A program made the translations under genes and the position numbers. From Gemmatimonadota bacterium (GTDB lineage: Bacteria; Gemmatimonadota; Gemmatimonadetes; Gemmatimonadales; GWC2-71-9), in the NCBI GenBank assembly GCA_039592335.1, contig JBDHBX010000006.1, positions 51,479 to 115,478 of the forward strand: DNA of 64,000 nucleotides. The letters run 5' to 3'. The notes beneath the pieces are model-generated. The model saw only the letters and a program-made list of their open reading frames with translations. It did not search any database and was not told the DNA's origin. How positions within the stretch are numbered: position 1 is the first letter of the stretch; each line of letters begins with the position of its first letter. Positions 1 through 64,000 of the stretch are shown one piece after another.

Positions 1-1
1 G

Positions 2-211
2 ATCTTCGTGCGGGGGGACGACGCGCGACTCAAGTTCAGAACGGACGCGGCGCCGAAACTGCTGCGCCTCACGGCCGCCCTCGAGGAGGTGCAGTTCGCG
101 GCCGATGTGCGCCAAACGGTGCCACTGGCCTTGAAGCTTCGCCGGTTGGGCGGGATCGCCGTGGGAGCGGGACTGGTCCGGGCGCTCTCGGCCGCCGTCG
201 GTGAGGAGTGA
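2..211 (+). CDS. mfd: 3' end of a gene entering from the left, probably the transcription-repair coupling factor C-terminus (partial)
   Basis: Frame open from the window edge (IFVRGDDARLKFR...LVRALSAAVGEE); GTGA overlap with the next gene. Resembles the Mfd C-terminus and the mfd-PPIase-surA-pdxA order from recall; no catalytic motif is visible. Confidence 0.5.
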   Translation: MFVRGDDARLKFRTDAAPKLLRLTAALEEVQFAADVRQTVPLALKLRRLGGIAVGAGLVRALSAAVGEE

Positions 212-1641
212 AACGCATGGCGAGCACGTTTGGCAGGGTGGGCGTGGGGGTGGCGGCCTGGTCCGCCGTGCTTCTGCTCGGTTGCGATGCCGGCGGGGGC
301 GATGGAGCGGTAGCGCGCGCCGGCGAGCACGAGCTTTCCACCACGCAGATGGCCGGGTGGTTCGTGATCGGCGAGTCGATCCCGCTGCGGCGCGAGGTGG
401 CTGAGCGCGTGGCGCACCGGTGGGTGGACTACACGCTGTTCGCCGATCGCATCGCAGCCGGCGACTCACTGCTGGATTCCGCCACGGTGCTCGACGCCAT
501 GTGGCCCGAGGTGTACGAGCGGCTCGTGGCGCTGTACCACGAACAGCTGGTCGCCGATCGCATTCCTACCGACTCGGCGGCGATCGACAGCGTGTACGCA
601 GCCGGTGACTACCGCCTGATCTGGCACATCCTCGTGCGCTCGGACCCCAGGACTTCTGCCACCGAGAGGGAAGCGGCGCGCGCGCGCGCGGAGGCGCTGC
701 GGACCAGGCTCGTGGCGGGGGAGCCGTGGGAGGTCGTGAACGCGGAGAACGAGGATCCCGGCGCGCAGCAGCAGGGCGGCAGTCTCGGCGTGATCGCCCG
801 CGGGGTCACCGTGCCGGAGTTCGAGGTCGTGGCGTTCGTGCTGGAGCCGGGCGAGCTCTCCCAGGTCACCGCGTCGCAGTTCGGCTACCACATCATTCGG
901 CGCCCCGGGCTGGAGGAGGTGTGGGCCGAGTTCCGTGATGCGCTCCCGCGCCTTCTGGTCGAACAGATGGACCTGCTGATCGTGGAGGACGTGGAGTCGA
1001 GGTGGAATCTCGAAGCGCGTCCCTCGGCGCCGAGTGTGATGCGCGAAGCCGCCGCCGCGCCACTGCGGGCCATCGACTCCGACGCGGTCATCGCGAGCTA
1101 CCGGGGAGGTCGGTTCACGGCAGCCGACTTCGTGCGGTGGCTGGCGGCACTGCCGCCTCAGATGCAGGGACGCATCGAGGCCGCGGGGGACGACCAGCTG
1201 CAGGAGCTGGCTACCGGTCTCACGCGCAACGAGCTCCTAGTCCGCGAGGCAAGAGAGGCCGGTGTCCAGGTGAGCGGCGAGGAGTATGCGTTGTACCGGG
1301 AGCGGCTGCAGGGCGAGGTCCAGACGGTGCGCACGGTGCTTGGTCTGGACTCGGTGCTGGCCGGTGTCGAGGCGCCCGACGAGCGGCGTGCGCGGGTGGA
1401 CGAGGCCGTGGAGGCCTACATCGTGGCGCTCGTGAGCAGCGGCGGTGACGGCGTCATGGTGCCCGTATTCCTGGCCGGCGCGCTGCGCTCGGACGAGCGC
1501 TGGGATGTGTGGGACCGGGGGCTGGACCAGGCGCTGGAGCGCGCCCAGCTGCTGCGGATGGAGGCGGCGCCGCCGGACTCGGGTGTGATCCCGCCGGGGC
1601 CGGCAAGCGACTCGGTCACGGGTTCGGGAGGTCCAGAGTGA
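208..1641 (+). CDS. PpiC/parvulin-type peptidyl-prolyl isomerase lipoprotein
   Basis: Lipobox LLGC; rotamase motifs HILVR, GGSLG, VPEFE, SQFGYHII. Confidence 0.85.
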   Translation: MKRMASTFGRVGVGVAAWSAVLLLGCDAGGGDGAVARAGEHELSTTQMAGWFVIGESIPLRREVAERVAHRWVDYTLFADRIAAGDSLLDSATVLDAMWPEVYERLVALYHEQLVADRIPTDSAAIDSVYAAGDYRLIWHILVRSDPRTSATEREAARARAEALRTRLVAGEPWEVVNAENEDPGAQQQGGSLGVIARGVTVPEFEVVAFVLEPGELSQVTASQFGYHIIRRPGLEEVWAEFRDALPRLLVEQMDLLIVEDVESRWNLEARPSAPSVMREAAAAPLRAIDSDAVIASYRGGRFTAADFVRWLAALPPQMQGRIEAAGDDQLQELATGLTRNELLVREAREAGVQVSGEEYALYRERLQGEVQTVRTVLGLDSVLAGVEAPDERRARVDEAVEAYIVALVSSGGDGVMVPVFLAGALRSDERWDVWDRGLDQALERAQLLRMEAAPPDSGVIPPGPASDSVTGSGGPE

Positions 1642-2960
1642 GCGCCTCGCGCATCGCATGGTTGGCGTTGGTGCTGTTGCTGGTGCGGCACGCCCCGGCC
1701 GGGGCGCAGGACAGCGCCTTCGTACTCGTGGACCGGGTCGCGGCGGTCGTGGGCGACGTCGTGATTCCCATGACGCGCGTCGAAGAAGAGCTGAACGTGT
1801 TCCGCCAGCAGGGTGGAGAGGTTCCGGCCGACTCCGCCCAACTGCTTGAGTTGAAGCGCGAGCTGCTCGACAACCTCGTGAGCCAGGAGCTGCTGGTCCA
1901 GGCCGCCATGCGCGATACCATGGTGGAGGTCACGGACCAGGACGTGCAGCAGTCGGTCGAGCAGGCCCTGGAGGAGATCCGTGGCCAGTTCGGCTCGGAC
2001 ACCGAGTTCGAGCGCCAGCTGCGCGCCGCCAACTTCGGCTCCCTCGACGAGTACCGCCGGTGGCTCACCGAGCAACAGCGGCGTGAGCTGCTGCGGCGGC
2101 AGTACATGCAGCGACTGCGCGAGCGGGGAGAGCTCGAGCCGCTGCAGCCGACCGAAGAAGAATTGCGCGCCTTCTACGAGCAGACGAAGGCGCAGCAGCA
2201 ACAGCGCCCGGCGACCCTCACGTTCCGGCAGATCGTGATCCGCTCAGAGGCTGACACGGCGGCGCTGTGGGCGGCGTTCCGGCTCGCCGACTCCCTCAAG
2301 GTCGTGCTGCGGGAGGGAGCGGATTTCGACCTGACGGCGCGCCAGTTCTCGGACGACCCCGGCTCGCGGGAGCGCGGCGGGGACCTCGGCTGGGTGCGGC
2401 GCGGGATGCTGGTGACGGAGTTCGAGTCGGTGGCGTTCCGGCTCCGCCCAGGAGTGATCTCGGAGCCGGTGCGCTCGGTGTTCGGGTTCCATATCGTCCG
2501 CGTCGATCGGCGCCAGCCGGGCGAGGTGATGGTGCGCCACATCCTGATCGCCCCGACCATCACCGAGGCCGATCGGGCCCGGGCCCGGGCTACGGCGGAC
2601 TCGGTGCTCCAAGCGCTGCGGGACGGATCGCCCGTCGACTCGTTGACCACGCTGTACCACGACAGGGCCGGGCAGGAACAGGCGCTGGTCGAGGACTTCC
2701 CGCAGGATCGCTTGCCGCCGGAGTACCAGGCCCCGCTCGAGGGGCGACAGCCCGGCGAGTGGTTCGGTCCCATCGTGCTCGACCGGGGTGACGGCCGACC
2801 CAAGTATGCCGTCGTGCTGTTCCAGGACTACCGGCCCGCCGGACCGTTCAGCTACGAGGACCTGCGCGACCGCCTGCGCAGCACCCTGGCCGAGCAGAAC
2901 GCCATGCAGCGGCTGATCCAGGCGCTGCGCGAATCCACCTACATCGAAAGTCGGCTCTGA
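1638..2960 (+). CDS. surA: SurA-like periplasmic chaperone/PPIase
   Basis: GTG at 1638 overlaps the upstream stop; signal peptide; VDRVAAVVG N-terminus; rotamase motifs SDDPGS, GGDLGW, FGFHIV, RHILI; adjacent to pdxA. Confidence 0.85.
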   Translation: MSASRIAWLALVLLLVRHAPAGAQDSAFVLVDRVAAVVGDVVIPMTRVEEELNVFRQQGGEVPADSAQLLELKRELLDNLVSQELLVQAAMRDTMVEVTDQDVQQSVEQALEEIRGQFGSDTEFERQLRAANFGSLDEYRRWLTEQQRRELLRRQYMQRLRERGELEPLQPTEEELRAFYEQTKAQQQQRPATLTFRQIVIRSEADTAALWAAFRLADSLKVVLREGADFDLTARQFSDDPGSRERGGDLGWVRRGMLVTEFESVAFRLRPGVISEPVRSVFGFHIVRVDRRQPGEVMVRHILIAPTITEADRARARATADSVLQALRDGSPVDSLTTLYHDRAGQEQALVEDFPQDRLPPEYQAPLEGRQPGEWFGPIVLDRGDGRPKYAVVLFQDYRPAGPFSYEDLRDRLRSTLAEQNAMQRLIQALRESTYIESRL

Positions 2961-2964
2961 CGCC

Positions 2965-3861
2965 ATGCCGCCGCGCGTCGCGATCACGTTGGGCGATCCG
3001 CGGGGCATCGGACCGGAAGTCGTCAGCAAGACGCTGGCCGATCCGCCAGCGGAGGCGGAGTATGTGGTCATTGGCCCGGATGAGCTCGTGGCTGAGCTGC
3101 CGGCCGACCGACGCATTGGCATCGGGACTCTGGGGAAGGCTACGGTGGAAGGTGCCGGGCGTCTCACCGCCGATGCGGTCCTGAAGGCCGTGGAGCTGGC
3201 GCTCTCCGGCGCTGTGGATGCCATCGTTACGGCGCCGGCGGAGAAGCGTGCCCTGCACGCGGCCGGGTACGAGTACCCGGGGCACACCGAGTGGCTCGCC
3301 GAGCTGGCGGGCGGAGTGGACGTGGTGATGATGCTGGTCGCGGGGAGCCTGCGGGTCGCGCTCGTCACCACGCACATTCCACTCGCCGAGGTGCCCTTAG
3401 CTGTGACCATCGAGCGGGTGCTCAGGGCCGGGCAGATCACGCGCTCCGCCTTGGAGTGCTGGTGGGGCATCGAGGATGCGCGCCTGGCGGTGTGCGCGCT
3501 CAACCCCCACGGTGGCGAGGGGGGGCTGTTCGGCGACGAGGACGACGAAGTGCTCGCGCCGGCGGCGCGGGAGCTGGATGCGACCGGGCCGCTTCCCGCC
3601 GATACGGTCTTCGTGCGCGCCCTGCGCGGGGAGTTCGACGCGGTGCTCACGCCGTATCACGACGTGGGCATGACGGCGGTGAAGGTGGCGGGGTTCGGTG
3701 GCGGCGTGAACGTGACGCTGGGGCTTCCGTTCATCCGCACGGCGCCCGATCACGGGACCGGGTTCGACATCGCAGGGCAGGGCATCGCCGAAGCGGGCTC
3801 GATGCGGGAGGCGGTGCGGTTGGCGGCGGAGTTGGGCGTGCTGAGGCGGGGTGGGGTGTAG
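2965..3861 (+). CDS. pdxA: 4-hydroxythreonine-4-phosphate dehydrogenase
   Basis: TLGDPRGIGPE, GHTE, TTHIPL, LNPHGGE, YHD, NVTLGLPFIRTAPDHGT. Confidence 0.95.
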   Translation: MPPRVAITLGDPRGIGPEVVSKTLADPPAEAEYVVIGPDELVAELPADRRIGIGTLGKATVEGAGRLTADAVLKAVELALSGAVDAIVTAPAEKRALHAAGYEYPGHTEWLAELAGGVDVVMMLVAGSLRVALVTTHIPLAEVPLAVTIERVLRAGQITRSALECWWGIEDARLAVCALNPHGGEGGLFGDEDDEVLAPAARELDATGPLPADTVFVRALRGEFDAVLTPYHDVGMTAVKVAGFGGGVNVTLGLPFIRTAPDHGTGFDIAGQGIAEAGSMREAVRLAAELGVLRRGGV

Positions 3862-3864
3862 CCG

Positions 3865-5190
3865 TCAGGTTGTCTTGTCGCCCTCCTTGACCATGCGCAG
3901 CTTGTCGACGCGCAGCCCCTCCATCTCCAGTACCTCGAACCGCACGTCGCCCACCGTCACGCGGTCACCCACCTGCGGCAACCGGCCCAGCTGCCCGAAG
4001 ACGTACCCACCGATCGTCAGGTAGTCCTCGTGGGAGATCTCGAGGTCGTAGGCCTCGTTCACGTCCTGGATCTCCATGTCGCCGGGGAGGGTGATGCCGT
4101 CTGCGGCGGCTTGGGGGAGCGGCTCCGCCTCGTCGTACTCGTCGTAGATCTCCCCGACGATCTCCTCGAGCAGATCCTCCATTGTGACGATACCGGCGGT
4201 GCCCCCGTACTCGTCGAGCACCACCGCCATCTGTGCCTTGATGCGCTTCATGTCGGCGAGCACGTCCTCCACCTCACGCGTGCCCGGCACGAACATCGGC
4301 TCGCGGACGATCGAGCTGACCGGGTCGCGCTCGCGCTCCGACAGCGCCGCCAGGATCTGCTTCACGTGTACGATTCCCACCAGGTCGTCCAGCGATTCGC
4401 CGTACACCGGATAGCGGGAGCGTCCCACCTGGCGAACCCGCCCCGCAGCCTCGGCAATGGTGAGGTCTGCAGGGAGGCCGACCACCTCGGTGCGGGGGGT
4501 CATCACGTCGCGCGCGTTCTTCTCGGTGAACTCGAAGACGCCCTCGATCATCTCCACGTCCTCGTGGTCGAGGTGGCCCGATTTCTGGCTCTGCCGCAGG
4601 ATCGTCACGATCTCCTGCGGCGAATGCACCGCCTCGAGCTCGTCGGCCGTGGCTTTGACGCCTAGGAGGCGCAGCAGCCGGTTGGCGCTCCAGTTGAGCA
4701 GATTGGTGAGGGGCAGGGTGATCCACGTGAAGAACATGAGCGGTCGCGCCAGCCACCGAGCGGTGGGCTCGGGGAAGGTGATGGCCCAGTTCTTCGGTGC
4801 CAGCTCTCCCACCACGACGTGCAGAAACGACACGATCGACACCGCGACGATGGATGCCACACCCGCGCGGCCCAGGAACGACACCGCCGCCGGCAGCCGC
4901 TCGCCCCAATCGTGGAACAGCACGGCCACGGTATCCTCGGCGACGTAGCCCAGGAGAATCGATGCCAGGGTGATGCCCAGCTGGCAGCTCGAGAGCTGAC
5001 GCTGCAGGTCTTGCTGTGCTGCCTGAACCGCCCGGGCCTTCCGGTCGCCGCTCTGGATCAGTGCCTCGACGCGGGACCGGCGCGCGGCGACGAGGGCGAA
5101 TTCGGACGCTACGAAGAACGCGTTCGCCGCGACGAGGGCCACCACCGCGGCGGCGCGGAGCAGGAGGGATGTTAAGGAGATCTCTTCCAT
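3865..5190 (-). CDS. HlyC/CorC (CNNM) family transporter: DUF21, CBS pair and CorC domain
   Basis: NAFFVASEFALV, QLGIT, GELAPK, VMTPR, DEYGGTAGIVTMEDLLEEIVGEI. Confidence 0.93.
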   Translation of the reverse strand: MEEISLTSLLLRAAAVVALVAANAFFVASEFALVAARRSRVEALIQSGDRKARAVQAAQQDLQRQLSSCQLGITLASILLGYVAEDTVAVLFHDWGERLPAAVSFLGRAGVASIVAVSIVSFLHVVVGELAPKNWAITFPEPTARWLARPLMFFTWITLPLTNLLNWSANRLLRLLGVKATADELEAVHSPQEIVTILRQSQKSGHLDHEDVEMIEGVFEFTEKNARDVMTPRTEVVGLPADLTIAEAAGRVRQVGRSRYPVYGESLDDLVGIVHVKQILAALSERERDPVSSIVREPMFVPGTREVEDVLADMKRIKAQMAVVLDEYGGTAGIVTMEDLLEEIVGEIYDEYDEAEPLPQAAADGITLPGDMEIQDVNEAYDLEISHEDYLTIGGYVFGQLGRLPQVGDRVTVGDVRFEVLEMEGLRVDKLRMVKEGDKTT

Positions 5191-5260
5191 TCGGATCGCT
5201 TAGGGGTAAGGTAAGAGGTCCAGCCGGACGCGCCAATCTGAAGCCAAGGCGGAACCGCTC

Positions 5261-6205
5261 GTGATCAACCCGGTCGACCAGACCCACCCGCCCACCGAGC
5301 GCTCGCTCGACTGCGTAGGCCGCACGCCGGCGCTGTCGGGCCACAAGCGCACGCTCAAGCTGGTGCTGGCCATCACCGCCGGCTTCATGGTGGTGGAATT
5401 CGTGGCCGGGTGGCTGGCCAACTCGCTGGCGTTGCTGGCCGACGCCGGCCACATGCTAACCGACACTGCCGCGCTCGCGTTGGCGCTGTTCGCCGCGTGG
5501 ATCGCGCAGCTCCCCGCGACGCCCGACAAGACCTTCGGCTACCTGCGGTTCGAGATCCTGGCGGCCCTGGTCAACGGCGCGGTGCTCTTCCTGGTGGCCG
5601 GGCTCATCGTGTGGGATGCCGTCGAGCGGTTCGCGGATCCGCCGGAGGTCGAGGCCCGCATCCTGTTCGGCGTCGCGGCGGCCGGTCTGATCGTGAACCT
5701 GATCGGGGCGCGGCTGCTGCACGCGGGGCACAAGGAGTCGCTCAACGTGCGGGGAGCGTACTTGCACGTGCTGGGCGATCTGCTCGGCTCGGTCGGCGCG
5801 CTGGCCGCGGGCGCCATCATCTTGCTCACCGGCTGGATGCTGGCCGATCCCATCATCTCGATCGGCATCGCCCTGCTCATTCTGGTGGGGGCCTGGCGCC
5901 TCATGCGGGAGAGCGTGGACGTGCTGCTGGAGGCCACGCCGCGGCACATCGCGCTGGGAGAGGTGGAGCGGCAGATCGCCACGGTCCCGGGGGTCAAGGA
6001 CGTGCACGACCTGCATGTCTGGACGCTCACGAGCGGCGTCGTGGCCATGAGCGGGCACGCCGTGGTCCCGGAGCCGGGCGATGGACAACGGGTGCTGGAG
6101 GCAGTGCAGGAGCGGCTGGGCGCGCTGGGCATCCATCACGTCACCATCCAGATCGAGCGCAACCAGCTGGATCCGTGCGAGCCCGGCGACGTCACAGAGC
6201 CCTGA
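5261..6205 (+). CDS. Cation diffusion facilitator (CzcD/ZitB-like Zn/Co/Cd exporter)
   Basis: SLALLADAGHMLTD, TFGYLRFEILAA, AYLHVLGDLLGS, VHDLHVW. Confidence 0.95.
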   Translation: MINPVDQTHPPTERSLDCVGRTPALSGHKRTLKLVLAITAGFMVVEFVAGWLANSLALLADAGHMLTDTAALALALFAAWIAQLPATPDKTFGYLRFEILAALVNGAVLFLVAGLIVWDAVERFADPPEVEARILFGVAAAGLIVNLIGARLLHAGHKESLNVRGAYLHVLGDLLGSVGALAAGAIILLTGWMLADPIISIGIALLILVGAWRLMRESVDVLLEATPRHIALGEVERQIATVPGVKDVHDLHVWTLTSGVVAMSGHAVVPEPGDGQRVLEAVQERLGALGIHHVTIQIERNQLDPCEPGDVTEP

Positions 6206-6209
6206 CCCG

Positions 6210-6238
6210 TTGCTTTCCCCACCGGTCCTGTCTATACT
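6210..6238 (+). promoter_or_regulatory. Putative sigma70 promoter of typA
   Basis: TTGCTT-17 nt-TATACT, 52 nt before the TTG start. Confidence 0.55.
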
Positions 6239-6290
6239 GCCCCACCCGATGACACGGTAGTTCGCCACGGCGACACTCGAAGGCTCTCCC

Positions 6291-8174
6291 TTGGACATAC
6301 GAAACATCGCGATTATCGCGCACGTCGATCACGGCAAGACGACGCTCGTGGACCAGATGCTGCGGCAGGCGGGAGTGTTCCGCGCCAACCAGCAAGTGGA
6401 GGAGCGCGTGCTGGACTCCAACCCGCTGGAGCGGGAGCGGGGCATCACGATCCTCTCCAAGAACGCCTCGCTGCGGTGGGATGGGGTCAAGATCAACCTC
6501 GTGGACACCCCGGGACACGCCGATTTCGGGGGCGAGGTCGAGCGCATCCTGCGGATGGTGGACGGCGTGCTGCTGCTGGTCGATGCGGCCGAGGGCCCCA
6601 TGCCGCAGACTCGGTTCGTCACCCGCAAGGCCCTGGCCCTGGGCCTCCACCCGGTCGTCGTGATCAACAAGGTGGACCGGGCCGATGCGCGCCCGGCGGA
6701 AGTACACGACGACGTGCTGGAGCTGTTCATGGAGCTCGAGGCGTCCCACGAGCAGCTCGACGCGCCGTTCATCTACGCCTCGGCCCGGGATGGCCACGCC
6801 ACTACCGAGCTGTCGGCGGTGGCACGACTCGCGTCCGGCGAGGCCGGCTCCGACGATCTGGATCTGCGTCCCCTGTTCGAGGCCATCCTCGGGCACGTGC
6901 CCGCCCCGTCGGGGGATGGGTCCGGCCCGTTCCAGATGCTGATTTCCACCCTCGACTACTCGTCCTATCTCGGCCGCCTGGGCATCGGGCTGGTCGAGCG
7001 GGGCGGAGTGCGGGTGGGGCAGGAGGTGGCGCTGCTGCCGTTGGGAGAGCCGGGAATCGTGGCGGAGGACCAGGCCCGGCCGCGCCGGGTGGTGCGGCTT
7101 TTTGGCTTCGAGGGCCTCGGTCGCGTCGAGCTGGAGGAAGCCCGGGCCGGCGACATCGTGGCGCTTGCCGGCATGGAAGGGGTGGAAATCGGTGCGACGG
7201 TGACAGACCCGGCCCGGCCGGAGCGTTTGGCGGGCATCGCGGTCGAGGAGCCCACGATCTCGGTGGACTTCTTGGTCAACAACTCACCCTTTGCCGGACG
7301 GGTGGGGAAGTACGTCACCAGCCGCCAGCTGCGGGAGCGCCTCTACGGAGAGATGGAGCGCAACGTGGCGCTGCGGGTGGAGGACACCGATAAGCCCGAA
7401 GTGCTGACCGTCTCGGGCCGGGGCGAGCTCCACCTCTCGATCCTGATGGAGACGATGCGGCGTGAGGGCTACGAGTTCCAGGTGAGCCGGCCGCGCGTGA
7501 TCCCCAAGCAAGGGCCAAGCGGGGAGCGCCTAGAGCCGTACGAGGAGCTGGTGGTGGACGTGCCCGAGGAAATGCTCGGCACCGTGATCGAGACGCTGGG
7601 CCCCCGGCGGGGCGACATGCTCGACATGAAGAACCCGGGCAAGAGCCGCGTGCGGATGCGGTTCCGGATGCCGGCCCGGGGGCTGTTCGGCTACCGCTCC
7701 GAGTTCCTCACGGAGACCCGGGGTGAGGGGATCATGCACCACCGGTTCCTGGAGTACGGCCCCTGGGCGGGGCCGCTCGCCGGGCGCAGCCGCGGGGTCC
7801 TTGTGGCGGACCGGGAGGGCGTGGCCGTAGCTTATGCCCTGTGGAACCTGGCGGAGCGGTCCACGCTGTTCGTGGAGCCCGGCGAGGCGGTCTACGAGGG
7901 GATGATCGCGGGCGAGCACGTCAGGGCGGGGGACCTTGACGTGAACGTGACGAAGGGTAAGAAACTAACGAACATGCGGACCACGGCGTCCGACGAGAAC
8001 GTGCAGCTCGAGCCCCCCAGGGAGATCACCCTCGAGCTGGCCCTGGAGTTTATCGAAGACGACGAGCTCATTGAGGTGACACCGGAGACGATCCGGCTGC
8101 GGAAACGCGCCTTGGCGGCCATGGAGCGGAAGAAGGCCGCTCGCCGGGCGCGGGCCGTGAACGGATCTCCCTAG
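6291..8174 (+). CDS. typA: Translational GTPase TypA/BipA
   Basis: IRNIAIIAHVDHGKTT, ERGITI, DTPGHADFGGEVER, GRGELHL, KKLTNMR. Confidence 0.98.
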   Translation: MDIRNIAIIAHVDHGKTTLVDQMLRQAGVFRANQQVEERVLDSNPLERERGITILSKNASLRWDGVKINLVDTPGHADFGGEVERILRMVDGVLLLVDAAEGPMPQTRFVTRKALALGLHPVVVINKVDRADARPAEVHDDVLELFMELEASHEQLDAPFIYASARDGHATTELSAVARLASGEAGSDDLDLRPLFEAILGHVPAPSGDGSGPFQMLISTLDYSSYLGRLGIGLVERGGVRVGQEVALLPLGEPGIVAEDQARPRRVVRLFGFEGLGRVELEEARAGDIVALAGMEGVEIGATVTDPARPERLAGIAVEEPTISVDFLVNNSPFAGRVGKYVTSRQLRERLYGEMERNVALRVEDTDKPEVLTVSGRGELHLSILMETMRREGYEFQVSRPRVIPKQGPSGERLEPYEELVVDVPEEMLGTVIETLGPRRGDMLDMKNPGKSRVRMRFRMPARGLFGYRSEFLTETRGEGIMHHRFLEYGPWAGPLAGRSRGVLVADREGVAVAYALWNLAERSTLFVEPGEAVYEGMIAGEHVRAGDLDVNVTKGKKLTNMRTTASDENVQLEPPREITLELALEFIEDDELIEVTPETIRLRKRALAAMERKKAARRARAVNGSP

Positions 8175-8211
8175 CCAATCTCTACCGTGAGGAGCGCAGG
8201 AGGATCGGACC

Positions 8212-8424
8212 ATGTTGCCGCGGGAGACCTCGTTCCCGCCGCTGAGCGTCGCGCGCCTTGACGACGACGAGGAAGCCCCTGACAGCGGCTACGACGAGTT
8301 CGAAGAGGACGACGAGATCGACGAAGACGAAGAGTACGACGAAGACGAGTACGAGGAGTATGAGGAGGAGTTCGACGAGGCCGATGACTCACGGCCCGTG
8401 CGCCGGCACGGCGATTGGGAGTAA
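8212..8424 (+). CDS. Small, highly acidic hypothetical protein
   Basis: AGGAGG upstream of the ATG; 70 aa dominated by D/E/Y repeats with GC-biased third positions. Confidence 0.65.
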   Translation: MLPRETSFPPLSVARLDDDEEAPDSGYDEFEEDDEIDEDEEYDEDEYEEYEEEFDEADDSRPVRRHGDWE

Positions 8425-8499
8425 CGGGGTCGACGTGTGAGGCAGCGGCCGAGGGTAGAGGCGGGGCCAGTGATCGTCTAGATTTACATCCCCCACTGG

Positions 8500-8573
<74 letters not shown>

Positions 8574-8589
8574 TAGGCGTAAGGTGAGA

Positions 8590-8618
8590 ACCCGTAGTCG
8601 GTTAACCCGGCTGCGGGT
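8590..8618 (+). terminator. Hairpin after tRNA-Ile, possible terminator
   Basis: ACCCGTAGTCGG pairs with CCGGCTGCGGGT (G-U pairs); weak U-tract. Confidence 0.45.
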
Positions 8619-8664
8619 GTTGCGTCGGCGGGCGGTGTAAGGTCGGTGGCGGGCTGGGCGCCCG

Positions 8665-8838
8665 TTAGAATTCGCGCTTCTTCATCTCGGAGAAGAAGTC
8701 GCGTAGCTCAGTGTCCTCGTCGGGCTCCGGGGGCAGCGTCTTGTCGTACTGGCGCCGCTTCTTCTTCTTGGCCTTGGCGGCCTTGGCAGCGTTCTTCTTC
8801 ACTAACGCGGCCAGCTTCCGTTCGTCGCTCTTCGACAT
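8665..8838 (-). CDS. Small Lys-rich hypothetical protein (57 aa)
   Basis: AGGAG RBS before the ATG at 8838; MSKSDERKLAALVKKNAAKAAKAKKKKRR... Confidence 0.6.
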   Translation of the reverse strand: MSKSDERKLAALVKKNAAKAAKAKKKKRRQYDKTLPPEPDEDTELRDFFSEMKKREF

Positions 8839-8957
8839 CGGTGCTCCTAGGAAGGTGCCGGGTGTGGCGCGCCTAACCCACATTGGACTGAATCTAATCT
8901 GCCTGCCCGGCGACATCCGGTCCAGAAGGCTCCGGTGCTCCTAGGCAGCGTGTTCAC

Positions 8958-9755
8958 TCAGCTGGCTAATCCACGCACAGCCCAGGCGCGCGCGAGGAGA
9001 GCGATCGTTCCATCGGCTCGCTTGGGGAGGGCTCGGTCGAGCTCGCTTGCGAGCGCTGTGCGGGCCTCCTCTTCGAGGGAGGCGACGTACGAGGGCGCGG
9101 GGCCCGAGCCGCCGAGGAAGGGCTGCCAATATTCGTTGAAATCGGCGAACTCCGTGTCGATGTCGATCGGGTCGCAGCGGACGCCGCTAAGCCCGGCGTC
9201 GCGAAACAGCCTGTCGAGGGCTTCGGGACGACAGATGGGGAACCGCGTGCCTTCATCGAGCTCCTGGGCGGTCGGATCCATGCTCGAGGCCACATCCCAG
9301 AAATGGCGAAGAAAGTCCATGCGACCCGCGTAGTCCCACACACAGGCAGAGACCGTGCCCCCGCTGCCGGCATTGCGGCGCATCTCTTCGATGGCAAGCT
9401 CGGGCTCGGGGAAGAAATTGAGGGCAAGCGAGGAGGTGACACTTCCGAAGCCGCCTGGGCGGGTTGGAAGCGCCCCGGCTCCAGCGATTAGAAAGGAAGA
9501 ACGCTCGTCCGAATGGCGCTCTCGCGCGTACTGAACGAACGGCTCCGACGGATCGCACCCTACGACGGAGGCTGGATCCGCCATCTTGCAGATCGCATCG
9601 GTGAGCGCACCGGTGCCGCAGCCCACGTCCAACCAGTGAACACCGGCAGGCACCTGCAACCAGGAGACGAACTTCGCTGCAAGCTGGCGGCTCCACCGCC
9701 CCATGAAGTCCTCGTAAGTCCACCCGGCTGCCCATCGGTCACCGGCGTCACCCAT
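8958..9755 (-). CDS. Class I SAM-dependent methyltransferase
   Basis: WLDVGCGTGAL motif I; YEDFMGRWS N-terminus. Confidence 0.9.
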   Translation of the reverse strand: MGDAGDRWAAGWTYEDFMGRWSRQLAAKFVSWLQVPAGVHWLDVGCGTGALTDAICKMADPASVVGCDPSEPFVQYARERHSDERSSFLIAGAGALPTRPGGFGSVTSSLALNFFPEPELAIEEMRRNAGSGGTVSACVWDYAGRMDFLRHFWDVASSMDPTAQELDEGTRFPICRPEALDRLFRDAGLSGVRCDPIDIDTEFADFNEYWQPFLGGSGPAPSYVASLEEEARTALASELDRALPKRADGTIALLARAWAVRGLAS

Positions 9756-9778
9756 TCGTGCCGCCTCTGAGAGATTCC

Positions 9779-10093
9779 CTATCCCGCCTCCAGTTCCACT
9801 ACTTCTGATCCATCCGGGTTGTCCACGACCTCATAGAACGGGTTGCCGTTCTCGTCTTCCACTTCTTCGAAGAAGACCATGTCGAACTGGTAGTAGGTCC
9901 GTCCGTCCTCTTCGATCGTCGTAGTGGCTTCGGGCAACGCGTCGAGTTGGGCGCCGATCTCGGGCTCGCCGTTCACGTATCCCGTGTGACTGTTTTCCTC
10001 GTACTCGACGTACAGATTGAAGTTGACGTAGTAGTAGGTCTCCCCGTCAGCGACGAAGGTCACGGCGTCGCTCGGCATCTCGTCGAGAGTTGC
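9779..10093 (-). pseudogene. 3' remnant of a Tyr/acidic repeat protein (DUF6515-like), no start of its own
   Basis: Protein-like repeats TFVADGETYYY and TIEEDGRTYYQ begin only near 10093; further upstream this frame overlaps the DUF2092 gene out of frame. Confidence 0.5.
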
Positions 10094-10805
10094 GGAAGCG
10101 GGCGACGTATGTGGGCTGTCCTTCTTCTCCGGTAAACACGATTGTGAACTTGGCGAGGAACGGCTCGTCTCCCTTACTGACCCACAGCTCGAAATCGACA
10201 CCCGGCTTTCGCACTGCCACATGATCGGTCCATGAGGTCTCTACCCAGGCTTCGCCAACCCACCACACCGACGTGACATCCTCCCCAAGCCAAAGTTCGG
10301 CTGCGTCACCTGCAAGGAGGTCCCGAAACGGCACATCGAGGTCGTACTCGCCTACGAGCCGGTCGACCATTTCAGGAATAGTGGGTGGGACATCGATCTG
10401 GCCCCAGAGGTTGGCCGGTTGCTTGAGCAACGTGAACTGGCCATCCGAGAACCAAGCCGACTCTGTGGTGCCGTCGTCATTCAGGGTCACCCAGTGGAGT
10501 TTGTCGGGCCTTCGTACTGCCAGTCGCTGGAGCAAATCAAAGTGCAGCTTCTGCCCTGTTTCTTGCACCGCTTCATAACTTACGAGTGCCTCGGCCATCA
10601 GCACCTGATGGCTTTGCATGAAGTCGATATGGCGCTGTACGATCTCGCGACCATCGGGCTCCTGCCAGTCCTCGTCTGCGAGAGCCGGTGGCGTCCAATC
10701 CATGGTCTGCTGGTCGCCTGACGGCCCACATCCGGCGGCAGCGATGATGAGGCAGGACAGGAGGGCGAGCCCACCTCTGTGTGACTTCTTCTTGAGCATG
10801 GTCAT
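10047..10805 (-). pseudogene. DUF2092-type periplasmic lipoprotein, apparently truncated at the C-terminus
   Basis: Lipobox AAGC; GQKLHF, VRRPDKL, DFELWV, QPTYVARFR, then an abrupt Arg-rich tail. Confidence 0.6.
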
Positions 10806-10927
10806 TCCCCTTCCTCGAGCAGCGCGGCACCCACTCGCCGAATGTGCACGTCCGTCACTGCCAAGCTTCCCGTATGGGATGCCAAGTTTCACCATGCGTC
10901 AGGTGAGGGTCAAGATCAGTTGGGAAA

Positions 10928-10953
10928 CGGCCAGCGCCGGTGGGCGCTGGCCG
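10928..10953 (-). terminator. Intrinsic terminator after the hydrolase gene
   Basis: Perfect 11-bp stem CGGCCAGCGCC/GGCGCTGGCCG followed by TTT on the minus strand. Confidence 0.6.
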
Positions 10954-10974
10954 AGATGGCCTGATACACGTGCG

Positions 10975-11867
10975 CTAGTGTTGGTCCGGAGCCCCGTCCA
11001 CCTCCCGCAGGAACCGCAGCACCTCGGCCGCGAACCGCTCGGGCTCGGCCCAGTTCACCACGTGCCCGCCTCCCGGGACAACAGCCTTCCGCGCGTTGGG
11101 GATGCCGTAGGTCAGCACGTCGGCGACGACCCGGAAGTACGGCATCTCGTATTGCCCGTGGATCACGAGGGTGGGCGCACGGACCATGTGGAGCTCCTCA
11201 ATGCGGGCTGGCTCCGTGAGATTCAACGGCGGGTCGGGATCGATCAGATCGAGGCCTGTATAGGGCTCCAGCAGCGCGCCCGCGGGCGCCGCCATCTGGT
11301 CGGGGCGATCCCCGAATGCTCGCGCTGCCCACATCCCGATGAGGGCCTTTAGCGAGTCGACTCCGTGGGTTCTCCCTATCACAACCCACTCGGGGATGGG
11401 AGGTGCCTCCTCGCCGGGCGGAAGTCCGAACCCCTCCGGAGGCCCCGCACCGAAGAGAACCAGCCCATCCACCATCTCGGAGTAGCGGAGCGCGAAGGTC
11501 AGTGCGACTCCTGTTCCCTGCGAATGTCCCATGATGTGGGCGCGTGGAATGTCGAGCGCCTCCAGCAACGCCTTCAGGTCGGCCGGATCGGCGGTGAGAT
11601 CTGGCTTGCCGCTGGCCTCGCCGAATCCTCTGCGGTCGTAGCGAATGACCGCGTACTGGTGTGCCAGGTGCTCCACGTCCGTATCCCAGTACCCGCGGTG
11701 CACCGCCCACCCGTGAATCAGCACCAGCGGCTTGCCGCTTCCCGTGATCTCGTAAGGAAGCGTCACGCCGTTCACCTCGGCGATTCCGGTTTGTCCTTGG
11801 AGTATGACCGGGGGAGTCAGAAGCAGACCGCTCAGCAGCAACGGACTCGATAGCTTGATGCAGACCG

Positions 11868-11871
<4 letters not shown>
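10975..11871 (-). CDS. Secreted alpha/beta hydrolase
   Basis: Signal peptide; LIHGW oxyanion motif, GHSQG nucleophile, GGGHVVN catalytic His; ATGA overlap with the kinase stop. Confidence 0.9.
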
Positions 11872-14555
<2,684 letters not shown>

Positions 14556-14625
14556 GGGCACACCGTGGAAGGAGAGCGATCGGACAAAGTACGGGTGCGA
14601 TAGGGCGAGCGCCAGCATCCAAAGG

Positions 14626-14644
14626 CCGTTAACCAAGTTAACGG
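14626..14644. promoter_or_regulatory. Palindromic operator-like site between divergent genes
   Basis: CCGTTAAC-CAA-GTTAACGG, a perfect 8-bp inverted repeat. Confidence 0.45.
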
Positions 14645-14693
14645 TCTGCGGAAGCGGTCGATTCCGTTAGATTCTGCGCAACCTCTCAGGGGA

Positions 14694-15803
14694 ATGATGA
14701 TGCCAAGCAGAATCCTCGGCGGCGCAGCGGCCCTGCTCCTCCTCGCGGCGTTGCCCACCGGGGCAGCGGCGCAGCAGACCCTGATCCTGGCGAACGGCGA
14801 CCAACTCACGGGCGCGTTGACGAGGATCGCCGACGGCCAGTGGGTGTTCACGTACGCGGGGAAGGATCTCGCGATCGCCGCGGCCGACGTGGCTTCGTTC
14901 ACGGCCCCCGACCCGGTGGGATTCCGGCTCGCCGACGGTACGCTATTGGCAGCGACGGTGACAACGGTGCCGGGCGGGCTCAGACTCCAGGCCGCCGACG
15001 GGACAAGCCGAACCGTGGCGGTCGTCGACCTCGCGGCCGCGGGCGATCCGTCCGATCTCGACGCGTTGCGCCCCATCCACGTCAGGCTATTGAGCCCGTT
15101 CTTCAAGTTCTGGCGGGTGACCACCAGCTTGGGGCTCAGCTTCAAGGACGGGAACACCGACACACGCACGGGGACGTTCTACCTGGATATGGTCCGCGCC
15201 ACGGAGCTGGACCGGTTGAGCCTGACGGCGCAGCTCAGTCAGGACCACGACCGGGTGGATAGCGACGGCGATGGCCAGCGCGACTCTTTGGTCCAGACGG
15301 AAGGGAAGTACCTCGTCGGCTTGCGGTACGACGTCTACCCGATTCCCAGGGTGTACGTCTTCGGCAACACGCGGCAGTCGCGCGACCGGTTCAAGGAGAT
15401 CGATCTGCGCTCGTTCTACACGGCGGGCGTGGGGTACCAGTTCTTCCAGCGGGACAACCTGGACCTGCGTAGCTCGGTGGGTGCGGGCGTCCGGTACGAG
15501 AAGTTCTTCCTGCAGCAGGGTACGGTGGACAGCTCGACCACCGTGCCAACCGGTTCGTTGGACGGCGCCCTCCGCGTCGCGTTGGGGCCGTTCGACTACG
15601 ATCTGCGGGCGGTCTACGCGCCGTCGCTCGACGACATCAGCGACTACCAGGTGCTGGCGCTCACCGGCCTCACGGCGAAGGTGATCGCCGGGCTGGGCTT
15701 CCGTATTCAGCTGCTGTGGGAGTACGACAACACCCCCACGGCCGGCTCCGAGAAGAACGACACGGAGCTCACGACCGCGCTCACGTACACGCTCGGCAAG
15801 TAG
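14694..15803 (+). CDS. DUF481/YdiY-like outer-membrane beta-barrel protein
   Basis: Signal peptide; LANGDQLTG N-domain; GNTDT, DRFKEIDLR, YDNTP..KNDT, terminal LTYTLGK. Confidence 0.8.
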   Translation: MMMPSRILGGAAALLLLAALPTGAAAQQTLILANGDQLTGALTRIADGQWVFTYAGKDLAIAAADVASFTAPDPVGFRLADGTLLAATVTTVPGGLRLQAADGTSRTVAVVDLAAAGDPSDLDALRPIHVRLLSPFFKFWRVTTSLGLSFKDGNTDTRTGTFYLDMVRATELDRLSLTAQLSQDHDRVDSDGDGQRDSLVQTEGKYLVGLRYDVYPIPRVYVFGNTRQSRDRFKEIDLRSFYTAGVGYQFFQRDNLDLRSSVGAGVRYEKFFLQQGTVDSSTTVPTGSLDGALRVALGPFDYDLRAVYAPSLDDISDYQVLALTGLTAKVIAGLGFRIQLLWEYDNTPTAGSEKNDTELTTALTYTLGK

Positions 15804-15815
15804 GGGTCCCTCGGG

Positions 15816-16946
15816 CTACCTGGCTGCCATGATCTGCCTCAGGAGGCCGTACAGCCCGATCCAATCCCCACGCCACCTGCTGTAGTCCACGCGGTGCACG
15901 ATCACCAAGTCGAGGTCGGTGACCACGGCGATCGTGTGTCCCGACCCTCCGAGGGCGGCGTAGAGTTCGTGACCATCCCACACCTCAGGCTTGCCGACCC
16001 ACCACATGTAGCCGTAGTCAAACCAGGTGCCGGCGTCGGAATACGCGGTGGTGCTCCGCTCGACCCAGGTCTGTGGCACGATCTGCTGGTCGCGCCACCG
16101 GCCGCCCCGCAGGAACAGCAGTCCGAACCGCGCCATGTCCCGCGCCGACATGTTGAGATGGTACGCGGGATGCTCCGACAGCTCTTCCTCGTAGTGGTAG
16201 AAGCCGTCAGGGGCGGTGAAGTCCTGCATCTGGAGCGGCACGGCGAGGCGCTGCTCCAGGGCCTCGAACGTGTCCATGCCGGTGAGCTGCGTGAGGATGG
16301 TGCCGAGGGCGTTGAAGTCCCAGTTGTTGTAGTACCAGAAGGTGCCCGGCGCGTGGCTGCCCCGCTCGGGACGGGCATCCTTCATGGACTGACTCTCGGC
16401 CGCCGCCTCGTGGTACACGCCGGAGCGCGCCTGCAGCAGCATCTCGACCGTGGCCTGCTTCTCGGCGTCGGTGAGCGACGGCGGGATGTCGTCGGTCCCG
16501 AGCTGCTCCATGGTGAGCGACAGGTCGATGTCGCCCTCGTCGTGGTAGATGCCGTACAGCGCGCTCATGAAGCTCTTGCGGACCGACTGCACCACCAGCT
16601 CGCCCCTGGCGCTACCCCAGTCCAGAACGATCGCGCCGCGATCGATGATCAGCACGTTGCCGGAGCCCAGCAGCTCGGCCTGGAGCATGGCCTCCGATAG
16701 TCGAGCGCAGTCCCATCCGAGGGAAGCGGGTGAGGGCGCCACCGCCCAGGTCTCGGCTGGGTAGCCGCTGCCGTCGCCCAGGTCCGCGGGATCGACGGGG
16801 TCCGACGGCCCGCTGCAGAGCGCGGGGCCCGCGACGCTCTCTGTTCCTCCGCACGCGGCGACCCACACCAGGGCCGCACTGCCAAGGACGGGCCAAACAT
16901 GCCCCGTCCAGCGCGAACGTCCTCGATGTGCTCTGAACATGGCCAC
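15816..16946 (-). CDS. Serine hydrolase, beta-lactamase/AmpC-like family, lipoprotein
   Basis: SVRK (SxxK), PGTFWYYNN (YxN), MSARDMARFG, YGYMWW; lipobox AAC. Confidence 0.9.
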   Translation of the reverse strand: MAMFRAHRGRSRWTGHVWPVLGSAALVWVAACGGTESVAGPALCSGPSDPVDPADLGDGSGYPAETWAVAPSPASLGWDCARLSEAMLQAELLGSGNVLIIDRGAIVLDWGSARGELVVQSVRKSFMSALYGIYHDEGDIDLSLTMEQLGTDDIPPSLTDAEKQATVEMLLQARSGVYHEAAAESQSMKDARPERGSHAPGTFWYYNNWDFNALGTILTQLTGMDTFEALEQRLAVPLQMQDFTAPDGFYHYEEELSEHPAYHLNMSARDMARFGLLFLRGGRWRDQQIVPQTWVERSTTAYSDAGTWFDYGYMWWVGKPEVWDGHELYAALGGSGHTIAVVTDLDLVIVHRVDYSRWRGDWIGLYGLLRQIMAAR

Positions 16947-16974
16947 TCCACCTCCACCCCTGTTCTATCAAATC

Positions 16975-17000
16975 TACGACGCCTGCACGCGCCAGGTTCC
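16975..17000 (-). promoter_or_regulatory. Putative ECF sigma promoter
   Basis: Minus strand GGAAC-17 nt-CGTA, about 30 nt before the serine hydrolase start. Confidence 0.45.
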
Positions 17001-17029
17001 CGATTAGATTTGGTGAGCTACGGGAGGGG

Positions 17030-18256
17030 ATGATGCACGGGTCATTGACGCCGCGGGTGTTCAGCTTTCTCGCGGGGCTGGGGATGATCGCGGCCTCGCT
17101 GCTCACCATCGAGCACTTCTTCGCCGCGAACTTCCCGGCCACCATCTGGGCCGGATCGTTCTGCGACATCGGCGCCTTCTTCAACTGCGACAGCTCGGCC
17201 TTCGCGGCCATCTCGGCGATCGGCGGCGTGCCCATCGGGTACTTCGGCGCCGTCACTGGTGCGTTGGTCTGCCTCGGCGTCGTATTCCCGTCGGAGGGGT
17301 TCGAGCGCACCAACAAGACGATCTCGCTGCTGAATGTCGTCGGAGTCGTGGTGCTGCTGGTCTACTCCGTGGCGGTCATGGGGAGTCTGTGCCTGCTGTG
17401 CGCCGGGTACTACCTCTGCTCGTTCGGCAGCTTCGTGCTGTTCTGGCGGTACGGGATCGACCGGGAGGCGCCCACGCTGGTGCAGCGCTGGCTGCGGCCC
17501 TCGGTGAAATATCTCGTGACGTTCGCGATCGTGACGCTGTGCGGTGCCGAAGGCATGGCGCTGTACCACCAGGCCAAGCGGGATGCCCAGTCGGGTGGCG
17601 TGGCGGCCCGCATCGTGGAGCAGTACTTCAGCCTTCCCGAGGTGGCGAACCCGAGCGTCATCTCTCCGTTCTGGTCCGTGCGCTCCACTGAACGGTTCGA
17701 GGATGCGCCGATCCGGGTCGTCGAGTTCGGCGACCTGCTCTGTTCCGACTGTCTCGTGCTGCACGAGCAGCTCGTGCGGCTCAAGCAGGAGTTCGCCGGG
17801 AAGCTGAACGTGGCGTTCCAGTTCTTCCCGCTCGACGCCCGGTGCAACGACGTCGTGGACAAGGATCTGCATCCGGGGGCATGCGACGTGTCCTATATGG
17901 CGGCGTACGATCCCGACAAGTTCCTGGCGATCCACGACGAGGTGTGGGCGAACTTCCAGGCGGCCAAGACGCCCGAGTGGCGAGCCGAGCTTGCGCGCCG
18001 CTATGAGGTGGAGGCGGCGCTCACCGACGCGGCGACCCGGGCGCTGGTCCACCAGATCATGAGCACCGGAGCGGAGTACGAGAAGACGTCCGAGCAGTTT
18101 GCCCACGGGATCCGGTCCACACCGACCATGATCATCAACAACCGCATGATCATCGGGACGTATCCCTACGAGCAGCTGCGCGCGATCTTCCAGGCGATCG
18201 TGGACGAGCAGGAGCGGGGTGAGGCCGGCTTCATCGAGAACTGGATCGAGCCGTAG
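17030..18256 (+). CDS. VKOR fused to a DsbA-like thioredoxin domain
   Basis: VKOR loop Cys pair (FCD...NCD) and CLLC in the TM region; thioredoxin CSDC and cis-Pro GIRSTPT. Confidence 0.88.
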   Translation: MMHGSLTPRVFSFLAGLGMIAASLLTIEHFFAANFPATIWAGSFCDIGAFFNCDSSAFAAISAIGGVPIGYFGAVTGALVCLGVVFPSEGFERTNKTISLLNVVGVVVLLVYSVAVMGSLCLLCAGYYLCSFGSFVLFWRYGIDREAPTLVQRWLRPSVKYLVTFAIVTLCGAEGMALYHQAKRDAQSGGVAARIVEQYFSLPEVANPSVISPFWSVRSTERFEDAPIRVVEFGDLLCSDCLVLHEQLVRLKQEFAGKLNVAFQFFPLDARCNDVVDKDLHPGACDVSYMAAYDPDKFLAIHDEVWANFQAAKTPEWRAELARRYEVEAALTDAATRALVHQIMSTGAEYEKTSEQFAHGIRSTPTMIINNRMIIGTYPYEQLRAIFQAIVDEQERGEAGFIENWIEP

Positions 18257-20303
18257 GGCGTGGTCGGGGAATGCCCCGTCGCAGGTGCGGGAGCTCCGCG
18301 TCACGCCCCAGCACCAGCATGACGTCGCCCAGCTGGAATACATAGTCTGCCGTCGGCGACGCATCGAGCTGCTCCTCGCCGTCGTCGGACGTGCGCTTGA
18401 CCATCAGCACGCTGACCCCGTAGTCCTGCCGGATGTTGAGTTCCCGGATCGTACGCCCGATGAACCGCGCCGGCACCCCGATCTCGGCCACCACCGTGTC
18501 GCTCGCGGCCGGCATGAGTCCCTGCGTGCCCTCCGGGGTCAGGGCCGACGCCATGCTTCCCGCCATGTCCCGCTTGAACACCTCGGTGTTGTAGCGCTCG
18601 ATGACGTCCTCCGGCCAGATCACCCCGACCAGCCGTCCGTTCTCCAGCACCGGTACCTCGCCGCGGTACAGCTCGAGGTGGCGCATCACGTCGGCCAGCG
18701 AGTCGTCGGGGCGCACCTTGGGGAAGTCGCCCTCCGCCATCACGTCCTGGGCGATGATCAAGGCAGCGAGGGCCGCCGGGTCCTGCATCATCGGCCGGAT
18801 CTGGTCGGCCGTGATCAGCCCTTCCAGCATGCGCTCCTCGTCGGTGACGAATACCGTCGAGCCGGGGTGGTCGATGAACTTGCCGACGAGGGCCACCAGG
18901 CCCTCACTGGGGGCAACCGTCATTACCTCGGATCGCATGATCTCCCGCACATACGCGTGCTGCAACACGTTGATCGCGCGGCCCTTCTGCATGTCCACGC
19001 CACGGCGCAGGAGCTTGAGCGTGTAGATGGACCCACGCTGCATGCGGGTGGCCAGCAGCGTGGCGATGATGCAGCTGATCATGAGCGGCAGGATGATCGT
19101 GTACGACCCGGTCAGCTCGAAGATGATGAGGATTGCCGTGATGGGCGCATGCGTTCCCGCCGCCACCACCGCTCCCATGCCCACCAGGGCGTACGCCCCC
19201 GGTGCCGCGGTGCTGGCGGGCCAAAGCGTGTGTACCACGGTGCCCGCTGCGCCACCCAGCATGGCGCCGATGAACAGGGATGGTGCGAAGATCCCTCCCG
19301 ACCCACCCGAGCCGATCGTGATCGAGACCGCCACGATCTTCACCACCACCAGCAGCACCATGAACTGCCACACGAGGTTGCCGTTCAGCGCCTCGTTGAT
19401 TGCCTCGTAGCCAACTCCGAAGACGTGTGGTGCCCAGATGCCGATCGCCCCGATCACCGCTCCGCCGAGCATCGCCTTGACGGCCGGGTGGACGCGGAGC
19501 TTGTCGAAGAGGTCCTCGGTGCCGTATAGGCTCCGGATGAATGCCAGCGCGACGAACCCGGCCAGAATGCCGAGGCCCGCGTAGGCGAACAGCTCGCCGG
19601 CGTGCACCAGCCGGTAGACCGGGACCTGGAACGCCGGGAAGTCGCCGAGGAAGTGCTGGCTCACCACCGTGCCGGTGACCGACGAGATGACGATGGGCGA
19701 GAACTGGCTGACCCCGAAGTCCCCCAGGATCACCTCCACGGCGAAGAGCGCGCCTGCCACGGGGGCGTTGAACGTGGCGGCAATGCCGGCGGCGGCCCCA
19801 CACCCCACGAGCGTCCGCAGGCGCCGCTGATCCACCTTGAGCCACTGCCCGATGGAGGACCCGAGGGCCGATCCGATCTGCACGATCGGACCCTCGCGCC
19901 CCACCGACCCGCCGGAGCCGATCGAGATCCCCGAGGCGAACATCTTGGCGATCACCACACGGGGGCGAATGCGGCCGCCCTTGAGCGCCACCGCCTCCAT
20001 CACCTCGGGCACGCCGTGTCCCTTGGCCTCGCGGGCAAAGCGGTAGATGATCCAGCCTACGATCAAGCCGCCCACCGCGGGAGCCGAGATCTTCCACCAG
20101 AAGGGGAGCGAGGAGAGGTACTCCAGCGTGTACTGGCCCTCGTGCCAGAACACCCGGTTCACCGCTTGGATGAGTAGCCGGAAGCCGACAGCGCAGAACC
20201 CGCCCAGCAGCCCGATGACGACGGCCACCAGCACCATGTAGATCTGCTCGGTCTGGCGGATGCCGTCGTGGAGGCTTCGCAGGCGCGTGGAGAGGCGTGT
20301 CAC
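18231..20303 (-). CDS. ClC chloride channel/antiporter with a CBS pair and C-terminal TrkA_C (RCK_C) domain
   Basis: GHGVPE, GSVGREGP, GGIFAP; two CBS repeats; IGRTIRELNIRQDYGVSVL. Confidence 0.93.
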   Translation of the reverse strand: MTRLSTRLRSLHDGIRQTEQIYMVLVAVVIGLLGGFCAVGFRLLIQAVNRVFWHEGQYTLEYLSSLPFWWKISAPAVGGLIVGWIIYRFAREAKGHGVPEVMEAVALKGGRIRPRVVIAKMFASGISIGSGGSVGREGPIVQIGSALGSSIGQWLKVDQRRLRTLVGCGAAAGIAATFNAPVAGALFAVEVILGDFGVSQFSPIVISSVTGTVVSQHFLGDFPAFQVPVYRLVHAGELFAYAGLGILAGFVALAFIRSLYGTEDLFDKLRVHPAVKAMLGGAVIGAIGIWAPHVFGVGYEAINEALNGNLVWQFMVLLVVVKIVAVSITIGSGGSGGIFAPSLFIGAMLGGAAGTVVHTLWPASTAAPGAYALVGMGAVVAAGTHAPITAILIIFELTGSYTIILPLMISCIIATLLATRMQRGSIYTLKLLRRGVDMQKGRAINVLQHAYVREIMRSEVMTVAPSEGLVALVGKFIDHPGSTVFVTDEERMLEGLITADQIRPMMQDPAALAALIIAQDVMAEGDFPKVRPDDSLADVMRHLELYRGEVPVLENGRLVGVIWPEDVIERYNTEVFKRDMAGSMASALTPEGTQGLMPAASDTVVAEIGVPARFIGRTIRELNIRQDYGVSVLMVKRTSDDGEEQLDASPTADYVFQLGDVMLVLGRDAELPHLRRGIPRPRPTARSSSR

Positions 20304-20390
20304 CTGCGCTGCAATCTAAGCGCTTCTCGCAGCGGCAACAGCAGAGGGGAGAGCTGGGGCGCGCTACCTACCGCACCGCGCGCGTCGCGG

Positions 20391-21098
20391 TCAGTTGCCC
20401 AACGGGTGCCCGGTGCTCGCCTGGAGGCGGGCCATGTCGACCTGGCCCGCGGTGAGTTGCGTGCGCTGGCCCAGTGGGCAGCCGGGTGACATGAGGTTCC
20501 CGGCGTCGGTGCAGGCGACGTGGAACAGGCTCAGGGAGTGTCCCAACTCGTGCGCCAGGATGCGCGGGCCCGAGCCGGCGAGGTCTCGCAGGCCGGTCGG
20601 GTCGACCTCGGAGCTGATCACCGCCGGGCTCACCCCGCCGCCCGAGATGTAGATCCCCCCGACCACCCCGCCGAAGTCGCGCACGAAGTACATGTCCCAC
20701 CCCCCGTCGAGCAGCTGATCTGTCGGAAGCAGTGACGCGACCAGCGCCGGCGTGAGGGGAATCTCGCCCCGCACCGCCCGCGCGAAGTCCTCCCCGTTCT
20801 GTGCCTCCTCCCGTGCGATGGACTCGATCCGCCAGACGACGTCACCCTGTTGCCAGATCTGGTTGGCGCCGTCGAAAAGGGTCTGCACCTCGCTGTCGCT
20901 GAGTGAGGTGTTGAGGGACGGGACTGCACCGTCCTCGAGCGGGTGCACACGGACGGTCAGGGTGAGTTGGCCATCGGTCCCACCCTGCGGACCGGTGCCG
21001 TCGCTGCAGGCGAAGAGGAGAAGGGCCGTGAGCGCGACCGCCCAGTAGGGGAGGCGTGCGCTGCGGATCGTACTGGGAGGTAGTGGAATGCGACCCAC
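20391..21098 (-). CDS. Zinc metallopeptidase-like lipoprotein (start uncertain)
   Basis: Lipobox LFAC; AHELGHSLSLFH and NLM Met-turn. The longer ORF to 22028 is antisense to the deaminase gene. Confidence 0.7.
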   Translation of the reverse strand: MGRIPLPPSTIRSARLPYWAVALTALLLFACSDGTGPQGGTDGQLTLTVRVHPLEDGAVPSLNTSLSDSEVQTLFDGANQIWQQGDVVWRIESIAREEAQNGEDFARAVRGEIPLTPALVASLLPTDQLLDGGWDMYFVRDFGGVVGGIYISGGGVSPAVISSEVDPTGLRDLAGSGPRILAHELGHSLSLFHVACTDAGNLMSPGCPLGQRTQLTAGQVDMARLQASTGHPLGN

Positions 21099-21128
21099 GG
21101 CCCCGAATTCCGGTGTGTGTTGCCCTAG

Positions 21129-22261
<1,133 letters not shown>

Positions 22262-22262
<1 letters not shown>

Positions 22263-23242
22263 TGCGACGCGTCAGCGTCCATGCTGAGTCCTGGCCGATC
22301 CGGGGGGTGTTCCGCATCTCCCGGGGCGCCCGGACCAAGGCCGAAGTGGTCGTCGTCGAGGTGACCGACGGCGACCACACGGGGCGCGGGGAGTGCGTCC
22401 CCTACCCGCACTACGGGGAGACGGTGGCCGGCGTCGTGGCCCAGGTCCAGGGGGTCGCCGATCCGGTGGCGGCGGGTCTCACCCGCGAGCAGCTGCTGGA
22501 GGCGCTGCTGCCTGGCGCTGCCCGCAACGCCGTGGATTGTGCCCTGTGGGACCTGGAGGCGAAGCAGCTGGGACGGCGCGTGTGGCAACTTGCCGACGTG
22601 CCGGAACCCGGTCCCCTCACCACGGCCTACACCATTAGCCTGGACGAGCCGTACAAGATGGCCGAGGCCGCCCGGGCCCAGGCACATCGTCCTCTCCTCA
22701 AGATCAAGCTCACCGGCGCCGACGACCTTGCGCGCTTGACGGCAGTGCGAGGCGCCGCTCCCGACCCTCGGATCATCGCCGATGCCAACGAGGCTTGGAC
22801 GCCGGAGGTGTTCCGCGAGGTCGCACCGGAGCTGGCGGCGCTCGGGGTGGAGATGGTGGAGCAGCCGTTTGCCGCGTCCGAAGACAGTGTGCTGGCCGAG
22901 CTCGAGCATCCCGTGCCGATCTGCGCCGACGAGTCGTGCCACACGAGTCGGGACGTGGCCGCCGTCTCGGATCGGTACGAACTTGTCAACGTGAAGCTCG
23001 ACAAGACGGGTGGGCTCACCGAGGCGCTGCGATTGGTGACGGCGGCGCAGGAGGCGGGCGTGGAGGTGATGGTGGGCTGCATGGTGGGGACGTCCCTTGG
23101 GGTGGCGCCCGCCACGCTCCTGGGTTGGGCCGCGCGCTACGTCGATCTGGATGCGCCCTTGCTGTTGGCGGAAGACCGGCCGGGTGGGCTTGAGTTCGAG
23201 GGAAGTGTGCTGCAGCCGCCGGGACCCGAGTGCTGGGGCTGA
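22262..23242 (+). CDS. Dipeptide epimerase / N-acetyl-D-Glu racemase (YcjG/DgcA, enolase superfamily)
   Basis: FRISRG, GECVPY, KIKL, DANE, EQP, DES, KLDKTGG, DLD. Confidence 0.92.
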
Positions 23243-23252
23243 GCCTGCGAGG

Positions 23253-24233
23253 CTAGATCTCCCGGGCGACGACCCGCCGCAGTGTGGCCTCGTCCACGTT
23301 CCCACCCGTGAGAATCACCGCCACGCGCTTGCCGGCGAGCTCCTCACGCAGCTTCAGCAGCCCGGCCAGGCCCGCGGCGCCGGCGGGCTCCACCAGGTTG
23401 TGCGTGGTGCGCATGACCAGGCGCATCGCCTCGGCGATCTCCCCGTCGCTCACCGTCACGAAGCCGGCGAGTCCCTCGCACAGCGTCGGCAGGGTCATCT
23501 CGTACGACGAGCGCGTGGCGATTCCGTCGGCAAAGGTGTCGGCTGCCGGTGTGGCAACCGGCCGGCCGGCCTTCCACGACTGGTAGATCGCCGCGGCACC
23601 TTCGGCCTGCACCGCGTAGACCTTCGCCTCGGGCCGCAGCCCCCGCAGCACGGCGAGGGCTCCCACGGTCTGCGAGCCGCCGCCCACCGCGATCACCATG
23701 GCATCGAGCGCCGCGTCCTGATCCAGCAGCTCTAGGGTGATCGTGCCCGCGCCCGCCAGCACGTACGGGTTGTTGGTGGAGTGCACTAGGGTGAGCCCGC
23801 GCTCCCGGACGGCCTCCTCGACGGCGGCGAGCGCCTCGTCGTAGTCGCGTCCCACCTCGACGAGCTCCGCCCCGTACCCCCGCATCGCCTCGTTCTTCTC
23901 CGGGTTGTTGCCGTGCGGCACGAAGATCGTGACCGGCGCGCCGAGTAGCGCGCCGGCCCAGGCGATCCCCTGTCCGTGGTTGCCGCGGGTGGCCCCGGTG
24001 ATGCCGCGGCCGCGCTCCGCGTCGGACAGGGCCGTGACGGCGGAGAGGCCGTTGCGGGCCTTGAACGAGTTCGTGGGGTTGTGGTTCTCGTGTTTCACCA
24101 GAACGCGGATGCCGTGTCCCACCGCCTCGTTGAGAGCGGCGTACTCGCGGGCGGCGGTCGGCACGAGGTGCCCCGCGATCCGCTCGCGCGCGGCGCGAAC
24201 GTCGGCCAGCGTGATGGGCCAGGCGTTCGTCAT
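23253..24233 (-). CDS. Threonine/serine dehydratase-racemase family PLP enzyme
   Basis: KHENHNPTNSFKARN, TRGNHGQG, VGGGS, LTGGN. Confidence 0.92.
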   Translation of the reverse strand: MTNAWPITLADVRAARERIAGHLVPTAAREYAALNEAVGHGIRVLVKHENHNPTNSFKARNGLSAVTALSDAERGRGITGATRGNHGQGIAWAGALLGAPVTIFVPHGNNPEKNEAMRGYGAELVEVGRDYDEALAAVEEAVRERGLTLVHSTNNPYVLAGAGTITLELLDQDAALDAMVIAVGGGSQTVGALAVLRGLRPEAKVYAVQAEGAAAIYQSWKAGRPVATPAADTFADGIATRSSYEMTLPTLCEGLAGFVTVSDGEIAEAMRLVMRTTHNLVEPAGAAGLAGLLKLREELAGKRVAVILTGGNVDEATLRRVVAREI

Positions 24234-24240
24234 CGTTGAC

Positions 24241-25119
24241 TCATGCGCGTGAGAACTCCGCTTCGTCGATCGCTGCCAACTCGTCGGCCGAGAGCCGAAC
24301 CTCGGCCGCGGTATGGGAGTCGAGGGCGTGCTCCACGGTGCGGGCCCCAGGGATGGGGATCACGCTGTCGGCCTGCGCCATCACCCAGGCGATCACGACC
24401 GCGTGGGGGGAGATGGCGTGTCGCTCGGCGATGGGGTGCAGCGTGGGGTGGTTGGGCAGCTTCTTGTTGAGGCGTCCGCCGCCCACCGGACTGTAGGCCA
24501 GGAACCCGATGCCGCGGTGCGCGCAGTAGCGCGCGACCCCCGTCTCCAGAGCCTCGCGGAAGAACGGATTCAGTCGGTTCTGCACCGTCTCGACGTGGAC
24601 GAGCTGCTCGGCCTCCTGGATCTCCTCCACCGACACGTTCGACAGGCCGATCCAACGGATCTTCCCCTCCTGCTGCAGCTCGGCCAGGGCGGCCACGCTG
24701 TCGTCAAACGGCACGCGCGGATCGGGGGCATGCAGCTGGTACAGGTCGATCTGGTTCACGCCGAGTGCCTTCAGTGAGCGCTCGCACGCTTGTTTCAGCT
24801 GTGCGGGGTGGGCATCCTGCTCCCAGCGTCCCCCGGGGCGGGTCAGGCCGCCCTTGGTGGCAATCACCATATGCTCCCGCGCGCCGGGCCACGTCGCCAC
24901 GGCCTTCGCCACGAGACGCTCGTTGTGGCCGATGTCGTCGTGGTCCAGGCAGTACACGTCGGCGGTGTCGATCAGCGTGACCCGCGCGTCGAGCACGGCG
25001 TGGATGACGCGAATCGCCTCGCGCTCGTCCGACGGCCTTCCCTGGATCGAGAGCGGCATGCCGCCGAAGCCGATCTCCGAGACCTTGGGTGCGCTGAGCC
25101 CAAGTGGGCGCGTCTGCAT
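24241..25119 (-). CDS. Aldo/keto reductase
   Basis: IGFGGM, DTADVY, ATKGG, IDLYQLH, GLSN, YSPVGG, PIPG. Confidence 0.95.
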   Translation of the reverse strand: MQTRPLGLSAPKVSEIGFGGMPLSIQGRPSDEREAIRVIHAVLDARVTLIDTADVYCLDHDDIGHNERLVAKAVATWPGAREHMVIATKGGLTRPGGRWEQDAHPAQLKQACERSLKALGVNQIDLYQLHAPDPRVPFDDSVAALAELQQEGKIRWIGLSNVSVEEIQEAEQLVHVETVQNRLNPFFREALETGVARYCAHRGIGFLAYSPVGGGRLNKKLPNHPTLHPIAERHAISPHAVVIAWVMAQADSVIPIPGARTVEHALDSHTAAEVRLSADELAAIDEAEFSRA

Positions 25120-25250
25120 GGTCGATCCCTCGTTCAGGACCGGAGCGGAGCGACTGCGCCCCGGTGTCCCGCACACAGGGCCCCGCTGCGCGGCGCCGGC
25201 CGAGCGGCACGCAGCGGGGCAGTGATGTGGCGAATCGCTGGACGCCGGAC

Positions 25251-26501
25251 CTACCGGTGCCGGCGCATGTCCTCCGCCATCTGCTTGATCGTCGCCAGGC
25301 TTCGCACCATCTCACTCCACCCGTACCATAGCGCGTAGTCCGGGTTGGCGTGGAAGGTGCCCTGGAACGCCCGCATGCGGTGCTCCAGGTGCATGACGAA
25401 CAGCTCCTGCTCGATGGGCGTCGGGGCGTCGTGGAACGTCAGCAGATCCGGGAAGGCGTAGCTGTAGCTCTCGGGCTTCTCGAGCGTGCCGTCCTCGTAC
25501 AGGCCGGCCACCACGTGGATCGCCTCGGCCAGCAGGCGATCGGCCTCCCGAATCATGTCGTCGCCCTTCTGCAGCTCGGCCCTGGCGAAGTTCTCCGAGT
25601 GGCAGCGGCTGCACACCTGGATCATCGCCTGCCGTTCCTTCTCCCACGCCTCCTGGGTGAGCCGCGCGACGTCCGCCGCCCGCACCAACTCGAGCCGGGC
25701 CGTGGGCTGACCCGCAGGGTCCAGCACCCCCAGCGCCTGGAGAATGGTCGCCTGGTCGGCAGCCCATTGCTCGTCTTCCGGCAGGGGGAGGCGTACCGCC
25801 AGGAAGCCCCACGCCGTTCGCACCTCGTGGTTGCCAGCCACCATGTGGCAGGTCTGGCACGTCGGCGCCGCGGCATTCTCGGGCAACACGCCGTTCTGCT
25901 TCAGCAGGAACCGCACGCCGTGCTTGGACGCCGAGTACATCTCCCACTGTGGGTGATCGAACCCCATGTGACAGGTCTGGCACGCCTGCGGCTGCTGGGC
26001 TTCCTCGACCGAGAAGAGGTGTCGCGTGTGGCAGGCATCGCACGACGCCACCCCGTAGCCGGCACCCTGCTCCTTGAGGGCGGCGATTTCCTCCTCGCTC
26101 TTGAGGCCGATCTTATGGCATCCGCCGCACCCCTTCATGCCCTCGGTGAGGGCCATGGGCAGGGCGTGCGTCGTGGGCATGGCGTTCATCGCCGCCCAGG
26201 CGGCCGCGTGCTTGCCGCGCGAGAACTCCTCCACCCGATTGGCATGGCAGGTCCCGCACGTATTCGGCGTGGGGAGCGACACCTTGTCGAAATCGTACTG
26301 TGTGGTGTGGTCGGTGCCGTGGCACACGCCGCAAGTGATCCCGTTCTGCCCGTGCTTGCTCATCTGCCAATCGGTCACGACCCTGGGGGTCACCCGTGTG
26401 TGACAGTCGAGGCAGTTGGCGCTCTGGGCTCGTGCATAGGACGGAACTGCGAGGGCCACCACCACCAGAAGGAGGGCCGAGACTGCGATGAGTCTCCGCA
26501 T
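25251..26501 (-). CDS. Octaheme cytochrome c, hydroxylamine oxidoreductase (HAO) family
   Basis: Signal peptide and eight CxxCH motifs (CLDCH, CGVCH, CGTCH, CGGCH, CDACH, CQTCH, CQTCH, CSRCH); HTRHLFS, GFDHPQWEMY, HANPDY. Confidence 0.85.
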   Translation of the reverse strand: MRRLIAVSALLLVVVALAVPSYARAQSANCLDCHTRVTPRVVTDWQMSKHGQNGITCGVCHGTDHTTQYDFDKVSLPTPNTCGTCHANRVEEFSRGKHAAAWAAMNAMPTTHALPMALTEGMKGCGGCHKIGLKSEEEIAALKEQGAGYGVASCDACHTRHLFSVEEAQQPQACQTCHMGFDHPQWEMYSASKHGVRFLLKQNGVLPENAAAPTCQTCHMVAGNHEVRTAWGFLAVRLPLPEDEQWAADQATILQALGVLDPAGQPTARLELVRAADVARLTQEAWEKERQAMIQVCSRCHSENFARAELQKGDDMIREADRLLAEAIHVVAGLYEDGTLEKPESYSYAFPDLLTFHDAPTPIEQELFVMHLEHRMRAFQGTFHANPDYALWYGWSEMVRSLATIKQMAEDMRRHR

Positions 26502-26549
26502 TTCACCACCTCCCACCATTGTCTGAACAGTCTCAGTGAGGACAGCTCG

Positions 26550-26578
26550 AGAATGCGCGCCCGGCCGGGTGTTGTCAA
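26550..26578 (-). promoter_or_regulatory. Putative sigma70 promoter of the octaheme cytochrome gene
   Basis: Minus strand TTGACA-17 nt-CATTCT. Confidence 0.5.
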
Positions 26579-26665
26579 CGCGGACGGAGCGTGCACGCGG
26601 GACCCCTGGCACAGCGGCCCGTGACGGCGCAGATTGACGATCCCCGCGACAAGAATGAGGGAACC

Positions 26666-27472
26666 GTGAGATCACGCATCGGCATTACCCTGGGCCTCTG
26701 CACGCTCGTCGCCTCGACCCTGCTGGCCCACGATCTGTTTCTCAAGCTCGAGAGCTACTTCGTCGAGCCCGATACGGCGATCGAGATCCTCGTCCTGAAC
26801 GGCACGTTCAGCCAGAGCGAGAATGCGGTTACCGCAGACCGTGTGTTCGACATCTCGCTCGTCGCGCCGTCGGGAACCACGCATCTCGACACCGCCGCGT
26901 GGCGGGTACGGGGAGACTCCACCTGGCTGCGCCTGCGGGCCGGTGAGCCCGGCACGTACGTAGTGGGGGCCGCGATCCTGCCGCGAGAGCTCACGCTCGA
27001 GGCGGAGGACTTCAACGAGTACCTCGAGCACGACGGCATTCCCGACATCCTGGCGTATCGCACGGAGCGAGGTGAGTTGGGGAAGCCCGCTACGGAGCGG
27101 TACTCAAAGCACGTGAAGGCCGTGTTCCAGGTGGGCTCCGAGCGCTCTGAAGGCTTTGCCACGGTACTGGGGTATCCCGCCGAGGTCGTTCCGCTGGCCA
27201 ACCCCTATGAGCTTTCCGTGGGGAGCGTGCTGCGGGTACGGTGCCTGGTGGACCGCCATCCCGTGGCCGATCAGACAGTGCTGTGGGGAGGGGAGGGCAC
27301 GGACGGCACGATTGGGGAGCGCCGCGCCAGGACCGACCAGGACGGCATCGCCGAGGTGACGATCGACGCCCCGGGCAAGTGGTACGTGAAGTTCATCAAC
27401 ATGGTCCCTGCGCCGGAGCCCAAGCTGGACTACGTCTCCCGCTGGGCGACGCTCACCTTCCAGGTTCGCTGA
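26666..27472 (+). CDS. DUF4198 family periplasmic protein (often linked to Ni/Co uptake)
   Basis: Signal peptide ending AH-DLFL; FNEYLEHDG, ERYSKHVK, EVVPLANPY, TDQDG, WATLTF. Confidence 0.82.
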   Translation: MRSRIGITLGLCTLVASTLLAHDLFLKLESYFVEPDTAIEILVLNGTFSQSENAVTADRVFDISLVAPSGTTHLDTAAWRVRGDSTWLRLRAGEPGTYVVGAAILPRELTLEAEDFNEYLEHDGIPDILAYRTERGELGKPATERYSKHVKAVFQVGSERSEGFATVLGYPAEVVPLANPYELSVGSVLRVRCLVDRHPVADQTVLWGGEGTDGTIGERRARTDQDGIAEVTIDAPGKWYVKFINMVPAPEPKLDYVSRWATLTFQVR

Positions 27473-27554
27473 TCGGTCCTGTCGCCAATCCGGTACGCGG
27501 CCGTTGCGCAATCGTCATGCGGGCGGCACCATTACCTGACTAGTGTGTCTTCTG

Positions 27555-27582
27555 GGGCACCCGACCCTTGGGTTGGGTGCCC
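27555..27582. terminator. GC-rich hairpin between the DUF4198 gene and ppx
   Basis: GGGCACCCGACC-CTTG-GGTTGGGTGCCC, 12-bp stem with one G-U pair. Confidence 0.5.
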
Positions 27583-27615
27583 AAGTGTCCAGTAGTGCGA
27601 GGCAAGTGGTTGTCC

Positions 27616-27621
27616 TATAAT
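27616..27621 (+). promoter_or_regulatory. Consensus -10 box upstream of the polyphosphate operon
   Basis: Exact TATAAT in an AT-rich patch 36 nt before the ppx ATG; no clear -35. Confidence 0.5.
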
Positions 27622-27657
27622 GAATTACGAGCATGAAGCCTGATCCTGCGAAGTCCC

Positions 27658-29244
27658 ATGCCTGAGCCGACCGGGAATGGTCCGCGGCCCCGCCTCGCTG
27701 CCATCGACGTCGGAACGAACTCCATCCGCTTCGTGGTGGCTGAGGTGGAGCCGGACGGCAACTACCGCGTCCTCGACGAAGAACGGGACATGACGCGGCT
27801 GGGGCGCGGTCTGTACGAGACGGGCCGCATTGGCCGCGGGCCGACGGAGCGGTCGCTCGAGGCGCTCGCCAAGATGCGGGCGATCGCCGATGGGTTCGGC
27901 GTGCAGGAGCTGCGGGTGGTGGCCACCAGTGCCGTGCGCGAGGCCGCCAATGGCCGAGAGTTCCGGCGCGAGGCCGCGCGCCGCTGCAAAGTGAACATCG
28001 ACGTAATCTCCCCCGACGAGGAAGCGCAGCTCGCCTTCAAGAGCGTGATGCGCCACTTCGCGTTGGAGGAGCGATCCTTCGCCGTGGTGGATATCGGGGG
28101 CGGCAGCGTGGAGGTGATTCTGGCCGCCGGCGGCATGGTGAACCAGGTGCATTCGCTCCCGCTGGGAGCGGTGCGCCTCACCGAGTGCTACGTGAAGAGC
28201 GATCCGCTCAAGCCAAAACACTGGAGCAAGCTGCGGCGCGCAATCGACAAGTCTATCAAGGCCGAGATCGGGCGGCCCCCATTCGCCACCGAGGTGATGG
28301 TCGGGAGTGGCGGCACCTTCACTAACCTGGGCGAGATGGTGCAGTGCGAGCGGGACGGTCGGGCCAGCCAGGTGCGCAACTACGCCATCACGCGGGCCGA
28401 CTTGAAGCGGCTGCTCGACCGCCTGCGCGAGACGCCGCTGGGATCCCGGAGGAAGCTGTGTGGCCTCAACCCCAAGCGGGCCGACATCATCGTGGCCGGC
28501 GCGGCGTCCATCGCCCGCCTGGCGAAGCATTTGGGCACGCAGCAGATCCTCATCAACGATCGGGGGATTCGCGACGGACTCGTGGTCTCGATGGTCGAGG
28601 ATCTGGGGACCGCCGGGGCGGCCTCGGCGGCGCCAGTGCAGGATCGCATGGCGTGGGTGCGGGAGTTCGCCCGCAAGTGCCGCTCCAACGATCGCCACTG
28701 CAATCACGTGAGCCACCTCGCACTGCAGATCTTCGACGAGGTGCAGCAGCCGTTCGAGTTGCCCTCGGCGGGCCGCGACATCCTGCAGGCTGCCGCGCTG
28801 TTGCACGACGTGGGCTACCTGATCAATCACGCCGGGCACCACAAGCACGCCTACCATCTCATCATGCACGGCGACCTGCGCGGCTTCTCGCCGGGAGAAG
28901 TAGAGCTCATCGCCAACGTGGCGCGCTACCACCGGCGGGCGTTCCCCAAGAGGAAGCACGCCGACTACCGACGCCTCGAGCGGTCCGACCAGATCCTGGT
29001 GGAACAGCTCAGCGCGATCCTGCGGGTGGCGGATGGCCTCGATCGCACCCACGGCCAGGCGGTGACCGGTGTGCGCTGCGAGGTGAAGGACGACCGCGTC
29101 CTGATGTCCCTCCAGGCGCCGCGCAATCCCGGTGTGGACCTTGCCGACGCACAGCGCAAGGGCACGCTGTTGGAGAAGGCGTTTGACGTGCGGTTGAGTT
29201 TGGAGTGGTCACGGAGTCGAGCCCGCGCGGCACGGAGCTCCTAG
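27658..29244 (+). CDS. ppx: Ppx/GppA exopolyphosphatase with HD domain
   Basis: AAIDVGTNS, ATSAVREA, EEA, DIGGGS, GIRDG, LLHDVG, ARYHR. Confidence 0.95.
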   Translation: MPEPTGNGPRPRLAAIDVGTNSIRFVVAEVEPDGNYRVLDEERDMTRLGRGLYETGRIGRGPTERSLEALAKMRAIADGFGVQELRVVATSAVREAANGREFRREAARRCKVNIDVISPDEEAQLAFKSVMRHFALEERSFAVVDIGGGSVEVILAAGGMVNQVHSLPLGAVRLTECYVKSDPLKPKHWSKLRRAIDKSIKAEIGRPPFATEVMVGSGGTFTNLGEMVQCERDGRASQVRNYAITRADLKRLLDRLRETPLGSRRKLCGLNPKRADIIVAGAASIARLAKHLGTQQILINDRGIRDGLVVSMVEDLGTAGAASAAPVQDRMAWVREFARKCRSNDRHCNHVSHLALQIFDEVQQPFELPSAGRDILQAAALLHDVGYLINHAGHHKHAYHLIMHGDLRGFSPGEVELIANVARYHRRAFPKRKHADYRRLERSDQILVEQLSAILRVADGLDRTHGQAVTGVRCEVKDDRVLMSLQAPRNPGVDLADAQRKGTLLEKAFDVRLSLEWSRSRARAARSS

Positions 29245-31407
29245 ATGGCGAAGCGTCCGAAGCCTCAGCATTCGTCCGGGCACTACATCAACCGGGAAAC
29301 GAGTTGGCTCGAGTTCAACGGTCGGGTGCTGGAGGAGGCAGGCGACCGCTCCAATCCTCTGCTCGAACGGCTCAAGTTCCTGGCGATCTTCGGCTCGAAC
29401 CTGGACGAGTTCTTCGAGATTCGCATGGCGGGCCTGCAGCAGCAGGTGGATGCCGGCGTGGAGCCACAGGACTATGGCGCGGACGGCCTCGGGCCCCGGG
29501 AGCAGCTCGCGGCTGCCGAGGCTCGGGTCCGCGACTTCGTGAGTGAGCAGTACCGTCTGTTCAACGAGGACGTCATCCCGGCCCTGGCCGACGTTGGCAT
29601 GGCGAGGGTGTGCTACGACGACCTCACGGCCGCCGAGCGGTTGGCGACGGAGTCGCTGTTCCAGGGGAGCGTGTATCCCGTGCTGACGCCCCTGGCGGTG
29701 GATCCGGGGCACCCCTTCCCGCACGTCCATCACAAGAGCCTCAACATCATTCTCCGCGTGGAGTCGGAGCGCGACGACCAGCGGCACGTGGCGGTGGTGC
29801 AGGTGCCGTCGGTGCTCGACCGCGCGGTGATCGTCACCCGCGACGACAGGCGACTGCGGTACGTGCTGCTGGAGGACATCATCCTGCGCCATCTGGGTGA
29901 CCTGTTCGGCGGCTTCCGGGTGCTGGATCACGTCATCTTCCGCGTCACGCGCAACGCCGACCTGAGGATTCAGGAGGAGCAGGCGGAGGACCTGCTCGAG
30001 ACCATCGAGGAAAGCCTGCGTCAGCGGGTCCGCTCCGACCCAGTGCGTCTCGAGGTGGAAGCCGATGCCGACGAGTCGCTGGTCGAGGTGTTGACCGGCG
30101 CGCACGAGCTCGAGGCGTGCGACGTGTACCGCGTGAACGGCCCTCTCGATCTCTCGGGGATGATGCGCCTCAGCCGGGTGAGCGGATTCGACCAGCACAA
30201 GGATGAGCCGCTGGTGCCGCGGGTCGCACCAGCCTTCGCCAACGCCGACGACCTGTTCGAGGTCATCCGCGAGCAGGACGTGCTGGTGCACCACCCCTAC
30301 GAGTCGTTCGGCTCCGTCGTGGAGTTCATCGAGCAGGCAGCGGACGACCCCGACGTGCTCGCGATCAAGCAGACGCTGTACCGCACCAGCGTGCCCAGCG
30401 CCATCATCTCCGCGCTCGGGCGGGCGGCACAGAACGGCAAGCAGGTGACCGCGCTGGTGGAGCTCAAGGCCCGCGCCGACGAGCAGAACAACATCCTGTG
30501 GGCCCGCCAGCTCGAGGAAGCGGGAGTGCACGTGGTCTACGGCGTGGTGGGACTGAAGACGCACTGCAAGGCTGCCCTCGTGGTGCGACGCGAGCAGGAG
30601 GGAATCCGCCGCTACCTGCACTTGGCGACCGGCAACTACAACCAGGTCACAGCGCGGGTGTACACCGACCTCGGGCTATTCACGGCGAACGAGGAACTGG
30701 GCGACGACGCCACCGCGCTATTCAACCTGCTCACGGGCTACTCGCGTGGGCACGACTGGCAGGGCCTGCTGGTCGCGCCGGATGAGCTGCGGGAGCAGAT
30801 CGTCGGGTTGATCGAGCGCGAGCGGCGCCACGCGGCGGAAGGCCTCCCGGCACGGATCATCGTGAAGATGAACGCGCTGGTGGAGCACTCGGTGATCGAC
30901 GCGCTGTATGAGGCGTCCCAGGCGGGGGTGAAGATAGATCTCATCATCCGGGGTATCTGCTGTCTGCGCCCGGGGATGCCAGGTGTCTCCGAGAACATCC
31001 GGGTCATCAGCATCGTGGACAAGTTCCTGGAGCACTCCCGCGTGTTCTACTTCGAGAACGCGGGCTCGTCCGATCTGTTTCTCGGCAGTGCCGACTGGAT
31101 GCCGCGCAACTTCTTCCGCCGTATCGAGGTCATGTTCCCGGTGCTCGATCCCGGGCTCAAGGCGCGCATCGTGAACGAGGTGCTGGAAACCGGGTTGGCC
31201 GACAACGTCAAAGCCCGGATCCTGTGCTCCGACGGGAGCTACCGGCGCCGCCCGGGGGCCGAGGACGAGCCCGAGGTGCGGTCCCAGGTGACTCTCCAGG
31301 GGCTCGCCCGGGAGGCCGCGCTGGTGAGCGGAGAGTTCCGGCTCCCGATCCCGTCCACCACGCGGCGCCGGCCATCCGGCCCCGATCGCGCCGCGACCCC
31401 AGCCTAA
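29245..31407 (+). CDS. ppk1: Polyphosphate kinase 1
   Basis: NRETSWLEFN, NLDEFF, HHPYESF, KQTLYR, KTHCK, TGNYN, FLEHSR, GSADWMPRN. Confidence 0.97.
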   Translation: MAKRPKPQHSSGHYINRETSWLEFNGRVLEEAGDRSNPLLERLKFLAIFGSNLDEFFEIRMAGLQQQVDAGVEPQDYGADGLGPREQLAAAEARVRDFVSEQYRLFNEDVIPALADVGMARVCYDDLTAAERLATESLFQGSVYPVLTPLAVDPGHPFPHVHHKSLNIILRVESERDDQRHVAVVQVPSVLDRAVIVTRDDRRLRYVLLEDIILRHLGDLFGGFRVLDHVIFRVTRNADLRIQEEQAEDLLETIEESLRQRVRSDPVRLEVEADADESLVEVLTGAHELEACDVYRVNGPLDLSGMMRLSRVSGFDQHKDEPLVPRVAPAFANADDLFEVIREQDVLVHHPYESFGSVVEFIEQAADDPDVLAIKQTLYRTSVPSAIISALGRAAQNGKQVTALVELKARADEQNNILWARQLEEAGVHVVYGVVGLKTHCKAALVVRREQEGIRRYLHLATGNYNQVTARVYTDLGLFTANEELGDDATALFNLLTGYSRGHDWQGLLVAPDELREQIVGLIERERRHAAEGLPARIIVKMNALVEHSVIDALYEASQAGVKIDLIIRGICCLRPGMPGVSENIRVISIVDKFLEHSRVFYFENAGSSDLFLGSADWMPRNFFRRIEVMFPVLDPGLKARIVNEVLETGLADNVKARILCSDGSYRRRPGAEDEPEVRSQVTLQGLAREAALVSGEFRLPIPSTTRRRPSGPDRAATPA

Positions 31408-31422
31408 TCTGCAGGAGGAGCC

Positions 31423-31938
31423 ATGCGACTCCTCATCGTGCGGCATGCCATCGCCGAGGACCGCGTCGCCTTTGCGGCGACGGGCAAGGACGACGATGAG
31501 CGTCCCCTCACCGAAGAAGGCCGCCGCCGCATGGAACAGGGAGCGCGCGGCCTCAAGCAGCTCGTTCCCGTGCTCGATCTCGTGGCGACCAGTCCGCTGG
31601 TGCGCGCCGCACAGACAGCCGAGATCCTGGCCGCCGCGTATGATGGCGTGGCAGTCGAGCAGGTCCCGGCGCTGGCCGCGGGCGGGGATTCGGGGCCCGT
31701 GATCCAGTGGCTGCGCGGCCGGCGCGCGGGCGACTCGGTTGCCATCGTGGGCCACGAACCCGACTGCTCCGCTCTCGTGTCGCACCTGCTGACCGGTGCC
31801 GACGATTCCTTCGTGCAGCTCAAGAAGGGATCGGTGTGCCTGTTGGAGTTTGCCGACCGACCGGCGGCGGGCGAGGGCCTGTTGCGATGGGCGCTCGCGC
31901 CGAAGCAGCTCCGCCTCCTCGGGGGCGGCACTGTCTGA
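31423..31938 (+). CDS. sixA: Phosphohistidine phosphatase SixA family
   Basis: RHAIA, RPLT, SPLVRAAQTA, VGHEP; AGGAGGAG RBS. Confidence 0.93.
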   Translation: MRLLIVRHAIAEDRVAFAATGKDDDERPLTEEGRRRMEQGARGLKQLVPVLDLVATSPLVRAAQTAEILAAAYDGVAVEQVPALAAGGDSGPVIQWLRGRRAGDSVAIVGHEPDCSALVSHLLTGADDSFVQLKKGSVCLLEFADRPAAGEGLLRWALAPKQLRLLGGGTV

Positions 31939-33385
31939 GTACCCCCGCGGCCTGCTCGGTCGCCCGGTCGCTGCGGCCATGGACGGCATTGGTGGCGTGC
32001 TGCTGGATGCCGCCGGCGCCGCCCAGGGGCGGCTGGCCGATCCAGTGGACGAGGAGGCGCTGCATGACTTCCGAGTGGCGCTGCGCCGACTGCGCAGTAT
32101 CGAGCGGGCCTTCCGCAGTCAGCTCGACGACCTGATGGCGAAGAAGCTGCGGCGGCGCGTGCGCGACCTAGCGCGAGCGACCAACGGTGCCCGCGATGCG
32201 GAGGTGCAGCTCGCCTGGGTGCGGGGGCAGCGCAAGGGCCTGGACCGGGAGCAGCGGGTCGGATTCACCTGGTTCTTGAAGCGGCTGGAAGAGCGGCGCG
32301 ATCGGGAGTACGAAGCCAGCTTCCGCGCCATCGACGCGGAGTTCCCCGGTGTCGACCGCTGCGTGCGCAAGTGGCTTCGCAGTGGCCGGGGGACCGACGC
32401 TCCGGAGGGCGCCACCTTCGCGACGGCGCTGGGCGAGCTGATCGAGGAGCACCTCGAGGCGCTGGAAGGCAAGCTGGACGCGATCCATGCCCCGGAGGAC
32501 GAGACAGCCGTGCATCAGGCCCGCATCGCGGCCAAGCGATTGCGTTACCTGTCGGAGCTGATCGCGGCGGAGATCGGCGCCGCCGAAGAGGCGGTCACCC
32601 GGCTCAAGGGACTGCAGGATGTGCTGGGCGAGCTGCACGATCGGCAGGTGCTGGATCATGAGCTCACCGTTGCTCTCGAGGCTGCGGCCGCTGATCATGT
32701 GCGCCGGCTGCGCGAGCTCGAGCTGCAACAGGCGAGTAAGAAGAAGGTGGAGGCCGCCGAGCGACGCAACGCCGCCCCCGGCGTGCTGACACTCGCCCGC
32801 GCGGGGAGGGAGGTCCAGCGCGAGCTCTACCGGACGTTCGCGGCCGAGTGGCGCAACGGCGGGCTCACCGGCCTCCGCACCGTGCTCGACGCCGTCCTGG
32901 ACGTGCTCCGGGCCTACCGGGCCGGCGTGCCCGTGGAGGTGGAGCGGAAGTACCTGTTGTCTGGTCTGCCGAAGAAGGTGCGCGACGCCCCGTCGGTGAC
33001 CGTCGAGCAAGGGTGGTTGCCCGGGGAGCGGCTGCAGGAGCGGCTGCGCCACGTCTCGGGCGACGACGGCGACCGGTACTTTCGCACGGTGAAGCTGGGC
33101 CGGGGTCTCACGCGCATCGAGCTGGAGGAGGAGGCCTCAGCGGAGTTGTTCGAAAGACTCTGGGCGCTCACCGAGGGGCGCCGGCTGCGCAAGCGGCGCT
33201 ACTACCTGCCGGACGGCGATCTCAGGTGGGAGGTGGACGAGTTCCTCGACCGGGAGTTGGTGCTGGCCGAGGTGGAGCTGGCCGATCCGGCGCTGACCGT
33301 GGCCCCGCCGGCATGGCTCGCGTCCCTGGTCGTGCGGGAAGTGACCGGAGAGCCGGAGTACCTGAACGTCAACCTGGGGCGATGA
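31931..33385 (+). CDS. CHAD domain and CYTH (TTM) domain fusion protein
   Basis: CHAD motifs LHDFRVALRRLR, RDAEV, HQARIAAKRLRY, QDVLGELHD; CYTH motifs EVERKY, QGW, KRRY, EVDEF, LAEVE, EVTGEPEY. Start is CTG 31931 or ATG 31979. Confidence 0.9.
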   Translation: MSEYPRGLLGRPVAAAMDGIGGVLLDAAGAAQGRLADPVDEEALHDFRVALRRLRSIERAFRSQLDDLMAKKLRRRVRDLARATNGARDAEVQLAWVRGQRKGLDREQRVGFTWFLKRLEERRDREYEASFRAIDAEFPGVDRCVRKWLRSGRGTDAPEGATFATALGELIEEHLEALEGKLDAIHAPEDETAVHQARIAAKRLRYLSELIAAEIGAAEEAVTRLKGLQDVLGELHDRQVLDHELTVALEAAAADHVRRLRELELQQASKKKVEAAERRNAAPGVLTLARAGREVQRELYRTFAAEWRNGGLTGLRTVLDAVLDVLRAYRAGVPVEVERKYLLSGLPKKVRDAPSVTVEQGWLPGERLQERLRHVSGDDGDRYFRTVKLGRGLTRIELEEEASAELFERLWALTEGRRLRKRRYYLPDGDLRWEVDEFLDRELVLAEVELADPALTVAPPAWLASLVVREVTGEPEYLNVNLGR

Positions 33386-33386
33386 G

Positions 33387-36215
33387 CTAGCCCGCTACCA
33401 ACCGCGCCAGGAACTCCTCCTGCGCGCTCAGCGCCTCAACCCCCCCCGCCGTGCGCTGCACGTACGTCCCGTCCTGCTGCATCTCCCACGCCTTGGGATC
33501 GGTCACCTCGATCTCCAGGATCTCGTCCAGCCGCGTTTGGATTGCGGGCTCCAGCACCGGCGTCACCACCTCGACCCGCCGGCGCAGATTCCGCCCCCGC
33601 CAGTCCGCGGAGCCGATGTAGAACTCGGGCGAGCCTGCGTTCGCGAACACGTAGATCCGGCCGTGCTCCAGGAACCGGCCCACCGCGCTCACCACCCGGA
33701 TGTTGTCCGACAGGCCGGGCACCCCCGGCCGCACGCAGCAGATTCCGCGGACCACGAGATCGATCTTCACGCCGGCCTTGGAGGCGTTGTACAAGGCCTC
33801 GATCACCTCGCTGTCGGACAGGCCGTTCAGCTTGGCCCGGATGTAACCCTGACCGCCCGCCGCCGCATGCTCCGTCTCGCGTGTGATCAACTCGTGGAAC
33901 CCGGTCAGCATGTAGGTGGGGGCCACGATCAGCTTGCGGAAGTCGGCCGCGGGCGGTCGGGAGGAGCCGGTGAGCTCGTTGAACAGGACGCCCGCATCGG
34001 TGCAGAGGTCCTCGTTGGCCGTGAGCAGATCGAAGTCGGTGTACTGCCGCGCCGTGGACGCGTTGTAGTTGCCCGTCCCGATGTGCACGTAGCGCTTCAG
34101 GGCATCGCCCTTGCGGCGCACCACGAGGGCGAACTTCGCGTGCGTCTTGTGCTTGACGAGCCCGGTGACCGTGTGGATGCCGCTGCGCTCGAGTTGCTTC
34201 GCCCAGAAGATGTTCAGCTCCTCATCGAAGCGCGCCTTGACCTCCACGAAGACGGAAATGTCCATCCCGGCCGCGGCGGCCTTCTTGAGCGCGTCGCTGA
34301 GCCGCGACGGTCCGCCCGGCCGGTACAGCGTGAGCTTGATGGAAACGACGTCGGGATCCTCGGCCGCCTCGCAGAGGAAGCGCTCGACCGTCTCCTCGTA
34401 CGACTCGTAGGGGCGGTGCACCAGTACGTCGCGCTCGTCCAGCACGTCGAACACCGACCGATCGGGCTCCATCGGCACGGTGGGTGTGAACACCGGGTAC
34501 TCGTGCTCGGGGAGCGGCAGCTCGGCCAGCTCGCTCACGGCTCCCAGATCGATGAGGCCGTCCAGCTCGTAGATATCCGAGGGGTCGAGCGGCACTCCCT
34601 GGCCCGACTCCTCCCGCCGCAGGTGGCTGAGGAGCAGGTCGCGCACCGGGAAGGGCATCGAGCGCTCCACCTCGATGCGCACGACCGCCCCCTGCGGCCG
34701 GCGCTTCACCTCGTCCTCGATGACCTCGAGGAAGGTCTCGGCCGTGGCGGTGCCGAACGTGACTTCGGCGCTGCGCGTGAGCCGGAAGGGAGCGACCTCG
34801 AGCACCTCCCGGTTCGGGTAGAGGGTGTCGATGTGTGCCCGAATGAGCTCCTCGATGGTTACGAAATCGTTCGTCTCCGGGAGCTGTACGAAGCGGGGTA
34901 GGGCATCGGCTACATCGAGCACCACGAAGTGGTCGCGCCCGGTGCGCTGGTCGCGCACGACCACCGCGAGGGAAAGGAGAAACTCCTCCACGTAGGGCAG
35001 CGGATGTCCCGGCGTGGTCGTGATGGCCTTCGGCGTGAGCAGCGGGAAGACCCGCTCGTCGAAGTAGCTCTTGAGATACTCCTGGGCCTCTTGGTCGAGT
35101 TGGTCGTACTCCAGAATCCGGACGCCGCTGGGCTCGAGCCCCCGCGCGCGCAGCTCGTCGAAGCAGCGGTACTGCCGCCGTACGAGGGCGTGCATCCGTG
35201 TGGTGATGGCGTTGAGCAGCTCCTTTGGGGTACGCCCGTCGATCGTCTTCTTGGTAACGCCTTCGGCAACCGCCTGCTTGAGGCCGCCCACCTTGATCAT
35301 GAAGAACTCGTCGATGTTGCGACCAAAGATCGACAGGAAGCGCAGACGCGCGAGGAGCGGTACGGCCGGATCCTCCGCCAGCGCCAGCACCCGGCCCTGG
35401 AACTCCAGTAGGCTGAGCTCGGGATTGATCGTCGCCGCCACCGGCTGCTCGACCTCTTCGGTCTCGGGGATGCCGAGCAGCGCCTTGGCGTCGAGGAACA
35501 CGGAGCCGCGCTTGCGCCTCGGGAGTGCCGGCGCCTCCCCGGTCGCGGTGCCCTTCTTGAGCTTGGGGGCCGGGGCCGCCACCGCCTCCTGGGCGTAGAT
35601 GTCGCCCACATTGAAGCGCCACATGTAGAGGGAAACGATGTTAAACAAGAGGGATACCACGAAGGCGACCGCGAGCGCCTGAATCCCCGCCGCGAGCCCC
35701 ACCGAGATCGCCAGGAAGATGTACACCGCGTCCTTGGTGTCCTGCAGCGTGTGGCGAAACCGCACGGCGGCGACGATCCCCGCGAGGCTGAACGCCAGGG
35801 CGATGGAGTCCTGCACGATGATCACGATGCCCGTCACCGCGATCGGGAGCATGATGATCGTGTGCACCATCGACTGGTCGTAGCGTACCTCGCGCTTGGT
35901 CGTGATGTAGACCTTGGCAATGGGGATCGCGAGCAGCAGTGCGCCGAGGATGGCGATGAAGGTGCGGAGCGCCGGGTAGGGCCGCGCCAGAAAGCCGCCA
36001 GCCTCCTCCGTCCCGAGCTGTGCCTCGGGCTGCAGCTCGGGCGGGATGTCTGTCGCCCCTGGCACATTGTACCCTAGCAGTTCGCGGGCGCGCTCCATCG
36101 AGAACGCGCTCTGCAGCAGCGGCAGCAGCTTGACGAGAAGAACGAGGGCCACGGCCAGCAGGAAGTAGTACCCCACGGTCCGGACGATGGGAGACTGGAA
36201 GAACCGGCGGATCAT
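33387..36215 (-). CDS. DUF4956-type membrane domain fused to a second polyphosphate kinase 1
   Basis: N-terminal multi-TM region with SIALAFSLAGIVAAVRFR...DAVYIF; C-terminal Ppk1 motifs NIDEFF, HRPY, KARFDE, KTHAK, HIGTGNYN, FLEHGR, GSADW, all in one 942-aa frame. Confidence 0.88.
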   Translation of the reverse strand: MIRRFFQSPIVRTVGYYFLLAVALVLLVKLLPLLQSAFSMERARELLGYNVPGATDIPPELQPEAQLGTEEAGGFLARPYPALRTFIAILGALLLAIPIAKVYITTKREVRYDQSMVHTIIMLPIAVTGIVIIVQDSIALAFSLAGIVAAVRFRHTLQDTKDAVYIFLAISVGLAAGIQALAVAFVVSLLFNIVSLYMWRFNVGDIYAQEAVAAPAPKLKKGTATGEAPALPRRKRGSVFLDAKALLGIPETEEVEQPVAATINPELSLLEFQGRVLALAEDPAVPLLARLRFLSIFGRNIDEFFMIKVGGLKQAVAEGVTKKTIDGRTPKELLNAITTRMHALVRRQYRCFDELRARGLEPSGVRILEYDQLDQEAQEYLKSYFDERVFPLLTPKAITTTPGHPLPYVEEFLLSLAVVVRDQRTGRDHFVVLDVADALPRFVQLPETNDFVTIEELIRAHIDTLYPNREVLEVAPFRLTRSAEVTFGTATAETFLEVIEDEVKRRPQGAVVRIEVERSMPFPVRDLLLSHLRREESGQGVPLDPSDIYELDGLIDLGAVSELAELPLPEHEYPVFTPTVPMEPDRSVFDVLDERDVLVHRPYESYEETVERFLCEAAEDPDVVSIKLTLYRPGGPSRLSDALKKAAAAGMDISVFVEVKARFDEELNIFWAKQLERSGIHTVTGLVKHKTHAKFALVVRRKGDALKRYVHIGTGNYNASTARQYTDFDLLTANEDLCTDAGVLFNELTGSSRPPAADFRKLIVAPTYMLTGFHELITRETEHAAAGGQGYIRAKLNGLSDSEVIEALYNASKAGVKIDLVVRGICCVRPGVPGLSDNIRVVSAVGRFLEHGRIYVFANAGSPEFYIGSADWRGRNLRRRVEVVTPVLEPAIQTRLDEILEIEVTDPKAWEMQQDGTYVQRTAGGVEALSAQEEFLARLVAG

Positions 36216-36325
36216 GTCAGCTTACGGCGCTCCGGTGGCAGTCGGCGTCAGGCACACTACGGGGTCGCAGGCGCCCACCAAACTATGACCCGCTAGGGGG
36301 TGCCGCCAGAGGGAGGGGGAACGAG

Positions 36326-36349
36326 AGAGGGGAGCCGAAGCTCCCCTCT
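36326..36349 (-). terminator. Terminator hairpin after the DUF4384 gene
   Basis: Minus strand AGAGGGGAGC-TTCG-GCTCCCCTCT, perfect 10-bp stem with a C(UUCG)G loop. Confidence 0.65.
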
Positions 36350-36356
36350 GGTGTGG

Positions 36357-38204
36357 CTACGGGCGCCGGGGCCGGGGCCGGGTCCGCGGCGCCGAGGGCC
36401 GCGATGGTGCGGCGCGCGGCCGCGGCGGGCTCGACCGCACCTGCGGGCGCGGGCTCGACGGCCTGCTCGACGGGCGCGCCTGCGGCTGCGACGGGCGCCG
36501 CGTCGGCTGCGAGCGGATCTGCGTCGGGCTGGGTCGCGGCGTGGACGGGGTCGGTGACACCCGCCGTTCCAGCGTCGGTCGTCCCGGCGTAGCCCTACTG
36601 GGGGCCGCTCCGGCTCGTGGTGCCGAGCGCTGCGGACTCGTGATCTGTCGCAGCGTGCTGCGCAGTGAGTTCTTGCTCTCCGTCGGCGGCTGCGCGGTGG
36701 GACGCCGCGGGCTCACGTTCCGTTGCTGCAGTGTCTGGCGCGTCCCGGTCCTTCCGCCGGCTCCCGACGCGGCCGCCGAGCCCGAGCCCGTTTGCCGGCG
36801 CTGCGACACCGACCGTCCGCTGGCACCCTCGGTGCCGGACCGCGGCTGCGCGGTGCGCGTGGCGCGCTCTCCCTCTGGGGTGCGCGGCTGCAGGTTGGGC
36901 GGCTGTTGCACGCGTCGGCCTGTGTTCTGCGTGGCGTCCGAGTCCGGCGACCGATCCTGCATGCGCACCGTGCGCCGTCCGTCGGTCATGCCCCAGCCTT
37001 CGGGCTGCACCTGCCGGTCGGTCGTATTGGACGTGGGCGCGCTGCGCCGCTCGATGCTCGGTCGCCCCGTGGTGCTGGCCCGGCCGGTGCCGGCGGCTCC
37101 CGATGTCGGGGCGACACGCCGGCCCGCCGTCTGGGCGCTTGTTCCCGTCACGCGCCGGGCACCGCTCTGCACCGTGGCCGGTGCGGTGCGCCGCGAAGCC
37201 GTTCCCACATACCGGCTGTAGGATGCGAACTGGCCGCTCGTGGTGGCGCGGCGGCTGCGCTGCCATGTGGTGATGCCGCCGTTCGCCAACCCCGCCCGGT
37301 TGCTCCCCTTGAACGTGTAGCGCGGCAGTACGTAGGCACCCACACCGTAGTTGTAGTACGAGTTACCGTAGTAGCCGCCGCCGTAGTACGGATAGCCCCC
37401 GGCGTGATAGTACGGGCCGCGATAGTAGCAGCACCCGTAGTACGGGTAGTAGCCGTAGTGGTGCGGCCAGTAGTACGGACGGTACCAGGAGTACGGGTAG
37501 TAGCCGTACCCGTAGTAGGGGTAACCCCAGCCCCAGCCGATCCCGATGCTTCCCCATCCCCACCCGATGCCGAAGCCGAAGTACGGCCCGCCGTACCAGC
37601 CGCCGTACCCGTAGTAGGGATAGCCGTAGCCGTAGCCGAAACCGGCACCCACATACACCGTCCCGCCTCCGCCTGAGCTCGCCGTCTGCTCTGCGACGGC
37701 GTAGTGCGTCAGGTCGTAGTCAAAGCGCGAGACATCACCGGCCATTTGGTGGACCAGTGCGGTGAGCTCCGCTTCGGCGTCGAGCCCCTCGTTGAGCCGC
37801 CAGGTCTCGAACAGGCGATAGTCCCAGTGGTCGTTCCGCACGAACTCGCCGAACTGGAACGGATCGCGCGAGAAGGCGGCATAGACGGTGCCGACACCGC
37901 TGGCCGTGTAGATCTGGAACGCCTCCCGGTCGCCGCGTCCCCGCACCTCGAAGTCCTGGGCGCCGCGTACGTAGTTGTCGTGGAAGGGGTCCAGCGGGAA
38001 GAGGACCCGGATCCTGCCGTCCGCCTCAGCGTGCAGGATCAGGAGGTACCCGTCCGTCTCGACGCGCGTGTAGACCTTGACCCGCGTCCCGCGCTTGATG
38101 TCGCCCCCCTTGTTGAGCCAGACTTTGACGGGCGGCTCCTGCGTGCTCGGGATCGCTTCGGTCGGCGCGAGCGTCAGTGTGGTGAGCAGTAGCGCAGTGA
38201 GCAT
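36357..38204 (-). CDS. Secreted DUF4384-domain protein with a Tyr/Gly-rich segment and an Arg/Pro/Ser/Thr-rich tail
   Basis: Signal peptide; DGYLLILHAEADGRIRVLFP (DUF4384-like); GGAGG RBS. Confidence 0.8.
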   Translation of the reverse strand: MLTALLLTTLTLAPTEAIPSTQEPPVKVWLNKGGDIKRGTRVKVYTRVETDGYLLILHAEADGRIRVLFPLDPFHDNYVRGAQDFEVRGRGDREAFQIYTASGVGTVYAAFSRDPFQFGEFVRNDHWDYRLFETWRLNEGLDAEAELTALVHQMAGDVSRFDYDLTHYAVAEQTASSGGGGTVYVGAGFGYGYGYPYYGYGGWYGGPYFGFGIGWGWGSIGIGWGWGYPYYGYGYYPYSWYRPYYWPHHYGYYPYYGCCYYRGPYYHAGGYPYYGGGYYGNSYYNYGVGAYVLPRYTFKGSNRAGLANGGITTWQRSRRATTSGQFASYSRYVGTASRRTAPATVQSGARRVTGTSAQTAGRRVAPTSGAAGTGRASTTGRPSIERRSAPTSNTTDRQVQPEGWGMTDGRRTVRMQDRSPDSDATQNTGRRVQQPPNLQPRTPEGERATRTAQPRSGTEGASGRSVSQRRQTGSGSAAASGAGGRTGTRQTLQQRNVSPRRPTAQPPTESKNSLRSTLRQITSPQRSAPRAGAAPSRATPGRPTLERRVSPTPSTPRPSPTQIRSQPTRRPSQPQARPSSRPSSPRPQVRSSPPRPRAAPSRPSAPRTRPRPRRP

Positions 38205-38312
38205 CGTTCCTCCCGGGTCGTGGGCTCCGCGGCCGGTCGCCGCGGGCGCCGTGACCGCCCCGCGAGGGCACCCGCCCCCAGCGGGGACACACTTGTTCCA
38301 CCCACCAATTAG

Positions 38313-38328
38313 GCAAGTTGCGGGCCAG
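38313..38328 (-). promoter_or_regulatory. Putative sigma54 (-24/-12) promoter of the DUF4384 gene
   Basis: Minus strand CTGGCCCGCAACTTGC = GG-N10-GC; IHF-like sites CAAGTGATTGA and CAACACTTTA just upstream. Confidence 0.65.
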
Positions 38329-38403
38329 ACCCCAAGTGATTGACCTGCAACACTTTACGTATTCCTCAACCCACCCGAAACGTCCTCAGTTCCGGACAGG
38401 CTG

Positions 38404-39525
38404 TCACACCCAGCCCTCCTTGCGGAACGAGCGCAGCACCTCGGCGAAGGCCTCCATCTCCATCGGGGTGCCGATCGAGAGCCGGCAGTGGTCCAGCATC
38501 GGGGGGAACGGCCGTCCCACCCAGATGCCCAGCTCCCGCATGCGCTGGCGGTAGGCCTGGAGCTCCCCGTTTATGCGGTGCATCACGAAGTTGGTGTGGC
38601 TCGGCATGTAGGCCAGCCCCAGCTCCTCGAGGCAGTCGTACAGGATCGCCTTGCCCCGCTCGTTCACGTCGAGACTCTGCCGCACGAAGTCGGGATCCTG
38701 CAGGCTGGCCAGGCCGGCGACGGTGGCGAAGTGGTTCGCGTTGTTCCGCACCCGAAACCGCCGCACGTGCTGCGCGGTCTCGGGGTGAGCGATCGCGTAG
38801 CCGAGCCGGATGCCTGCCATCCCATACACCTTGGAGAAGGTGCGGGCCACGATCACGTTGGGGCGGTCGGGTACCCACTTGAGGGCCGACCAGTAGCGGG
38901 TATCGCGCGCGTAGTCGTAGTACGCCTCGTCCACCAGGAAGTACATGTTCTCGGGCGCCGATTCGATCCAGGCGTCGATCGTCGCGCTCGGCGTGAGCGT
39001 GCCCGTCGGGTTGTTCGGGTTGCACAGGTAGACGAGGACGGGCCCCGTCGCGGCGTTGGCCGCATCCCGCATGCGCTCCACGTCGTGCGCGCCGTCGGGC
39101 AGCAGCGGCACCTTCGCCAGCCGAATGTCGAAGGGCCCGGCATACCACGGCGCGTCCTCGTAGGTCGGCTCGGCGAGCACCAGGGTGCCCCCTGGGGCCG
39201 CCAGGGCCTGCACCGCCATCTTGAGTACCTCGGTGGAGCCGGCGCCCACGACGAAGGTATCGCCCGGCATCCCGTGCTTCGTGGCGAGCGCCCGGATCAG
39301 CTCGCCGCGCCCCCGTGGGTAGCGGTTCGCGTCCACCATCCCCTCGATGATCGCCTGCCGCGCCATGGGTGAGATGCCCAGGGGGTTCTCGTTGGAGCTC
39401 AGGCGGATGGGCTTCTCGGGATCGAAGCGAGGCGTCGCATCGAGGAAACGCGGCGCCAGAGTAGTGCTCCCCGCGCCCATCAGGCCGGCCGCGATGCTCG
39501 TACGGAAGAAGGTGCGTCGCTGCAT
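38404..39525 (-). CDS. HisC-like class I/II PLP aminotransferase with a twin-arginine signal peptide
   Basis: MQRRTFFRT Tat motif; LSSNENP, CNPNNPTG, DEAY, RTFSKVYGMAGIRLGY. Confidence 0.9.
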   Translation of the reverse strand: MQRRTFFRTSIAAGLMGAGSTTLAPRFLDATPRFDPEKPIRLSSNENPLGISPMARQAIIEGMVDANRYPRGRGELIRALATKHGMPGDTFVVGAGSTEVLKMAVQALAAPGGTLVLAEPTYEDAPWYAGPFDIRLAKVPLLPDGAHDVERMRDAANAATGPVLVYLCNPNNPTGTLTPSATIDAWIESAPENMYFLVDEAYYDYARDTRYWSALKWVPDRPNVIVARTFSKVYGMAGIRLGYAIAHPETAQHVRRFRVRNNANHFATVAGLASLQDPDFVRQSLDVNERGKAILYDCLEELGLAYMPSHTNFVMHRINGELQAYRQRMRELGIWVGRPFPPMLDHCRLSIGTPMEMEAFAEVLRSFRKEGWV

Positions 39526-39554
39526 GAGACCCCTCGCGAGAGTGGAATGGGTAA

Positions 39555-40106
39555 CTAGGCTGAGCTGTCCTCCAACTTCACCCGGATGCTGCACGTCGGA
39601 TCGCCGCGCTCCATGCAGCTGCTCTCGGTCACGTTGACACGCTGGCCGTAGTGCTGGGCCACGCCGTGCACCAGTCCCTTGGCGAAGCCGCACATGCGGC
39701 GTGGGGAGCTGTAGGAGATGAGCACCTCGTTCGCGCTCTCGCGGCTGCACCCGAGCGTGGGCGGTTTGGCTTCCGGGTTCTTACGGCGGATCAGCTCGTG
39801 GATCATGTCCTCGGTGTTCTCGAGCAGATCGAGCGTGTTCCATTCCGGCTTGATCATCGGTCCGTACACCTGCACCAGGTCCGCCACGATGAAGCTGCCG
39901 AAGTCCTCCTGCATCTCTGCGGCCTGCTGCTTCCCCCGCTCAGCCGCCGCCGTGAGCAGGGCCACCGCCTCTTCATCGGAGTACTCGTTGACGTTCAGGA
40001 ACACCTGCCGTTCGACACCGGCCGCATGCAGCAGCTCGGGCCAGGTGCCCTCACCGAATCGGTCTTCGGCGTACTTCCTCAGCTCGGCGAAGATGAGTCC
40101 GTACAT
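39555..40106 (-). CDS. H-NOX heme NO-binding protein
   Basis: MYGLIF N-terminus, Y-S-D, proximal His in MIHELIR, YSSPR (YxSxR), CM..G...C. Confidence 0.92.
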   Translation of the reverse strand: MYGLIFAELRKYAEDRFGEGTWPELLHAAGVERQVFLNVNEYSDEEAVALLTAAAERGKQQAAEMQEDFGSFIVADLVQVYGPMIKPEWNTLDLLENTEDMIHELIRRKNPEAKPPTLGCSRESANEVLISYSSPRRMCGFAKGLVHGVAQHYGQRVNVTESSCMERGDPTCSIRVKLEDSSA

Positions 40107-40178
40107 GGGGATCCCCCGTCAGGCATCAGGGCAAAGATGCGTCCCGGTCCGGCGGGGCGCGAGGCGGCTGGTTAGGAC

Positions 40179-40844
40179 CTAGGGTCCCCACTCCTCGCCG
40201 TTCCAGCACATCTCCCAGAACTGCCACTCGTAGCGGCTCGAGATCACGAAGAGCTCGGTGAGGCGAGCGTGCTTCTCGTCGCCGGCGCCCGCCGCGACCC
40301 GGTCGAGCTCTGCCCTGAGCCACTCAGCGGCTTGCGCGAACTCGTCGGAGGCGTACTGCTGGATCCAGTCGGCGTAGCGTTCGTCCTCGGGCGCCTTGCC
40401 CTTTGCCAGGTACTGCCCGATGTACACGTAACCCCACGCACAGGGGAGGAGCGCAGCCAAGAGATCCGCCATGTCGCCGTCGGCCGACGTGCGTACCAGG
40501 AAATCGGTGTAGGCACGCGTGGTCGGCCACATCGGCGTGGCCTCGAGCTCTTCACCCGAGATGCCGAAGCGCTCAGCGTAGGAGCGGTGCAGCGCCATTT
40601 CGGTGTTGAGCGTGAGGTTGAGGACCGTGGCGTACCAGCTCATGGAGTCGAGCCGGTCTGCCTTTGCCACCGCCCACGCGAAGATCCTCGCGAACTCCTT
40701 GAGGTACAGATAGTCCTGCAGCACCCACCGCCTGAATCGCTCCTCTTCGAGGGAGCCGTCGCCCAGGCCCTTGACGAACGGGTGCTCCAGCTGGGCGTCC
40801 CAGGTGGGTTTGGCGGCGGTGTACAGCTCTTGAGTTAGGGTCAT
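40179..40844 (-). CDS. tenA: Thiaminase II (TenA, catalytic-Cys type)
   Basis: HPFVKGLGDGSL, QDYLYL, LLPCAWGY, YEWQFWEM. Confidence 0.93.
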   Translation of the reverse strand: MTLTQELYTAAKPTWDAQLEHPFVKGLGDGSLEEERFRRWVLQDYLYLKEFARIFAWAVAKADRLDSMSWYATVLNLTLNTEMALHRSYAERFGISGEELEATPMWPTTRAYTDFLVRTSADGDMADLLAALLPCAWGYVYIGQYLAKGKAPEDERYADWIQQYASDEFAQAAEWLRAELDRVAAGAGDEKHARLTELFVISSRYEWQFWEMCWNGEEWGP

Positions 40845-40878
40845 GGGCGTCTCTTCACGGTGTACTCGAGTTCCCTGT

Positions 40879-41529
40879 CTACGTCCCCGGCCACCCCTCT
40901 CCGGTCGCCGCCATCTCCCAGAAGGCGATCTCGTACTTGGTGGTGAGCTCGAAGTACTCGGCCATGCGCTCCCGCTCAGCGGAGCCCACCTGCGCGGCGA
41001 GCTTGTTTACCTCTCCCTCGAGGTAGGCGACGTACCCGCCGAACGCGTCTCCCGCCCAGTTCTCCACGAAGGGGTACCACTTCGAGTCCTGTGCGATACC
41101 GGCTTGCACCACCTTCCACGAGTCGTGGTACGCCTTTTCTGCCACGTACAGCACCGTGTAGGCCTCGGCATAGGAGGCACAGTACGCCGTCGCCAGCAGG
41201 AACTGGATGTAGGCGTGATTCGTGAACGACGGGGGGGCGCCGCGCAGGTCCACGCCCGCCGCCGCGGCGCGCTCCTCGAACAGCTTTAGCTCCCTCTCCA
41301 GCGCCGTGATCACCCCGGCCAGGGGTTCCCAGTGGTCGCGGGGGGAACGGGGGATGAGTGCCGAGATGAACGGGATGGCCGCCTCGACGAACAGGTAATC
41401 CTGGCGCATCCAGATGGCGAAGCGATCGTCGGCGATGGTGCCGTCTCTGGTCTCGGTGAGGAACCGATGACGCAGCATCGTATCCCACAGCGGCTTCACG
41501 CGGGAGAGCTGTTCCTGACTGAACGTCAC
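40879..41529 (-). CDS. TenA family protein lacking the catalytic Cys (TenA_E-like)
   Basis: HRFL..TRDGT, QDYLFV, LYVAEKAY in place of the LPC motif, YEIAFWEM; GGAGG before GTG 41529. Confidence 0.85.
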   Translation of the reverse strand: MTFSQEQLSRVKPLWDTMLRHRFLTETRDGTIADDRFAIWMRQDYLFVEAAIPFISALIPRSPRDHWEPLAGVITALERELKLFEERAAAAGVDLRGAPPSFTNHAYIQFLLATAYCASYAEAYTVLYVAEKAYHDSWKVVQAGIAQDSKWYPFVENWAGDAFGGYVAYLEGEVNKLAAQVGSAERERMAEYFELTTKYEIAFWEMAATGEGWPGT

Positions 41530-41746
41530 GGGCGGGGCCTCCGGGTAGGGGTGGCAGCACGATGAGCGGCGAAGGCATCGTCCGTGAAAGGGAAGCGCAA
41601 TCGGCTGGGTGTCGCAAGTGTGAGGGGGCGGCGTCCCGCACCTACGGGCCAGCTCGCCCAGCATGGGGCGAGACGTTGACATCGGGGGGCCCGGGTCGGA
41701 CATTCTCGCGGCACCATAACCCTGGAACTCTTCCTTGGAGGGCACG

Positions 41747-42214
41747 ATGCGGCGAGCAGGAATGGCTCTTTCTCTTACGACCGTGCTGACACTCGTGGCC
41801 ACGGCATGCCAGCCCATGGTGGATTACGCTGCGGAAGAGCAGGCGATACGCGACCTGGATGCCGAATGGGTAGCGGCCGTGGCCGCCGGGGACGCGGCGA
41901 AGTGTGCCTCGTTCTACGCGCCGGACGGCTACCTCCTGCCTCCCGGCATGGATCCCGTGACGGGCGCCGAAGCCCTCGAGCAGGTGTGGGCCGGCGTGAT
42001 CGAGGCGATGCCCTACCTCACGTTCGAGCCGACCATGATCGTGGTCGCCGCCGCCGGGGACATGGCGTGGGATTACGGGACCTATGAGGTCAGGGCCGAG
42101 CCCGATGGAGCCACCGTCGATCACGGGAAGTACCTGGTCGTGTGGCAGAAGCTCGACGGTGAGTGGAAGGTCATGGCCGATATGTTTAACACGAGCGTGG
42201 CTGCGGCCATGTAG
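41747..42214 (+). CDS. DUF4440/SnoaL-like (NTF2 fold) lipoprotein
   Basis: Lipobox ATAC; GDMAWDYGTY, GKYLVVWQKLDGEWKV. Confidence 0.88.
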   Translation: MRRAGMALSLTTVLTLVATACQPMVDYAAEEQAIRDLDAEWVAAVAAGDAAKCASFYAPDGYLLPPGMDPVTGAEALEQVWAGVIEAMPYLTFEPTMIVVAAAGDMAWDYGTYEVRAEPDGATVDHGKYLVVWQKLDGEWKVMADMFNTSVAAAM

Positions 42215-42275
42215 CTAGGTGTGTAAGTAGCTGTTAAACAACTACTTGCGGCATCACGCCTGCGAGGCGGGCGGC

Positions 42276-42302
42276 TGAAACCGCCTGGCCGCGCCTCCCG
42301 TA
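42276..42302 (+). promoter_or_regulatory. Putative ECF sigma promoter
   Basis: TGAAAC-17 nt-CGTA, 39 nt before ATG 42342; preceded by an AT-rich imperfect palindrome at about 42225-42247. Confidence 0.5.
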
Positions 42303-42341
42303 GGGTAAGGCGTAACCGCAAAGGAAGCTGGGGACGGAACG

Positions 42342-42974
42342 ATGTCTACGACTCGCAGAGTCTTGGTGGCGGTAGGCGCGCCCCTCGTGCTGCTGTTGGG
42401 CCTGGGGACGCTGTGGGGCTGGCGCAACGCGGCCACGCTCAAGGCCCAGATCGAGGCCTGGGCGGACAGTCTGGAGCACAGCTCCAATCCGGTCACGATG
42501 GAGCTCTCCTTCCTGCCGATGTACGTCGAGGGCGACAAGATCGGGAAGCTCCAGGCGGTAATCGTGCAGCGCGAGCAGCCCGCGACGGTGGACAGTCTGA
42601 CACTGGTGATCGACCTGTCGGATGAGGCCAACGCCGACGAGCTGGCCAGCTGCCACTTCCACCTGGACCCCGACGCCATCGACCGCGAAGGTCCGATGGG
42701 GTACAAGGAGGCGATCCACTGTCTCTCCGATCCAGGGGAACTCGTTCGCTTCGGCAGCGTGGAGTTCGCCGGGACGGATCAGCACTCGGGGCTGTACCTC
42801 GATATGAAGGACCTTCCCTGCGACCACATGAGCCACAGCGACACGGGGCCGTGCGTCGAGTTCGTGGATGAGATCCAGCGCATCAAGGCGGAGATCCGCA
42901 GCGAGGTACGAAACATCCGGATGGAGATCCGCAACGACGTGCGCCAGAACACTCGGGTCAGGATCAAGAACTAG
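42342..42974 (+). CDS. Hypothetical membrane-anchored protein
   Basis: N-terminal TM helix, four Cys, C-terminal coiled-coil-like repeat; coding-like codon bias. Confidence 0.7.
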   Translation: MSTTRRVLVAVGAPLVLLLGLGTLWGWRNAATLKAQIEAWADSLEHSSNPVTMELSFLPMYVEGDKIGKLQAVIVQREQPATVDSLTLVIDLSDEANADELASCHFHLDPDAIDREGPMGYKEAIHCLSDPGELVRFGSVEFAGTDQHSGLYLDMKDLPCDHMSHSDTGPCVEFVDEIQRIKAEIRSEVRNIRMEIRNDVRQNTRVRIKN

Positions 42975-42996
42975 GCGCGAGCACGAGCCGTATCCG

Positions 42997-43030
42997 CCCC
43001 GCCTGGCTCGGTGAGCTAGGCGGGGTTTCT
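42997..43030 (+). terminator. Intrinsic terminator
   Basis: CCCCGCCTGGCTC-GGT-GAGCTAGGCGGGG followed by TTTCT. Confidence 0.65.
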
Positions 43031-43089
43031 GTATGCCGTTCTCTTCTTCCCGCTTCCCCCCTCCCGCGTCCCGACAGTACGTTCCCTCC

Positions 43090-45084
43090 ATGGCCGAGAG
43101 CGTCATCCCCACCACCTGCCCCCTGGACTGCCCCGATACCTGCGCCCTCGAGGTGAGGGTGCGCGACGGGCGGATCGAGCGTATTGCGGGCGGTGGCGAT
43201 CACCCGGTGACCGATGGGTTCATCTGCACCAAGGTGGCCCGGTTCGCGCAGCGTGTGTATCACCCGGAGCGATTGACCACCCCGCTGCGCCGTGTGGGGC
43301 CGAAGGGCACCGGAGAGTTCGCGCCGATCGACTGGGAGGAAGCGATCGCCGAGATCACGGGTCGTATCCGCGCGATCAAGAAGAAGTGGGGTGGGGAAGC
43401 CATCCTGCCATATCACTACGGCGGCTCCAACGGGTACCTCAGCGACGGATTGCTCGACCACCTCTACTTTGCGCGGCTCGGCGCGTCGCGACTGCTGCGG
43501 ACACTCTGTGCCGGTCCTACCACGGCGGCGGCTACGGGCATGTATGGCAAGATGCCCGGCGTCGCGTTCGAGGACTTCGTGCACGCGAAGTGCATCGTGA
43601 TCTGGGGCGCCAATCCCAAGGCCTCGAACATCCACCTGATACCGTTCGTCAGGGAAGCGAAGCAGCGGGGCGCCTTCGTGGCCGTGGTGGATCCGGTCCG
43701 GAATCTCACCGTGCGGGAGGCCGACCTGCACCTCCCCGTGCTGCCGGGCACCGACCTCCCGGTGGCGCTGTCGATGATCCGACTGTGGCGCGAGCAGGAA
43801 TGCCTCGACGACGGATTCCTGGCACAGCACGTGGTCGGGCTCGAGGAGCTGGTGGAGGCCGCCGAGAAGTGGCCCCTCGAGCGCGCTGCGGCGGAGGCCG
43901 GTGTGCCGGCAGCGGACATCGAGCGGCTAGCCCGGGTGTATGCCGATGCCGCTCCAGCCGTGATCCGCTGCGGCTGGGGGCTGGAGCGCAACAGCAACGG
44001 TGGTCACGCGGTCGCGGCGATCCTCGCCATGCCGGCGCTGCTCGGGAAGTTCGGGGAGCGGGGCGGCGGGTACACGCTGAGCAACAGCGGGGCTGGGAAG
44101 TTCGATCGCGACGCCGTGCTCGGCCCGGTCGAGTGGACCGCGCGGGAGATCAACATGACCCCGCTGGGCGAGGTGCTGACCAGCCCGCTCGTCCCGCCCA
44201 TCGAAGCGCTCTTCGTCTACAACTGCAACCCAGTGGCCACCGTGCCCGATCAGCACGCCGTGCTGCGCGGACTGGAGCGCGAGGATCTCTTCACCGTCGT
44301 ATTCGATCAGATCATGACCGACACGGTGCCGTACGCGGACGTGGTGCTTCCCGCCACGACGTTCCTGGAGCACTACGATCTGCGGATGGCGTACGGCAGC
44401 TACGTGGTGGGTGGTGTGCAACCGGTGGTGCCTCCGCCCGGTGACGCGAAGTCCAACCACGAGGTGTTCGCGCTGCTGGGGCAGGCCATGGGCTTCGAGG
44501 ACGAGGCGTTCGGCTGGGACGAGCAAACCGCTCTCCAGCGGACCGCGGAGGCGCTGTCGCTCGGGCGGCGGAAAGCTGACGGCGGAGTCGCGCGAGGAGG
44601 CGTAGCGCGGTTCGACTTCCCCGGCGCGACGCCGGTCATGTTCGAGACGGTCCTCCCTCGAACGGCGGACGGCAAGGTCCATCTCGCGCCGGGGGAGCTG
44701 GGGAGCCGTCCCTATGCCTACCGGCCGCCGGACGCCACGTACCCGCTGGCGCTGATCAGCCCCGCGACCTCGAAGACCGTCTCCAGCACGATGGGGGAGT
44801 ACAATCTCCGCGCGCTCTACGCAGAGCTCCACCCCGACGACGCCGCGCCCCGGAAGATCGGCGACGGCGATCCCGTGCGGGTGCACAACGAGCTGGGGGA
44901 GGTCGTGTGCCTCGCGCGCGTGCGCGATCGCGTGCGCCCGGGAGTGGTTTCGATACCGAAGGGCGCGTGGCGCCGGGCGTCACTCTCGGGCTTCACCAGC
45001 ACGGCGCTGTGTCCCGCCCACGTGAACGACGTGGGCGGCGGAGCATGCTACAACGATGCGCGGGTGGAGGTGGAGCGGGCCTAG
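43090..45084 (+). CDS. Cytoplasmic molybdopterin oxidoreductase (DMSO reductase superfamily)
   Basis: CPLDCPDTC...C 4Fe-4S motif, RLTTPLRR, WGANP, TDTVPYADVVLPA, C-terminal HPDDA domain; no Tat signal. Confidence 0.92.
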   Translation: MAESVIPTTCPLDCPDTCALEVRVRDGRIERIAGGGDHPVTDGFICTKVARFAQRVYHPERLTTPLRRVGPKGTGEFAPIDWEEAIAEITGRIRAIKKKWGGEAILPYHYGGSNGYLSDGLLDHLYFARLGASRLLRTLCAGPTTAAATGMYGKMPGVAFEDFVHAKCIVIWGANPKASNIHLIPFVREAKQRGAFVAVVDPVRNLTVREADLHLPVLPGTDLPVALSMIRLWREQECLDDGFLAQHVVGLEELVEAAEKWPLERAAAEAGVPAADIERLARVYADAAPAVIRCGWGLERNSNGGHAVAAILAMPALLGKFGERGGGYTLSNSGAGKFDRDAVLGPVEWTAREINMTPLGEVLTSPLVPPIEALFVYNCNPVATVPDQHAVLRGLEREDLFTVVFDQIMTDTVPYADVVLPATTFLEHYDLRMAYGSYVVGGVQPVVPPPGDAKSNHEVFALLGQAMGFEDEAFGWDEQTALQRTAEALSLGRRKADGGVARGGVARFDFPGATPVMFETVLPRTADGKVHLAPGELGSRPYAYRPPDATYPLALISPATSKTVSSTMGEYNLRALYAELHPDDAAPRKIGDGDPVRVHNELGEVVCLARVRDRVRPGVVSIPKGAWRRASLSGFTSTALCPAHVNDVGGGACYNDARVEVERA

Positions 45085-45166
45085 CCTACGGCCGCCGGCT
45101 CGGCGCCAGGTGCACGTCCCCCCTCACCGCCTGCATGCCGGGCGATGAGGGGCGTCGCGTCTCCAA

Positions 45167-47653
45167 CTAGTCCTCGGGATCGAGGATGTGATCGATGCGT
45201 GCCAGGGCGTCCTGCAGGTGAACCCGCGTCGCCGCGTTGAGGCGGCGGTTCAGGGCCTGCCCGATGTCGCGTTGCAGGATCCCCAATTCACCGCGCGCGT
45301 AGGCGCGGATGTCGGACTGCGACACGTTCACACCGTTGACCGAGCCGGCAGAGAAGCTCGGTAGCCGGCGCGGCTCCTCCGTCATGAGCCACGCCATCCG
45401 CTCCAGGTAGCCGCGCTGCAGATTGCGGCGGTACACGGTAATGGAGCCTCCGCTGCGTAGCTCCGTCCACACGGCACCCCGCAGGTCCTCCATCATCTCG
45501 CCCAGGCCGTACGCGCTGCTCCCCACGCGGGCCTCGGCCTCGATGAGACGCTGCATGCGGCGCGGGTCGAGCACCAGGTTGAGGACGCGCACCTGGAGGC
45601 CGCGCATCCGCTCCACCGTGCCCACGTTCTCGATGCGGCGCAGGATGTCCTCGTCGATGATCCAGGTTGGCGGCGTGAACGCCTGCTCCGAGAGAAACTG
45701 CATGGCCCGGCGCTGGTCCGCGTCCGGGACGAACTCGTACACCGCGCCGTTTTGGCTGTACCGTTTGGAGGTCTGCACCACGCCGCCGATGTAGGTGGCC
45801 ACGTGCCCCATGTAGCGGTTCCACTGCGCCAGCACCTGGCCGTACAGCAGGCGCAGCTCGGAGTAGTCCTCCAGATCCCGGTAGGTCCAGGTCACCAGGT
45901 TGGGGACGATGCGCTTGAGGTTGGCGATGCCGTACGTGCTGGCGAGCATAGCGTCGTCGCCAATGGCCTCGGTCTGTGAGGTCGGATCAATGGTGCTGCG
46001 GTTGCCGAAGTGGTACATGGGATCGTCGTACCGCTCGCGGATCCAGGCGTCGAGCGTCTCGCGCTCGGCGTCGGCCGAGGTCGCCTCTACGATGGGGCGG
46101 TAGCCCCAGCGAATGGAGTGCTTGTCGTACACGCCGATCCCGTTCATCCAGCAGACACCCTCGTCCCCGGGCTGGGCCACGTAGTTGAACCGGGCGTAAT
46201 CCATGATGGAGGGCGCCGTTCCCATGGCGCAGCTGAAGCTCGCCGAGCGCAGCGAGTCCACGGGATAGGCGGAGCTGGCCTTCATGTTGTGCGGCAGTCC
46301 GAGGGTGTGCCCCACCTCGTGGGCCGCCACGAAACGGATCAGCTCACCCATCACTTCGTCGTCGAAGGCCACGCTGCGGGCGTCGGGGTTGGCAGCGGCC
46401 GTCTGCACGAAGAACCAGTTGCGCAGCAGATTCAGCACGTTGTGGAACCAGCCGATGTCACTCTCCAGGATCTCGCCCGAGCGCGGGTCGTGAACGTGCG
46501 GGCCGTACGCGTTCCGCACCGGGGAGGGAAACCAGCGGATCACCGAGTAGCGGATGTCTTCCGGGCTGAACTCCGGGTCCTCCTCGGGTGAGGGCGGATC
46601 CTTCGCGATGATCGCGTTGCGGAACCCGGCCTCGGCGAACGCCGTGTTCCAGTCCTCCACGCCCTGTTTGAGGTAGGGGCGCCACTTCTCTGGCGTCGTC
46701 GGATCGATGTAGTAGACGATGGGCTTCACCGGTTCCACCAGCTCGCCCCGCAGGAACGCCGCCGTGTCTGTGGGCTCCAGCCGCCACCGCGTGATGTAGC
46801 GCCGGGTGGTCACTTGCTGGTCGCTGCGGCCGTAGTCCACCTGCTGTAGCCGGAAGAACCCGACGCGCTCGTCCCACATGCGGGCCTGCATCGGCCGCTC
46901 GGGCAGCAGGATCATGGAATGGTTCATCTCCAGGGAGATGCTGCCCGTGGCGCCGTTGGACGGCGGTTGCGTCGCGACGTACGTCATCACCACCCGCACC
47001 TCGATGTTCTGCGGGTAGCTGTGTGCCCAGGTCACGAACGTGCGGTCCTTGTCCAGGGTGCGGATCTTGAACCGTTCACGGGTCGAGCGGCTGAGCCCCA
47101 GCACCGGCACGTCGCTGGTGAACAGCGGCGTCACCTCGATCACCGCGGCGAGCGTGTCGGCGCTCAGGGCGTCTACCTTGAACGTCGCGATGTCGAACGC
47201 CCGCACGATGGGCTCGAAGTTGGCGTTGCGGACCGCCTCGAAGATGGGCAGCGAATCATCGGCCACGTTGGTGTAGGACACGATGCGCAGCAGCACGCGA
47301 TTGTCGTGCCGCTGCCAGCGGACCGTCTCCGTGTTGTTCTTCTCACCGCCGTAGCCGATGTTTGTCGCGGTCCGGGCGCGGCGGGAGACGAGCAGCATCT
47401 CGCGCTCGAGCATTCCCAGGGGGATCTCGTAGTACCACTTGTCCTCCACCTGGTGTACCACGAACAGGCCCGAGTCGGACTTGGCCTTGGCCGTGATGAC
47501 CTCGGCGTACGGCTTGATCTTGGGCTTGTCCCGCTGCTGGCTGGGCTGTGCTTGTGCCTGGGGCGAGGGCGTCGTCTGGGCATTGCCCTTGGCGCATCCG
47601 ACTGCCGCGACGGAGCCCAGCAGGATCAGCATGGCGGTGAGCGAGCGCTGCAT
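45167..47653 (-). CDS. Zinc-dependent metalloprotease lipoprotein (DUF5117/DUF4953 type)
   Basis: Lipobox VGC; DPRSGEI, HEVGHTLGLPHN, SIMDY Met-turn. Confidence 0.92.
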   Translation of the reverse strand: MQRSLTAMLILLGSVAAVGCAKGNAQTTPSPQAQAQPSQQRDKPKIKPYAEVITAKAKSDSGLFVVHQVEDKWYYEIPLGMLEREMLLVSRRARTATNIGYGGEKNNTETVRWQRHDNRVLLRIVSYTNVADDSLPIFEAVRNANFEPIVRAFDIATFKVDALSADTLAAVIEVTPLFTSDVPVLGLSRSTRERFKIRTLDKDRTFVTWAHSYPQNIEVRVVMTYVATQPPSNGATGSISLEMNHSMILLPERPMQARMWDERVGFFRLQQVDYGRSDQQVTTRRYITRWRLEPTDTAAFLRGELVEPVKPIVYYIDPTTPEKWRPYLKQGVEDWNTAFAEAGFRNAIIAKDPPSPEEDPEFSPEDIRYSVIRWFPSPVRNAYGPHVHDPRSGEILESDIGWFHNVLNLLRNWFFVQTAAANPDARSVAFDDEVMGELIRFVAAHEVGHTLGLPHNMKASSAYPVDSLRSASFSCAMGTAPSIMDYARFNYVAQPGDEGVCWMNGIGVYDKHSIRWGYRPIVEATSADAERETLDAWIRERYDDPMYHFGNRSTIDPTSQTEAIGDDAMLASTYGIANLKRIVPNLVTWTYRDLEDYSELRLLYGQVLAQWNRYMGHVATYIGGVVQTSKRYSQNGAVYEFVPDADQRRAMQFLSEQAFTPPTWIIDEDILRRIENVGTVERMRGLQVRVLNLVLDPRRMQRLIEAEARVGSSAYGLGEMMEDLRGAVWTELRSGGSITVYRRNLQRGYLERMAWLMTEEPRRLPSFSAGSVNGVNVSQSDIRAYARGELGILQRDIGQALNRRLNAATRVHLQDALARIDHILDPED

Positions 47654-47717
47654 CGTGTCTCTCCCGTGTGCGTCTGGTTGGCCTGGCCGGGAAAGCTAGA
47701 AGGGGGGACGCCGCATG

Positions 47718-47758
47718 AGCAACGGCCCCGCCGGTAGGTCACCGACGGGGCCGCTGCT
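47718..47758 (-). terminator. Long terminator-like hairpin after the cupredoxin gene
   Basis: Minus strand AGCAGCGGCCCCGTCGGT-GACCT-ACCGGCGGGGCCGTTGCT. Confidence 0.6.
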
Positions 47759-47778
47759 GGCTGAACAACGACGGGGAA

Positions 47779-48597
47779 TCAGCTCACCGTGATCTCTTGC
47801 ATCATCCCGTGCAGGAAGTGGGGTCGGAGGTCACCCCTGTCCGGTACCCAGCAGAGCACGGTGTACTCGCCGGGCTCGAGGTACGTCGAGTAGCTGACGT
47901 GGTGGCCCGCGTTCATACCGGTAATGCTGCCCACGATGCGGCCGGGCGGCGGCCCTTCGTCTCCGGCCTCCATCCACTCCAGGAACTCCTCGACCGACTT
48001 CCCGGGCTCGGTCTGGATGATGATCATGTCGTGGACCTGCGGCCCGGCGTTCTCGATGCGGAAGGTCACGTCCCCGCTCGGTATGGGCCCCGAGAACCCG
48101 AAGGCGTAGTCGGCCATCTGCACCGTCACGTCGGGCGTCGGCTCCGGGGTGGGCTGCTGCTCGGACTCCACGACTTCCAGCACTCGCGTCATGCCCTTCA
48201 TGAGGTGCGGTACCGCGTCGGGGGAGGGGACGAAGCAGATCAGCACGTAGCGCCCCGCCTCGAGTGGCAGAGTGACGCTCGAGGTGTCGCCTGGCAGGGC
48301 CTCGCCAGGTCCGCCGACGTAGGCGACGTACTCCGGCCAGTAGTTCTCGGTCTTGTACTCTTCCAACAGCTCGTCCACCGTCCGGCCTGGCTCGATCCGG
48401 GCAATGACGGCATGGTGAGTTTCGGCACCGCTATTCACCATGCGCACCGTCGTGACGCCGGCCGGGACCTGCTCGGGCGCTTCGTAGCCGTAGTCGCTTG
48501 CGACGACGGTGATGGTGTTGGGTGCCGGTGGCTCCTGCGGGGCGCATGCGACGAGCACGCACGCCAGGAGTACTGCGGAGGCTGAACCGTGGTTCAT
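47779..48597 (-). CDS. Two-domain cupredoxin-like lipoprotein
   Basis: Lipobox LVAC; two repeats of H...C-x2-P...H-x3-GM (CFVP...PHLMKGM, CWVP...PHFLHGM). Confidence 0.78.
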   Translation of the reverse strand: MNHGSASAVLLACVLVACAPQEPPAPNTITVVASDYGYEAPEQVPAGVTTVRMVNSGAETHHAVIARIEPGRTVDELLEEYKTENYWPEYVAYVGGPGEALPGDTSSVTLPLEAGRYVLICFVPSPDAVPHLMKGMTRVLEVVESEQQPTPEPTPDVTVQMADYAFGFSGPIPSGDVTFRIENAGPQVHDMIIIQTEPGKSVEEFLEWMEAGDEGPPPGRIVGSITGMNAGHHVSYSTYLEPGEYTVLCWVPDRGDLRPHFLHGMMQEITVS

Positions 48598-48730
48598 GGG
48601 AGGCCCTCTGTATGGGAAGGCGTCAACCTATGGTCTGTTGCCGACCCGGGCAAGCCCCCGACGCGTGGATTGACATCGCAGGCTGTTCGCGTCAATCGTT
48701 GCCGTGGTTACCTACCCTTCGTGAGGTCTC

Positions 48731-49648
48731 GTGACCGCACCTGTCCGCCGCGAGCTGAAGAACCATCAGGGCCGCAGTGCCACGACCATCCATGGGTGGC
48801 CGTCGGTGCTGTTCGGGCTGCCGTTCTTCGGGGTTGGGGTCGGGGCCCTCGTGGTGTGGCGCGTCGCGCCGGAGCAGGTCGAGGGGCCGACCCCCCTGTT
48901 GCTCTGGTTCGGCGTCGTGTTCGGGTTCGTGGGTTTCTCGCTCATCCTGCACGGCCTCAAGGGACTGCGGCTGCGGGCGCGGGTGGCGGAGCGCCAGCGC
49001 GCGCACCCGGACGAGCCCTGGATGTGGGATTACTTATGGGACCGCTACGGAGCGCGGGACGATAGTGCGCGGCGGGTCAGGAAGGCGTTTTTCGGTGCCG
49101 CCTTCCTCGTGGTGTTCATGGTGCCGTTCAACTACGTGGGGTTCGTGCTCGACGACGTGCCGGGGCGCTGGCTTTGGGTGGGGATCGTGGGGCTGTTCGA
49201 CGTGATCGCGGTGGTGGTGGTGGGCTATGCCTTCTACATGCTACTTCGTTACCTCAAGTACGGCACCAGTGCCGTGAGCTTCGAGGCCTTCCCCTTCCGG
49301 CTGGGCGACCGGGTGAACCTCCGCTTCCTGGGACCGGGGCGGAGCGAACTGCTCGAGCCCATGGCGGTGACCCTGCGGGCCGTCGAGGAAGCGTATGAGA
49401 CACGTGGCTCTGGCAAGAACCGGAGCCAGCAGGTGGTGTGCTACGAGACGTACGTCGATACACAGGCCGTCGATGACGTGCGCAGGCGCTGGGAGGGACG
49501 CCGCGGCCTCGCGCTGGAGTTCGACCTGCCAGGCGAAGCGGCGGGCACCCGCCTGAGCGAGCGCCCGCCGCGCTATTGGGAGTTGGAGATCATCGCCGAT
49601 GTGCCCGGTGTGGACTACAAGGCGGTGTTCCTGCTCCCGGTGTACTAG
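48731..49648 (+). CDS. Hypothetical integral membrane protein
   Basis: Four hydrophobic segments and a C-terminal soluble domain ending PGVDYKAVFLLPVY. Confidence 0.75.
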   Translation: MTAPVRRELKNHQGRSATTIHGWPSVLFGLPFFGVGVGALVVWRVAPEQVEGPTPLLLWFGVVFGFVGFSLILHGLKGLRLRARVAERQRAHPDEPWMWDYLWDRYGARDDSARRVRKAFFGAAFLVVFMVPFNYVGFVLDDVPGRWLWVGIVGLFDVIAVVVVGYAFYMLLRYLKYGTSAVSFEAFPFRLGDRVNLRFLGPGRSELLEPMAVTLRAVEEAYETRGSGKNRSQQVVCYETYVDTQAVDDVRRRWEGRRGLALEFDLPGEAAGTRLSERPPRYWELEIIADVPGVDYKAVFLLPVY

Positions 49649-51303
49649 CTACCGCCCTCCAGCACCGCCATGCCCTGCTCGAACATGATGTCCACCGGGA
49701 TGGCGGCGTCGGCCAACCGGTCGAGGTCTGCCTGGAGCTGCGGGCCGATGACGCCCTTCTCCCTGATCAGCTCGGCGGCACCGTTGTAGTTGCCGTCACC
49801 CTGGAGGGTGAGGATGACCTCCGACAGGGCGGTCATCGCCTGTCCCATGCGCTCGAAATCCACACGGTACGTCCCCGTGGCCTCGTCACGGCTGAAGGCG
49901 CCCGTCTCCTGGAAGAAATTGAAGCGAACCATGTTAGCCCTGCCGTGTGCGCTCGACGCCCCGAACCGGATGGAGCGGAAGATCCCGGCCAGGAACGTGA
50001 CGTAGTTGTCGCGCAGATCGCCCTCGGTGATGGTGCTCTGCTCCCGCAACTTCGTCACCATGTACAGCCCGAGAATGTCGGCCTTGCCCTCTTCCATGGA
50101 TGAGGCGAGGTCGCGCAGCGCCTGGCGCACCGTGCCCTGCTCGTTGATGGTGTTCTTGACGCCGAGGCCGTGCGCCACCTCGTGGAACATGGTGTTGCCG
50201 AAGAAGGCGTCGAACGTGACGTGCTGCCGCTGATCCTCGGCGATCAAGACGCCCGCGATGGGGAGCATGATCCGGTCAAACTTGGCGCGCATCGCGTTCT
50301 TGAGCTGCAGCCGCCGGGTCCCCTTCTCGAGCTGCACGGTTTCGTCGTTGGGCAGGTTGATGGCGATCGTCTTGGAGCCGGCGTTGGCGTCGCCCGATAC
50401 GTAGACCACATCGTAGGCGTTGAGGTCGGCGTCACTGCCGGGCATCTCCCGCTTGTAGATGTCGGCCACGGGGAGCCCGCGCTGTAGGTCGGGCAGGTAC
50501 TGCGCGAAACGGGCCAACCGGCGGCTCCACTCGAGGTCCTTCACCAGCACGAACGTCTCGAAGGCCGCTTTGTAGCCGAACAGTTGGTCCTCGTACGTCT
50601 CGATGGGTCCGACCACGACCTCGATGGTGTTGTCCTTCATGTCCATCCAGGCCATGTCGCTGGCCTGGTACTCGTCGGTCAGGAGCGCCTCGGCGCGGAG
50701 CTCGAGGTAACGACGCAGACTTCGCTGCGGTGCGAGTGCTGCGGCCTCTCGCAACTTGTCCGATGCCACCTGGAGCTCGGCGGAGAACGCCTCCGAGTAC
50801 GGCACGGCGGTGAGCGATCCGTCGGGCGCGCGGCGCACCAGTGTGTAGAGCCCGCGCAGCTGCTCCGCGACCCCGGCGGGGGCGTCCGTTGCGGCTTCGA
50901 AGTCTCCACTCGTCATGTCGGCCGGATAGAGATTGGCGCCCGCCGGCTTGGCTCCCACGCCGGGCAGAAACGGTTCGTCGCCGGCGAGACGGTCCCACGG
51001 ACCGTAGTTGATCTCCAGGTACTGCCGGGTGGCCGGATCGTCGGTGCTCGCGAGCAGTGAGTCCTTGTTGCCGTAGGCCTGCTGCCAGAACAGGACGTCC
51101 ATCTGATCGGCGGCCTCGATGAGCAGCGGGATCATCTGTCGCTCGGCGTCGCTCAACCCGCTCAGGTCGGCGGTGAGCTGCACCGTGGCGTACTGCTCGA
51201 CGCGATCCTGCATGGTCATCTCCCCGGTAGCACAGCCCGCCAGCAACGCGAGCACGACGACCCCGCGCAGCGCCCGTCCCCCTCCCACCAGATCCTCGCG
51301 CAT
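49645..51303 (-). CDS. Peptidase M49 (dipeptidyl peptidase III-like) lipoprotein
   Basis: Lipobox LAGC; GPIETYED, AINLPND, HEVAHGLG, EEGKAD. Confidence 0.88.
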   Translation of the reverse strand: MREDLVGGGRALRGVVVLALLAGCATGEMTMQDRVEQYATVQLTADLSGLSDAERQMIPLLIEAADQMDVLFWQQAYGNKDSLLASTDDPATRQYLEINYGPWDRLAGDEPFLPGVGAKPAGANLYPADMTSGDFEAATDAPAGVAEQLRGLYTLVRRAPDGSLTAVPYSEAFSAELQVASDKLREAAALAPQRSLRRYLELRAEALLTDEYQASDMAWMDMKDNTIEVVVGPIETYEDQLFGYKAAFETFVLVKDLEWSRRLARFAQYLPDLQRGLPVADIYKREMPGSDADLNAYDVVYVSGDANAGSKTIAINLPNDETVQLEKGTRRLQLKNAMRAKFDRIMLPIAGVLIAEDQRQHVTFDAFFGNTMFHEVAHGLGVKNTINEQGTVRQALRDLASSMEEGKADILGLYMVTKLREQSTITEGDLRDNYVTFLAGIFRSIRFGASSAHGRANMVRFNFFQETGAFSRDEATGTYRVDFERMGQAMTALSEVILTLQGDGNYNGAAELIREKGVIGPQLQADLDRLADAAIPVDIMFEQGMAVLEGGS

Positions 51304-51351
51304 ATTGGAACCTCTCGTTCGTGTATTCGTGGCTGGAGTGTGTGTGGAGGG

Positions 51352-51385
51352 GAAAATATAACGCCGCTCCCCGGAGGGAGCGGCG
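51352..51385 (-). terminator. Intrinsic terminator
   Basis: 10-bp stem CGCCGCTCCC/GGGAGCGGCG followed on the minus strand by TTATATTTT. Confidence 0.75.
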
Positions 51386-51410
51386 CCGTGTTCCCGCACG
51401 CGGGGCTACG

Positions 51411-51860
51411 TCAGTTCATCAGTGGCGGCATGTTGGTGGCTGTGAAAAGCCCGGCGGCCACCGGCCCGATCAGCGTCGAGTGGGTCCATTCCCCGACGAG
51501 TCCGGGCGGAAGGGTCTCCAGGTCAAACGCGCCCGACAGGAGCACGTTGTTGTCTGCGACGTTGGGGTTGAGGTCCAGGATCGTGCCGTCCGTCGAGAGC
51601 AGACCCAGCAACGCTCCCTCGCCGACCTGTGGTCCCACCTCCGTCGTCTGATCTGCGCCGGGAGCCCAGCCGATGATCCAGCTGCCGGTGATCGTCGAGT
51701 CCTCGTGGAACGTGAGGTCGAGCTGCCCTATGAGAAGTACGGTGCCGCTGGAGTCCGTCGCCCGGTACTCGTAGATGCCGTTCAGCTCGGCGGGTCCTGT
51801 TGCGTCGGAGCACGCCAGCCCTGCCACGGCGAGAATAAGTCCGAACCAGAGTCGTTTCAT
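51411..51860 (-). CDS. Hypothetical lipoprotein
   Basis: MKRLWFGLILAVAGLAC lipobox; AGGAGG RBS. Confidence 0.75.
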   Translation of the reverse strand: MKRLWFGLILAVAGLACSDATGPAELNGIYEYRATDSSGTVLLIGQLDLTFHEDSTITGSWIIGWAPGADQTTEVGPQVGEGALLGLLSTDGTILDLNPNVADNNVLLSGAFDLETLPPGLVGEWTHSTLIGPVAAGLFTATNMPPLMN

Positions 51861-51909
51861 CTTGCCACCCCTCCTGTTGTGTATCTTCCGTCCCAATCGT
51901 GGACTCTCG

Positions 51910-52887
51910 ATGACCATCGTACCCCCAACCATGCACAGGTTCCGCGGCAAGCTCACGCCCGCCACGGCCGCGCTGCTGCAGCTGGTGGCAGGAGCGGCGC
52001 TCATCAGCTTCTCGCCGGTGCTGGTGAACGTCGCACACGTGGGCCCCACGGTATCGGGCTTCTACCGGTTGCTGTTTGGCGGGCTGGCGCTGGCGTTGAT
52101 CGTTCTGGTGCGGCGCGACCGTTGGTGGGCCGGGCGGCGCCACCTGGCGTTCACCGCCCTGGCCGGCGTCGTCCTCGCCGCGGACTTGGCGGTATGGCAC
52201 CGCAGCGTCCTGCTGATCGGCCCCGGCCTCGCCACCATTCTGGGCAACTTCCAGGTGTTCTTCCTCGGGGCATACGGCGTGCTCGTGCTGCACGAGCACC
52301 CCGGCGTGCGGCTCAAGGCGGCCGTACCGCTCGCCGTGCTGGGGCTGATCCTGATCTTCGGGTTCGACTGGAGCGTGTTGCAGCCGGGCTACCGCCTAGG
52401 GCTGCTGCTGGGGGTGCTCACGGGGCTGTTCTACGCGGGCTACGTCCTGACTCTGCGGCGGGCGCAGACGGAGCCGGGCGCCCCCAACGCCGTAGTAACG
52501 GTGGCGCTGCTCTGCCTGGTGGGATCGGTGTTCGCGGCTGGCGCCGTGGAGCTCGAAGGCGAGAGCTTCCGTATCCCCGACGCGTGGACCTGGGGTGTCC
52601 TCATCGCCTACGGTCTGATTCCCCAGGTGGCGGGCTGGGTGCTGATCTCCCGGGCGCTGCCCAATTTGGAAGCCTCGCGCGCCGGCTTGGTCTTACTGCT
52701 GCAGCCCGCGCTCGCGTTCGTGTGGGACCTGCTTCTATTTCGGAGGCCCACCACGGCGGTGGAGCTGCTCGGCGCGACCCTCACGCTGTGCGCGATCTAT
52801 CTGGGCGCCACGGGCAGGCGCCAAAGGGAGCCTCGACCGGCGACCGTCAGCAGCACTCCCCCTCCGGACCGCAGCACGCGTAGCTGA
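51910..52887 (+). CDS. DMT/EamA family transporter
   Basis: About ten TM segments in two repeats; ISFSPVLV, GLATILGNFQV, LLLQP. Start 51910 or 51931. Confidence 0.88.
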   Translation: MTIVPPTMHRFRGKLTPATAALLQLVAGAALISFSPVLVNVAHVGPTVSGFYRLLFGGLALALIVLVRRDRWWAGRRHLAFTALAGVVLAADLAVWHRSVLLIGPGLATILGNFQVFFLGAYGVLVLHEHPGVRLKAAVPLAVLGLILIFGFDWSVLQPGYRLGLLLGVLTGLFYAGYVLTLRRAQTEPGAPNAVVTVALLCLVGSVFAAGAVELEGESFRIPDAWTWGVLIAYGLIPQVAGWVLISRALPNLEASRAGLVLLLQPALAFVWDLLLFRRPTTAVELLGATLTLCAIYLGATGRRQREPRPATVSSTPPPDRSTRS

Positions 52888-55324
52888 CGTACTCCTCGCC
52901 CGGCTGCAGCACCGCGAACATCCCCTCGTACGGCACCCGGCTCAGCTTGGCCACCGTGTCGGTGCACACCTCGTAGGGCTCGTTGCGCGGGAAGAGGTGG
53001 CCCTCCTCGTCCACGAACGCCTTGCCGGGGCCGAGGTAGACGGCGCGGTGCCCCTCGAACACGCACCCGTCGCGCTTCTCGAACTTGAAGCCCTGCACGG
53101 TCACCGAGTAGAAGGGGTATCCCTCGACGTCCTTCCAGTAGGTACGCTTGAGCACGCTCAGACCGTAGAAGCCCGCGCGCTCGAGCCGGGCCAGGAACTC
53201 CTCCTGGGTGAGCGCGCCCACGAGACACTCACCCCACAGCTGCGGGTTCACCTTGAGGTGGGGCGGCACGTCCCGCTCGCTCACGATGTCGGAGATCACG
53301 ATCCGGCCGTGGTCTCTCAGCACGCGCCACATCTCCTCGAGCACGCGCGGCTTGTCGGGTGACAAGTTGACCACGCAGTTCGAGGTTATCAGGTCCACCG
53401 CGCGGTCCTCCACGGGAATCTCTTCCAGAAAGCCCTTGCGAAAGTCCACCACGTCGTAGCCGAGGGAGGCCGTGACCTTGGGCTGGTTCTCCCGCGCCAC
53501 CGCGAGCATGCGGTCGGTCATGTCCACCCCGATGGCCTTCCCCTCGGGACCCACCAGCTTCGCCGCGATGAACACGTCGATCCCGGCGCCGCTCCCCAGG
53601 TCCACCACGGTCTCGCCTAACTGGATGCCGGCACTCGCCATGGGCGAGCCGCAGCCGTAGAAGCGGTCCAGCACCTCCTGGGGGATGTGATCGACCGCCG
53701 TGTCGTCGTACTTCGTGGGACAGCACAACTCGGCCTGGGGCTGCTCGGCCGCCTTGCCGTAGAACTCGCGCATCTTGGCGCGCGGCTTGTCCACGTCGAA
53801 GGAGAGGACGCAGTTGGAGTGCAGCGTGAGCACGGGGCGTTCGGCCAGCGCGCCGTCGGCGGTACCGCAGGCGATGGCACCCTCCCCCATCGCGTGCAGC
53901 ACCAGCGGCGCGTCGTACCCCGAGCGCAGGTTGCGACGCGCGAGCTTCTCCCGCCCCAGCGACGTCATGGCGTGCCGCACCAGCCGCACGGTGACCGGAT
54001 AGTAGGGGTCCTGTCCGAGCGGATCGCCGGTGGACCAGAAGGCGTGCTCCCAGTCGCCGCCGCCGGTGAAGAAACGGAAGGGGTCCCGCTCCATCTGCGG
54101 CATCTGCGCGAGGCTGGCATCCCGCAGTCGCCTGATCGCCGGTGACTTCGCCAGGATCTCGTCCAGATCCTGCTGCAGCGTGTCGCCGCACAGCAGGTGT
54201 GGCTCGTTCACGAGTGCGGCGGTGGGATAGACCTTACCGTCCACGTACACACCCAAGGAGTCCCAGCCGCCGTTGCCGAGGTCGTACTTCACGCCGGGGA
54301 CGCCGTTCACACGTCGCTTCACGGCTTCCAGATTGTCGAGGCTCACGCCCAGCGCCTCGGAGGCTTCGACCGTACGCATCACCGCGTCGATAATCGGCTC
54401 GATGTCGGGGAAGAACCCGTTGCCGCTCACGGCGGCGCGACCGCGCTTGTGCGCCCACATCAAGTGCTGGCTCCTGGCACCCACCGACTGCACCAGCTGG
54501 GGTAGGAGCGGCAGCTCCTCCAGGTTCTCCTCGGCCACCACGGTGGAGAGGGAGACGTCGAAGCCGCGGTTGCCCAGCAGGCGCGCGCCGTCGAGAGCCT
54601 GCGTGAATGTTCCGGCGCCGCGAATCCGGTCGTTCGTCTTGGGCCGGGCGCCGTCCACCGAGACCTGGAAGCGCACTCGCTGGGGATCGACCGTCGCGAG
54701 CCCCTCCCTCACTCGGCCCTGAAAGACCGTGGCGTTGGTGAGGACGATGACCTCCAACCCGTGTCGATCGGTCGCATGCCGGACGAGGTCGAAGATGTCG
54801 CGTCGTACGAACGGCTCGCCGCCCGTCAGGTAGAGCCGCTCCAGTCCCAATTCGGCGGCGCGATCCACCAGGTTCCGCAGCCGATCGTAGGGCAATCCCG
54901 GTTCCTTGCCCGGACCCGAGAACACGAGGCAATGGGCGCATTCGAGGTTGCAGGCGTTGTTGACCTGGATCCACAACTCCTTGAGCCCCTCGGGCGCGGT
55001 GAGCGCTGCGCGGCCTGGGTAGGGCTCGGTGCCGAACGGACGATCCGAGACCATGCCGGCCCGATTCAGGGCGGCGAGGAAGTCGTGCACGTGCACCCAG
55101 GCCTTGCCGGCCTCGAGGCCGTGGCGCCCGGCGTACTGGGCGACGAGCCCGCCCAACGTGCCGGTTCCGGCGGCCCGGTCGATCACGTCCAGCAGCTCGC
55201 GCCCCCTCGAGTCGACGGCGATCCAGTTGGGTGCCCGCGGGTCGATGGCGTACGAGACGCCGTCCTCCTCGAAGTGGTGGAGGGTCGGCACGTGCAGCGG
55301 TGTGCGGTGGTCGAGCGTGAGCAT
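52847..55324 (-). CDS. RRE-like / radical SAM / degenerate SPASM / ArsM-type As(III) methyltransferase fusion
   Basis: CNLECAHC, TGGEP, TNA, SVDG; ArsM motifs LCCP, FYGCGSP, DLGSGAG, SNCVVNL, LWGECL; C-terminal CCGPEGECC. Start 55324, 55330 or 55345. Confidence 0.88.
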   Translation of the reverse strand: MLTLDHRTPLHVPTLHHFEEDGVSYAIDPRAPNWIAVDSRGRELLDVIDRAAGTGTLGGLVAQYAGRHGLEAGKAWVHVHDFLAALNRAGMVSDRPFGTEPYPGRAALTAPEGLKELWIQVNNACNLECAHCLVFSGPGKEPGLPYDRLRNLVDRAAELGLERLYLTGGEPFVRRDIFDLVRHATDRHGLEVIVLTNATVFQGRVREGLATVDPQRVRFQVSVDGARPKTNDRIRGAGTFTQALDGARLLGNRGFDVSLSTVVAEENLEELPLLPQLVQSVGARSQHLMWAHKRGRAAVSGNGFFPDIEPIIDAVMRTVEASEALGVSLDNLEAVKRRVNGVPGVKYDLGNGGWDSLGVYVDGKVYPTAALVNEPHLLCGDTLQQDLDEILAKSPAIRRLRDASLAQMPQMERDPFRFFTGGGDWEHAFWSTGDPLGQDPYYPVTVRLVRHAMTSLGREKLARRNLRSGYDAPLVLHAMGEGAIACGTADGALAERPVLTLHSNCVLSFDVDKPRAKMREFYGKAAEQPQAELCCPTKYDDTAVDHIPQEVLDRFYGCGSPMASAGIQLGETVVDLGSGAGIDVFIAAKLVGPEGKAIGVDMTDRMLAVARENQPKVTASLGYDVVDFRKGFLEEIPVEDRAVDLITSNCVVNLSPDKPRVLEEMWRVLRDHGRIVISDIVSERDVPPHLKVNPQLWGECLVGALTQEEFLARLERAGFYGLSVLKRTYWKDVEGYPFYSVTVQGFKFEKRDGCVFEGHRAVYLGPGKAFVDEEGHLFPRNEPYEVCTDTVAKLSRVPYEGMFAVLQPGEEYVSYACCGPEGECC

Positions 55325-55352
55325 CTTCATCCTCGGCGGTCTCACCGGTCAT

Positions 55353-55378
55353 GAACCGCGGCAGCGAGGCCGCGGTTC
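55353..55378. promoter_or_regulatory. Intercistronic hairpin or palindrome just upstream of the radical SAM-ArsM gene
   Basis: GAACCGCGGC-6 nt-GCCGCGGTTC, perfect 10-bp inverted repeat; no U-tract. Confidence 0.45.
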
Positions 55379-55384
55379 CCGGGG

Positions 55385-55984
55385 CTACTCCTCGGCTGCG
55401 GTCGGCTCGGGCTCCAGAGGCACGGCGCGCAACGCCGCGGCGCGGTACCGTAGCACCGTCCACGCGATCACCGCCAGTGCCAGCACCCCGATGGCGATGC
55501 CGAGTCCGGGATTGCGCCGGTACAGCGCCCCGAGCCCGCTTCCCGAGATGGTGAACACGATGGCGCCCGGGGTGATCCCCAGGGCGGTCGTCCAGCAGAA
55601 CGTCCATCGGTCGATCGTGGTGAGGCCGGCCGCCCAGTTGAGGAGCGTGAAGGCTACCGTGGGAATGAGGCGCAGCGTGAGCAGCGCCGGCCAGCCCGCC
55701 GAGCATACCGCTCGATCGGCCTTGGCCAGGGCACGCAGCGCGACGAGGCGCTCGGCCAAAGGGCGTCCGTAGCGTCGCGCCAGCTCGAAGGAGATCATCG
55801 CCCCGACCAGGGCTCCGCCCCAGGTGGTGAGCACCCCAATGCGGGGGCCGAAGATCATCCCGTTCAACATGGCGGGGATCTCGGCCGGAAACGGCAGGAT
55901 GGCTACCACGATCATGAACAGGGGTGCCAGGAGGTACATCCAGGCCCCCGACTGCTCGATGAGCTGGGCGATGGTGTCGAGCAT
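55385..55984 (-). CDS. TVP38/TMEM64 (VTT, DedA superfamily) membrane protein
   Basis: LPFPAE, GMIFG, LARRYGR, LRLIP, LNWAAGLT, TALGITPG. Confidence 0.9.
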   Translation of the reverse strand: MLDTIAQLIEQSGAWMYLLAPLFMIVVAILPFPAEIPAMLNGMIFGPRIGVLTTWGGALVGAMISFELARRYGRPLAERLVALRALAKADRAVCSAGWPALLTLRLIPTVAFTLLNWAAGLTTIDRWTFCWTTALGITPGAIVFTISGSGLGALYRRNPGLGIAIGVLALAVIAWTVLRYRAAALRAVPLEPEPTAAEE

Positions 55985-56077
55985 GATGTGAAGATTCTAC
56001 GGATCGGCTGGCCCGCAAGTTTCGGATACTGCCCTGCCCCCGGACGAGCCGAGGATTCTATGGTAGGTGGATAATGA

Positions 56078-56107
56078 AGCGGCGGGCCCGGTCCCGGACC
56101 CGCCGCT
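56078..56107 (-). terminator. Terminator hairpin after DUF5916 paralog 1
   Basis: AGCGGCGGG...CCCGCCGCT stem, followed by TCATT on the minus strand. Confidence 0.6.
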
Positions 56108-56130
56108 GGCTGGCCGCCCCCGAGGGTCGT

Positions 56131-58824
56131 CTAGAGGCTGAGCCAGTAATTCAGCTTGATGACGAAGGTGTTCTCGGCCGGAAGCCGGAACATGTCCTTC
56201 AGCCCCTGGCCCGGCTGGAACTGGCCGTTCTCGGTGACGTCGCTGCGTCCATGCTGCCACACCACGAACAGCGTGGAGCCGGGCATGTACTCCCACCGTA
56301 ACACGACGTTGGACCGGAACGAGAGATAGGTGAAGTTCGGGTCCTCCAGCACGATGTCGGCGCTGCCGCTTCCGTCCAGGTCGATCAGGATCTCGCCATC
56401 CTGTTTGGTCACCTGGTCGTCGGTGTAGTCGTAGAACCGGTCCGCGAACGCATCGGCGCGTGGATCGTCAACCTCGCGGTATCCCACGTACTCCCCGGAG
56501 GAGACGAACGGCTCGGCGTAGATCTGAAGCGACAGGTTGGGCCTGAAGGTCATGTTGGCGCGGAATCTCGCGGAGACCGTGGTCTGCTCCAGCATGCCGA
56601 ACACGTAGTGCGTGTCGCCGAGGGCGTCCTGAGTGTCGAGGTACTGCCAGCTGTCAGACTGGCGGGACACGCGCGGAGCCAGAACGAGGCGGATGTTCGA
56701 TGCCGCCTGCCAGATGAGCGGCACCCCGATGCTGTACCCCCAGACCTCGGCTTCCGGTTGGCGCCACCCGTCGGTATTGAGCCCGACGCGCAGCGCTTTG
56801 CGATCGTCGGTGGAGAAGCCGACCCAGGCGCTCTGGGTGTGCGGGGTCCTGAATGCCGGCCCACCACGCAGTGCGGTGTTGGACTGGCCCTCGCTGCCCA
56901 TCCAGACGCCGGCATAGCCATGCCAGTAGTTCGCGAACTGAGCATTCCCGTTCACGTTGCCGCCGATCTCGCTGCGGTTCCACCCCCAATCCCATACCGA
57001 CGACTGGTTGAAGTTGAGCCACGCCTGTCGGACCACCTTGCCGGGATCGAGCCAACGCCGTTGCACCCAGATGTACTGGATGGTGCGGTCCGCCTGCCGC
57101 TGGAAACCGGCATCGTTCACCTCGAAACCGGGCGATCGCGTATCCACCCCGGTGGAGAAGCGCCAGTTGCCTCCCCCGTGCTTGCCGATCGTGAACTGTC
57201 CCGCGAAGCCCGACAGGGACGTCCGGTTCGGGTCGTAAGTGACGTAGTCGTTGTCCGGCCGCTGGAAGTAGCGTGCCGACGACAGTTGGGTCTCGTCGAT
57301 CGCCTCCGCCGAGCCGCGCACGTGGCTCCCCACGATCCAGCCGTTGACGCTGTAGGTGTCGTTGCGCCAGCGGTGGCTCCAGTCGAACCCGCCGGCGTAC
57401 GCGTCACTGCGCAGCCAGTCCAGGTTGTCGGGCAGCCTGCGGTTCACTGCCGTGCCGAAGAAGCCGACCTGCGACTCGCCGTCCCGGAAGTCGCGTGCCA
57501 ACCGGGCAACGAGGTAGTTGGTGCGCGGCTCCACCACGTCCTGGTGGAACTCTCCCGCCGAGTCGACGACCGAGGCCTCTTCCTCGGCGGTGAGGGCGTC
57601 CAGGATGCCGATGGTCCAGCCGTTCGCCTTGCCCGAGAGCTTGCCGGCAAACAGGATCGTGGTCCAGTCGACGCTCTCGGCGTAGCCGCCACGCTCGTCG
57701 GCCTCGTCCTGGGGCCGGCGGCCGATGCGCCGCGTGTAGAACAGCTGCTCGTTGGCGCCGTCCCCGTCACCCAGCAGGATGGGGAAGCGAAAGATGTCGA
57801 TCCCCTCGTTGAAGAAGGGCCGCTGCTCAGGGTAGAACGTCTCGAACGCGCTGAGGTTCACGACCGCCGGGTCGGCCTCGACCTGCCCGAAGTCGGGGTT
57901 GATCGTGCCCGAGAGCGTGAGGTTGGAGGTCACGCCCACGTTGAAGTCCAGCCCGAATCGCGCCGTGCGGTCGCGGCCCGTCTGGAACGGGTTCCCCTCC
58001 TCTGCCTCTGCCCACTCCCCGGTCGCGGCCGCGTACGGCAGGAACTCTGCCCGGCGCGGCGGCTTGATCCCCCGAATGCCGCTCAGCTCACCGAACTGGG
58101 AGACCACGCCCGACTCTTCCTTGGGCATGAGGCGCCAGTGCGACTCCTCGTTGTTGCGGGCGACGATCCGAATGACCTGGAAGCCGAAGGTACTCTCATC
58201 TGCTTTGGGGAAGCGCAGTTGGCTGAACGGGATGCGGAACTCGGCGGTCCAGCCCTCGGGGTCCACCGTGCATCCCACGTCCCACACGGCATCCCACGTG
58301 TCGTCGTCGTTGGTGTCGTCGAACAGGTAGGAGTCGCGTTTCACCCCGGCCGGATTCACCCAAAACACGAACCCGGTGCGCCGGTCATGGTACGAGTCGA
58401 TGCCGATCACGATCCAGTCGGAAGGCGACCACTCGTCGCGCCGCGTGAGGCGGGCCGCGATCTCGTCGGCCTGCGAATCCCACGCCCGCACACCCACGTA
58501 GAGCGCCGCGTCGGTGTAGAGGACGCGCACTTCGGTCCGCTCGGTCGCGGGCTCACCCTCGTTGGGATCGAGCTGGATGAAGTCGGAGAACACCGGGGCG
58601 GCCTGCCACGCCGCTTCGTCGAGCTTCCCGTCAATGCTGGGGGGCTCCGGCTGCGCACGGGCCGCCATCGCTAACGCCGGCCTGGTGGCGGTGCCCGCCA
58701 TGGTGGCCCCGTCGCTGGAGTCCTGTGCGGTGGCGAAGGACAGGGGCGTCAGCGACAGGCCGGCAGTGGCCAGCGGTGCGATGAACAGCCGTTGTGCGTG
58801 ACGCCGAATGTCAGCTCCCCACAT
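56131..58824 (-). CDS. CBM9-like / DUF5916 outer-membrane protein, paralog 1
   Basis: IDGKLDEAAW, EFRIPFSQLRF, INPDFGQVEADP, RPFF, LFYTRRIGR, RWEYMPGS, KLNYWL. Confidence 0.87.
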   Translation of the reverse strand: MWGADIRRHAQRLFIAPLATAGLSLTPLSFATAQDSSDGATMAGTATRPALAMAARAQPEPPSIDGKLDEAAWQAAPVFSDFIQLDPNEGEPATERTEVRVLYTDAALYVGVRAWDSQADEIAARLTRRDEWSPSDWIVIGIDSYHDRRTGFVFWVNPAGVKRDSYLFDDTNDDDTWDAVWDVGCTVDPEGWTAEFRIPFSQLRFPKADESTFGFQVIRIVARNNEESHWRLMPKEESGVVSQFGELSGIRGIKPPRRAEFLPYAAATGEWAEAEEGNPFQTGRDRTARFGLDFNVGVTSNLTLSGTINPDFGQVEADPAVVNLSAFETFYPEQRPFFNEGIDIFRFPILLGDGDGANEQLFYTRRIGRRPQDEADERGGYAESVDWTTILFAGKLSGKANGWTIGILDALTAEEEASVVDSAGEFHQDVVEPRTNYLVARLARDFRDGESQVGFFGTAVNRRLPDNLDWLRSDAYAGGFDWSHRWRNDTYSVNGWIVGSHVRGSAEAIDETQLSSARYFQRPDNDYVTYDPNRTSLSGFAGQFTIGKHGGGNWRFSTGVDTRSPGFEVNDAGFQRQADRTIQYIWVQRRWLDPGKVVRQAWLNFNQSSVWDWGWNRSEIGGNVNGNAQFANYWHGYAGVWMGSEGQSNTALRGGPAFRTPHTQSAWVGFSTDDRKALRVGLNTDGWRQPEAEVWGYSIGVPLIWQAASNIRLVLAPRVSRQSDSWQYLDTQDALGDTHYVFGMLEQTTVSARFRANMTFRPNLSLQIYAEPFVSSGEYVGYREVDDPRADAFADRFYDYTDDQVTKQDGEILIDLDGSGSADIVLEDPNFTYLSFRSNVVLRWEYMPGSTLFVVWQHGRSDVTENGQFQPGQGLKDMFRLPAENTFVIKLNYWLSL

Positions 58825-58867
58825 AGTCGTCGCTCCCGGAGCGATGCCGAAGTGTTTCTATTTGCAC

Positions 58868-58928
58868 TACGACGAGTGGTGCGTGGGGTTTCGCTTGTTA
58901 GACGCGTCGAGGTGGGCGGAATGTTGCA
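58868..58928 (-). promoter_or_regulatory. Tandem ECF-type promoter motifs upstream of paralog 1
   Basis: TGCAAC-18 nt-CGTCTAAC, then GAAAC-16 nt-CGTA. Confidence 0.55.
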
Positions 58929-59012
58929 GAGGAGGATGAAGGAAGACGTCGCAACGGCGACAAGAGTGTTCCCGTTTCGTGGTTTGCCTGCAAGCTTCGG
59001 GGAGAGACGAAA

Positions 59013-59042
59013 AGCGGCGGACTCGATCCCGAGCCCGCCGCT
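59013..59042 (-). terminator. Terminator hairpin after DUF5916 paralog 2
   Basis: AGCGGCGG...CCGCCGCT stem followed by TTT on the minus strand; stem base shared with the 56078 hairpin. Confidence 0.65.
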
Positions 59043-59062
59043 CATTACCAGGGGCGTCCGAG

Positions 59063-61723
59063 CTACAGACTCAGCCAGTAGTTGATCTTGATCAGCAGCG
59101 TGTTGGCGGACGGCGCGTGCCACAGCTCGTTGAGCTGCGAGCCGAGCTTGAAGGAGCCGTCGTCCTCGAAGCCGTTGCGCCCGTGCTGCCACACGAGGAA
59201 CACGGTCGAGCCCAGCATGTACTCCCAGCGCAGCACGACGTTGGAGCGGAATGACAGCACCGTGAAGTTGGGGTTCTCGATGACGATGTCGGTGTTGCCG
59301 TCGCGGTTGAGGTCCACGTCCGTGTTGCGATCTCCGTCCGTCGTCAACTGGTCATCGGTATAGACGAAGAACTGATCCTCGAAACTGGCGCCGCGCGGGT
59401 CGTCCACCTGCTTGTAGCGGTCGTACGCCCCGGCCGACACGAAGGGTTCCGCGTAGACCTGCAGCGAGAGCGTCGGGGTGAAGGTGAGATTCGCCCGTAA
59501 CGTCATGCTCACAGTGGTCTGCTCGATCTCCCCGAACACGTACTGGGTCGAGCCGAGCGCCTCGTCGGTTTGCAGGTACTGCCAGCTGTTGAAACGGCGC
59601 GAGAGCTCGGGGGCCAGCATGAAGTCCATGTTGCTGGCGAGACGCCAGGAGACTCCGGTCTCGAGCCCCCACCACCAGGACCCGCTCTGGTCCTCGCGGC
59701 CGAGCCAGCCGCTGATCTCACCGCTGAAGGTCTTCCGCTGGTCGGTCCAGAATCCCCACCAACCATTGGTCTCGACCGGCGTCAGGAAGCCGGGTCCGCC
59801 CCGCAGCGGCGTGCTGGAGAGTCCACCGGTCTGGCGCCCGATCCCTCCGTACCCGCCCCAGTAGTTCGAGAACGTCCAATTGAAGTTGACGTTGCCGCCG
59901 GCGTTCACATGGTCCCAGCCGTAGTTCCACACGGACCACTGGTTGAAGTTGAGGAAGAAGCGGCGGAACACCTTGCCGGGCTCCTGCCAGCGCCGCTGCA
60001 CCCAGATCCACTGGTTGTGGTAGTCGGCGTCCCGCTGGAATCCCACGTCGTTCACCTCGAAGCCGGGAGAACGGGTCGAGATCCCGGTCGCGCCACGCCA
60101 GTCGCCGGACCGCTTCTGGAAGGTGACGTCCCCGGCGAAACCGCCCAGGGAGGTGCGCGTCGGATCGTAGGTCACGTAGTCGTTATCGGGCCGTTGGTAG
60201 AAGCGGGCCGATGACAGCTGGGTCTCGTCGATCGCCTCGGCGCTGCCGCGCACGTGGCTCCCCACGACATACCCGCTGAGCGAGTAGCGGTCGCGCGAGA
60301 AGCGGTGGTTCACGTTCATGCCGAGCGTGTAGGCGTCGCTCCGCAGCCAGTCGAGGTTGTCCGTGAGGCCCCGGTGCATGCCGGTACCGAACAGGCCAAT
60401 CTGCGTCTGGCCGTCCCGGAAGTCCCGTGCCACACGTGCTACGCCGTACCAGGTGCGGGGCTCCACAACATCGCGGAACTCGGTGCCCAGGCTGTCTACG
60501 GAGCGTGCTTGCTCCTCGGCCGTGAGCGCGCCGGTGAATCCGAGCGTCCAGCCATCGGAGGTCTTCCCGGAGAGCTTCGCGGCGCCCAGGATCGTCGTCT
60601 GCCGGACATTCTCCGCGTAGCCGCCGCGGTCCTCTGGCGAGCCCTGCGGCCGGCGCCCTATGCGCCGCGTGTAGAACAGCTGCTCCGCGCCGCCGCCGAG
60701 GGAGAAGCGGAACATGTCCAGCCCCTCGAGGAAGAAGGGGCGCCGCTCGGGGAAGAAGCTCTCGAACGCCGAGAGGTTCACCACCGCCGGGTCGGCCTCG
60801 ACCTGTCCGAAGTCGGGGTTGATGGTGCCCTGCAGCGTGAAGTTGGAGGTCAGGCCGATGGTGAAGTCGGCGCCGGCCGCAGCGTTTTGCTCCTTCCCGG
60901 TCAGGAAGGGATTGCCGTCCTCACCGGGCGCGCGGGTGCCGGTGGCCGACACGTAGGGCAGCACCTCGACGCGGCGCGGCGGCTTCACGCCCTGGAGTCC
61001 CACCAAGTCGCCGAACTGTGAGACCATGCCCGACTGGTCCTTCGGGGGCATGCGCCAGTACTGCTCCTCGTTCAGGCGGTTGATGCGGCGGTAGACGTTG
61101 AACCCGAACTGCTCCTGGTTGGCGGAGAAACGGAGCTGGCTGAAGGGAATGCGGAACTCCGCCGTCCAGCCCTCCGGGTCGCGCGATGTGGCGACGTCCC
61201 ACACCGCGTTCCAGGAGTCGTCCCGGTTGTTGTCGTCGTACATGTAGATGTCGCGCTTCACGCCGGCGGCATTCACCATGAAGTAGAACGCCGTGCGCCG
61301 GTCGAAGTACGAGTCGATCATCACGCCGATCCAGTCGGAGGGCGACCAATCGTCGCGCCGCGTGAGGCGTCCGCTGATCTCATCGGCCTGCGAGTCGTGC
61401 GCCCGGACGGCCACGTACAGCGCGTCGTTGGTGTAGAGGACTCGCGCCTCGGTACGTTCGGTGCCGGGCTCCCCCTCGTCGGGATCGCGTTGGGTGAAGT
61501 CGGAGATCATCGGCGCGGCCTGCCATGCCTCGTCATCCAGCTTGCCGTCGAGCTGCGGTGCCCCCGGAGCGGCACGCATGGCCATGGCGGCGGCGGGCGG
61601 CTCGATCGCGGCAGTCGCCGCGGCAGTGGAGTTTTGGGCAGCGGCGGGCGCAGCGAACCCCACCGCCAGCAGCGCGGCACAGGCCGCCGGCAGGTGTCTC
61701 GGGGTGAAACGGAAGTTCGCCAT
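59063..61723 (-). CDS. CBM9-like / DUF5916 outer-membrane protein, paralog 2
   Basis: Same motif set as paralog 1, including an identical INPDFGQVEADPAVVNLSAFE stretch. Confidence 0.87.
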   Translation of the reverse strand: MANFRFTPRHLPAACAALLAVGFAAPAAAQNSTAAATAAIEPPAAAMAMRAAPGAPQLDGKLDDEAWQAAPMISDFTQRDPDEGEPGTERTEARVLYTNDALYVAVRAHDSQADEISGRLTRRDDWSPSDWIGVMIDSYFDRRTAFYFMVNAAGVKRDIYMYDDNNRDDSWNAVWDVATSRDPEGWTAEFRIPFSQLRFSANQEQFGFNVYRRINRLNEEQYWRMPPKDQSGMVSQFGDLVGLQGVKPPRRVEVLPYVSATGTRAPGEDGNPFLTGKEQNAAAGADFTIGLTSNFTLQGTINPDFGQVEADPAVVNLSAFESFFPERRPFFLEGLDMFRFSLGGGAEQLFYTRRIGRRPQGSPEDRGGYAENVRQTTILGAAKLSGKTSDGWTLGFTGALTAEEQARSVDSLGTEFRDVVEPRTWYGVARVARDFRDGQTQIGLFGTGMHRGLTDNLDWLRSDAYTLGMNVNHRFSRDRYSLSGYVVGSHVRGSAEAIDETQLSSARFYQRPDNDYVTYDPTRTSLGGFAGDVTFQKRSGDWRGATGISTRSPGFEVNDVGFQRDADYHNQWIWVQRRWQEPGKVFRRFFLNFNQWSVWNYGWDHVNAGGNVNFNWTFSNYWGGYGGIGRQTGGLSSTPLRGGPGFLTPVETNGWWGFWTDQRKTFSGEISGWLGREDQSGSWWWGLETGVSWRLASNMDFMLAPELSRRFNSWQYLQTDEALGSTQYVFGEIEQTTVSMTLRANLTFTPTLSLQVYAEPFVSAGAYDRYKQVDDPRGASFEDQFFVYTDDQLTTDGDRNTDVDLNRDGNTDIVIENPNFTVLSFRSNVVLRWEYMLGSTVFLVWQHGRNGFEDDGSFKLGSQLNELWHAPSANTLLIKINYWLSL

Positions 61724-61763
61724 CGCGCGTCTCCCGTAGGGGGCTGCGCTAGCCTTCTCAAAA

Positions 61764-61827
61764 TACGACAGGTCCGCTCGGGGTTCCTGTACTACAGTTA
61801 GACGAGGGAAGCGCCGAAAAGGTTGCA
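61764..61827 (-). promoter_or_regulatory. Tandem ECF-type promoter motifs upstream of paralog 2
   Basis: TGCAAC-17 nt-CGTCTAAC, then GGAAC-15 nt-CGTA. Confidence 0.55.
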
Positions 61828-61963
61828 GGGGGTTTGGGTTGCGGAGCCGTTGCCGAGTGGCTGCGCGTAAGCTACGTTAGTGCAACGTGTTATGGCCCGC
61901 CGCCGCCATGCGGGTGCCGGCGGCGGATTGCGGATCGGGTAGTTGTGGGAAAGGAAGGGGGCG

Positions 61964-62716
61964 ATGAAGCAGCTCGTTCTCCAGCGGCACGGTGAGAGCA
62001 CCTGGAACAAGGAGAACCGGTTCACGGGGTGGACCGACGTGGGGCTCACCGAGAAGGGCGTCCGGGAGGCGATCGAGGCAGGAAAGGTCCTCAAGGCCGA
62101 GGGCTACACCTTCGACGTGGCATACACATCGGTCCTGAAGCGGGCCGTGAAGACCCTCTGGCTCACGCTGGAGGAGATGGACCTCATGTGGATCCCCGTC
62201 ATCAACAGCTGGCGGCTCAACGAGCGACACTACGGTGCGCTCCAGGGGCTCAACAAGGCCGAGACCGCCGAGCAGCACGGGGACGAGCAGGTGAAGCTGT
62301 GGCGCCGCAGCTACGACACACGGCCGCCCGCGCTCACGACGGACGACCCGCGCTACCCGGGGAACGATCCCCGCTACGCCGACCTCACCGAGGACGAACT
62401 GCCGCTCAGCGAGTGCCTCAAGGACACGGTGGAGCGGATGCTGCCGTACTGGCACGAGACGATCGCGCCGGTGGTGAAGTCGGGAACGAGAGTGCTCGTC
62501 TCGGCGCACGGCAACTCGCTCAGGGCGCTGGTGAAGTACCTGGACAACGTGTCGGACGAGGAGATCGTGGGGCTCAACATCCCCACCGGGATTCCCCTGG
62601 TGTACGAGCTCAACGACGACGATCTGACGCCAATTCGGAGCTACTACTTGGGGGATCCGGAGAAGGTGAAGGCGGCCCAGCAGGCGGTGGCCAACCAGGC
62701 GAAACGCAAGAAGTAG
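61964..62716 (+). CDS. gpmA: 2,3-bisphosphoglycerate-dependent phosphoglycerate mutase
   Basis: [47 protein letters not shown]. Confidence 0.98.
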
Positions 62717-62733
62717 GGCAGGGTGGGAGCGGG

Positions 62734-62762
62734 TTGACCCTCTTTCAGGGCCCCGCTAGGTT
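62734..62762 (+). promoter_or_regulatory. Putative sigma70 promoter of the tRNA pair
   Basis: TTGACC-17 nt-TAGGTT. Confidence 0.55.
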
Positions 62763-62790
62763 CAACTGCCCGTGAGTGTTACGGGGCCGT

Positions 62791-62865
62791 GGTGGCTGTA
62801 GCTCAATCGGTTAGAGCGCCGGACTGTGGCTCCGGAGGTTGGGGGTTCAATTCCCCTCAGCCACC
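62791..62865 (+). tRNA. tRNA-His (GTG), with encoded G-1
   Basis: G-GTGGCTG/CAGCCAC-C acceptor; anticodon arm CCGGA-CTGTGGC-TCCGG; GGTTCAATTCC. Confidence 0.97.
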
Positions 62866-62868
62866 CTT

Positions 62869-62941
62869 AGGCTCGTAGCTCAAGTGGTAGAGCACCGGTC
62901 TCCAAAACCGGGGGTTGCAGGTTCGAGTCCTGCCGGGCCTG
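62869..62941 (+). tRNA. tRNA-Trp (CCA)
   Basis: AGGCTCG/CGGGCCT acceptor; anticodon arm CCGGT-CTCCAAA-ACCGG; GGTTCGAGTCC. Confidence 0.97.
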
Positions 62942-63011
62942 TTTTGTAAGAGGTTGAAACAGTGCGAGTTGTGGGAACGGCGTCAGCGTATGCGTGTGCC
63001 GTTTTCGTATG

Positions 63012-63033
63012 TTGGGCACATTTTTGGGCACAT
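63012..63033. repeat. Tandem 10-bp direct repeat TTGGGCACAT
   Basis: Exact copies at 63012-63021 and 63024-63033; related GGCACATTTTGGACACA at 63211. Confidence 0.75.
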
Positions 63034-63229
63034 CGATCTTTCCTTAGTGGCAAACGCAGAGATGACTGGGAGCCCCCAAGGGATTTAAGTGTTCGACCTT
63101 GGGTGGGCCAGAAGTTGTCAAACGGTACTATCCATCACTGACGCAACGGATTAGGGGCGGAAGGACATCGCCCCTTTTCCTTTACGGCGCCAATGAAATC
63201 GGATGTTTCAGGCACATTTTGGACACAGC

Positions 63230-64000
63230 TCACGGGATTACCAGAGTGCCTGGAACGGAAAGCGGCGTTCTGCCCAACTTCTCGACCTTCATCGTGATCG
63301 GGTTGTAGTGATGACCTGAACCTATATCTCGCCAAATGCCCCGTGTCCGCTTGGCCAAGGCAACTCTATAGGTGAGGTCGTTGAATACACTTACCTGCGA
63401 AGCAATTCCTTCAAAACGCTTCCACTCGAGGGTGATTAGGTGTCCCTGTGTACTCCTTCGCACCTCCGAGTCGGTGGCCAAGATGTTTGGGGCTGGGAAT
63501 AACACGAACTCGCGCCAGTGATTCTCGCCGTGGAGGATGAAGGCCCGGATTGGATCGAAATCGTCCCTCAGGGCGAATTGTCGATCGAAACCGAACGACA
63601 CCCACGCGAGATAGTTGAAAGCCATTTTCGCGATCGCTCGAGCTATCACCTGATCGACTATCCCGCGAATCTCGATTTCTACCTCCGTGGTTCCTGCTCT
63701 CGGCAAATCGTCAGCATCAGTCCATTTCTTCGGTTTCACTCCGTATGCGCTAAGCGTTGCCCTCACCCGCTCTCCGGCTTCGGGATCATCACCAGACCAC
63801 ACGATGAACACTTCGTCAGTATCGATTTCGGGATCCTTCGTTGGGTCCTTCTCAACAAGGTCCTCCTCCGTTAGGCAAACGAATCCCCCCGCTCGTCGTC
63901 GAAACCGAGCCTGCGGCTTTGGGATGAGTGCTGGCTGATCACCGGACGGGGGAGCACGGAACTCGACACGCAACGGGCCGTGCTTACTGTCCTCCGGGAG
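63230..64000 (-). CDS. C-terminal part of an island protein, possibly HNH endonuclease-associated (partial)
   Basis: Frame open to the window edge; RAIAKMAFNYL...FDPIRAFI resembles the C-terminal region of HNH-domain proteins (recall). The nuclease domain itself is not visible. Confidence 0.55.
   Translation of the reverse strand, partial: LPEDSKHGPLRVEFRAPPSGDQPALIPKPQARFRRRAGGFVCLTEEDLVEKDPTKDPEIDTDEVFIVWSGDDPEAGERVRATLSAYGVKPKKWTDADDLPRAGTTEVEIEIRGIVDQVIARAIAKMAFNYLAWVSFGFDRQFALRDDFDPIRAFILHGENHWREFVLFPAPNILATDSEVRRSTQGHLITLEWKRFEGIASQVSVFNDLTYRVALAKRTRGIWRDIGSGHHYNPITMKVEKLGRTPLSVPGTLVIP

What the first reader, a model, noticed from the sequence alone, without database searches (positions are those of the whole stretch)
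33387..36215. Membrane DUF4956 domain fused to Ppk1: candidate bacterial polyP synthase-translocase
Seen: one 942-aa frame with an N-terminal TM helix, a multi-TM DUF4956-like domain (about 35610-35980, AFSLAGIVAAVRFR), a Lys/Arg/Pro linker and a full Ppk1 keeping the phospho-His (KTHAK), HIGTGNYN and FLEH motifs. Established: DUF4956 genes typically neighbour bacterial VTC-domain polyP polymerase genes, and the yeast VTC complex couples polyP synthesis to membrane translocation. Inference: Ppk1 replaces the VTC polymerase here and the fusion indicates that DUF4956 is a polyP channel or anchor delivering polyP to the periplasm, surface or a compartment. I know of no characterised example.
Basis: partly seen in the sequence, partly recalled or inferred. 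Interest (0 to 1): 0.85.

Follow-up and report, generated by a model that had tools for sequence, protein, structure and literature searches.

The report
Membrane-anchored second polyphosphate kinase in Gemmatimonadota
This is a real, conserved gene in which a six-helix membrane module of unknown function (DUF4956, possibly MgtC-like) is fused to a complete polyphosphate kinase, which ties that module to polyphosphate synthesis but does not show that it is a polyphosphate channel.

Summary
ORF 33387-36215(-) encodes 942 aa: six predicted TM helices matching Pfam DUF4956 just above its cut-off, a ~60-aa low-confidence linker, and a full Ppk1 with both catalytic histidines.

It is not an assembly artefact. 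49 of 56 database hits carry DUF4956 plus all four Ppk1 domains, and 11 of the 80 best genome loci have the same direct fusion.

All 78 loci whose title names a taxon are Gemmatimonadota. On a quick tree, all 48 direct fusions form one clade nested among unfused forms. In those, a DUF4956 gene with an ACT-like tail lies next to a ~1,050-aa CYTH-like-X-Ppk1 gene.

A shorter DUF4956 subfamily in the same phylum sits beside VTC polymerase genes in 8 of 11 cases. DUF4956 is therefore linked to two unrelated polyP polymerases.

The channel idea is untested. No solved fold matched, and the linker looks flexible. In 38 of 69 unfused loci, exported phosphoesterase-like lipoproteins or an Omp85-family gene follow DUF4956, which keeps an envelope role open.

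Best reading: a membrane-tethered, probably regulated, second Ppk1. It is a new variant of a known kind.

The parts
33387..36215 (-). Whole gene: DUF4956-Ppk1 fusion, 942 aa
   Evidence: ORF list and translation; Pfam and NCBIfam; 49 of 56 database hits carry DUF4956 plus all four Ppk1 domains
36126..36191 (-). TM helix 1 (residues 9-30), preceded by a basic N-terminus (MIRRFFQS)
   Evidence: AF2 helix 9-30 with pLDDT blocks 94-96; charges
35976..36125 (-). Acidic, variable, low-confidence loop (residues 31-80; 3 K+R, 7 D+E), inferred to be periplasmic
   Evidence: pLDDT 51-59 over about 50-80; charge count. Topology is inferred from the positive-inside rule and from Ppk1's need for cytoplasmic ATP
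35616..35975 (-). TM helices 2-6 (residues 81-200), the DUF4956 core; Pfam match 97-194 = 35634-35927
   Evidence: conserved core in 146-row alignment A1 and 41-row alignment A2
35730..35762 (-). Most conserved motif, R152-F153-R154...D159-T160-K161-D162, at the inferred cytoplasmic end of TM4 and start of TM5
   Evidence: R154 invariant and R152, F153, D162 at 90% or more in A1; all invariant in 41 of 41 fusions
35430..35615 (-). Linker (residues 201-262), variable in length and sequence, low pLDDT
   Evidence: pLDDT blocks 49-56 over 221-260; alignment excerpt
35502..35519 (-). Conserved linker motif RRKRGS (233-238)
   Evidence: R234, G237, S238 in 41 of 41; function unknown
35115..35429 (-). 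Ppk1 N domain (263-367)
   Evidence: PF13089, E 1.1e-30
34530..35087 (-). Ppk1 middle (head) domain (377-562)
   Evidence: PF02503, E 1e-41
33957..34457 (-). Ppk1 C1 domain (587-753), with phospho-His H692 (34140-34142) and H711 (34083-34085)
   Evidence: PF17941, E 4.1e-62; alignment to E. coli PPK 1xdo; H692 in 39 of 41 and H711 in 41 of 41
33420..33932 (-). Ppk1 C2 domain (762-932), with H851 of FLEH (33663-33665)
   Evidence: PF13090, E 4.6e-63; H851 in 41 of 41
27658..33385 (+). Convergent polyP locus: ppx (27658-29244), canonical ppk1 (29245-31407, 720 aa), His_Phos_1 (31423-31938), CHAD protein (ORF 31796-33385; true start probably near 31931)
   Evidence: Pfam. CHAD and His_Phos lie convergent downstream of the fusion in 9 of 11 direct-fusion loci; the other two contigs are too short to tell

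Best explanation
The gene encodes a second Ppk1, catalytically intact by sequence, that is held at the inner membrane by an N-terminal six-helix DUF4956 module. The inferred topology is N-terminus and C-terminus both in the cytoplasm.

Shown: the architecture; its conservation; its restriction, among the loci found, to Gemmatimonadota; and its origin. On a quick tree, one clade of direct fusions is nested among forms in which a DUF4956 protein with an ACT-like tail is encoded next to, or fused with, a CYTH-like-X-Ppk1 protein. The direct fusion lost the ACT-like tail and the CYTH-like-X part.

Inferred: the Ppk1 part makes polyP from ATP on the cytoplasmic face through the usual phospho-histidine. 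A flexible ~60-residue tether lets it work beside the membrane module. The module localises and probably regulates the enzyme, coupling polyP synthesis to phosphate or cation handling at the envelope. The product stays in the cytoplasm, where the CHAD, Ppx and canonical Ppk1 proteins encoded next door would act on it. The biochemical activity of DUF4956 itself remains unknown. The invariant R-F-R...D-T-K-D cluster at its cytoplasmic face is the best candidate for a functional site.
For: Intact enzyme: all four domains are present and the Ppk1 equivalog model scores above its cut-off. H692, H711 and H851 are present and aligned to E. coli PPK.

Real and selected: 49 of 56 hits carry DUF4956 plus all four Ppk1 domains. 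11 of 80 genome loci are direct fusions. The membrane core is invariant in 41 of 41.

Origin: in the quick IQ-TREE of 70 Ppk1 parts rooted on 6 canonical paralogues, 48 of 48 direct fusions form one clade (SH-aLRT 100). That clade is nested among 9 separate long Ppk1s and 7 long fusions.

Linkage: a fusion-type Ppk1 lies in the locus of 52 of the 80 DUF4956 loci: 11 direct, 5 immediately downstream, 32 downstream on the same strand, 3 on the opposite strand and 1 cut by a contig end.

Tether rather than rigid coupling: the linker has low pLDDT and variable length. Relatives insert about 400 residues or a gene boundary at the same place.

Regulatory flavour: the tail of unfused relatives folds as beta-alpha-beta-beta-alpha-beta. 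It matches ACT domains, including the MgtC C-terminal domain 2lqj (VIA Z 8.7, rmsd 2.8 over 88 residues; Foldseek E 2.9e-3), though tied with many other ACT and ferredoxin-like chains. The MgtC Pfam model gives sub-threshold hits on three VTC-adjacent DUF4956 genes. One Atlas cluster carries DUF4956 on 94% of members and MgtC on 21%. Passages of mBio 2025 (PMC12345266) describe the DUF4956-position gene of the CotH/polyP-polymerase set as an MgtC membrane domain plus ACT. Passages of PNAS 2021 (PMC7980370) describe MgtC as limiting Pi uptake.

Cytoplasmic context: ppx, ppk1, a His phosphatase and a CHAD protein are encoded convergently next door.
Against: The MgtC relationship is weak for this subfamily. 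P0001 has no MgtC Pfam hit at E <= 0.1, and hhalign of the membrane core against 16 MgtC domains gave probability 0.85%. The ACT-like match is tied with many unrelated ferredoxin-like folds, and that tail is absent from the window's protein.

A simple anchor would not need six helices or an invariant charged motif, so the module probably does more than tether.

In 38 of 69 non-direct loci, the DUF4956 gene is followed within 5 kb on the same strand by genes for exported-looking YjiK-like or Metallophos lipoproteins or an Omp85-family protein. That points to an envelope-spanning function and fits transport as well as it fits regulation.

Retention of a canonical Ppk1 in the same loci implies that the fused paralogue makes a distinct pool or answers a distinct signal. 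A cytoplasmic product does not by itself explain this.

Two of 41 fusions (P0026, P0029) have Asn in place of the phospho-His, so catalysis is not kept in every member.
Confidence: 0.5

Rival explanations
1. Synthase-translocase. DUF4956 oligomerises into an anion-conducting pore, and Ppk1 feeds nascent polyP through it to the periplasm or cell surface, analogous to the yeast VTC complex.
For: Two DUF4956 subfamilies are genetically tied to two unrelated polyP polymerases. One is the soluble VTC-domain protein, adjacent in 8 of 11 genomes, and VTC-DUF4956-CotH sets lie in Pel loci. The other is Ppk1, in the same locus in 52 of 80. In yeast, VTC's own membrane helices form the polyP channel, with a ring of basic residues near the cytoplasmic mouth (passages of PMC9911596). 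DUF4956 has invariant R152, R154 and K161 at the inferred cytoplasmic mouth. Unfused relatives are followed by exported-looking phosphoesterase-like lipoproteins or an Omp85-family gene in 38 of 69 loci. In 9 of 11 direct-fusion loci the upstream gene encodes a signal-peptide-like DUF4384 protein with a very basic tail that could bind a polyanion.
Against: There is no fold or sequence likeness to the VTC membrane part or to any solved channel: Foldseek found nothing at E <= 1e-3, and the best VIA Z of 8.3 is within the noise range the tool gives for helical bundles. No conserved basic residues lie deeper in the membrane or on the outer side. The tether is long and flexible, and in relatives a gene boundary or about 400 residues separates module and enzyme. 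The neighbouring CHAD, Ppx and canonical Ppk1 genes are cytoplasmic polyP players (the granule role of CHAD is recalled). No experiment bears on any of this.
Confidence: 0.2
2. DUF4956 is a small-solute conduit or sensor (Pi, Mg2+ or another counter-ion), and the fused Ppk1 is its output. PolyP synthesis is switched on where and when phosphate or cations cross the membrane, buffering them as cytoplasmic polyP.
For: The unfused relatives carry an ACT-like tail, a domain type that typically binds ligands. MgtC-type proteins are linked to Pi uptake and Mg2+ homeostasis. The operons combine the module with exported-looking phosphoesterase-like lipoproteins that could release Pi outside the cell. 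Ser/Thr kinase or response-regulator genes occur in some loci. The invariant linker motif RRKRGS looks like a phosphorylation or docking site; that reading is inference.
Against: No transporter fold was matched. Ppk1 uses ATP, not Pi, so there is no direct substrate channelling. The ACT-like tail is missing from the window's protein. Homology to MgtC is not established for this subfamily.
Confidence: 0.15
3. The fusion is an assembly or gene-calling artefact, or a decaying gene.
For: The window comes from a draft genome of 65 contigs. The public contigs laid on the junction are short and none spans the whole 1,401-nt stretch.
Against: The same architecture occurs in 11 independent genome loci and 49 protein clusters. 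There are no internal stops. Membrane and catalytic residues are invariant across sequences 57-95% identical to the window's protein. Two contigs 100% identical to the window, from a different study (X4), cover 35324-35481 and 35488-35667, i.e. TM6 through the linker into the Ppk1 N domain.
Confidence: 0.02

Closest known systems
Bacterial Ppk1 (E. coli PPK; PDB 1xdo/1xdp, 2o8r)
   Same: The four-domain enzyme, the phospho-His and the second catalytic His are all present. It aligns over residues 263-907 at E 1e-101 to 8e-106.
   Different: The solved Ppk1 chains (683-705 aa) and the canonical 720-aa paralogue 2 kb away align from the N domain onward, with no membrane part in the alignment. This protein carries about 260 extra N-terminal residues with six predicted TM helices. 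It is 42-44% identical to the canonical paralogues of the same loci.
Yeast VTC complex (Vtc4/Vtc3/Vtc1), a polyP synthase-translocase
   Same: A polyP polymerase is physically joined to a multi-helix membrane part. There are basic residues near the cytoplasmic mouth (passages of PMC9911596).
   Different: The catalytic fold is unrelated (a TTM/VTC tunnel against the PLD-like Ppk1). The membrane part of VTC is 5 x 3 helices. No likeness was detected. Translocation is shown for VTC and untested here.
Bacterial VTC-domain polymerase + DUF4956 (+CotH) gene sets
   Same: The same DUF4956 family lies next to a polyP polymerase gene. The DUF4956 partner is described as an MgtC-like membrane domain plus ACT, the same architecture as the unfused relatives here.
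   Different: That subfamily is short (open frames of about 230-280 aa) and matches the window's module only at E 1e-9 to 1e-19. Its partner is VTC, not Ppk1. No fusion of the two is reported in the passages I read. The function of that set is also unknown.
MgtC (Salmonella, M. tuberculosis, P. aeruginosa)
   Same: Relatives of the window's protein share the architecture of a multi-helix membrane domain plus a C-terminal ACT-like domain. Both have a link to phosphate homeostasis.
   Different: There is no significant sequence or profile match for this subfamily. The genome has a separate bona fide MgtC gene. MgtC is described as acting on other proteins' activity (ATP synthase, Pi uptake), not as carrying an enzyme.

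Membership tests
Ppk1 (TIGR03705 / Pfam PP_kinase_N, PP_kinase, PP_kinase_C_1, PP_kinase_C) | All four structural domains in order | tested here: met
   106.6, 143.1, 209.1 and 212.2 bits, each full-length in its profile
Ppk1 (TIGR03705 / Pfam PP_kinase_N, PP_kinase, PP_kinase_C_1, PP_kinase_C) | Score above the curated equivalog cut-off | tested here: met
   702.3 bits against 465.85
Ppk1 (TIGR03705 / Pfam PP_kinase_N, PP_kinase, PP_kinase_C_1, PP_kinase_C) | Autophosphorylated His and second catalytic His (E. coli H435 and H454; numbering recalled) | tested here: met
   H692 and H711 align with chain positions 434 and 453 of 1xdo_A. They are kept in 39 of 41 and 41 of 41 fusions
Ppk1 (TIGR03705 / Pfam PP_kinase_N, PP_kinase, PP_kinase_C_1, PP_kinase_C) | ATP-dependent polyP synthesis | not testable with these tools
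   Needs an enzyme assay
DUF4956 (PF16316) | Score above Pfam's gathering cut-off | tested here: met
   34.7 against 30.6 bits, covering only profile positions 5-103 of 169; 38.9 bits in the six-frame search
DUF4956 (PF16316) | Direct sequence link to classical, VTC-adjacent DUF4956 genes | tested here: met
   The 260-aa N-terminal query hits the short genes of G122, G045, G096, G110, G144 and G135 at E 4e-19 to 2e-16, and those of G020, G011 and G005 at 7e-13 to 7e-9. These are the VTC-adjacent or VTC-near genes
MgtC (PF02308) | Match to the MgtC membrane-domain model | tested here: not met
   No hit at E <= 0.1 in P0001; hhalign probability 0.85%. Only the short VTC-linked subfamily gets sub-threshold hits
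MgtC (PF02308) | C-terminal ACT-like domain | tested here: not met
   Present in unfused relatives but replaced by Ppk1 in the window's protein
VTC-type polyP synthase-translocase | TTM/VTC catalytic domain | tested here: not met
   No PF09359 or CYTH hit in P0001 and no VTC match in the genome at 92.7% completeness. Relatives carry a CYTH-like domain: 32.0 and 30.5 bits in 2 of 4 long Ppk1s, and 22.7 and 18.8 bits, below the 23.2 cut-off, in two others
VTC-type polyP synthase-translocase | Membrane part with the VTC channel fold | tested here: inconclusive
   Fold searches of the AF2 model gave no clear match of any kind. A missing match does not exclude it
VTC-type polyP synthase-translocase | Coupled translocation of the polymer | not testable with these tools
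   Needs proteoliposome or fractionation experiments

The most novel reading that the evidence does not exclude
DUF4956 is the inner-membrane conduit of a bacterial envelope polyP system, and it can be driven by either of two unrelated polymerases (VTC-type or Ppk1). In this reading the window's protein is a single-chain Ppk1 synthase-translocase that exports polyP. Outside the cytoplasm, lipoprotein phosphoesterases, an Omp85-family protein (in relatives) and a basic-tailed DUF4384 protein (here) would handle the polymer. It would be a bacterial functional analogue of the eukaryotic VTC complex, built from different parts.
Probability: 0.2. Interest if true: 0.9.

Novelty: new variant of a known kind. 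Interest (0 to 1): 0.6.

Why it matters
Ppk1 is the main bacterial polyP synthase. In the solved structures and in this genome's canonical paralogue it has no membrane part. DUF4956 is a widespread membrane family with no assigned function.

A natural fusion, together with conserved operons behind it and the independent pairing of a sister DUF4956 subfamily with VTC-type polymerases, says that DUF4956 works with polyP synthesis whichever enzyme makes the polymer. That turns an unknown family into a testable one, because a single polypeptide can be expressed, truncated and assayed.

Two outcomes are possible. If the module conducts polyP, it would be the first bacterial polyP exporter. If it regulates, it links MgtC-like membrane proteins to polyP. 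Either result bears on phosphorus storage in Gemmatimonadota. I recall, but did not read here, that the phylum's first isolate came from a phosphorus-removal reactor.

Tried and rejected
Complex prediction: Ppk1 part 228-942 with the membrane part 1-215, using 41-row alignments. The verdict was 'no answer' (ipSAE 0.00 and 0.00; controls not run). It counts neither for nor against binding.

Fold searches of the membrane model: Foldseek found no match at E <= 1e-3. The best VIA row had Z 8.3 (an archaeal virus coat protein, 102 residues, rmsd 4.2), within the range the tool calls common for helical bundles. Neither VTC nor any transporter stood out. This does not show that the fold is new.

hhalign of the membrane core against 16 MgtC domains from this phylum: probability 0.85%, E 0.065. 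The 41 aligned columns look similar by eye, but the score gives no support.

hhalign of the CYTH-like-X region (16 rows) against 14 CHAD proteins: probability 0.07%. X is therefore not shown to be CHAD, and its nature is unknown.

Sequencing runs: only short Logan contigs were available and none spans the whole 1,401-nt stretch. One run recorded as RNA (X19) holds a 174-nt identical contig at 35463-35636. That does not show transcription, because DNA can be present in such libraries. Habitat labels of runs with small shares were not used.

Literature: 'DUF4956' was found in 5 papers, 4 of them listed. I read passages of two of these, and neither concerns Ppk1. The searches listed nothing relevant. 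Searches were used as listings only, apart from PMC9911596, of which I read passages. Figures and supplementary figures of the two Pel papers (S4, S5, S7) are not held. They may show DUF4956 architectures that I could not see.

I did not search for CYTH-Ppk1 proteins outside this phylum, and I did not test oligomerisation of the membrane module.


Full report
THE OBSERVATION. The frame 33387-36215 on the minus strand is open for 942 codons from an ATG preceded by GGAG. Pfam finds DUF4956 at residues 97-194, with 34.7 bits against a cut-off of 30.6 and covering only the first 103 of 169 profile positions. It also finds the four Ppk1 domains between 263 and 932. The NCBIfam Ppk1 equivalog model scores 702 bits against a cut-off of 466.

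An AlphaFold2 model of residues 1-260, built on 146 homologues, has mean pLDDT 79.7 and six long helices at 9-30, 81-106, 114-133, 138-156, 160-177 and 181-200. The 47-80 loop and the 215-260 linker have low confidence.

The charge pattern fits an N-in, C-in topology: a basic N-terminus, an acidic 31-80 loop, and basic short loops after helices 2 and 4. Ppk1 also needs ATP. The topology is therefore an inference, not a measurement.

H692, H711 and H851 sit in KTHAK, HIGTGN and FLEH. H692 and H711 align with positions 434 and 453 of the E. coli PPK chain 1xdo_A, which are H435 and H454 in the literature numbering that I recall.

IS THE FUSION REAL? A search with residues 1-260, restricted to proteins of 518-1649 aa, returned 56 hits. 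51 carry DUF4956 together with at least one Ppk1 domain and 49 carry all four. Seven of these are 1255-1319 aa long.

A scan of one genome per species found at least 549 stretches encoding a relative. All 78 of the best 80 loci whose title names a taxon are Gemmatimonadota (Gemmatimonadales, Longimicrobiales); the other two are titled 'uncultured bacterium'. Eleven of the 80 are direct fusions like the window's.

In an even sample of 151 genomes of the phylum, 65 have the module. Seven show a frame of 900 aa or more, and six of those are direct fusions, all in the window's own family.

Across 41 full-length fusions that are 57-95% identical to the window's protein, the membrane core and the catalytic residues are invariant. 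Short public contigs from another study match the TM6-linker-Ppk1 junction at 100%. An artefact is excluded.

WHERE IT CAME FROM. An exhaustive profile-free search with the N-terminal 260 residues found 3,564 cluster representatives at E <= 1e-3. Of the best 150, only 2 exceed 900 aa and the rest are 149-542 aa, many near 350.

These unfused proteins have the same six helices followed by about 130 residues without a Pfam match. That tail, modelled from 48 sequences (pLDDT 77.3), is a beta-alpha-beta-beta-alpha-beta domain. Its best structural matches are ACT and ferredoxin-like domains. The C-terminal domains of MgtC are among them (2lqj, Z 8.7; 7qa5, Z 8.2), but tied with many others.

In their loci the next polyP gene is a Ppk1 of about 1030-1150 aa. 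It is closer to the fused Ppk1 (44-61% identity) than to the canonical one (41-46%). It carries a roughly 390-residue N-terminal extension. Pfam calls part of that extension CYTH in 2 of 4 proteins tested above the cut-off, and in one more below it. The 1317-aa fusion P0046 has DUF4956, a CYTH-like stretch (22.7 bits, just under the cut-off) and Ppk1.

A quick maximum-likelihood tree was built of the Ppk1 parts of 70 proteins, rooted on six canonical paralogues. All 48 direct fusions fall in one clade (SH-aLRT 100), nested within a grade of 9 separate long Ppk1s and 7 long fusions. Three caveats apply: the search was short, the model was LG+G4, and the root is a paralogue. The simplest history is an operon pair, then a long fusion in some lines, then one direct fusion that lost the ACT-like tail and the CYTH-like-X part.

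Of the 80 loci, 52 have the fusion-type Ppk1 or its CYTH-like part in the locus. These are 11 direct fusions, 5 immediately downstream, 32 downstream on the same strand at 0.5-6.8 kb, 3 on the opposite strand and 1 cut by a contig end. Nine loci have too little flank. Nineteen have none within 6 kb downstream, and three of those have a canonical Ppk1 beside them.

THE WIDER DUF4956 LINK. The same phylum has a second, short DUF4956 type (open frames of about 230-280 aa) that the window's module hits at E 1e-9 to 1e-19. VTC-domain genes occur in 11 of the 151 genomes. In 8 of them the VTC match lies within about 130 nt of that short DUF4956 match, in 2 within about 3 kb, and in 1 elsewhere. It agrees with passages of bioRxiv 10.1101/768473 on CotH, polyP-polymerase and DUF4956 genes beside Pel loci.

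The window's genome (92.7% complete) has no VTC match. It has one DUF4956 (the fusion), two Ppk1s and one two-domain PPK2. DUF4956 is thus tied to two polymerases of unrelated fold.

WHAT THE MODULE MIGHT BE. No solved structure resembles the membrane model.

Several weak leads point to MgtC. The MgtC Pfam model gives sub-threshold hits (E 8e-7 to 5e-4) on three VTC-adjacent DUF4956 genes. One Atlas cluster carries both family labels. Passages of mBio 2025 (PMC12345266) describe the corresponding Streptococcus gene as an MgtC membrane domain plus ACT. MgtC is reported to limit Pi uptake and to act on the ATP synthase (passages of PMC7980370).

For the window's subfamily, however, neither Pfam nor hhalign supports MgtC membership, so I do not file it there.

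The most conserved feature is the R152-F153-R154...D159-T160-K161-D162 cluster, at what should be the cytoplasmic end of helix 4 and the start of helix 5. Yeast VTC also has its basic ring near the cytoplasmic mouth of the channel (passages of PMC9911596). The motif therefore cannot decide between a binding site and a pore entrance.

ENVELOPE NEIGHBOURS. In 38 of the 69 loci that are not direct fusions, the DUF4956 gene is followed within 5 kb on the same strand by at least one of three gene types. These are a YjiK/SdiA-regulated (phytase-like) propeller in 18 loci, a calcineurin-like phosphoesterase in 14, and an Omp85-family protein in 23. A Ser/Thr kinase with TPR repeats follows in 7.

The examples I read have lipoprotein-type or signal-peptide-type N-termini. 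The lipobox rule used for that reading is recalled.

P0055 is a DUF4956 protein continued by an extra hydrophobic segment and the propeller, which fits a C-in module.

None of these genes is in the 11 direct-fusion loci. Instead, 9 of those 11 have an upstream DUF4384 gene. In the window its product has a signal-like N-terminus, a Gly/Tyr/Trp-rich stretch and a long Arg/Pro/Ser/Thr tail. These neighbours keep an envelope-spanning role open.

JUDGEMENT. Four things are shown: a real, conserved, single-origin fusion; an enzyme intact by sequence; a strong genetic tie between DUF4956 and polyP polymerases; and a derivation from an operon.

What is not shown is any activity of the module. I rate a membrane-tethered, probably regulated, Ppk1 with a cytoplasmic product as most likely (0.5). 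The reasons are the long and variable linker, the fact that relatives tolerate a gene boundary or 400 residues at the same place, the regulatory-type ACT-like tail in the ancestral form, and the cytoplasmic polyP genes next door. I give the synthase-translocase reading 0.2, a solute conduit or sensor 0.15, and an artefact 0.02.

My searches found no paper on a membrane-fused Ppk1 or on a DUF4956-Ppk1 link. Public records that carry a name call these proteins simply 'polyphosphate kinase 1'. I rate it a new variant of a known kind, with interest 0.6.

Noticed in passing
window 36357-38204 (-): The gene upstream of the fusion on the same strand encodes a 615-aa DUF4384 protein. It has a signal-peptide-like N-terminus, a Gly/Tyr/Trp-rich middle and a roughly 300-residue Arg/Pro/Ser/Thr-rich, very basic tail. 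A homologue sits upstream in 9 of 11 direct-fusion loci and in 4 loci where CYTH-like-X-Ppk1 follows DUF4956 at once or closely (L053, L056, L060, L097). A polycationic tail could bind polyP, but that is speculation.
   Followed up: partly
window 36326-36349 (-): A perfect 10-bp stem with a TTCG loop lies a few bases after the DUF4384 stop codon, about 110 nt before the fusion's start. It looks like a terminator hairpin without a clear T-run. I read it from the sequence only.
   Followed up: no
window 31423-31938 (+): A 171-aa histidine-phosphatase (His_Phos_1) gene sits between canonical ppk1 and the CHAD gene. It keeps that place in many related loci. In L051, L052, L061, L062 and L064 the order is canonical ppk1, His phosphatase, then an unfused DUF4956 gene on one strand. 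Ppk1 works through a phospho-histidine, so this could be a regulator of it; that was not tested.
   Followed up: partly
proteins P0026 and P0029 (relatives): Two sister fusion proteins have Asn in place of the phospho-histidine (KTNAK) while keeping H711, H851 and the membrane core. In that small branch the Ppk1 part is probably not an autophosphorylating kinase.
   Followed up: partly
window 35502-35519 (-): The linker motif RRKRGS (consensus [RK]-[RK]-x-G-S) has R234, G237 and S238 invariant in 41 of 41 fusions, within an otherwise variable linker. The long relatives have a differently worded conserved stretch (S-R-[LV]-T-L-S-E-L-R) at the same place before the Ppk1 N domain.
   Followed up: partly
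L100 8822-9736; L103 8915-12860; L109 9048-11501; L021 6448-7758: Between the unfused DUF4956 gene and the long ppk1, relatives carry lipoprotein-like YjiK/phytase-like propellers, calcineurin-like phosphoesterases, an Omp85-family protein or a Ser/Thr kinase with TPR repeats. This may be a recurrent envelope gene set.
   Followed up: partly
window 33385-33389: The CHAD ORF (+) ends at 33385 and the fusion ORF (-) ends at 33387. The convergent genes are therefore only 1 nt apart, with no room for terminators between them.
   Followed up: no
window 38404-41817 (-): Further along the same strand as the fusion there are four genes: an aminotransferase, an H-NOX (HNOB) protein with a V4R domain, and two TENA/THI-4 family proteins. 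They are unrelated to polyP as far as I can see.
   Followed up: no
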